IMG/VR virus record: IMGVR_UViG_3300025821_000003
Origin: a virus
Reading direction: 5' to 3' (one strand)
Length of the DNA: 31,926 nt
Numbering within the stretch: the stretch's first letter is position 1; every line of letters begins with the position of its first letter. Of this stretch, positions 1 through 31,926 are shown piece by piece. The notes beneath the pieces are model-generated. The model did no database searches, was not told the DNA's origin, and saw only the letters and a list, made by a program, of their open reading frames with translations. A program made the position numbers and the translations under genes.

Positions 1-45
1 TCGCAGTTGTGGTAAACAATATATGAAAGAAACTACAGTCATTGT
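1..45. repeat. terminal direct repeat, copy 1 (identical to 31882..31926); circular closure or terminal redundancy
   Basis: tcgcagttgtggtaaacaatatatgaaagaaactacagtcattgt is present at both window ends; coding frames continue across the junction. Confidence 0.9.
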
Positions 46-103
46 ATGCTTTGCATTGGTATTAGTATGGAGTTATTGCTATGCAATCCTTACTTACGCG
101 TAA
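23..103 (+). CDS. 26-aa hydrophobic mini-protein (MKETTVIVCFALVLVWSYCYAILTYA), lysis-cassette associated
   Basis: ATG overlaps the TGA of ORF 31740..31907 (ATGA) once the genome is circularised; single TM-like segment; below the ORF-track length cutoff. Confidence 0.3.
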   Translation: MKETTVIVCFALVLVWSYCYAILTYA

Positions 104-188
104 GATTTTTTTAGCAATAATTACACTATTAGCAGTGCTGCCTATCAGCCCTGTCATTGCTTGTATATTATATGGATGGTTTATATGA
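81..188 (+). CDS. 35-aa membrane mini-protein (MQSLLTRKIFLAIITLLAVLPISPVIACILYGWFI)
   Basis: TGGAG 8 nt upstream of the ATG; its TGA overlaps the ATG at 185 (ATGA) of the holin gene; hydrophobic. Confidence 0.4.
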   Translation: MQSLLTRKIFLAIITLLAVLPISPVIACILYGWFI

Positions 189-577
189 TTAATGTATTAC
201 TTCCCCTAATCTCAACGGTTATTGATCGAGTTGTCCCAGATAAGAATGGCGCTAACAAAGCAAAGCAAGCCATAGAGGCCGAGCTAATTGCCAATGCTAC
301 ACAACTGAACCTAGCACAAGCAGAAACAAACAAGATAGAAGCAGCCCATCGTAGTATATGGGTAGCAGGATGGAGACCAGCTTTAGGTTGGGTGTCTGCA
401 TTAAGCTTTGCTTGGATATTTTTACTTGCACCTATCACACAATGGGTGCTGCTACTCACTGGCAACACAGTGGTATTACCTGTATTACAATCCGACATTC
501 TATTAGAACTTACCTTTGCTTTACTGGGACTTGCTGGACTGCGAACTTATGAGAAACAAAAAGGTCTAAGTAAGTAA
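185..577 (+). CDS. holin, 3-TM (GTA-holin_3TM-like) family
   Basis: AAHRSIWVAGWRPALGWV motif and C-terminal TM segments typical of the 3TM holin family; lies directly upstream of the endolysin with a TAATG overlap. ATG 185 is preferred over TTG 161 because of ATGA coupling. Confidence 0.75.
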   Translation: MINVLLPLISTVIDRVVPDKNGANKAKQAIEAELIANATQLNLAQAETNKIEAAHRSIWVAGWRPALGWVSALSFAWIFLLAPITQWVLLLTGNTVVLPVLQSDILLELTFALLGLAGLRTYEKQKGLSK

Positions 578-1017
578 TGACCAGACTCACTCCACACTTT
601 ACTTTAGAAGAACTCACCTTCAGTAACACAGCAACCAGACTAGACATAGATAATACACCGAACGATGTACAGAAATTCAACCTTGTGACATTAGCGGAGG
701 GGCTGGAACTTGTTAGGACTAAGCTTGATGGACATGCTATTCGTGTATCTAGTGGTTTTAGGTCTATGGACCTTAACCGCGCTTTGCGTTCTAAGGATAC
801 CTCGTACCATACATACGGCCTTGCGGCAGATTTTACTTGTCCTGGCTTTGGCGATGTTCACGACATTATGCGGACTCTTGCTGGAAGTTCGATAGAGTTC
901 GACCAATTGATCCTTGAATTTGGAAGCTGGATTCATGTGGCATTTCCTAAAGGTACAGACAAGCCACGCAGACAGATGTTAGCTATCAGTAAAAGTGGTG
1001 TGCGCATCTACGAGTAG
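577..1017 (+). CDS. endolysin, peptidase M15 (L-alanyl-D-glutamate / D-Ala-D-Ala peptidase-like)
   Basis: SGFRS...NRA...SYHTYGLAADF...WIHV zinc-ligand layout (H-x-D...H) of the M15 family; follows the holin. Confidence 0.85.
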   Translation: MTRLTPHFTLEELTFSNTATRLDIDNTPNDVQKFNLVTLAEGLELVRTKLDGHAIRVSSGFRSMDLNRALRSKDTSYHTYGLAADFTCPGFGDVHDIMRTLAGSSIEFDQLILEFGSWIHVAFPKGTDKPRRQMLAISKSGVRIYE

Positions 1018-1073
1018 TTGCAACCTGCGGTATATATGATATCCTTATACTATCTAATACATGAGTAACAGTT

Positions 1074-1781
1074 ATGTCAAAGAATAGTAGAGTTTTAGTT
1101 ATATCCGATCTTCATATCCCTTACCACCATCAAGATGCATTCGACTTTCTCAAAGCACTCAAGAAGAAATACAAACCTGACTTAGTTATTAACATCGGTG
1201 ATGAACTCGATCAGCACGCTATCAGTATGCACGATAGTAACCCTGACCTACCATCAGCTGGTGATGAGCTGCGACTGTCTAGGCAATACATCTATGAGTT
1301 GGAAAAGGTTTTTCCTAGGATGATCCTAGTACATTCCAATCATTCGTCTCTCGTTTATCGCAGAGCGTTAAAGTATGGACTACCTAAAGACTACCTCAAG
1401 TCTTACAATGAATACCTTGGTGTTGGCCCGGGATGGGAATGGGTGGATGACATAACTCTTACCTTATCTGATGGTACACGCTGCTTCTTTACGCATGGCA
1501 TGAGTGCTGACGTACTAAAGTTATCTATGCAGATGGGTAAGCATTGTGTCCAGGGACATTATCATTCAAAATTTTCTATCGGTTATTTCAGCAATCCAGA
1601 TGCGCTGCATTGGGGTATGCAAGTTGGCTGTTTAACTTCTCAAAAATCTATGGCGTTCGACTACGCTAAGAACTTTAAAAATCGATTCATCATTGGTTGC
1701 GGCATGATTATAGATGGTCAGCCTAAACTTATGCCTATGGTATTAAAAGAGGATGGACGATGGACGAAGAAAATAGTATAA
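1074..1781 (+). CDS. calcineurin-like metallophosphoesterase
   Basis: ISDLHIPYHH (DxH), IGDELD (GDxxD), HSNH and further His motifs in the canonical order. Confidence 0.8.
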   Translation: MSKNSRVLVISDLHIPYHHQDAFDFLKALKKKYKPDLVINIGDELDQHAISMHDSNPDLPSAGDELRLSRQYIYELEKVFPRMILVHSNHSSLVYRRALKYGLPKDYLKSYNEYLGVGPGWEWVDDITLTLSDGTRCFFTHGMSADVLKLSMQMGKHCVQGHYHSKFSIGYFSNPDALHWGMQVGCLTSQKSMAFDYAKNFKNRFIIGCGMIIDGQPKLMPMVLKEDGRWTKKIV

Positions 1782-1984
1782 GCGAAGCGGATTCTAATCA
1801 GGCTGCTTTACTTGACAAATTAATTGGTAAAAAGATCTGGAATATTGAGCTGCTTGAAGATCCAGATGAAGATCAATCTGTTATCAGAATCTTTTTTAGT
1901 GACGATGAGGAAGATTATCTTATGATTCACTGCGAAGGTGCAGATTTATATCTCGTTGAACCAAAACCGAAGGCTCTGCACTAA
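1760..1984 (+). CDS. hypothetical acidic protein (74 aa)
   Basis: GAGGA SD 6-7 nt upstream; last gene of the rightward block. Confidence 0.5.
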   Translation: MDEENSISEADSNQAALLDKLIGKKIWNIELLEDPDEDQSVIRIFFSDDEEDYLMIHCEGADLYLVEPKPKALH

Positions 1985-2083
1985 AAACGACCTTGCATAA
2001 AGCCCGTGGTGAGGTTTTCTTATGGCACTTGAGGGGTTAGTATCAGATTATATTAAAGTATTGATGACGGGGCTGAGGACAGC

Positions 2084-2254
2084 TCAGAAGGGTGGTAACC
2101 CGTATAACTCATCAAACTCTTCATCAGTTAGTACAGGAATGTCCTCGACTTTGCATTCCGGGCGTACTTTAACGAATGCCTCCGCAGATTCTCTTGAAAA
2201 GAATGCACGAAGGCTATCGCCGTACTCATCTACTACTATAAACTTAGGTTCCAT
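2084..2254 (-). CDS. hypothetical protein (56 aa; MEPKFIVVDEYGDSLRAFFSRESAEAF...)
   Basis: Hand-translated ORF below the track cutoff; overlaps the end of 2236..2520; the + ORF 2022..2276 is its Ser-rich shadow. Confidence 0.4.
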   Translation of the reverse strand: MEPKFIVVDEYGDSLRAFFSRESAEAFVKVRPECKVEDIPVLTDEEFDELYGLPPF

Positions 2255-2520
2255 CCTTGCTTTGCTACCTTCCTAATCATTCTTTGATAATCCATTGTTA
2301 CACAGCTCAAACATAATTGCAACATCTCGTTATCTTCATCGCACAGCCACTGAGTTGCTTCTAATTTATTCGGACTGGTTGGCTTTAATTTAATGGCATC
2401 ATGTACTGCTTGTTTTAATATAGCTTGCAGCAACGGGACCATAGGAATATCAAATAGTGGATTGACTTCATTGTATAATTCTGCATCACTGGTATGGTCA
2501 TACTGGTATATCTGACTCAT
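2236..2520 (-). CDS. hypothetical protein (94 aa)
   Basis: AAGGTAG SD 9 nt upstream of the ATG; part of the leftward operon. Confidence 0.6.
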   Translation of the reverse strand: MSQIYQYDHTSDAELYNEVNPLFDIPMVPLLQAILKQAVHDAIKLKPTSPNKLEATQWLCDEDNEMLQLCLSCVTMDYQRMIRKVAKQGWNLSL

Positions 2521-2613
2521 GATTAATCTACCTTTTATTAATGATTTTAAGGATGCTCAAACGTACACTGTAGATCATAATAATATCTTGATTAACGAAC
2601 CAAGGAAACTATT

Positions 2614-2685
2614 ATGTGGACATCACCTAAAGCAACAGAAATGCGCTTCGGCTTTGAAGTTACAATGTACGTAATGAACAAGTAA
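2614..2685 (+). CDS. pqqA: PqqA-like peptide (PQQ precursor), 23 aa: MWTSPKATEMRFGFEVTMYVMNK
   Basis: AAGGAA SD 7 nt upstream. The length and the MW..P....R.G.EVT.Y pattern, with the E-x3-Y cross-link pair, match PqqA peptides as I recall them. Confidence 0.7.
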   Translation: MWTSPKATEMRFGFEVTMYVMNK

Positions 2686-2699
2686 TACATGTAATACAT
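2682..2699. repeat. perfect tandem 9-mer GTAATACAT x2 containing the palindrome TACATGTA
   Basis: Read directly; overlaps the pqqA-like stop codon. Confidence 0.8.
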
Positions 2700-2702
2700 A
2701 GT

Positions 2703-2731
2703 GGGGCTATTCGTTATGAACGCCTAGCCTC
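2703..2731. terminator. extended imperfect hairpin between the pqqA-like ORF and the erf-extension ORF (possible bidirectional terminator or processing site)
   Basis: GGGGCTA-tt-CGTT-atg-AACG-cc-TAGCCTC: 7 bp (one G.U) plus 4 bp stems; no clean U-tract. Confidence 0.35.
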
Positions 2732-2958
2732 ACCATTATCTCACCAAAGTTATACTTGACTTTCAGTGCTACCTCAGGACTCAATCCCTTAATAACAAAG
2801 TCGTTCACCTTGTGCAATGCTGTGATCTTTTCAACCTTAGCATCTGTCTCTAAACTACTGGCCTCAATCTTCTCGCCGATCTCTTTCAGCTTAGTAAAGA
2901 ATGCATCTTTGTCTTTACAAACTATTGGATCTTTGCCTGGAAGACTGAGGCTTATGCC
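2707..2958 (-). CDS. 83-codon open frame without a usable start codon, in the -1 frame relative to erf; candidate Erf C-terminal domain
   Basis: Hand translation: GISLSLPGKDPIVCKDKDAFFTKLKEIGEKIEASSLETDAKVEKITALHKVNDFVIKGLSPEVALKVKYNFGEIMVRLGVHNE*. A TAA lies just upstream in the same frame, and there is no ATG/GTG/TTG in the first 45 codons. Confidence 0.5.
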   Translation of the reverse strand, partial: GISLSLPGKDPIVCKDKDAFFTKLKEIGEKIEASSLETDAKVEKITALHKVNDFVIKGLSPEVALKVKYNFGEIMVRLGVHNE

Positions 2959-3353
2959 TTTTTTGGCTGCTCTGCCTTAACCGCAGCGTTGCCATCGTCA
3001 TCTTCTGGTGCGATGCCTGCTGTTGTCATTAAAGAGTAACGTCTGGCATAGGTCAATGCTGAGCCATATCCTTGCGCGTCATGCTTATTTGCAGGCACGT
3101 ACAGAATACCACCACTCATAGTTTCACCTGATTCATGCAACAGGATAGTTTCAATCTTGATTCCTGTGTCACAGTCGTGTGTCTTTTGAATCATAGATAA
3201 GCCATTGGTATGTAGTGCGTCAATGACTGCTTCGATACACCCATCTAAAGCAACGTACTTGCTTCTGAAGTGTGGGTTAGTTGATGTCTTCAATGCCGGG
3301 GCAAAGGCTTTTTGCGCCGCCAAGAATGCTTTTGCTATGGTATTAGTTTCCAT
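2952..3353 (-). CDS. erf: ERF-family single-strand annealing protein (short form, 133 aa)
   Basis: NPHFRSKYVALD...YGSALTYARRYSL motifs typical of the ERF superfamily; adjacent to the exonuclease. Confidence 0.8.
   Translation of the reverse strand: METNTIAKAFLAAQKAFAPALKTSTNPHFRSKYVALDGCIEAVIDALHTNGLSMIQKTHDCDTGIKIETILLHESGETMSGGILYVPANKHDAQGYGSALTYARRYSLMTTAGIAPEDDDGNAAVKAEQPKKA
2958..2964 (-). promoter_or_regulatory. A AAA AAG -1 ribosomal slippery heptamer in correct phase at the erf 3' end
   Basis: The minus strand reads CCA AAA AAG GCA TAA, so the heptamer is phased X XXY YYZ exactly as in E. coli dnaX. Confidence 0.5.
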
Positions 3354-3362
3354 ATAGATTCC

Positions 3363-4379
3363 TTATAGTGGTTTAATTTTAAGTTTACTTACTCGGATTG
3401 TACGTGCAGGCTTCGCAGGCACAATCTTCTCGGGTGTTGCCTTGTAGTTCAACTCACCCCATGTCACACGATATGGCCCGGCAATCAAATGTTTATGATC
3501 TCGCATTTCAGCCATAATCTTAGCTTGAGTTGATTCAATCTTCTCTTTCGTTTCGTCAATCAGTTTGTACATTAAGTCAATACTACCGACATCAGACGCC
3601 AAAGAATCATCTAATAGTGTTTCATCACTAGCCTGGTCATAAATGCTGGTAGCATCTGAAACCTTAGTAAATTCATACCATTCAGTCTCTTCGTTGTTAC
3701 GATACTTTTGCACTCTTCGGTCAAAGTCAATAGCACAATCCTTGATCTCTTGAATTAATGCCTCATTCCTTTTGAATACAAACATCCGTAATGTGATACC
3801 ACGATACAGGACACAGACTATACCCCAATTTACTGGCACGCCTGTCTCACTTTGTACTACATCCATCTGCGCTTGCAGTTGTATGCGCCCGCGATAGTCA
3901 GGCAGTTCTATTTCTTTCTCTTGAGATGTCAATTTAGCTTCGATAATGCCTAATCCTTCAAGCACAATCTCATCGTCATCTACAACAAAGATACCTTTTT
4001 CTGGGTCAACTGTGATAATTTGACCACTGGCTTCAGCTGTCGCGTCCAAGGATACACCTAATGGCACATCTTTGTGATAAAACGCTTTGCCAAAGTTAGT
4101 CACTGTGTTTTTCAGCCCAAGCCTCTGGACAGCCTCTTCAATGATAGGTACTTCAAACTGCGTCCCCCAATGCAATGCTTCAAAGTTCAATGGCTCACGC
4201 TCAAGACCTTTTACGGCATTGAAGGCATGCTTTAATGGATCGTTGGGAGTTTGGTAGGGGTTCCTACCCATTGCAGCAGCTACTTGCGAGCCACTCAGTA
4301 TGTCATCGCGCGTAAGCTTACCCTCGGCGATGTTTGGGGTCTGTTGCCCCTGGACAGTTGCGTTTTTTTTGTCATTCAT
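3363..4379 (-). CDS. YqaJ-type (lambda-Exo-like, PD-(D/E)XK) recombination exonuclease with a C-terminal extension
   Basis: LSGSQVAAAMGRNPYQTP N-terminal YqaJ signature; SLDA...IIEAKLT D...E-x-K catalytic layout. Confidence 0.8.
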   Translation of the reverse strand: MNDKKNATVQGQQTPNIAEGKLTRDDILSGSQVAAAMGRNPYQTPNDPLKHAFNAVKGLEREPLNFEALHWGTQFEVPIIEEAVQRLGLKNTVTNFGKAFYHKDVPLGVSLDATAEASGQIITVDPEKGIFVVDDDEIVLEGLGIIEAKLTSQEKEIELPDYRGRIQLQAQMDVVQSETGVPVNWGIVCVLYRGITLRMFVFKRNEALIQEIKDCAIDFDRRVQKYRNNEETEWYEFTKVSDATSIYDQASDETLLDDSLASDVGSIDLMYKLIDETKEKIESTQAKIMAEMRDHKHLIAGPYRVTWGELNYKATPEKIVPAKPARTIRVSKLKIKPL

Positions 4380-4382
4380 AGT

Positions 4383-5072
4383 CTATTTCCTATTCAAAAG
4401 TGCGTAAATGGTGGATTTGGTAATCCGCTTATTTTGAGCAGACCGCATGCCTAATTCGTGCAACCTGTCCGCCATCTTCTCAAGGTGTGGCGTGTGTTTA
4501 TTGCCTCGCCTTAAGTATTGAGGGTCATCTAGTAGTTGGTTGATTAATGGCATGATCTTTTCGCGGTACTGCTTCGACTTGTTATGCGTTGCAATACCTC
4601 CCAGTTTACTAATGCGTTGTATCTGGTCGCGTGGTGCGCCTAGGATAACCCCGCGCGCCTTGGCTTGCTCGAGTGCGAGCTTGGTTCGTTGGCTTATCAT
4701 GTCGGCCTCATGTTCGGCAATCATGGCGTGCATGTGCCATTCGAGCTTCGTCATATGTTCATGACCCGCAACGATCAACGGCACGTTGTCCTTAAGTAGT
4801 CCGCTAATGAAATGCAGATCACGGGCGACCCTGTCAGTCTTAGCTAGTAATAACTTACAGTCAGGCGTCGACTTAACCAATGCCATAGCATCATGCAGTT
4901 GGGGGCGGTCTTCGATGGAAGTCTTGCGTCCACTTTCGTGGTCGATGAACTCAGCTACCAACTCGCCATCGTTCGCCTTAATATGCGCCATTACTGTGGC
5001 ACGTTGAGCGTCGATTCCATAGACTTGCTTGGTTTCGTTGGTGCTTATTCTTAGATAGGTGATATATTTCAT
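4383..5072 (-). CDS. small serine recombinase (resolvase/invertase family, 229 aa) with C-terminal HTH
   Basis: MKYITYLRISTNETKQ..GIDAQR catalytic Ser motif, DRVARD, C-terminal ITKSTIYALLNR helix. ATG 5072 is preferred because of an AAGGA SD and ATGA coupling; the longer track ORF adds an implausible Arg/His leader. Confidence 0.85.
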   Translation of the reverse strand: MKYITYLRISTNETKQVYGIDAQRATVMAHIKANDGELVAEFIDHESGRKTSIEDRPQLHDAMALVKSTPDCKLLLAKTDRVARDLHFISGLLKDNVPLIVAGHEHMTKLEWHMHAMIAEHEADMISQRTKLALEQAKARGVILGAPRDQIQRISKLGGIATHNKSKQYREKIMPLINQLLDDPQYLRRGNKHTPHLEKMADRLHELGMRSAQNKRITKSTIYALLNRK

Positions 5073-5227
5073 TGCTCGACATCCTTCCGCGCGCCTATGT
5101 CGCTTGGTGCGCAGTTGATGACGATGGTTTGAACGTCTTGATCTACGTTGGCAGTGGTGCAAAGCTGTTGCCAGTCGTACAGGTCTTTGAACGTGCTACG
5201 TTCTAACACGATTTTAATGTTATCCAT
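5069..5227 (-). CDS. hypothetical 52-aa protein translationally coupled to the recombinase
   Basis: MDNIKIVLERSTFKDLYDWQQL...; preceded by a conserved initiation cassette; its TGA overlaps the recombinase ATG (ATGA). Confidence 0.45.
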   Translation of the reverse strand: MDNIKIVLERSTFKDLYDWQQLCTTANVDQDVQTIVINCAPSDIGARKDVEQ

Positions 5228-5230
5228 TTT

Positions 5231-5273
5231 TTAATTCCTATATGGTTGTTAAATTGTTGCAGACACCCTCTCG
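5231..5273 (-). repeat. 43-nt direct repeat, copy A (40/43 identical to 5875..5917), includes the RBS cassette
   Basis: ttaattcctatatggttgttaaattgttgcagacaccctctcg versus ttaattcctatatggttattaaagtgttgcagacaccctcgcg. Confidence 0.85.
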
Positions 5274-5617
5274 AACGTGGGAGCGTCCACAAGCTCATAA
5301 GTTTTAATAAGGCGCTTCAAGTCCTTACCTTGGTTTATACACTTTGCAAGGCGTTGCGCGCTGTCGTGCGGTGATATTTCAATAAATGAAGTTACCTCTT
5401 GCGCTGTCAGTGCTTTTCCAGATGATGGCGCACCCTTTAAGCTGTCGTAATAATCTACAACAGTTTCGTCGTTGCGGTGTTCGTGGTTAAGCTCGAGCGT
5501 GAAGCTTGAAGGCTTGCCTTGATCGTCTACGCGTATAACAATGTCATAAGGTAGTAAGGCTTCGTTAACCTCGGGCGAGGCGTCCTCGAGTTGTAGTTGG
5601 ATAAATTGATCTTCCAT
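5249..5617 (-). CDS. hypothetical protein (122 aa)
   Basis: ATG 5617 is preceded by the TATATAAGGATTAAT cassette; the C-terminus (ERVSATI) is encoded inside repeat copy A. Confidence 0.6.
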   Translation of the reverse strand: MEDQFIQLQLEDASPEVNEALLPYDIVIRVDDQGKPSSFTLELNHEHRNDETVVDYYDSLKGAPSSGKALTAQEVTSFIEISPHDSAQRLAKCINQGKDLKRLIKTYELVDAPTFERVSATI

Positions 5618-5620
5618 GGT

Positions 5621-5645
5621 ATTAATCCTTATATAGTTATTAATA
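5621..5645 (-). repeat. conserved early-gene initiation cassette (TTAATAACTATATAAGGATTAAT on the - strand)
   Basis: One of five related elements placed 3-8 nt upstream of early-gene ATGs. Confidence 0.7.
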
Positions 5646-5667
5646 TGACTATCAAAATGATAATCCC

Positions 5668-5689
5668 CTAGCACCCCGTGAGGCGCTAG
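5668..5689 (-). other. intergenic RNA hairpin (8-bp stem, one G.U)
   Basis: Minus strand CTAGCGCC-tcacgg-GGTGCTAG, between ORFs 5699..5869 and 5249..5617. Confidence 0.4.
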
Positions 5690-5698
5690 AAGGTATCA

Positions 5699-5869
5699 CT
5701 AATCCTTTGTTATTAGCTTGTATTCGTTTTCGTTTATAAAATGAAATAAGCGCGGTCTGTTATTAGAAAACGTATCCTCCAAATAAAGCGCCATTAAGTC
5801 TTTTTTTGACCATTTTCTATTAAGCTTTTTAGTTAAAATATCGAATAACTTTTCTTTGTTTATATTCAT
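5699..5869 (-). CDS. hypothetical protein (56 aa; MNINKEKLFDILTKKLNRKW...)
   Basis: Hand-translated; preceded by repeat copy C, which carries a TAGGAA SD. Confidence 0.45.
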   Translation of the reverse strand: MNINKEKLFDILTKKLNRKWSKKDLMALYLEDTFSNNRPRLFHFINENEYKLITKD

Positions 5870-5874
5870 TTTGA

Positions 5875-5917
5875 TTAATTCCTATATGGTTATTAAAGTG
5901 TTGCAGACACCCTCGCG
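5875..5917 (-). repeat. 43-nt direct repeat, copy C (pairs with 5231..5273)
   Basis: See copy A; here it is entirely intergenic. Confidence 0.85.
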
Positions 5918-5930
5918 GGCGTTTCGGGTA

Positions 5931-6362
5931 TTAAACCCTCGTCAGTGCAACTATGCGGTAATCCTCGCGGTTGTATTCGTCGGGTAAGTCTTCCGCCTCG
6001 TATGCTTCGCTAATGTCTGCAAAGAAATCCTCCAGTTCTTTCTCCGCTTGCTTGTAGGTCGGGAATGTTTGCGGCTCGCCGTCAGTATGCCAAGCATTAA
6101 CCCAACCATCGCAGATGGTGTCGGTTTCAACTATGTATTGCGTTGTCATCTTGGTTGCTTCCGCGTTGATAATGTCGATTGCTTCGTTGATTTGCGACCA
6201 TGTAACGCCGTATTCCTCTTGCATGTCTTCATAGTCTTCAAGCCATGTTGATTCGTGGGACAGTTCCCAAGCCTCGAACTTGTCCCTGTATGGCTCTTGC
6301 CATGTGTCGCAGTTCATCTCCGCGCATTTATACATATAATTGACTAATTGCTTGATGTTCAT
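5931..6362 (-). CDS. hypothetical, strongly acidic protein (143 aa)
   Basis: GGAGGTG SD in the end of the upstream gene; Asp/Glu-rich throughout. Confidence 0.6.
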   Translation of the reverse strand: MNIKQLVNYMYKCAEMNCDTWQEPYRDKFEAWELSHESTWLEDYEDMQEEYGVTWSQINEAIDIINAEATKMTTQYIVETDTICDGWVNAWHTDGEPQTFPTYKQAEKELEDFFADISEAYEAEDLPDEYNREDYRIVALTRV

Positions 6363-6364
6363 GT

Positions 6365-6688
6365 TTACACCTCCACTCGAACGATCACGTTCGCGTTGCT
6401 TTGTATCATTGGAATTTGAACCTTTGTTTTATCATTAACCAACAATTGCTCATAGTTTCTTTGGTGAATACGAACATCTGCATTGATAGTACGTAATAAC
6501 CCGTTAAGGCGTTCGCGTGTTGTAGGTGTACCCCAACCACACATGGAGATATATAACTCGCCTTCATCGCGCCATGCTATTTTGTTGCCGTGTAAAAATA
6601 TCGAATTGCCATCAGTCATAGAATTGCCAACTGTTAATTTACGACCATTTAAGAATGCTTCTGTTATTTGCTCGGTTACTTTTCTCAT
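6365..6688 (-). CDS. hypothetical protein (107 aa)
   Basis: ATG 6688 is preceded by the TTAAAAACTATATAAGGACTAAG cassette. Confidence 0.6.
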   Translation of the reverse strand: MRKVTEQITEAFLNGRKLTVGNSMTDGNSIFLHGNKIAWRDEGELYISMCGWGTPTTRERLNGLLRTINADVRIHQRNYEQLLVNDKTKVQIPMIQSNANVIVRVEV

Positions 6689-6691
6689 TTT

Positions 6692-6716
6692 CTTAGTCCT
6701 TATATAGTTTTTAAGA
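6692..6716 (-). repeat. conserved early-gene initiation cassette
   Basis: cttagtccttatatagtttttaaga; 24/25 identical to 7478..7502. Confidence 0.75.
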
Positions 6717-6752
6717 TGTTGCATAAGACCAACTCGCGTTGGTTTCGACCAA

Positions 6753-7154
6753 TTAGGTCTCGTCAGTTATGCTATTTTCTAATACTGGCGCGTCATCTCT
6801 AAGCCAATCATGCTCGGTCTTATAATATTCGATCAGCCATTTAGGCAACAGCTTTTCAATTTCATCGCTAGTCAAAGAAATTTGGTTGGTGTGGTCTGAT
6901 GACAAATAAATAGTGGTTGTGTTGCCATCCTCGCGAAAGTTGGTTGTGTTGCACGGGTAAAGATCGAGGTTTAAAGTTTCATCTACATAGAAATTGACAT
7001 CGACAAAAGCTCCTCCCTCAACCTCGAAAGCGTGCCACGTGTCGAACTCCATCAGTATATCTTGTCCTGATTTTGTCTGCGCCCATGCTTTGAATTGATT
7101 AATAACGCTTGCTTCAATGTCTGGCGTAATTCTTTTGATTGTGGTTATAGTCAT
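6753..7154 (-). CDS. hypothetical acidic protein (133 aa)
   Basis: GGGAGG SD upstream; followed by the ACCAAC-GCGA-GTTGGT hairpin (6728..6743). Confidence 0.6.
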   Translation of the reverse strand: MTITTIKRITPDIEASVINQFKAWAQTKSGQDILMEFDTWHAFEVEGGAFVDVNFYVDETLNLDLYPCNTTNFREDGNTTTIYLSSDHTNQISLTSDEIEKLLPKWLIEYYKTEHDWLRDDAPVLENSITDET

Positions 7155-7156
7155 GA

Positions 7157-7474
7157 TTATGCAACCTCCCTAAGTTTGATATTCATTAATATGCCACTGT
7201 CTGATAGTTCGGAAATAAATTCGCCATCGTCAAGCGGATACAAAAAGGCATTTGATAGCTTGTTCAGAATGTCCCTGTACTCAGACTCAGAAAACCATCT
7301 ATAACATTTCTCATCTAAGTAGCAGTTGAATAGGGCGTCAAAATCACGATCTTCAAAACCGTCTTCATAAACTCCCACCATTGATGACATCTCGTAGGGT
7401 GTGCCATCTGCTTCATACATGATTAAACCCACATCTTCCAGTCTTACCTTTATCATTCTGTCTATTGTTTGCAT
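7157..7474 (-). CDS. hypothetical acidic protein (105 aa), first gene of the leftward operon
   Basis: ATG 7474 is preceded by the TTAACAACTATATAAGGACTAAG cassette. Confidence 0.6.
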   Translation of the reverse strand: MQTIDRMIKVRLEDVGLIMYEADGTPYEMSSMVGVYEDGFEDRDFDALFNCYLDEKCYRWFSESEYRDILNKLSNAFLYPLDDGEFISELSDSGILMNIKLREVA

Positions 7475-7477
7475 TGT

Positions 7478-7502
7478 CTTAGTCCTTATATAGTTGTTAA
7501 GA
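7478..7502 (-). repeat. conserved early-gene initiation cassette
   Basis: cttagtccttatatagttgttaaga. Confidence 0.75.
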
Positions 7503-7530
7503 AAAACACGTTTCGTCGTGTTGATATAAG

Positions 7531-7558
7531 TATATAACAAAGATATCGATTAATGCAA
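7531..7558 (-). promoter_or_regulatory. leftward early promoter (sigma70-like)
   Basis: Minus strand TTGCAT-N16-TATATA with an A/T-rich upstream tract; a 50-nt leader containing the AACACG/CGTGTT hairpin precedes ATG 7474. Confidence 0.55.
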
Positions 7559-7580
7559 CACTTTTTTAAATTGGTATAAT
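7552..7580 (+). promoter_or_regulatory. rightward promoter with extended -10 (TGgTATAAT), predicted to give a leaderless mRNA
   Basis: TATAAT at 7575..7580 lies exactly 6 nt before ATG 7587; the weak -35 (AATGCA) overlaps the -35 of the leftward promoter. Confidence 0.5.
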
Positions 7581-7586
7581 TAAGGT

Positions 7587-8192
7587 ATGGAATACAGCCT
7601 ACCAAAAAAGCCGAAGATTAAAGAGAAGACACCCGCACCAGACCAACGGAAGTTCAGCGTCATGCCATTATCAGTTATTAATAAACGTATGACATTAGCA
7701 AGCTATCGAGTGTTGGTTGTGTTGTCGAGCTATTGCAACAAAGCGGGGTTTACTTATGTGTCATTGGCAAGGATAGGGAACGACTTGGGAATCACTGCGC
7801 CGAGTGTATCAAGACAGATACAACGTTTACAGAAGTTAGGGATAGTTAAAAAGGTCAGCGGTCATTATTCTATGATTAAGGGCGCAACTAGACGCATTAT
7901 ATACGATGACAGTCTGAGCAATGAGGACGCTAGTCGAATAGCTAACGCACCAATCGAACCATACAACAACAGGGAAATCAAAGGGGAACTAATGAAGAAA
8001 AGGATAAGCAAAAGCAATAAGATAGCGAAGGAAGCAAAGCCTGTCAGTGCTAAGCAATCAAATCAGTTACACAATGAGTTATTAGCTAGTGTGTTTGAGT
8101 GTGTGAAGAGTGAGCAGGATTTGGTCATAGTCGAGCGTAGGCTGGCAAGTGGTGAGAATCCTGGGGACATATTGAAAGAGTTGCAAGGCTAA
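7587..8192 (+). CDS. winged-helix (HTH_36-like) DNA-binding protein; candidate regulator or replication initiator
   Basis: FSVMPLSVINK..LASYRVLVVLSSYCNKAGFTYVSLARIGNDLGITAPSVSRQIQRLQKLGIV matches the wHTH pattern of phage/plasmid initiator and repressor proteins. Confidence 0.65.
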   Translation: MEYSLPKKPKIKEKTPAPDQRKFSVMPLSVINKRMTLASYRVLVVLSSYCNKAGFTYVSLARIGNDLGITAPSVSRQIQRLQKLGIVKKVSGHYSMIKGATRRIIYDDSLSNEDASRIANAPIEPYNNREIKGELMKKRISKSNKIAKEAKPVSAKQSNQLHNELLASVFECVKSEQDLVIVERRLASGENPGDILKELQG

Positions 8193-8367
8193 AGGGACGT
8201 ATAGCTGTACAACATAAGGTGGCATGTCTGCGAGTGGAACGCTTTAGGCTGTGCAATCATCCCATTAGTTTAGATTAGTAATTGCATGGTGAACTGGTAA
8301 AAAATAACATTGCTTTGTCCGAAGGGTACACCTTCCCTCCCCGTCCCCTGACTGTGAGGTAGGGGTG

Positions 8368-8568
8368 TTACAAGCAAATTTTTGCTAGGTTTTCCTTACA
8401 ACGTTTAACACAAGCTATCTTTTCTTCTCGGGACATATACATCCATTGCTCTAAGTCATCGTAATCTCGTCCGCACCCGGAGCATATCGCACCATGGTCT
8501 GTCTGAATGTACTTACATAGGTTCGTGCATGGACTCGACGCGGCCTTGCTGCTAGTTTTTAAAGACAT
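8368..8568 (-). CDS. DUF1289 (YdhL-like) cysteine-rich protein, 66 aa
   Basis: SPCTNLCKY....ICSGCGRDYDDLEQWMYMSREEKIACVKRC matches the SPC..C...C.GC.R...W..MS..EK pattern. ATG 8568 is chosen because the N-terminal extension in the track ORF is hydrophobic junk. Confidence 0.7.
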   Translation of the reverse strand: MSLKTSSKAASSPCTNLCKYIQTDHGAICSGCGRDYDDLEQWMYMSREEKIACVKRCKENLAKICL

Positions 8569-8664
8569 GTTTTTAAACCTTGTTAAGATTGCCGAGTGGC
8601 AACCTGATCGTGTGGGTAACATAACTACAGACAATAACAATCTCACCCGTAGTAAAAAGGGATA

Positions 8665-8679
8665 ATCACATAAAGTGAT
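8665..8679. promoter_or_regulatory. 15-bp palindrome ATCAC-ATAAA-GTGAT (operator-like)
   Basis: Perfect 5+5 dyad with a 5-nt spacer, in the 323-nt non-coding region upstream of the DUF1289 gene. Confidence 0.3.
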
Positions 8680-8857
8680 GAGCATTCTCGTTTATCTGGT
8701 TTATATATAGTGTCTACCTATATACCCAAGGAACTGTACCTGTAAGGATACCCTTGATTCAACTCGTTTATACCATTGGTCATGCTCTACCGCCGGTGGA
8801 CTGGGTTATGGTCCCGTACATTGATTATATACATAACTAAAATAAATTGCAAGTAAC

Positions 8858-8885
8858 TTGACACAATGTATCTATGAGATATACT
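8858..8885 (+). promoter_or_regulatory. strong sigma70-like promoter of the rightward block, predicted leaderless
   Basis: TTGACA (8858..8863), N16, TATACT (8880..8885), then 6 nt to ATG 8892. Confidence 0.55.
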
Positions 8886-8891
8886 TTCTAT

Positions 8892-9848
8892 ATGAACATA
8901 TTATCTTTATTTGACGGAATGTCTTGTGGTCAGATTGCATTAGATCAATTAGGTATTAAGGTAGACAATTATTATGCTGCGGAAATAGATAAGTACGCCA
9001 TGCAGATTGCTAAGAAGAATTATCCTAATACCATACATCTTGGCGATGTAACTTCAGTGTATGCCCAGCATTTACCTAAGATAGATTTATTGATGGGTGG
9101 TAGTCCATGCCAGGGATTTAGTTTTGCAGGTAAGCAGTTAAACTTTGATGACCCACGCTCTGCATTGTTTTTTGAGTTTGTTAGGTTGTTAAAAGAATGT
9201 AATCCTAAATACTTTCTGTTAGAAAATGTCAGAATGAAGAAAGAATATCAGGATATTATCTCAGAACATCTTGGTGTTGAACCCATTACAATTAATAGTG
9301 CATTAGTCTCTGCACAGAATCGTGTACGATTGTATTGGACTAATATACCCAACCTAACAGAACCAGATGATAAGAATATTGTGTTAAAAGATATATTGGG
9401 GTTAGATGCTTCCGAGCCTATGTTATCTAATGTTTATGGTGGCTTTAAAGAAAAAAATCCTAGAGTCCATTACGGCAAGTCAGTAACTATTAGAACGGCT
9501 AGTGGTGGAGGGCATATACCTTCAGTTAAATTAAAGAAAGGTGCAGCCTTAAGAGGTCGTTCATTTGATCAACATGGCAACCCAACTGATTGGAAAACAG
9601 GTACACATAAACAAGTGTTAGAAGCAAGAAAAGATAACAAAGCAAACGCAATAACAAGTGCAACAAAAGATAGTGTAGTAGCATATTCAAAAGAAGAATA
9701 TAGAAAGCTAACACCACTAGAATGTGAAAGATTACAAACTGTTCCTGATGGGTATACAGAAGGGGTGTCTAATACACAAAGATATAGAATGTTAGGTAAT
9801 GGTTGGACAGTAGAAGTAATCAAGCACATATTAAAGGAAATAATATGA
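8892..9848 (+). CDS. dcm: DNA (cytosine-5) methyltransferase, orphan
   Basis: LFDGMSCG (motif I), GGSPCQGFS (motif IV), LLENV (motif VI), QRYRMLGNGWTV (motif X). Confidence 0.9.
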   Translation: MNILSLFDGMSCGQIALDQLGIKVDNYYAAEIDKYAMQIAKKNYPNTIHLGDVTSVYAQHLPKIDLLMGGSPCQGFSFAGKQLNFDDPRSALFFEFVRLLKECNPKYFLLENVRMKKEYQDIISEHLGVEPITINSALVSAQNRVRLYWTNIPNLTEPDDKNIVLKDILGLDASEPMLSNVYGGFKEKNPRVHYGKSVTIRTASGGGHIPSVKLKKGAALRGRSFDQHGNPTDWKTGTHKQVLEARKDNKANAITSATKDSVVAYSKEEYRKLTPLECERLQTVPDGYTEGVSNTQRYRMLGNGWTVEVIKHILKEII

Positions 9849-10078
9849 TAGTAGAGTTTGTCTTAGTAGTGAGTGTTACTACACCAATAGAAAGTTTTAG
9901 ATATGTTGGACATTTTACTAGCTGCGAGCAAGCACATCTGTATGTAGAGTTAAACATACCTGATGCCAAAGCAACACGATGCTTGTTAGAAGATTATATT
10001 TATTTACCGGATTCAGTTAAGAAACGCACAATAAGGATTCATGATGGAGCTGAAAGCTTTTTACCAGTGGATCTGTAA
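9845..10078 (+). CDS. hypothetical protein (77 aa) with a hydrophobic N-terminus
   Basis: ATGA overlap with the methyltransferase stop codon. Confidence 0.45.
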   Translation: MIVEFVLVVSVTTPIESFRYVGHFTSCEQAHLYVELNIPDAKATRCLLEDYIYLPDSVKKRTIRIHDGAESFLPVDL

Positions 10079-10301
10079 AGAGTTCAACGAGGGTGAGCCG
10101 TTGGAGTATAAGTGGACGAGGGCTGATGGCTATTGGAAGGTAACTAAGGGCTTTCCTATGGGAGGTAGATCAGTCTCACTCCACGCAGTAGCAGAGGTAA
10201 TGGAATACGAACGATGGCTGTTGAAAGAGAAAAATGCAGATAAGCGTAAGCCAGGCAGGATCAAGAAAGTTGTTACTAAATATAAAGGAGAAGAACTATG
10301 A
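10041..10301 (+). CDS. hypothetical protein (86 aa)
   Basis: Open frame in the operon; 38-nt overlap with the previous ORF. Confidence 0.45.
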   Translation: MMELKAFYQWICKEFNEGEPLEYKWTRADGYWKVTKGFPMGGRSVSLHAVAEVMEYERWLLKEKNADKRKPGRIKKVVTKYKGEEL

Positions 10302-10459
10302 GTGATTTAAAACCATTTCTAGTTAGACTGACACCGCAAAGTGTTGAGCTGCTAGATAAAGCATCAAAGTCAGAAGAGAAGACGAAGGCCGGATTAATTA
10401 ATGAGGCTATTAAGGCTTACTTAACATCTGACTTAAAATCCAGATTAAAGAGATTATGA
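10298..10459 (+). CDS. ribbon-helix-helix (Arc/CopG-like) protein, 53 aa
   Basis: Hand-translated MSDLKPFLVRLTPQSVELLDKASKSEEKTKAGLINEAIKAYL..., a beta-strand then helix-helix pattern; ATGA overlaps at both ends. Confidence 0.55.
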   Translation: MSDLKPFLVRLTPQSVELLDKASKSEEKTKAGLINEAIKAYLTSDLKSRLKRL

Positions 10460-10830
10460 GTCCAACTATAAGATTAGAACTGCCTTATCCACCAAGCGTC
10501 AATAGTTATTGGCGTGCTAATGGACATAGACGATACATCAGTAAAGAAGGTGTAGAGTTTACTAAAGCAGTAGATCTTGTAGTGAAGCAAAGTAATGCCA
10601 AGAGTTTTGAAGAAAAGAAAGTAGCAATTAGTGTAATGATACACCCCAGATCTAAAAGAAAGTTTGACTTAGATAACACACTTAAGGCAATATTAGATGC
10701 ATTAATGAAGGCTGGCATGTATAATGATGACAGTCAGATTGAGTACATTGAGATTGCTAGAGGTGAAGCAGTCGATGGCGGTAAAGCTGTCGTACATTTA
10801 TATGACTATATAGGAGAAGAACATGGCTGA
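10456..10830 (+). CDS. rusA: RusA-family Holliday junction resolvase
   Basis: LPYPPSVNSYWR...FDLDNTLKAILDAL..AGMYNDDSQI signature. Confidence 0.85.
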   Translation: MSPTIRLELPYPPSVNSYWRANGHRRYISKEGVEFTKAVDLVVKQSNAKSFEEKKVAISVMIHPRSKRKFDLDNTLKAILDALMKAGMYNDDSQIEYIEIARGEAVDGGKAVVHLYDYIGEEHG

Positions 10831-11113
10831 ACAACCATATCAACGTAAACCAGGTAGCGGAAGTATTTTTAAGAATGATCGTAAGACAGAAGATTGGCAT
10901 GCTGATTGGCGTGGTAAAGTATTACTACCAGATGGCACGGAGCATTACGTAGACTTATACAGTAACAAAAGTCAGCGAGATGGCACGGAGTATTATGGCT
11001 TACGAATTGGTAATCCTGTCGCGGCATCCGCATCCAACACATCCGCACCAGTACGTAATCAAGCACCAGCGCCTGAGACTGTGGCCGAACTCGAGGACGA
11101 TCTTCCCTTTTAA
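10823..11113 (+). CDS. small protein with an SSB-like linker and acidic C-terminal tip (…ELEDDLPF); putative ssDNA-binding protein or SSB-tail mimic
   Basis: Beta-rich N-terminal part, Ala/Pro/Ser linker, then a terminal DDLPF resembling the bacterial SSB tip DDDIPF. Confidence 0.5.
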   Translation: MAEQPYQRKPGSGSIFKNDRKTEDWHADWRGKVLLPDGTEHYVDLYSNKSQRDGTEYYGLRIGNPVAASASNTSAPVRNQAPAPETVAELEDDLPF

Positions 11114-11538
11114 TGAGTGAAGCTAAAAACAAGAATAAACCTATCCCGTCTTTGGCGGGTTATGGTGGTGTGAAAACACTACAAAAGAATCTGGAGCGCA
11201 GCACAACATTAGCTGCCAACAGAGAAGCTGTCGCGTATTCCTTATTGTCTATTGCTAACACCAAGATTACTGACTTTATGGAATGGGATGAGACAGGTAA
11301 AGTAAGAGTAAAACCAAGTCGTGATATTCCGGAGCATGCCCTGCAAGCAATTAAGTCTATCAAGATTGATAAGGATGGGCAGATTGCTATTGAGATGTGG
11401 GACAAGCCCGGAGTGTTACGCATACTAGCAAAAGCATCAGGCTTATTAGATAACCCAGAAGAATCGGATAAACCATCCGTTATTGGTATTAACATTAAAG
11501 CACCCACTATAATAGATAGCGATATCGATGAGTCCTAG
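11113..11538 (+). CDS. terS: terminase small subunit
   Basis: Position just upstream of TerL; the ...IKSIKIDKDGQIAIEMWDKPGVLRILAKASGLL motif resembles Terminase_2-type small subunits. Confidence 0.65.
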   Translation: MSEAKNKNKPIPSLAGYGGVKTLQKNLERSTTLAANREAVAYSLLSIANTKITDFMEWDETGKVRVKPSRDIPEHALQAIKSIKIDKDGQIAIEMWDKPGVLRILAKASGLLDNPEESDKPSVIGINIKAPTIIDSDIDES

Positions 11539-11707
11539 AGAAAAATATCTTCAAGCAGTAAAAGACCTTGCGGCGAAACGAAGAGACCCAAAGCAATGGG
11601 CGCGTGATATATTAGCTGATCCTAATTACAAATCCGACCTTGGCATTGCTATGGCCAAGAAAGCACTAGACCCTAACAACTTAAGAGGAATCAAAGATGA
11701 ATCCTAA
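11528..11707 (+). CDS. hypothetical protein (59 aa)
   Basis: Hand-translated MSPREKYLQAVKDLAAKRRDPKQW...; fills the gap between terS and the DUF3310 gene. Confidence 0.4.
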   Translation: MSPREKYLQAVKDLAAKRRDPKQWARDILADPNYKSDLGIAMAKKALDPNNLRGIKDES

Positions 11708-11927
11708 AGACACCCAAGTCGGTGGTAACCATTACACTAAGATGAAGATACAGCCAATGGAGTTTTCCATGGCAAACAATCTTAATCCTATGCAGCATAC
11801 TATTATTAAGTATGTCACTCGTGTTGACCTTAAAGGCAATGGCGATGAAGATATAGACAAAGCAATACACACACTACAACTTTGGAAACAGTGGAGGAAA
11901 GATAATGGACATAAAGCTACAGATTGA
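11697..11927 (+). CDS. DUF3310-family phage protein
   Basis: QVGGNHYTKMKIQPMEF....IIKYVTR....G..EDIDKAIHTL pattern. Confidence 0.7.
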   Translation: MNPKDTQVGGNHYTKMKIQPMEFSMANNLNPMQHTIIKYVTRVDLKGNGDEDIDKAIHTLQLWKQWRKDNGHKATD

Positions 11928-12066
11928 CCAACTGCGTGAAGAATTTAAGATGGCAAACATGAATAACTCTCGAGTCATGCAGATCATTGATACGCTATAT
12001 GCGGAAAACCAAGAACTCAAACGTCTAATGACAATGAAGTTCAAAGATATAGACGATGAGCAATAA
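11905..12066 (+). CDS. hypothetical coiled-coil protein (53 aa)
   Basis: GGAGGAAAGATA-ATG strong SD; hand-translated MDIKLQIDQLREEFKMANMNN... Confidence 0.5.
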   Translation: MDIKLQIDQLREEFKMANMNNSRVMQIIDTLYAENQELKRLMTMKFKDIDDEQ

Positions 12067-13612
12067 AAAAGAGCGCAGTAAAAAAGCACTCAGTGGTCCG
12101 GGCATTGACCTGGACTTTAGCACATCGCCGGCGGTATATGGATTCTTACAGTCTAATAAGTTTGTCCGCGGACTAATGGGACCAGTTGGGTCAGGCAAAT
12201 CATACGCCTGTGCTGCTGAGATTATGATGCGTGCCGTTAGACAAAAGCCCTCCCCACAGGATGGCATTCGCTATACCCGTTTTGTCATCGTACGAAACTC
12301 GTATCCAGAACTTAAGACTACCACAATTAAGACATGGCAGGAGTTATTTCCTGAGAATACTTTTGGTCCAATGTTATATACCCCACCCATCACGCACCAC
12401 ATACGTCTCCCCTCCAGAGGAGATGCTGCGGGAATCGATTGTGAGGTCATATTCTTAGCATTGGATCAACCTAAAGATGTAAGAAAACTATTATCACTTG
12501 AACTAACGGGGGCGTGGGTTAATGAAGCTAGAGAACTTCCTAAGGCAGTTATTGACGGTCTTACTCATAGGGTGGGTCGTTATCCTACTCAGCGTGATGG
12601 TGGTCCTACATGGCATGGTGTTTGGATGGATACCAACCCAATGGATGACGATCATTGGTGGCATCGTCTAGCAGAGAAAGAACCGATTACCGGTAAGTAT
12701 GGCTGGGACTTCTTTCAACAACCCGGTGGTGTTATAGAAGTACCGATAGATGAACTACCAGATAATCCAGAAGCAAACGATCATATCTTTGCTAGTGGAC
12801 GATGGTGGAAACTGAATCCTAAAGCAGAGAATGTAAAGAACTTACCAGCAGGTTACTATTCACAAATGTTGGGTGGTAAGAACTTGGACTGGGTGCGCTG
12901 TTATGCTGAGGGTAAATATACTTACGTACAAGAAGGCAGACCTGTATGGCCGGAGTACGATGATAATTTAATGAGTTCAGATGAGGTAGAGTACGATCCT
13001 AACCTTCCATTACATATTGGTCTTGACTTTGGTTTAACTCCAGCAGCAGCTATTGGTCAGCGCCTAGCAAATGGACGTTGGGTTGTATTACATGAGATAG
13101 TTACTGAAGATATGGGACTAGAAAGATTTGGTAATCAGTTACTAGCTGAACTCAATGCTAGGTACCCTAAGGCACAAGTGTTAGTGTGGGGCGATCCTGC
13201 TGGTATGCAACGTGATGCTATCTATGAAGTAACAGCCTTTGACTACTTACGTACATTAGGACTACGCGCACAGCCAACTGCATCTAACAACTTCAGAGTA
13301 AGACGTGAAGGGGCAGCAGCTCCAATGCAACGATTGATTGCCGGTAAGCCAGGTCTAATGATACACAAGTCATGTAAGATGATTCGTAAGTCATTGGCTG
13401 GTGGTTATCATTTTAAACGTGTAGCAGTTGGTGCGGGCCATGAGCGATTCAAAGATAGTCCAAACAAAAACGAACACTCACACATTGGTGATGCGTTTGG
13501 CTACTTAATGTTAGGTGGTGGTGAACATAAGCGCATGACTAAGAGTCCATTAGCTGCTAGTACATTGATTGCGCCAACAGTTGCAGGGAGTGACTTTGAC
13601 GTCTTTTCTTAA
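12056..13612 (+). CDS. terL: terminase large subunit
   Basis: Walker A GPVGSGKS, ATPase and nuclease domain layout, 518 aa. Confidence 0.9.
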   Translation: MSNKKERSKKALSGPGIDLDFSTSPAVYGFLQSNKFVRGLMGPVGSGKSYACAAEIMMRAVRQKPSPQDGIRYTRFVIVRNSYPELKTTTIKTWQELFPENTFGPMLYTPPITHHIRLPSRGDAAGIDCEVIFLALDQPKDVRKLLSLELTGAWVNEARELPKAVIDGLTHRVGRYPTQRDGGPTWHGVWMDTNPMDDDHWWHRLAEKEPITGKYGWDFFQQPGGVIEVPIDELPDNPEANDHIFASGRWWKLNPKAENVKNLPAGYYSQMLGGKNLDWVRCYAEGKYTYVQEGRPVWPEYDDNLMSSDEVEYDPNLPLHIGLDFGLTPAAAIGQRLANGRWVVLHEIVTEDMGLERFGNQLLAELNARYPKAQVLVWGDPAGMQRDAIYEVTAFDYLRTLGLRAQPTASNNFRVRREGAAAPMQRLIAGKPGLMIHKSCKMIRKSLAGGYHFKRVAVGAGHERFKDSPNKNEHSHIGDAFGYLMLGGGEHKRMTKSPLAASTLIAPTVAGSDFDVFS

Positions 13613-13634
13613 TCAACAATATTTAGATAAGTTC

Positions 13635-14090
13635 ATGCCAAGCGTGACTGGAGTTACTTATCGAGTTTATCAACCATATTATGTAGAACAATATAAAGGA
13701 TTAGACAACTATGGGTTTCCACACATGTCGGCTCAAGATAGAAAGAATCATATCAATCATCAGTCTGAATGCGGTCCATCTGTTGCTGTTTTCGTTGAGC
13801 GTGATCTTGTCGCTATTTTTGGTATGGTGCTTGTATGGAAGGGTGTGGGTGAGGCGTGGTCTACTTTCGATGAGAAAGCTAGACGATACCCAATAGCTAT
13901 GACTAAGTCTGCATTTACATTCTTTGATATCTGTGAGATATTATTTAATTTACATAGAGTGCAAATTACGGTAGACTCCAGTGATAGTCGAGCTATGCGA
14001 TGGGCAAAATGCTTAAAGTTTGAATCAGAGGGTTTGATGAAAGAATATAGTTCAGATAAGAAAGATTATCATATTATGAGGAGAAAGTAA
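13635..14090 (+). CDS. GNAT-fold-like (acetyltransferase-like) phage protein; start uncertain (TTG 13596 or ATG 13635)
   Basis: The C-terminal NLHRVQITVDSSDSRAMRWAKCLKFESEGLMKEY resembles the GNAT beta-alpha core. Confidence 0.4.
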   Translation: MPSVTGVTYRVYQPYYVEQYKGLDNYGFPHMSAQDRKNHINHQSECGPSVAVFVERDLVAIFGMVLVWKGVGEAWSTFDEKARRYPIAMTKSAFTFFDICEILFNLHRVQITVDSSDSRAMRWAKCLKFESEGLMKEYSSDKKDYHIMRRK

Positions 14091-14091
14091 C

Positions 14092-14334
14092 ATGGGTGGT
14101 TTATTTGGAGGAACGCCAGATAATTCAGCTGCTATGGCTCAGATTGAACAATCTCGTAAAGAGACAGAGCAAGCAAGAGCTGACGCACAAGAAGAGAAAA
14201 GAACATTGCAAGAAGAGATGGCAGCAAAGAAAAGAGCAAGACTTGCTGGCGGATCAAGAGCGCTTTTATCTGATACAAGATTAACACCAGAGACTGGCAT
14301 CGATGATGAAGCTAGTACAACACTAGGAGGATAG
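14092..14334 (+). CDS. small charged protein, member of an Arg-rich C-terminal motif family (80 aa)
   Basis: MGGLFGG...KKRARLAGGSRALLSD...TTLGG. Confidence 0.5.
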   Translation: MGGLFGGTPDNSAAMAQIEQSRKETEQARADAQEEKRTLQEEMAAKKRARLAGGSRALLSDTRLTPETGIDDEASTTLGG

Positions 14335-14338
14335 TATT

Positions 14339-14548
14339 ATGGGTGGAGTAGTAAAATCAAAACCAAAAGCAGCAGCACCGGCGCCAGCACCAAAGCCTGT
14401 ACCAGTTATTAAAACAAGAGATGTAGGTGCTGAAAGAGAAGCGGCTACGTTAAGGTCAAGACGTGGAAGAGCAGGTGGCTTGTTAGCTAAAGCATTGCCA
14501 TCAGAAATGGAAACTGCCAACACATTAGGCACTAAAACAAAAGTATAA
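14339..14548 (+). CDS. small basic Ala/Pro-rich protein, same motif family (69 aa)
   Basis: MGGVVKSKPKAAAPAPAPKP...RSRRGRAGGLLAKAL...NTLG. Confidence 0.5.
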   Translation: MGGVVKSKPKAAAPAPAPKPVPVIKTRDVGAEREAATLRSRRGRAGGLLAKALPSEMETANTLGTKTKV

Positions 14549-14564
14549 TTACCTAGGATAACAA

Positions 14565-15137
14565 ATGGGGTTAAAGACAATAAGAAGCGAGTTGCTTTCT
14601 GATGCTGATTCAGTATCTGCATTAGAGCTTGCTGCTAGTTTAAAAGAAAGACAAGATCCTAGTATTAGCAAAGAATCTATTGTTGATACCGTTATACTGC
14701 CTATAGCATATCATGAGTCTCAACTAGATCCACAAGCTAGGCAAAAGATAATTAAGCGTGGCGTAGAGGTAGATGGACCAGGAAAAGGGTTAATGCAATT
14801 TGAGGACGCGTCACTATACACCGCATCTAAAAGAGCAAAAATGTTACTTGAAAAAAACAACCAGAAAGTTCCTTCTTACATACAAAAGGTAATTGATCGA
14901 AAGATTACTGATGCATCTAAACTAACCACTGGACAACAGTCAGCATTAGCTGTTTATGATTTGTTGCAGAAACCTAAAGCTAATATTGCTTTGGTAACTT
15001 CTGGAGTAGAAAGTATTAAGATGCTATGGGAAAATTATTGGTGGGCAGGGAAGAGAAACAAACCGACAAGACGTGCTAAATTTTTAGATGATTACAAGTC
15101 GTATCTTTTAGATTATCGCGATAACATTAAAGACTAG
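14565..15137 (+). CDS. soluble lytic transglycosylase (SLT family 1-like)
   Basis: AYHESQLDPQA (catalytic Glu-Ser) followed by GKGLMQF. Confidence 0.7.
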   Translation: MGLKTIRSELLSDADSVSALELAASLKERQDPSISKESIVDTVILPIAYHESQLDPQARQKIIKRGVEVDGPGKGLMQFEDASLYTASKRAKMLLEKNNQKVPSYIQKVIDRKITDASKLTTGQQSALAVYDLLQKPKANIALVTSGVESIKMLWENYWWAGKRNKPTRRAKFLDDYKSYLLDYRDNIKD

Positions 15138-15145
15138 GAGCTAAC

Positions 15146-15322
15146 ATGGCAGAACCAAAGCTAACAAAGAAACAAAAAGAAATGCTGAAGAAGCAAATGG
15201 AAAAGAAGATGGACGAAAAGACTGACGAAGGCTATGACAAGTATTATGAAGATGAAGAAAAAGACAACAAAGCCGACAGAGAAAAAATGATGAAAGTCCT
15301 TAAAAAACTACTAGGTAAATAA
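15146..15322 (+). CDS. small Lys/Glu-rich protein (58 aa) ending in KKLLGK
   Basis: TAGGAG SD 5 nt upstream; hand-translated. Confidence 0.5.
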   Translation: MAEPKLTKKQKEMLKKQMEKKMDEKTDEGYDKYYEDEEKDNKADREKMMKVLKKLLGK

Positions 15323-15324
15323 AT

Positions 15325-15588
15325 ATGCAAAATAATACATGGTCATCTGAGTTAAAAGGCGGTCCACTCTTGGCTAGGCTGTTTACAGAACTGACATTAA
15401 AAAAAGAAAAAAACCCTGAGAAAAAGGCATTTTTGGAGAAAGCTAGAAAAGCTTTATATTCGCCAACAGAGCAAGTTAATGCAAGCAAACAAGAAGCAGT
15501 AAGAGAAAAAAGTGATGTAGCATCTACTTCCGCTGCAAGAAGAAGGGCCATGCGAGGCAGATCAGGTTTGATGTCAACAATAAGGTAA
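15325..15588 (+). CDS. small basic protein, same motif family (87 aa)
   Basis: C-terminus AARRRAMRGRSGLMSTIR. Confidence 0.5.
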   Translation: MQNNTWSSELKGGPLLARLFTELTLKKEKNPEKKAFLEKARKALYSPTEQVNASKQEAVREKSDVASTSAARRRAMRGRSGLMSTIR

Positions 15589-15592
15589 AGAT

Positions 15593-15730
15593 ATGTGGAG
15601 CTGGCATTTATATTGGGGTATGGGTTTTGGTGTTGAATGGACTGAGTCTGAATGGCATTCAGGTGAGATTATCTCTCACTTCTTAATTAACATAGGATGC
15701 TTACGCATTCAATATAGTGAGTGGGCGTAA
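15593..15730 (+). CDS. Trp-rich mini-protein (45 aa; MWSWHLYWGMGFGVEWTESEWHSGE...)
   Basis: AAGG SD 8 nt upstream; TAATG overlap with the next gene. Confidence 0.3.
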   Translation: MWSWHLYWGMGFGVEWTESEWHSGEIISHFLINIGCLRIQYSEWA

Positions 15731-16314
15731 TGGCTATTAATGTAAAAAGAGAATCAGATACCACGAATTCTAGGTACGTTGTATTAACACAAGCTGACAT
15801 AGATAATAACCAGCAGGTTACTGGTAGTGAAAGACCACTAATCGTTGTTAATACTAATCATCATAGGCTACATGAAGGGCGTGCATATTTTTTATATGAA
15901 AACAGAACTAATGGTACACCTTTAGCAGATGGTGCTTCAATAGATTTTGTGATTGCCTCAGGTAGTGGTACAAACATGCACATAACATTTGGTGCAATTT
16001 GTGGTGGCGATGCAGAATTATATTTATATGAGGGAGCAACTGCCTCAGGTGGCACTAGCGTAACCGCTGTTAGAAGAAATCGCACTATTAGTAACACAAG
16101 TAATACAGCAGCTTTATTAGACCCAACAGTAACTAATGTAGGAACAGAGTTATTTGCTGAGTTAGTAGCTGGTGGGATTAAAAAGAAAGCAGGTGGTGGT
16201 GATGGTGGTTCGTTAGAATATATCTTAAGCCCATTAACTACTTATTTAGTTCGATTAACTAATGTAAGCAATGCTGCACAATACGCAACTTTGGAGTTAG
16301 AATGGTATGAATAA
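15730..16314 (+). CDS. hypothetical (probably virion) protein, 194 aa, beta-rich
   Basis: ATG 15730 is coupled to the upstream ORF; lies in the morphogenesis block; no motif recognised. Confidence 0.5.
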   Translation: MAINVKRESDTTNSRYVVLTQADIDNNQQVTGSERPLIVVNTNHHRLHEGRAYFLYENRTNGTPLADGASIDFVIASGSGTNMHITFGAICGGDAELYLYEGATASGGTSVTAVRRNRTISNTSNTAALLDPTVTNVGTELFAELVAGGIKKKAGGGDGGSLEYILSPLTTYLVRLTNVSNAAQYATLELEWYE

Positions 16315-16444
16315 GCCAGGATTATACGCAAACATTAATGCAAGAAAGAAAGCAGGTACTAGCAGGACTAAAAAGAAATCAACTATATCTGATAAAGCTT
16401 ATGCACAGATGAAAGCTGGCTTTCCTAAAAAGAAGAAAGCTTAA
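16307..16444 (+). CDS. small basic protein (45 aa; MNKPGLYANINARKKAG...)
   Basis: Hand-translated; GGAG upstream. Confidence 0.4.
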   Translation: MNKPGLYANINARKKAGTSRTKKKSTISDKAYAQMKAGFPKKKKA

Positions 16445-16446
16445 CT

Positions 16447-16719
16447 ATGCCTGCTAAAAAATATCAAAATCCAGAGGGTGGACTTAATGAAGCAGGAAGA
16501 AAACACTTTAAAAAAACAGAAGGTGCTAACCTTAAAAGACCGCAAGGATCTGGCACTGATAGTCGGCGTGTATCTTTCGCTGCTCGTTTTAGCGGTATGG
16601 CTGGACCTTTAACAGACGAGAAAGGTAGACCAACAAGATTAAAACTTGCATTAAAGAAATGGGGTTTTGGTAGTAAAGAAGCAGCACGTAATTTTGCAAA
16701 CAGACATAAAAAAGGATAA
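16447..16719 (+). CDS. small basic protein (90 aa; ...GGLNEAGRKHFKK..GANLKRP...RRVSFAARF...)
   Basis: Open frame immediately upstream of the portal gene. Confidence 0.5.
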   Translation: MPAKKYQNPEGGLNEAGRKHFKKTEGANLKRPQGSGTDSRRVSFAARFSGMAGPLTDEKGRPTRLKLALKKWGFGSKEAARNFANRHKKG

Positions 16720-16721
16720 TC

Positions 16722-18302
16722 ATGGTAGCAATGATGAGATTAACAGCTGAAGATGTTTTAAACAGACATGAAAAAGCTTTAATTAGAAAAGAAGATTTTA
16801 GAAACTTATACGAAGAAGCCTATGAGTTTGCATTACCACAGCGCAATCTGTATGACGGACATTATGATGGTAAGGTCGGTGGCAGTAAGAAAATGAATCG
16901 TGTGTTTGATTCTACTGCAATCAGCTCTACTCAGCGTTTTGCAAACAGGATGCAGTCAGGCATATTCCCTCCACAAAGAAAATGGTGTAGGTTAGAACCA
17001 GGACCAGATATTCCTGAAGAACGAAATGCTGATGCACAAGCAGCGCTAGATGTCTATAACGAAAGATTGTTTGCTGCATTAAAGCAGTCTAACTTTGACA
17101 TTGCCATTGGTGAGTTTTTGTTAGACTTGTCTGTAGGTACTGCGGTTATGATGGTTCAACCAGGTGATGATATTAATCCAATTAACTTTATTCCAGTTCC
17201 ACAATACCTTGTTTCAATTGAGGAAGGCGCTAATGGTCAAGTAGATAATGTATATAGACGTATGCGTATCAAAGGTGAAGCAATACAAAGACAATGGCCT
17301 GAAGCAAAAATTCCATCAGAACTACAAAAGAAAATAGATCAAAAGCCAACTGACGAAGTTGAACTAATTGAAGCAACGGTATTAGATCAAAAGCGTGGTG
17401 ACTATTGTTATCATATTATACACAAAGAATCCAAGACAGAATTGCTCTACAAAAGAATGGAATATAGTCCTTGGGTTGTGTCTAGGTACGCTAAAGTTGC
17501 TGGTGAAATATATGGGCGCGGACCATTAATCACTGCAATGCCTGACATTAAAACACTAAATAAAACATTAGAGTTGTTACTTAAAAATGCTTCTCTAGCT
17601 ATTAGTGGTGTGTATACAGCAGCTGATGACGGAGTGCTTAATCCAAATACGGTGAAGATTATGCCTGGTGCTATTATTCCTGTTGCACGTAATGGCGGAC
17701 CACAAGGTGAATCACTTAAAGCTTTACCAAGAGCTGGTGACTTTAATGTATCACAAATTGTTATTAATGATTTGCGAATGAACATTAAACGCACATTGTT
17801 AGATGAGTCATTACCTCCAGACAACATGTCAGCACGTTCTGCTACTGAGGTTGTAGAAAGAATGAAAGAATTATCACAGAACCTCGGCTCTGCATTTGGT
17901 AGGCTCATTAATGAAACAATGATTCCTTTAGTATCCAAGATGTTGCAGGTGATGGATCAGCGTGGCATAATAGACTTACCACTTAAAGTCAATGGACTTG
18001 AGATTAAGATTTCTCCAGTAGCGCCATTAGCTATGGCACAAAACATGGATGAAGTACAGAACATCTTACAATACGCACAGATTGCACAGCAAGCTGGACC
18101 ACAAGGACAAATGGCTATTAAAGTTGATGTTATGTTAGATCATATTGCAGAGAAGCTAGGTATACCTCAGAAATTGAGACCTACCCCACAAGAGCGCATG
18201 ATGATGCAACAACAGATGGCACAACAAGCACAACAGATGGCGCAACAAAATCCTGAGATGGCTACTCAAGTAGCGGAAGCTGCGATTAAAAAACAAGGAT
18301 AG
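16722..18302 (+). CDS. portal (head-tail connector) protein, T7 gp8-like
   Basis: YGRGPL..., ARSATEVVERMKEL..LGSAFGRLINETMIPLV and a Gln-rich C-terminal tail parallel T7 gp8 (YGRS..., ERVTAEEIRY..LGGVYS..PLV, QQKMAQQ). Confidence 0.85.
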   Translation: MVAMMRLTAEDVLNRHEKALIRKEDFRNLYEEAYEFALPQRNLYDGHYDGKVGGSKKMNRVFDSTAISSTQRFANRMQSGIFPPQRKWCRLEPGPDIPEERNADAQAALDVYNERLFAALKQSNFDIAIGEFLLDLSVGTAVMMVQPGDDINPINFIPVPQYLVSIEEGANGQVDNVYRRMRIKGEAIQRQWPEAKIPSELQKKIDQKPTDEVELIEATVLDQKRGDYCYHIIHKESKTELLYKRMEYSPWVVSRYAKVAGEIYGRGPLITAMPDIKTLNKTLELLLKNASLAISGVYTAADDGVLNPNTVKIMPGAIIPVARNGGPQGESLKALPRAGDFNVSQIVINDLRMNIKRTLLDESLPPDNMSARSATEVVERMKELSQNLGSAFGRLINETMIPLVSKMLQVMDQRGIIDLPLKVNGLEIKISPVAPLAMAQNMDEVQNILQYAQIAQQAGPQGQMAIKVDVMLDHIAEKLGIPQKLRPTPQERMMMQQQMAQQAQQMAQQNPEMATQVAEAAIKKQG

Positions 18303-18305
18303 ATT

Positions 18306-18569
18306 ATGGCAGGATGGGATGATTTAGAACAAGCACTACCTCTTGACGTACGTGATGTTAGTCAAGCTAGAGATGATTTAGATCGCTTAACATTAAGAGT
18401 GTTAGGTGATGAAGACGGAAAGAAACTGATGGATTGGTTACGCCAATCTATTTTGGAGCAACCCGTAGCCTTGCCGGGAAGCGATCCTAGTTATGCATTT
18501 TATCGAGAAGGGCAAAATTCGTTAATTAGGGATTTAGAAGCAAGGATAATTAGAGCAAGGAAACTATAA
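18306..18569 (+). CDS. hypothetical protein (87 aa)
   Basis: Between the portal and scaffold genes. Confidence 0.5.
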   Translation: MAGWDDLEQALPLDVRDVSQARDDLDRLTLRVLGDEDGKKLMDWLRQSILEQPVALPGSDPSYAFYREGQNSLIRDLEARIIRARKL

Positions 18570-19375
18570 TGGAAGAAGCAATCGAGCCTAGTGTTCAGGA
18601 AACTGAATCGACTGGCCTACTCGATGGAGCAATGCCAGAAACCGAGGAAGTTAGTCAAGATACAAATGCAGTAGAAATAGATCATCGTGATCCAGCAGAA
18701 CTACAAGCAAAGCAAGATTATGAAAATGCTGATGATGAACCATTAGAAAGACCCGATTGGTGGCCAGAAAACTTTTGGAAAGGCGAAGAAGCTGAACCAG
18801 ATTTAGAAGCCATAGCAAAATCTTGGACTGACCTTAGGAAACAAATATCTCAAGGTAAACATAAAGCACCTGCTGATGGCAAGTATGATACATCAGCTTT
18901 TGGTAATACACCTGAAGATGACCCAGTTAGAAAGCATGTTATGGATTGGGCAAGAGATAATAGCGTTAGTCAATCAGCTTTAGATCACCTAGTTGGTAAA
19001 GTTGTAGACATGGGAGCTATGCAACAAGAAACATTCCAAGTCAACGTCCAACAAGAAATGAAGCAGCTTGGACCTAATGCTGATGCCAGAATTAACGGTA
19101 TGAAGAAATGGGGCGCAAGCCTTGTAAGCAAAGGAATATGGTCTAATGATGATTACGAAGAGTTTACTATCATGGGTGGTACAGCAAGAGGTATCAACGC
19201 ATTAGAGAAGCTTAGATCATCTTATGAAGGCAGTGTTCCAATAGAAGCAGCTCCAGTTGAAGGCGCACCTTCTAAAGACGAACTATATCAAATGGTTGGT
19301 GACGAGAAGTATAAGAATGACCCAGCCTATCGTGCTAAAGTAGAAAAGCTTTTCGCTCAAAACTTCGGCTCGTAA
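18569..19375 (+). CDS. scaffolding protein (putative)
   Basis: Acidic, helical, 268 aa; located between the portal and major capsid genes as in T7-like modules. Confidence 0.6.
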   Translation: MEEAIEPSVQETESTGLLDGAMPETEEVSQDTNAVEIDHRDPAELQAKQDYENADDEPLERPDWWPENFWKGEEAEPDLEAIAKSWTDLRKQISQGKHKAPADGKYDTSAFGNTPEDDPVRKHVMDWARDNSVSQSALDHLVGKVVDMGAMQQETFQVNVQQEMKQLGPNADARINGMKKWGASLVSKGIWSNDDYEEFTIMGGTARGINALEKLRSSYEGSVPIEAAPVEGAPSKDELYQMVGDEKYKNDPAYRAKVEKLFAQNFGS

Positions 19376-19559
19376 TTCATTGCAAATAAGCCTTATCTGT
19401 GGTATATTCATGGGTAAGGCATATTGTAAAGCACCATCATACAACCCTTAATGCAAGTAACCTTGTCGAATGGCTATCGTAAATAGCAAGCACAGGCCCA
19501 GACTTTCTGGCATACCAAAGCGATTAAATTTTATTTTTAATTTCTAAGGAGAAACAACA

Positions 19560-20402
19560 ATGGCTATTGGATTATCTAATGCTTTTGTAACACTCTTTGA
19601 TGCCGAAGTTAAGCAGGCTTACCAAGCGAAAGCACAATTGGTTGGTGCAACTAGACAAAGACGCGGCGTTGAAGGTGCAACAGTAAAATTCCCTAAAGTT
19701 GGGAAAGGCGTGGCTACACTACGTGTACCACAAACAGACGTAACTCCACTTAATGTGGACTTCAGTCAAGTAACAGCTACACTCGAAGATTGGAATGCAG
19801 CTGAATACTCAGACATTTTCATGCAACAAAAAGTTAATTTTGACGAAAGACAAGAGTTAGTTCAAGTAGTAGCGAACGCTATTGGCCGTAGACAAGATCA
19901 ATTGATTCTTGACGCACTTGCTGCTTCAGGTACATCTAACACAGTTGCCAACGACATTGGTGGTACTGACACAAACCTTAACGTAGCTAAACTACGTGAA
20001 GCTAAGAAGTTACTAGATAAGAACAACGTGCCACCGCAAGATCGTCACATTCTTCTTCATGCTAACAACCTAGCATCTTTACTATCAGAAACAGCAGTAA
20101 CATCATCTGACTTTAACACTGTTAAAGCTTTAGTTGCTGGTGAAATCAATACATTCTTAGGTTTCACATTCCACACATTAGGCGATCGTGCTGAAGGTGG
20201 TTTAGCTGTTGATGGTTCTTTAGATAGAACTCTTTTTGCATTCCATAAAGAATCTATGGGTTATGCTGAAGGTATTGGTCCTAAAACAGAAATCAACTAT
20301 GTACCAGAAAAAACATCATTCCTTGTGAATGCTATGTTCTCTGCTGCATCAGTAGCGATTGATGCTGAAGGTATTGTTCAACTCACATGTCGTGAATCTT
20401 AA
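19560..20402 (+). CDS. major capsid protein
   Basis: TAAGGAG SD, 184-nt upstream leader, position after the scaffold, 280 aa with a capsid-like N-terminus (SNAFVTLFDAEVKQAYQ). Confidence 0.75.
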   Translation: MAIGLSNAFVTLFDAEVKQAYQAKAQLVGATRQRRGVEGATVKFPKVGKGVATLRVPQTDVTPLNVDFSQVTATLEDWNAAEYSDIFMQQKVNFDERQELVQVVANAIGRRQDQLILDALAASGTSNTVANDIGGTDTNLNVAKLREAKKLLDKNNVPPQDRHILLHANNLASLLSETAVTSSDFNTVKALVAGEINTFLGFTFHTLGDRAEGGLAVDGSLDRTLFAFHKESMGYAEGIGPKTEINYVPEKTSFLVNAMFSAASVAIDAEGIVQLTCRES

Positions 20403-20418
20403 TATTAGGAGAAAATAA

Positions 20419-20685
20419 ATGGCTTTTAATAAAGACGGATTAGTAGCGGCGGGCGGACAGTCTAAAGCTGGTGATGCACCACAAACCTGGAACTACACAA
20501 CTATTGATGCTTATACAGCAGTAGCAGCTTCAGGCTATTTCAATGAAGTATCTAGCTTACTTAAAGTTGGTGATATTGTCTGGAACTATGATTCAGATGC
20601 GCCAACAATGTACGTACATGTTGTATTAACTAACGCTGCTGGCGTTGTCGATGTATCAGCAGGTACTGCAATAAGCGTAGCTTAG
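20419..20685 (+). CDS. small head-associated protein (possible decoration or cement protein), 88 aa
   Basis: TTAGGAG SD; immediately after the capsid gene and before the terminator hairpin. Confidence 0.45.
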   Translation: MAFNKDGLVAAGGQSKAGDAPQTWNYTTIDAYTAVAASGYFNEVSSLLKVGDIVWNYDSDAPTMYVHVVLTNAAGVVDVSAGTAISVA

Positions 20686-20703
20686 TAATAGTAATAATGC
20701 AGA

Positions 20704-20739
20704 AGGTGGGGGTTTAGGCTCTCACCTATTTGCACATTT
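20704..20739 (+). terminator. rho-independent-type terminator/attenuator after the capsid genes
   Basis: AGGTGGGGG-tttagg-CTCTCACCT 9-bp stem (two G.U), followed by the T-rich atttgcacattt. Confidence 0.5.
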
Positions 20740-20750
20740 GGAGAAAGTAA

Positions 20751-21365
20751 ATGGCAACAGGTGATACCGATATTAGAATATGCTCTGACTCATTATTAAT
20801 GTTGGGCGCAAATCCTATTTCTTCATTTACAGAAGGAACAGATGAAGCAAACATCTGCGACAGACTTTATCCTGATATTAAGATTAAAACATTGGCCAGT
20901 TACCCCTGGTCTTTCTCATTTAAAAAGGTGCAGTTAGCTAGGCTAATTACGACACCAACCAACGAATACAAGTACCAATATCAAATGCCATCAGACATGG
21001 TTGGCGTTCCAAGAGCTGTGTACGACACAGCCAGTGTTGGTGGTCCTGTTAGAAAAGAATATAGATTGATGGGAGATAAAATACTGACTGACTACGAAAA
21101 AGTATACGTAGACTATCAGTATAATGTTCCAGAATATGCATTACCTCACTATTTTGTGCAGTTACTGAAATACCAAATGGCTTGGCATCTCGCAATGCCT
21201 ATTACCGATCAAAATGAAAAGTCTCAATATTGGCAAGTAGTAGCACAAGGAACTCCTGGAGAAAATGGTAGAGGTGGTTACATGCGCCAAGCTATGAGCA
21301 TTGATGGACAAGGACAACCTACCAATGCATTCCAAGACTTCTCACTTATTGACGTGAGATATTAA
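20751..21365 (+). CDS. tail tubular protein A / adaptor (T7 gp11-like)
   Basis: Size (204 aa), order, and an N-terminal ...LLMLGANPISSFTEGTDEA......YPWSF pattern similar to gp11. Confidence 0.65.
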   Translation: MATGDTDIRICSDSLLMLGANPISSFTEGTDEANICDRLYPDIKIKTLASYPWSFSFKKVQLARLITTPTNEYKYQYQMPSDMVGVPRAVYDTASVGGPVRKEYRLMGDKILTDYEKVYVDYQYNVPEYALPHYFVQLLKYQMAWHLAMPITDQNEKSQYWQVVAQGTPGENGRGGYMRQAMSIDGQGQPTNAFQDFSLIDVRY

Positions 21366-23347
21366 TGGCTCGCTTTGTAAGCATACAAACTAACTTTACA
21401 TCCGGTGAACTAGATCCATTATTGCGTTCACGTGTAGACTTAAAGGCTTACGAAAACTCTGCTGAAAAAGCACAAAATGTTATATGCCAACCTCAAGGTG
21501 GAGTAACCCGCAGACCTGGTACAAAGTTTATTAATGAGCTTGGTGGTAGTCCAGAGAATGGGATTAGATTAGCGTCGTTTGAGTTTTCAGTAGATGATAG
21601 TTATATGTTGTGTTTTACTACAAACAGAATGTATGTCTATAAAGATAAAGTGCTAATTACCAACATTAATGGTTCTGGTAATGATTATTTAGATACCACA
21701 GGGTATGGGCTGGTAGGATCTCATTTAGATCATATGTGTTGGACACAGTCTGCTGACACACTTATTGCTGTTGATGAACATGATGCCCCAGTAAAGATTG
21801 TTCGTGGCGCTACAGACAGTTCATGGAGCATTACTAACATATCATTTGCTAGCATACCTAAGTATGCATTTACATTAACAACTAGCAATCCAGCAGGCAG
21901 TATTACTCCTAGTGATGTATCAGGCAAGGTTACTATTACAGCAACATCTGGTGTATTTAATGCAAGTCATGTTGGTCAATATATCAATGCATCTCCACAA
22001 GGCAGAGCAAAGATTGTTAAATATACTAGCGCAACATCAGTCAATGTAGTAACAGAATTTCCATTCTTTGACACTACGGCTACCACTACAGGTAACTGGG
22101 AGTTAGAAACAGGGTATGAGGATGTATGGTCCAACAGTAGAGGATGGCCTAGAACTGTTACGTTCCATCAAGGTCGTTTATACTTTGGCGGATCTCAATC
22201 AAGGCCGTCAACTATATGGGGTTCTAAAGTAGGATTATTCTTTGATTTTGAAGCCGTGGAAGGATTGGATGATGACGCTGTTGAAGCTACCCTCGATACT
22301 AATACTTATAATGCTATCACTGATATTATTTCTGGCCGTGATTTGCAAGTGTTTACTACGGGCGGTGAGTTCTACGTTCCGCAAGAAGGATTAACACCTA
22401 TTACACCATCGGACTTCTTCTTCTCCACTACATCGCGTATTGGCTCAAAAGAAGGTATCCGTGTTAAACAACTAGAATCTGGCGTTCTCTTTGTGCAAAG
22501 ACAAGGAAAGTCATTATCTGAGATTGCGTATTCTGATACACAGCTAACTTACTTAACATCTAAAATATCATTATTAGCCGGGCATCTTTTAAAGAATCCT
22601 AATAGGATGGACTTACGAAGAGCTGTTGCTACAGATGAAAATGACTTGTTATTATTAGTTAATGAAGATGATGGTAGTATTGCAGCATTCTCACTACTAA
22701 GATCACAGAATGTTATTGCGCCATCACAGTTTACCACTGAAGGTAATTTTCTTGATGTTGGTGTAGATATTACCGATATTTATACCGTAACTTCAAGAGA
22801 TGATGGAGGGACAACTAGATACTACGTTGAGGTATTCGACAACACTACACTAACCGATTGTGCGGTAATAGGAACTACATCTCCTACTGCCGATATGAGT
22901 CATCTGGTTGGGCAGGTAGTACATGTTATTTCAGATGGTTACGTTGAGTCAGATCAAACAGTACCCGCTGGCGGAACAGTAACATTTACAAACCCACCTG
23001 CCACCTCAAGTGAAGTAGGACTACCAATACATGTAGAGATTAAGACTATGCCAATTGACCTTAAGATTCAATCTGGCACTAGATTAGGATTTAGAAAACG
23101 AATTGTTGAGGTTAATGCTTTAATATTGAATACTCAAAATTTAGTGATTAATGGAAACCTAGTTCCTATTAGGTCATTAGGACTAGATGTAGTTGGAACC
23201 GCAGTGCCAGAATTTACAGGGACTAAAACTTTACATGGTATACTAGGTTACAACAGCGATGGGCAAATCACTGTGACACAAAGCGCCCCGCTTAAGTTTA
23301 CATTGTTAGGGTTAGAATATAAAGTGTCAGTACACCAAGGAACATAA
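21365..23347 (+). CDS. tail tubular protein B / nozzle (T7 gp12-like)
   Basis: 660 aa, follows the gp11-like gene with a TAATG overlap. Confidence 0.6.
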   Translation: MARFVSIQTNFTSGELDPLLRSRVDLKAYENSAEKAQNVICQPQGGVTRRPGTKFINELGGSPENGIRLASFEFSVDDSYMLCFTTNRMYVYKDKVLITNINGSGNDYLDTTGYGLVGSHLDHMCWTQSADTLIAVDEHDAPVKIVRGATDSSWSITNISFASIPKYAFTLTTSNPAGSITPSDVSGKVTITATSGVFNASHVGQYINASPQGRAKIVKYTSATSVNVVTEFPFFDTTATTTGNWELETGYEDVWSNSRGWPRTVTFHQGRLYFGGSQSRPSTIWGSKVGLFFDFEAVEGLDDDAVEATLDTNTYNAITDIISGRDLQVFTTGGEFYVPQEGLTPITPSDFFFSTTSRIGSKEGIRVKQLESGVLFVQRQGKSLSEIAYSDTQLTYLTSKISLLAGHLLKNPNRMDLRRAVATDENDLLLLVNEDDGSIAAFSLLRSQNVIAPSQFTTEGNFLDVGVDITDIYTVTSRDDGGTTRYYVEVFDNTTLTDCAVIGTTSPTADMSHLVGQVVHVISDGYVESDQTVPAGGTVTFTNPPATSSEVGLPIHVEIKTMPIDLKIQSGTRLGFRKRIVEVNALILNTQNLVINGNLVPIRSLGLDVVGTAVPEFTGTKTLHGILGYNSDGQITVTQSAPLKFTLLGLEYKVSVHQGT

Positions 23348-23349
23348 TT

Positions 23350-23832
23350 ATGGAAATGTTATCAATAGCAGGATCGGTCTTCAGTGCAATGCAAGGGATG
23401 CAACAGGCAAAAAGCCAAAAGGCCATGTACAAACTACAGGCATTGCAGACACAAGCAGAAAGTGAACGCAAAGCATTACAGTATGAACAACGTGCAAATG
23501 ATACGTTACGTAACCTAAATAAAGCTATTGCTTCTAATCTATCTCGTGGCTATGCTGGCGGAGTAGTAGGCTTTGAAGGGTCAACAGCTTTAATCAATAC
23601 AGCCAGTGGAAGAGATGCTGGAAGAGACTTTATGTTTGATATTCAGAATGCAGAAAATGCATTACTAGCAGGAACAACACAAGCTGAAATTTACGGCATA
23701 GCTGGTAAAACTGCTTACACTAGCGGTATGTTTAGTGCAGCAGCTGGATTAGCTGAAGCTGGATACAAGTATAGTAAGATAGGATCAGCACCAGCACCAA
23801 CAAGTACAACCCCATCATTATTAATTAGTTAA
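23350..23832 (+). CDS. internal virion protein (gp13/14-like position)
   Basis: Gene order after the tail tube genes. Confidence 0.45.
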   Translation: MEMLSIAGSVFSAMQGMQQAKSQKAMYKLQALQTQAESERKALQYEQRANDTLRNLNKAIASNLSRGYAGGVVGFEGSTALINTASGRDAGRDFMFDIQNAENALLAGTTQAEIYGIAGKTAYTSGMFSAAAGLAEAGYKYSKIGSAPAPTSTTPSLLIS

Positions 23833-23843
23833 AGAATAATACT

Positions 23844-25547
23844 ATGGCACAAGACCCAAGATACAGAAGCAGAGGAGTAAGTTTAGAGAATACCAGACCT
23901 CTTGATTTTGCTTCAGTGCGTGAGAGCTTTCAGGCATCTCAGTCGCTGCAAAAGCGATTAGATCGAGTAACTGACATTGCTTTTTCTGAACTAAAGACTA
24001 AAGCTGAAAGAGAGGGAAAGATGTATGCAGTACAAAACCCTATTTCACTTCAGCAAATTCAAGATGCTATTGGCAGTGGGACACCTTTAGAAAGCTTAAT
24101 TCAAGACAGTGATACCGTATTTGGTGCATCAGCAGCAGCAGCACAAGCTACATTATTAAGACAGGATCTACTAAATGACTTTACCTTAAAGCTTCAAGAG
24201 TTAAACTCAGGTATTGATTCAAATATGGTTACTGATGTTGACTCAGTTATTGTTGACGTTAATGCGAACATAGATGGATACGCCAATGTATTGTCTCAGA
24301 TTGATCCTGAGTCATCTATTAACTTTAGAGCATCCGCTGCAACCATTGGAGCAGCTACTGTAAAGAAAGCATTAGATGCGGCAGAAGCAAGAAACATGGC
24401 AGAGAATGAAGTCAAGTCACAAAATCAACTTAACTTCTTTAAACAATATTGGGCTAGTACATTAAGAACTGACTCAGATGCCTTATCTAAACTTGCTTTC
24501 TTAAAGGAAAGGGAGGTTAATTCCTTTGCGGTATTTAGAAGGAATCCTAAGACATTTAGTGACAATGTAGCTAAGTTTAATGCAGAGGTAGACTCAGGTA
24601 TACAGAACGAATTAGCTAACCACCTTATTGAAAGCAAAACTATCTCTAAGTTCTATAACGGGGAAAGAGGTGAGTGGGGCATGATTCTAGCAGCAAGAGG
24701 ATTAGATACTCCAGATAATATACAGAAGATTATTAAAATAGCTACTGATAAGATTGACCAGCAAGGTACTCTCATGAAAGCTGAAAGAGATGCTCAATAC
24801 AATCTTAAACAAGAAACCTTTATTGACCTGTATGATAAATTTACCTCTCAAGTTTATAGCGGGGAAGAGTTTAAGAATGAACTTAAAGCTATTAATTATC
24901 CACTATCAGTTGAATTGCTTAAAGAGATTAACAACGAAAAAGCTTCTAGCTTAATACAGAATGAAAACTTTTCTGACTTATCACTGCAAGTACAGCTTGG
25001 CAAAATGGATTATGGATCAATTGATAATAAGGCTTACGCTGGTGATATTAGTTACTTTCAAGCAGCTGATCTTAAAAAACAATACTTGCAAGTTACTAAG
25101 ACATTGAAAGCAGGCAATGATATTATTAATAACAGACTCCGGATTGACGACTTGACTGTAATGAGAATGAATCAAGACAATCCACTAAGAACATTGATTG
25201 CTGATGCAAGATTTGAATTATCACTAGCTCAAAGTAGAGCTGTAGGCAATGGCGAAGAGTTCGACCAAAGAACAGCTGCGATAGAGATAGCAGAGAAGAC
25301 TGCTCAGAAATACAAAGAATTAGCTTTACCAAAACATATCTCTACTGTATCAAGACATCTTAAAAAAACTGACTATCAGTTTACTACTGGTGAAGCCTTT
25401 GCTGAACTTACTGACGCAGAGATTCTTTCACTTAAGTATAAAGGTAAGGACTTAGCTCCAAGAACCTATGAACGATTAATGAAGAATCGTAACACTCTAA
25501 AAGATATTTATGAAGGACAGATTGTAATGGAGATGCCAAATGAATGA
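23844..25547 (+). CDS. internal virion / ejection protein (gp15-like position), helical
   Basis: Gene order; 567 aa. Confidence 0.45.
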   Translation: MAQDPRYRSRGVSLENTRPLDFASVRESFQASQSLQKRLDRVTDIAFSELKTKAEREGKMYAVQNPISLQQIQDAIGSGTPLESLIQDSDTVFGASAAAAQATLLRQDLLNDFTLKLQELNSGIDSNMVTDVDSVIVDVNANIDGYANVLSQIDPESSINFRASAATIGAATVKKALDAAEARNMAENEVKSQNQLNFFKQYWASTLRTDSDALSKLAFLKEREVNSFAVFRRNPKTFSDNVAKFNAEVDSGIQNELANHLIESKTISKFYNGERGEWGMILAARGLDTPDNIQKIIKIATDKIDQQGTLMKAERDAQYNLKQETFIDLYDKFTSQVYSGEEFKNELKAINYPLSVELLKEINNEKASSLIQNENFSDLSLQVQLGKMDYGSIDNKAYAGDISYFQAADLKKQYLQVTKTLKAGNDIINNRLRIDDLTVMRMNQDNPLRTLIADARFELSLAQSRAVGNGEEFDQRTAAIEIAEKTAQKYKELALPKHISTVSRHLKKTDYQFTTGEAFAELTDAEILSLKYKGKDLAPRTYERLMKNRNTLKDIYEGQIVMEMPNE

Positions 25548-26025
25548 TGATATTGAACAGTTGTTTATAGACGATGCATACATTCGTAAAGGTATTATGG
25601 TTGATCCAATTGTTGTCTCTCCAAAAGAAGATCCATCCCTTATGGATACGTACGCTGCTGCTGTAACAGAGCCATTAGCTGATGTAACAAAAGCTACTCC
25701 AGATGCTTATAAGAAGATGGCTGGCGCTACAGCTAAAGGTGGTGTACAAGCTCTTGGAACACCAATGGATATTGTGGGCTTACTTGGTGGACTATTAAAC
25801 ATGGCTAGTCCTGACCCAGAAGGTAAAGGTAACCTGGCTCAATTTGAGGAAATATATGGGGCTATACCATTTACCTCAGAAGATATTAAAGGTATGTTGG
25901 AAGACGCTGGATGGAAGTATGAAGAAGGGCCAGAACAAGCAGCAGAACTTATTGGTGAAGTAGGACCGGTTACAGAGGTTGTAGCAAAGGGCGTTAAGAA
26001 AATCATTAAGAAAAAGGCTAAATAA
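25540..26025 (+). CDS. internal virion protein (161 aa)
   Basis: Gene order. Confidence 0.4.
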   Translation: MNDDIEQLFIDDAYIRKGIMVDPIVVSPKEDPSLMDTYAAAVTEPLADVTKATPDAYKKMAGATAKGGVQALGTPMDIVGLLGGLLNMASPDPEGKGNLAQFEEIYGAIPFTSEDIKGMLEDAGWKYEEGPEQAAELIGEVGPVTEVVAKGVKKIIKKKAK

Positions 26026-26027
26026 TT

Positions 26028-29000
26028 ATGTCTACACAAGAACAATCTATCAATCAAGACATAGACCAAATGGTTGGTATTGAGCAAGACTTAGAAGAAG
26101 TAACTAAAGAGATTACTCCATTAGCTACTGCCGAGGATGTATTACAAGAAGATGTTGCAGACGATATTCCTGAGGAAGTAGATCAAGACGTATTAGTACC
26201 AACAGGTCAACCAACATTTACTGACGAAGAACCAACCAAGGTTGCAGGCATAATTCCTAAAGTTATTAAAAAGGTTACGACTCAAAGCGAAGATTTCGCT
26301 GACTTAATGGCAAAGCGTAGCAAATTACCATCAAGTTCTGATGAATACTTAATTATCCCAAATGCTACTGACGATGAGGTAAATGCCGTATTAAAGAGCT
26401 ATGGAGATACGCCTGTTGACCCAGCAGCAGAAGGCGCTACCGTTGGAGCAAAAGCTACAATCTCACCTAGATTTAATGTTAATCAGATTGAAGACTCACA
26501 GGGCGTTAAAGACTTTATTAATGTCGTTGGTGATGTTTATCTTGGTGAAAAGAAAGTAATCTCTACTAAGCAAATAGCTGAGGAATTAAGCAGAGCTAGG
26601 TATACAGTATATAAAGACGGCAATTCATTTAAGCAATTTAAGACACAAGATGAAGCTTATGCCTATGTTAGAGAGCAAGGGGATAATGCAGTGAACTTTA
26701 CTGTAGAAGGCAAGGCTCCATACTCTAGTGACTATCTAGCTAGAATACTAGACCCTAACAACCCTACGATTGCAGATCCAACAGAAGCATACAAGATGTT
26801 GATGGCGCAATTAGATGTTACCAATAAAGCAGAGATATTAGCCAGACAGATTATTGACCAAGGTGTAAATGCAACAGATGCATTAAGACTTGAGTTTGAC
26901 CAGACATTAGCATTAGCTGGTGAAATATCTAAAGCAGTAGACAGAAGGACTGCTGACTATGGTAGAACATTGCGTATGTTTGGTGAATTAAGAAGCTCTG
27001 GAAACTTGAAAGAGATTGATAACTTCATTGCTGAGCATGGAGGAAGGTCTGGCACTGAAGAAAGAGCAAGACAATTCTTAGCATTACCCACAACTGAATC
27101 AAAAGCACGTACTGCAAGAGCGGCATTTGGTATGGGTGCTGTTAAGGATATTTGGCTTTCTACATGGATTAATGGATTATTATCTAGCCCAATAACTCAT
27201 GCTAAGAATATAGCAGGTAACGCTATGTTTGGCGCAATGCAACCAGTTGAGCGAGCTATGATGTCTATTGTTGGAAAGGTACGTAATGGTGTATTTGGTA
27301 GTGATGATGCGATTAGGATGAGCGCTGTAGTCGATCAAGCTCAAGGATACTTTGGCTCCATTGTAGATGCTGGAAGATTAGCTGGAAAAGCATTCGTCAA
27401 GAATCAAGGCATGGATGAAGCATCTAAAATGGAATTAGATAAGTTTGCAAGACGCAATGAGTTTGATGTTGACTTTGGAGATTCAACCATAGGAAAAGCA
27501 ACAAGTGATATGTTAAGGCTGTACGGAAAGTTTGTTACTTTGCCGGGCAGAACATTACTTGCTGAGGACGAGTTCTTTAAAGGAGTGGCTTATGTTGGAG
27601 AATTTAGATTCCTAACAAAACAAAAAGCTGAGGTATTTTATAGTGCAAGATTAAAGGAAGGTATTGACAAAGAGACTGCTAAGAAACTTACTTCAGATTA
27701 TTTAGCTGAGATAAGAACTAACCCAACAGATGACATCCTAACAGCTTCTACAGAAAGAGCTAAAGAGATGACGTTTACTAAAGAACTAACAGGCACTATG
27801 GCTGACATACAGCGTGGTATAAATAGCGGCAAGTTATCTCCAATACTTAAGATGTTCTTTCCCTTTGTTCGTACTCCAACAAATCTTGTTATCGAGGCTG
27901 GGAAGAGAAGTCCATTACAGTTGATTAACCCAGGGTTTTATAGAACGGTAGCTAAAGGTGGCGTGGAAGCAGATGCAGCTATAGCGAAGATGACATTAGG
28001 TACGACTATGATGGGAGGTGCTGCCTATTATGCTCTTCAAGGACAACTAACTGGCGCAGGTCCAACTAATAGACAGCTACGAAAAACATTAGAAGCAACC
28101 GGATGGCAACCATACTCTTATGTATACAACAAAAGTGATTTAAGCGAAGATCAGATTAAAGACTTCATGGACAAAACACCAGTATCTGTCGGAGAGGATA
28201 AGGTCTATGTCTCGTATCAAGGCTTGCAACCTATCTCCACATTAATCGGTGTATCAGCCACTATAGCTGAATACTTTACATACAACTCATATGCTAATAC
28301 CGCAGAACAAACTACAGCAGAAGAACTCGATAAAATAGTGCAAGCAGCAGGTTTGGGTGTTTATGACTTTGTTGGTCAGCTCCCTATGCTACAAGGATAT
28401 TCCGAGTTTACTGACATTCTTGCTGGCGACCCTATGAGTAGTGCTGCTAGTTTAAATAACATGTTAAATAAGTTAGGGAAGAAGGCTGCTGATGTTGCTA
28501 TTGGTGGATCTCCATTAGGCGTATATAGCAGTGGTATGGCTACAGTAGAAAGAATCATGTCTCCAGAACGATCTAATGTTATGAGGTCAGAGGGCAGTCC
28601 AGAGGGTGGGCCAATATCTGCATTAGGTGATGGATTCGATAGAGCATGGAATCAGTATACATCTAGGTCTCCATTTTATAATGATGAGCTTCCAGAGGCA
28701 TTAGATCCATTAACTGGTGATATAGTTACTATAGGAAAAGGCAATTGGGGAGAAGCATTTAATCCATTTAAAAACTCAGAAGGTAAAGTTGCTGAAGGAT
28801 ACCGAGCCTTAGTTAGTGCTGGTGTTCCAGTATATAGTCCTCCAAGGAAATTACACGGCTATCAACTATCAGCTGAGATGTATAACGAATGGATTGTTAT
28901 TGCTACTGCCGGTGGAGAGCTAGAGGATGCAGTAATTGATGCAGCAGATATGATGTATGAAGATGATGACCTAGGCAAAGTTCAAAGAACTCTACGCAGA

Positions 29001-29123
29001 ACGATGACCACAGGATACAAAGAGGCATTGATAGAATTGAAAGAGTTTTATCCTGACCTAGAGATGCATCTAGAAGATAAAGATTTAGAGAGTGCTGTTG
29101 AGGGAGTATACAGTTATTACTAG
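26028..29123 (+). CDS. large internal core / ejection protein (gp16-like position), 1031 aa
   Basis: Largest ORF, directly upstream of the tail fibre gene; no transglycosylase motif seen in it. Confidence 0.5.
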   Translation: MSTQEQSINQDIDQMVGIEQDLEEVTKEITPLATAEDVLQEDVADDIPEEVDQDVLVPTGQPTFTDEEPTKVAGIIPKVIKKVTTQSEDFADLMAKRSKLPSSSDEYLIIPNATDDEVNAVLKSYGDTPVDPAAEGATVGAKATISPRFNVNQIEDSQGVKDFINVVGDVYLGEKKVISTKQIAEELSRARYTVYKDGNSFKQFKTQDEAYAYVREQGDNAVNFTVEGKAPYSSDYLARILDPNNPTIADPTEAYKMLMAQLDVTNKAEILARQIIDQGVNATDALRLEFDQTLALAGEISKAVDRRTADYGRTLRMFGELRSSGNLKEIDNFIAEHGGRSGTEERARQFLALPTTESKARTARAAFGMGAVKDIWLSTWINGLLSSPITHAKNIAGNAMFGAMQPVERAMMSIVGKVRNGVFGSDDAIRMSAVVDQAQGYFGSIVDAGRLAGKAFVKNQGMDEASKMELDKFARRNEFDVDFGDSTIGKATSDMLRLYGKFVTLPGRTLLAEDEFFKGVAYVGEFRFLTKQKAEVFYSARLKEGIDKETAKKLTSDYLAEIRTNPTDDILTASTERAKEMTFTKELTGTMADIQRGINSGKLSPILKMFFPFVRTPTNLVIEAGKRSPLQLINPGFYRTVAKGGVEADAAIAKMTLGTTMMGGAAYYALQGQLTGAGPTNRQLRKTLEATGWQPYSYVYNKSDLSEDQIKDFMDKTPVSVGEDKVYVSYQGLQPISTLIGVSATIAEYFTYNSYANTAEQTTAEELDKIVQAAGLGVYDFVGQLPMLQGYSEFTDILAGDPMSSAASLNNMLNKLGKKAADVAIGGSPLGVYSSGMATVERIMSPERSNVMRSEGSPEGGPISALGDGFDRAWNQYTSRSPFYNDELPEALDPLTGDIVTIGKGNWGEAFNPFKNSEGKVAEGYRALVSAGVPVYSPPRKLHGYQLSAEMYNEWIVIATAGGELEDAVIDAADMMYEDDDLGKVQRTLRRTMTTGYKEALIELKEFYPDLEMHLEDKDLESAVEGVYSYY

Positions 29124-29166
29124 ATTAAAACCCCAAATTATGCTAGAATTTTAAAGAGGAAAACAT

Positions 29167-31053
29167 ATGGCAATTGATATATCAAACACAACTAGGCGCA
29201 TAGTCTATACAGGATCTGCTGGTACAGGTCCTTATGCTTTTGCGTTCGAGGTATTGTCTGAAACAGACATTGCCGTATACTTCAATGAGACTGAACTTAC
29301 ACTTACTACTGATTATACAGTATCTATTAGTGGTACTGGTACAGGTAGCGTAACTATTGTTGTTGGTGTGAATGTACCTACTACACCAGACGCTGATGAT
29401 CGTATTACTATTGTTGGCGATAGAGCCATTGAAAGATCAACAGACTTTACTACTGGTGGCCCTTTATTTGCTCAAGCATTAAACGATGAGTTTGATAGTC
29501 TAACCATCTTTACCCAACAAAACTTAGAACAATCTAACCGATCACTACGCGCACCTAACACTGATCCAACTACAGTCAATATGACATTGCCTATCAACAC
29601 TGTTCGGGCAAACAAAACCTTAGCGTTTGATGCTAACGGGGATCCAGTTATTGGTGAGATCATTGGTGATAACCGAGGTGACTGGGCAGCAGGAACAACC
29701 TATAACAAACGTGACTTAGTTAAAGATACCAGTAACAACAATGTTTACCTCTGTAATACAGCGCATACATCCTCTGGTTCACAACCTATATTCACCAATA
29801 CCGATGCAGCTAAATGGGATCTATTAGTTGATGCAGCTAGTGCAGCGGCAAGTGAAGCAGCGGCAGCAGCTAGTGCAGCGGCAGCATCTACATCAGAAAC
29901 TAACGCAGCTACATCAGAAACTAATGCAGCGACTTCTGCTAGTACAGCAACAACCAAAGCTAGTGAAGCTTCAACAAGTGCAAGTAACGCAGCAGCTTCT
30001 GAGTCTAGTGCTTCAAGTAGTGCAAGTTCAGCGAGTACATCTGAAAGTAACGCAGCCACTAGCGAAACCAATGCGGCAACATCAGAAACTAATGCAGCCA
30101 CTAGCGAAACCAATGCAGCATCAAGTGCATCATCCGCATCGACATCAGCTTCTACTGCAACAACACAAGCAGGCATAGCAACCACTCAGGCAAGCAATGC
30201 CAGTACCTCTGCTACTAACGCTGCTAGTTCAGCAAGTGCAGCATCATCCTCAGCTTCAGCCGCGTCTACTTCAGCTACTAATGCAGCGACTTCAGCAAGT
30301 GATGCACAAGCAATTAAGGATAGCATTGATGAGTTCTACCTTGGCGCACAAGCATCTGATCCAACCTTAGATAACAATGGTAATCCTGTTACTGCTGGTG
30401 ACTGGTACTTTAATACGACAGCAGATGAGACACGCATTTACAATGGATCAGCCTGGCAAGTAACCGCTATATCTTCAGCAGGTTTCTTAACCTCAGCAAA
30501 CAACTTATCTGACGTAGCTGACGCAGGAACCTCTAGGACTAACCTTGGATTAGCTATAGGCTCAGATGTACAGGCATACGATGCTACCATTGTTGTGGAT
30601 GCAGATATTGGTGTCACAGTACAAGCCTATGATGCAGATACTGCTAAATATGATGCTTCGACTGCTAACTTTACAGGAACACTTCAAAATGGTGGTTCTA
30701 ATGTTTTAGTAGATTCTGATATTGGAGCTACAGGTACAGTAGGTTATCCAAACATACCAGCAGTTGGTACAAAAACAACATCTTATTCATTAACTACCTC
30801 TGATGTAGGTAAATATGTTCAAGTAGGTTCAGGTGGTTCTATTACTATTCCTAATTCTACTTTTTCTGAAGGCGATGCAATCACAATATTTAACAACACA
30901 GCAGGTAATGTCACTATAACTTGTTCAATTACTACAGCATATATTGCTGGAACAAATACAAATGTAGCTTCAGTTACTTTGGAAACAAGAGGTCTAGCAA
31001 CCATATTATTTATTAGTGGTACTGTATGTGCTATATCAGGTAATCTGTCATGA
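29167..31053 (+). CDS. tail fibre protein, T7 gp17-like N-terminal domain plus an Ala/Ser/Thr repeat shaft
   Basis: The N-terminal ...RSTDFTTGGPLFAQALNDEFDSL...QQN pattern resembles the T7 tail-fibre N-domain; AAGAGGA SD. Confidence 0.75.
   Translation: MAIDISNTTRRIVYTGSAGTGPYAFAFEVLSETDIAVYFNETELTLTTDYTVSISGTGTGSVTIVVGVNVPTTPDADDRITIVGDRAIERSTDFTTGGPLFAQALNDEFDSLTIFTQQNLEQSNRSLRAPNTDPTTVNMTLPINTVRANKTLAFDANGDPVIGEIIGDNRGDWAAGTTYNKRDLVKDTSNNNVYLCNTAHTSSGSQPIFTNTDAAKWDLLVDAASAAASEAAAAASAAAASTSETNAATSETNAATSASTATTKASEASTSASNAAASESSASSSASSASTSESNAATSETNAATSETNAATSETNAASSASSASTSASTATTQAGIATTQASNASTSATNAASSASAASSSASAASTSATNAATSASDAQAIKDSIDEFYLGAQASDPTLDNNGNPVTAGDWYFNTTADETRIYNGSAWQVTAISSAGFLTSANNLSDVADAGTSRTNLGLAIGSDVQAYDATIVVDADIGVTVQAYDADTAKYDASTANFTGTLQNGGSNVLVDSDIGATGTVGYPNIPAVGTKTTSYSLTTSDVGKYVQVGSGGSITIPNSTFSEGDAITIFNNTAGNVTITCSITTAYIAGTNTNVASVTLETRGLATILFISGTVCAISGNLS
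29830..30300 (+). repeat. coding low-complexity region with 21-nt (heptad SETNAAT / SASxASx) tandem repeats
   Basis: For example acatcagaaactaacgcagct followed by acatcagaaactaatgcagcg at 29890..29931, with further units around 30043..30126. Confidence 0.8.
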
Positions 31054-31712
31054 GCGGGATACAGTTAATGTTTTTAGGTCAGGCTCAACAAGGTAACATA
31101 GCTACATCAACATTCATAAACACATATGCTATAGGTTCAGCCATATCAACTTACAATTTTACGACCGCAACTATTCCTGCTGGTCTAGTTGCTATTACTA
31201 TTAGTTCTGAAGATCCTTCTAATACTGCGATTTCTAGTGTAACAATAGGCGGAGTTTCTGCTACACGAGCTGCAGAATTTTCCCAAAACTTCAACGGAGG
31301 AACTGTCGGCGCAATTTGGTATGCGGTTATCGGATCATCTACAACATCAGTTAGTGTTAGTTTTGTAGTTGCTCAACTCCGTTGTGGAATAGGTGTATAT
31401 ACTATTGAAAACTATCTATCAGCAACACCAGTATATACTAATGCAGTTGGGGGAACTTCAATAACTACAAGTATAACTACTCCATCAATTAGTAGTGGCT
31501 CTTCTATAATTGCTGTTAGAACAACTGGAGATTTATATGCTCATACTTGGTCAGGAGTTACTGAAAATTATGATAATCGAATTGCTGGAGGATTGACAGG
31601 GCAAACAGGAGCTTCTTTAGATACATCAACAACACAGACCCATACAATACAATCAACTGTACTTTCTGCACCAGCTCAAGGAACAACTATGGCTGTTGCA
31701 GTATGGAGTTAA
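31050..31712 (+). CDS. second tail fibre / receptor-binding candidate (220 aa, Ser/Thr-rich beta protein)
   Basis: ATGA overlap with the tail fibre gene. Confidence 0.45.
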   Translation: MSGIQLMFLGQAQQGNIATSTFINTYAIGSAISTYNFTTATIPAGLVAITISSEDPSNTAISSVTIGGVSATRAAEFSQNFNGGTVGAIWYAVIGSSTTSVSVSFVVAQLRCGIGVYTIENYLSATPVYTNAVGGTSITTSITTPSISSGSSIIAVRTTGDLYAHTWSGVTENYDNRIAGGLTGQTGASLDTSTTQTHTIQSTVLSAPAQGTTMAVAVWS

Positions 31713-31739
31713 ATTGAACTCACAGAATTGGGAAGTTGA

Positions 31740-31907
31740 ATGACACCCCACGAAGAACTGTTAGCTCATGAGAAGCTGTGTGCCGAGAGGTATACTACAC
31801 TACATTATAGACTTGATCGCTTAGAGTCTATGATTAACAAACTCATCTGGGGTTGCATGACAGGCTTCGGTGCTATCGTGGTCGCAGTTGTGGTAAACAA
31901 TATATGA
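31740..31907 (+). CDS. 55-aa protein with a coiled N-terminus and a C-terminal TM segment; first gene of the lysis cassette
   Basis: MTPHEELLAHEKLCAERYTTLHYRLDRLESMINKLIWGCMTGFGAIVVAVVVNNI; GGGAAG SD; extends into the terminal repeat. Confidence 0.45.
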   Translation: MTPHEELLAHEKLCAERYTTLHYRLDRLESMINKLIWGCMTGFGAIVVAVVVNNI

Positions 31908-31926
31908 AAGAAACTACAGTCATTGT
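31882..31926. repeat. terminal direct repeat, copy 2 (identical to 1..45)
   Basis: See copy 1. Confidence 0.9.

Follow-up and report, generated by a model that had tools for sequence, protein, structure and literature searches.

Programmed frameshifting and Erf-type recombinases

The closest described counterparts of the locus analyzed here are genes decoded by programmed −1 ribosomal frameshifting. In Escherichia coli dnaX, which yields the tau and gamma forms of a clamp-loader subunit, the slippery heptamer A_AAA_AAG is followed a few nucleotides downstream by a compact hairpin and is accompanied by a 5′ Shine-Dalgarno (SD)-like element; the slip site lies between domains, with one isoform lacking the C-terminal, partner-binding part. 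In the lambda-type tail assembly chaperone G/GT of phages, a conserved −1 frameshift near the end of the short open reading frame (ORF) gives rise, from overlapping frames, to a short product and a C-terminally extended one; the lambda heptamer is G_GGA_AAG, and a strong 3′ structure is usually lacking. In the orfA-orfAB transposase genes of IS3/IS911, A_AAA_AAG is combined with a downstream structure, the fusion protein is reached only via the shift, and the shift regulates transposition. Decoding of both AAA and AAG by a lone tRNA-Lys(UUU) makes A_AAA_AAG especially shift-prone. Among dnaX homologs, both polarities (short or long form in frame 0) are represented, and a single-nucleotide change converts one into the other; only one tRNA-Lys is found in about half of bacteria (PMC5009743).

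Erf-type annealing proteins have been characterized in a form encoded in a single frame. P22 Erf and Gp77 of SECPhi27 (9y6u) are two-domain proteins, with no frameshift reported for either, and their N-domain is homologous to that of the Erf protein encoded in the window, by which we mean the whole 31,926-nucleotide stretch of virus DNA under analysis (IMG/VR record IMGVR_UViG_3300025821_000003). The solved Erf-like ring of Gp77 uses residues 1–125, and the C-terminal region is peripheral and flexible (PMC13017515). A Gp77-like layout, in which a flexible linker connects a ring-type N-domain to a helical C-terminal region at the periphery, is predicted for the window Erf when its AF2 model is set beside that structure (PMC13017515).

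The erf locus of the window shares with dnaX the identical heptamer, a stem close behind it (6 nt downstream in erf), the placement of the slip site between domains, such that one isoform would be devoid of the C-terminal part, and the occurrence of both polarities among homologs, with single-nucleotide inter-conversion (PMC5009743). It differs from dnaX in that the product is a phage Erf annealing protein rather than a clamp-loader subunit, the shifted product in the window is the long form, a long-range stem with a span of 91 nt takes the place of the compact hairpin as candidate stimulator, and the SD-like sequence upstream is weak and occurs inconsistently. Like G/GT, erf is a phage gene with a −1 shift site near the end of a short ORF, but G/GT serves tail assembly and not recombination; the likeness to IS3/IS911 extends to the heptamer, the downstream structure and a fusion available only through the shift, whereas in erf the shift would add a domain to a ring-forming recombinase rather than control a transposase. 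Open-access PubMed Central and bioRxiv full text yielded no report of a frameshift in Erf, and neither ERF nor a frameshift is mentioned in the paper on MEP301, which was the sole close isolate relative of the window in a set of 50,697 phage records. A −1 frameshift site in the Erf family has apparently not been described before.

The erf gene and its −1 frame

The erf ORF occupies positions 2952..3353 on the minus strand and encodes in frame 0 a protein of 133 aa and 14.2 kDa, here termed Erf-S, that consists of an N-terminal domain and a disordered linker. It matched the Pfam family ERF (PF04404; E = 1.4e-19, 71 bits against a cut-off of 25, residues 6–131), and a PDB profile search retrieved Gp77 (9y6u; E = 8.9e-23), the same structure that Foldseek matched to the AF2 model (E = 4.6e-7, TM 0.71 on the target), in which the N-domain, residues 1–117, is confident. 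By homology to Erf, Erf-S is the ring-forming, ssDNA-annealing N-terminal domain plus the linker, with ring formation and annealing being inferred. Directly upstream of erf, at 3363..4379 on the minus strand, lies a gene for a YqaJ-type exonuclease (PF09588, E = 1.5e-6), and the relatives show the same order of YqaJ-type exonuclease followed by erf; the exonuclease and Erf make up a two-component recombinase module. In MEP301, the annotation includes the 133-aa ORF only, after which ~400 nt were left empty.

The 3′ end of erf reads CCA AAA AAG GCA TAA, with the TAA stop at 2954..2952, and contains the heptamer A_AAA_AAG at 2958..2964 (minus strand) in the X_XXY_YYZ phase, with CC-A at 2964, AAA at 2963–2961 and AAG at 2960–2958. 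The heptamer specifies Lys131-Lys132 and falls in the inter-domain linker, which is disordered in the AF2 model (residues 118–131, pLDDT <50) and lies between two confidently folded domains. Upstream, the −1 frame is closed by a TAA at 2977..2979 (minus strand), which limits the overlap of the 0 and −1 frames to 2976..2952; downstream, it extends over 2707..2958 on the minus strand, with 83 sense codons from GGC at 2958 followed by a TAG at 2709..2707, and its first canonical start is a TTG at 2817, codon 48. These observations bear out the preliminary description, which had placed on the minus strand a 133-aa erf ORF with this 3′ end (its coordinates agree), an in-phase A AAA AAG at 2964..2958, a TAA just upstream in the −1 frame (found at 2979..2977) and an 83-codon open −1 frame ending in TAG at 2707..2709. 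Its statement that the first 45 tail codons contain no ATG, GTG or TTG was correct and slightly conservative, because none occurs in the first 47.

The window contains 10 copies of the motif AAAAAAG, where 9.5 would be expected by chance, so that the heptamer alone is not significant in the window and the case rests wholly on comparison with relatives. The other AAAAAAG sites checked against the ORF list, at 12065, 12080, 15400, 15506 and 16708, were rejected, none of them being in the X_XXY_YYZ phase. A weak SD-like sequence, AAGG, at 2975..2978 (minus strand), 10 nt 5′ of the heptamer, is a candidate upstream stimulator that remains unproven; of 13 short-ORF loci examined, 9 have an SD-like 4-mer at −12 to −17 and the others lack one, a count made without a background control. 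The phage genome carries no tRNA genes.

Joined to residues 1–132 from frame 0, the 83 residues of the −1 frame would form a predicted protein, Erf-L, of 215 aa and 23.2 kDa, with the junction peptide ...QPKKGISLSLPGK.... This computed length agrees with the ~215 aa anticipated for a fused product in the preliminary description. Single-ORF Erf relatives of 214–247 aa align over 88–98% of the fused sequence and are continuous across the junction, KK-x-ISLSLPGKD, with the homology of the tail reaching KK. Compared at the level of sequence, the tail is the Erf C-terminal domain found in single-ORF relatives, and the earlier proposal that this protein-like stretch represents the missing C-terminal domain is upheld by the unbroken junction in these homologs. 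The tail is predicted by AF2 to fold into a beta-hairpin and four helices (pLDDT 75–91), such that the C-terminal domain of Erf-L comprises ~75 residues and is mostly helical. Close pairs of short-ORF loci differ mainly at the third positions of the −1 frame ([5,2,10], [2,1,16] and [0,2,7] by codon position); judged by these substitutions, the tail is under purifying, coding selection in the −1 frame.

No Pfam or PHROG family and no solved structure could be linked to the tail by sequence: searches against Pfam returned nothing but DUF6281 at E = 0.1, those against PHROGs gave no meaningful match, and a profile search of the PDB produced only coronavirus HR1 coiled-coil matches, which were judged compositional. 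The Foldseek matches of the whole model were limited to the N-domains of Erf proteins, and a search of the protein collection with a tail profile recovered stand-alone short ORFs only, with no other domain partners.

Conservation of the heptamer and the downstream stem

We classified 220 erf loci from three collections, defining the short-ORF class by a 0-frame ORF of <150 aa (n = 35). In all 35 short-ORF loci, an in-phase A_AAA_AAG or A_AAA_AAA is located 0–3 codons before the stop, which can be TAA, TGA or TAG, and every one of these loci with enough sequence has a −1 ORF of 80–91 codons. The two frames overlap in the relatives by 13–55 nt, always with the heptamer inside the overlap, and the window and all two-frame relatives share a frame offset of −1, with no case of +1. 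The short-ORF loci represent at least about 18 distinct lineages, in which the N-domains are 66–99% identical and the tails ~20–60% identical, and the tail ORF stays intact despite divergence down to ~20–35% identity. The isolate MEP301, which was sequenced independently, has the identical A6 and layout (97.4% overall identity), and one short form, P0026, has index entries in 48 collection blocks.

Across 41 distinct junction contexts, the codon that precedes the run varies (GTA, ATA, GCA, ACA, GGA, CCA and TTA), but its wobble position is A in all 41 against a background of 0.37. The first lysine codon is likewise AAA in every context (background, 0.45), and the run is followed by G, completing A_AAA_AAG, in 36 of the 41, with A7 in the remaining 5. 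The putative slippery heptamer is under selection at the nucleotide level.

Beyond the heptamer, a 6-nt spacer, GCAUAA (2952..2957, minus strand), which contains the 0-frame stop UAA, leads to a 12-bp long-range stem that is a candidate 3′ frameshift stimulator. Its 5′ arm (GCCUCAGUCUUC) lies at 2940..2951 on the minus strand and its 3′ arm (GAAGAUUGAGGC) at 2861..2872 on the same strand, pairing with 2951..2940, so that the stem spans 91 nt. The stem begins at +7, within the 5–9 nt criterion for 3′ stimulatory structures, stimulatory activity itself being inferred. For the 100 nt that follow the heptamer, the computed folding energy is −34.2 kcal/mol (z = −5.42), which none of 200 shuffles equaled, and the 12-bp duplex alone accounts for −19 kcal/mol. 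A local hairpin within the first 28–40 nt was considered and rejected, as only a 4-bp GCCU/AGGC pairing was found there, no better than in shuffles (z = −0.1 to −0.8). A permissive Rfam scan of 2700..3100 gave no family match, the two hits being unrelated lncRNAs far below their gathering scores.

In an alignment of 11 sequences, 91.7% of the stem cells are paired, compared with 36–50% when the partners are slid, and the covariation score of the stem is 0.267 against 0.117 for shuffles, with none of 500 shuffles reaching the observed value. RNAalifold recovers the same helix independently. The outermost pair is GC in 6 sequences, CG in 4 and AU in 1, with non-synonymous changes on both sides. 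Changes on both sides are found in only 3 of the 12 stem pairs, however, and the aligned sequences are related; moreover, much of the stem pairing could reflect protein constraint, because both arms encode conserved peptide motifs (SLSLP and KIEA). In other lineages, a 9-bp or 5-bp hairpin occupies the same +7 position, and the 6-nt spacer is identical in all structural classes of relatives.

The heptamer is not confined to loci with a short ORF: it is kept in 18 of the 27 single-ORF relatives with the same tail, where the −1 frame stops after 2–4 codons, a situation like the one described for dnaX (PMC5009743). A particularly close comparison is offered by L018, with A6 and the short form in frame 0, and L091, with A7 and the long form in frame 0, the tails of which are 79% identical. 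Both polarities of the putative slip site exist, and a single A converts one into the other. Among loci in which the long form requires the shift, the 3′ arm of the stem was exchanged on at least two occasions. In the largest long-ORF clade, characterized by a VVKKPQ linker, no conserved 3′ stem was found, and frameshifting in this clade is uncertain for that reason; a dnaX-like reading of it is tentative.

Decoding of erf and its implications

We consider it very likely that erf is decoded in two ways via programmed −1 ribosomal frameshifting and that the elements described above constitute a real cassette, with the transframe protein and the efficiency of the shift being inferred. Each check suggested in the preliminary description that could be applied to sequence data favored this reading, which gains further weight from two features absent from that description, the conserved, covarying 3′ stem at a 6-nt spacing and the relatives of opposite polarity. 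As far as genomic data alone can tell, the Erf recoding arrangement is very probably conserved across many related ocean phages. The same two protein products would result from transcriptional slippage, in which RNA polymerase adds one A within A6, because inserting one A and shifting by −1 lead into the same frame. Slippage of this kind is documented for Thermus dnaX, but efficient bacterial slippage needs ~9 A or T (PMC5009743), whereas the run here is A6. The selection for a wobble A lengthens the run and would be helpful to either mechanism, and the A7 found in 5 of the 41 contexts would suit a polymerase; by contrast, the presence of the exact ribosomal motif in the 36 others and of a stem that keeps its 6-nt spacing and shows compensatory changes, a hallmark of ribosomal frameshifting, speaks against slippage during transcription, which we regard as highly unlikely. 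Equally improbable, in our assessment, is synthesis of the tail as a separate small protein, by coupling or re-initiation near the erf stop. Gene calls of 80–82 aa that overlap the erf stop by 4 nt are present in L085 (ATGA), L090 (GTGA) and L088/L094 (TTGA), and separate initiation is possible in these lineages because ATG, TTG or GTG lies right at the junction; in addition, database entries for many ocean contigs list the tail as a hypothetical protein in its own right (46–88 aa). Yet in the window, as in most lineages, neither ATG nor GTG nor TTG occurs near the junction (codon 48 being the first in the window), a junction start is missing from L024, L033, L035, L038, L082, L086 and L101, and a promoter and terminator scan of 2450..3450 detected no promoter-like site on the minus strand and nothing there that would make the tail its own transcript. 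Homology to in-frame Erf C-terminal domains that reaches KK is also at odds with an independent protein, which would leave the conserved in-phase heptamer, the wobble A and the +7 stem unexplained.

The remaining alternatives place the change in the DNA or in its determination. A true frameshift mutation at the homopolymer would mean that only the 133-aa Erf is made and that the tail is decaying or is subject to phase variation at the DNA level. A-runs are indel hot spots, A6 and A7 variants of opposite polarity exist among the relatives, and deletion of the C-terminal domain of Gp77 had no effect on ring-dependent activation of RAZR (PMC13017515), from which it follows that the N-domain is autonomous for ring assembly. 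Such a mutation can nevertheless hardly be reconciled with a −1 ORF that is intact (80–91 codons) throughout the short-ORF lineages for which enough sequence is available, with tail substitutions that fall mainly at third positions of the −1 frame and with a tail that AF2 folds confidently; A6 is, furthermore, too short for frequent phase variation, as a matter of general knowledge. The preliminary description had also allowed for a sequencing or assembly indel in A6 that split one ordinary gene, and had pointed to orthologous erf genes as a check. Homopolymers are error-prone on some platforms and single-ORF relatives do exist, but the MEP301 isolate has the same A6 and layout, and the heptamer and the two-frame arrangement are kept in 35 of the 35 short-ORF loci, which come from independent samples and assemblers and have differing flanks. 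An artifact is effectively excluded by MEP301 together with these dozens of independent metagenome assemblies.

Programmed −1 frameshifting on erf can be pictured by analogy with dnaX. A ribosome whose P site contains tRNA-Lys on AAA and whose A site contains tRNA-Lys on AAG would meet the 12-bp stem, the 5′ edge of which, 6 nt downstream, would sit at the mRNA entry channel. In some ribosomes, both tRNAs would slip one base back, onto AAA AAA, and these ribosomes would go on to read GGC AUA AGC and so forth for 83 further codons, producing the 215-aa Erf-L, in which the N-domain and linker of Erf-S are joined to a folded C-terminal domain; ribosomes that do not shift would read GCA and stop at UAA, releasing the 133-aa Erf-S with the N-domain only. 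We infer that it is the ribosome that slips, that it does so with appreciable efficiency and that Erf-S and Erf-L assemble together into Erf rings. The fixed isoform ratio envisaged in the preliminary description likewise rests on inference, as does the notion that the frameshift sets the number of subunits bearing the peripheral C-terminal domain. This domain, by analogy to those of other annealing proteins, would contact the partner exonuclease and/or SSB. The existence of two polarities, the replacements of the 3′ arm and the absence of a stimulator in one long-ORF clade lead us to suggest, as a possibility for which the evidence is somewhat short of even, that Erf rings may need a defined mix of subunits with and without the C-terminal domain and that this marine phage clade may set the mix by recoding.

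Once the frameshift is taken into account, a two-domain recombinase reappears in an abundant marine phage group, and erf is added as a new, well-sampled gene family with a canonical A_AAA_AAG site. The erf loci, in which polarity is reversed naturally and three different 3′ structures share one spacing, are suited to tests of the co-evolution of stimulator and efficiency. A further implication of the arrangement is that it matters in what proportion annealing-protein rings carry the C-terminal domain, which bears on the recruitment of exonuclease or SSB and on the design of Erf-type proteins for recombineering. If rings indeed require such a mixture, erf would be the phage recombinase counterpart of dnaX tau/gamma, and its relatives would provide a natural series on how frameshift efficiency evolves with polarity.

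The two-frame erf gene and its surroundings

In the window, the erf open reading frame (ORF) runs on the minus strand from an ATG to a TAA (3353..2952; 133 aa), matches the Pfam ERF family (PF04404; E = 1.4e-19) and is preceded by a gene for a YqaJ-type exonuclease (4379..3363, minus strand). It terminates in CCA AAA AAG GCA TAA, and the first A of the run A_AAA_AAG (2964..2958, minus strand) occupies a third codon position, which places the heptamer in the X_XXY_YYZ phase of -1 slippage, as asserted in the preliminary description. The remainder of the layout described there was likewise recovered: on the same strand, the -1 frame is closed shortly upstream by a TAA (2979..2977), stays open for 83 codons from the GGC at 2958 to the TAG at 2709..2707, and has no ATG, GTG or TTG in its first 45 codons, the earliest being a TTG at 2817, codon 48. 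The heptamer alone means little, with 10 occurrences of AAAAAAG in the window versus 9.5 expected. The heptamer is preceded, 10 nt upstream, by an SD-like AAGG that relatives do not consistently have.

A sequencing indel in the A-run splitting one erf gene, initially entertained as an alternative, is excluded by the Methylophilales (OM43) phage MEP301 (MW452941), an independently sequenced isolate that is 97.4% identical to the window and has the identical A6 run and two-frame layout. Its annotation comprises the same 133-aa 'ERF family protein' followed by an unannotated gap of ~400 nt, and the paper on this phage makes no mention of ERF or of a frameshift (PMC8024684). The 83 tail codons of the two phages differ by 2 substitutions, each in the third position of a -1-frame codon. 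The sole indel of their 540-nt alignment is a 9-nt tandem duplication in the window (ATGTATTAC twice; ~2684..2701, minus-strand reading ATGTATTACATGTATTAC), present as a single copy in MEP301, in the non-coding stretch just 3' of the tail stop.

The seemingly empty gap that separates the tail stop (2707) from the following minus-strand gene (2520) contains a 23-aa ORF on the plus strand (MWTSPKATEMRFGFEVTMYVMNK; 2614..2685) that matches Pfam PqqA (PF08042; E = 2.1e-9, 37.6 bits, cut-off 21.1) and is 86% identical to its homolog at the related locus L084. PqqA peptides serve as precursors of the cofactor PQQ. Because methanol dehydrogenases use PQQ and the OM43 host clade is methylotrophic, this ORF resembles a phage auxiliary metabolic gene, one left unannotated in MEP301; the paper on that phage does not mention PQQ.

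Conservation of the slip site and the 3' stem

Relatives were drawn from IMG/VR, JGI and other metagenomes, GTDB genomes and targeted look-ups, yielding 220 classifiable erf loci. All 35 short-ORF loci (0-frame ORF <150 aa) carry an in-phase A_AAA_AAG or A_AAA_AAA that is separated from the stop (TAA, TGA or TAG) by 0, 1 or 3 codons. On contigs of sufficient length the -1 ORF spans 80-91 codons; the -1 frame is closed 13-55 nt upstream, and the offset in two-frame relatives is always -1 and never +1. The comparison of orthologous genes put forward in the preliminary description, a conserved heptamer with two frames versus one ORF, is thus met by retention of both in every short-ORF locus. In the 41 distinct junction contexts, seven codons precede the run (GTA, ATA, GCA, ACA, GGA, CCA and TTA), all with A as wobble base, a base used at only 37% of third positions for the same amino acids in the same genes; the first Lys codon is AAA without exception, against an AAA share of only 45% among the Lys codons of these genes. 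That seven different codons all keep the A reflects selection acting on the nucleotides and not on the encoded protein. The contexts share descent, and naive probabilities overstate the significance; this kinship notwithstanding, sequence comparison places the wobble A under nucleotide-level selection.

Two frameshift-type loci (L177 and L179) reside on short contigs of the GTDB bin 'uncultured Flavobacteriaceae' CAKZOO01; the remaining matches to named genomes are mostly from Betaproteobacteria, and these contigs are probably mis-binned phage sequence rather than evidence for a Flavobacteriaceae host. In the unrelated Salmonella phage vB_SenS_SB28 (MK947460, 33603..34239), the Erf match falls in two pieces under two adjacent 'recombinase' features, which may represent another split or interrupted erf gene.

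The 100 nt following the heptamer in the window fold at -34.2 kcal/mol (z = -5.42; 0 of 200 shuffles as good). The 12-bp core stem, with arms GCCUCAGUCUUC (2951..2940, minus strand) and GAAGAUUGAGGC (2872..2861, minus strand), has a duplex energy of -19 kcal/mol, begins 6 nt past the heptamer and spans 91 nt; the same stem, spacer and span recur in L082-85, L086, L088, L094, L090, L101, L102 and L110. When 11 sequences are aligned without gaps, standard pairs fill 91.7% of cells, a share that drops to 36-50% if the 3' partners are displaced by 1-3 columns, and the covariation score is 0.267 versus 0.117 for shuffles, none of 500 reaching 0.267. The outermost pair (GC in 6, CG in 4, AU in 1, broken in 0) involves second codon positions on both sides, such that Ser/Arg, Thr/Ala or His co-vary with Ala, Gly or Val, and another pair goes from AU to UA. 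RNAalifold predicts the 12-bp helix as the sole consensus structure; no Rfam family matches the region. As caveats, both arms lie inside conserved peptide motifs and the aligned sequences are related. Other loci have, at the same +7, a 9-bp hairpin with a much nearer 3' arm (L024, L033, L035, L103, L105, L109 and L112) or a 5-bp hairpin, GCCUG-N7-CAGGC (L018, L106, L108, L129, L038, L017 and L091), with no covariation in either class. Every short-ORF lineage examined, in which the long form can arise only by the shift, has a stem at +7.

The tail and the competing readings

Searching a protein collection with the conceptual 215-aa fusion retrieved many single-ORF Erf proteins (214-247 aa) that cover 88-98% of it, the alignment being unbroken across the junction (...PKK-G-ISLSLPGKDP in the window, ...AKK-A-ISLSLPGKGE and ...AKK-S-ITLEIPGKDP in the related proteins P0002 and P0019). 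Short Erfs from the same search (132-146 aa; N-domain 66-97% identical) all end at or just past KK. Judging by these alignments, the 83-codon tail is the missing Erf C-terminal domain, as had been surmised. The AlphaFold2 model of the fusion, built from a 60-sequence alignment (mean pLDDT 80.5), predicts a confident N-domain (residues 1-117), a disordered segment (118-131; pLDDT <50) with the slip site at K131-K132, and a folded region (134-209; pLDDT 75-91) consisting of a beta-hairpin and four helices. The N-domain matches the cryo-EM structure of SECPhi27 Gp77 (9y6u; profile E = 8.9e-23, Foldseek 4.6e-7), in which residues 1-125 assemble a 24-mer ring and the C-terminal region is peripheral, flexible and not needed for ring-dependent RAZR activation (PMC13017515). 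No informative match to the tail was found in Pfam, PHROGs or PDB.

Although tail identity between short-ORF lineages is no more than ~20-60%, the tail ORF is intact in all of them, which is not how a dead, no longer functional remnant would behave, making that reading unlikely. Between close short-ORF pairs, most tail differences affect the third codon position of the -1 frame (at positions 1, 2 and 3, respectively: 5, 2 and 10 for L033/L035; 2, 1 and 16 for L088/L094; 0, 2 and 7 for L082/L083), and the tail is inferred to be translated in that frame. Separate initiation could draw on a start codon at the junction in three lineages, L085 (ATG), L090 (GTG) and L088/L094 (TTG); all others, the window included, lack one, so that independent initiation cannot be the general mechanism and is unlikely. 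Transcriptional slippage at the A-run, which would shift the frame in the transcript, is also considered unlikely. Programmed -1 frameshifting at the A_AAA_AAG heptamer and a stem 3' of it, a mechanism of an already known type, very probably accounts for the erf layout and is supported by the conserved in-phase heptamer, the homologous tail and the stem, without direct evidence for the products or the efficiency.

Opposite polarity and possible domain shuffling

The in-phase heptamer is retained, at the same linker KK, in 18 of the 27 long single-ORF Erfs that share the LxLPGK tail, and in these 18 the -1 frame ends after 2-4 codons. This is the arrangement of dnaX, with frame 0 giving the long form and the shift the short one. 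The heptamer is wholly absent from 9 long relatives, 8 of which share an 'NPLD' linker motif. No conserved 3' stem was found in the largest long-ORF clade, leaving shifting there uncertain. Tail identity is 79% between L091, where an A7 run puts the long form in frame 0, and L018, where A6 leaves frame 0 short, indicating that one A flips the polarity; exactly such a reversal in dnaX, linked to efficiencies near 50%, is covered in the review by Atkins et al. (PMC5009743). The L091 N-domain is closer to that of the window (81% identity) than to that of L018 (69%), and its tail is closer to that of L018 (79%) than to that of the window (32%). These differing nearest relatives suggest that the domains were shuffled through recombination in or close to the linker and slip site.

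We found no report, in open-access PMC and bioRxiv full text, of a frameshift in the Erf recombinase, an arrangement that many marine phage lineages share here and that occurs in both polarities. By analogy alone, with other annealing proteins, the tail may bind the exonuclease or SSB.
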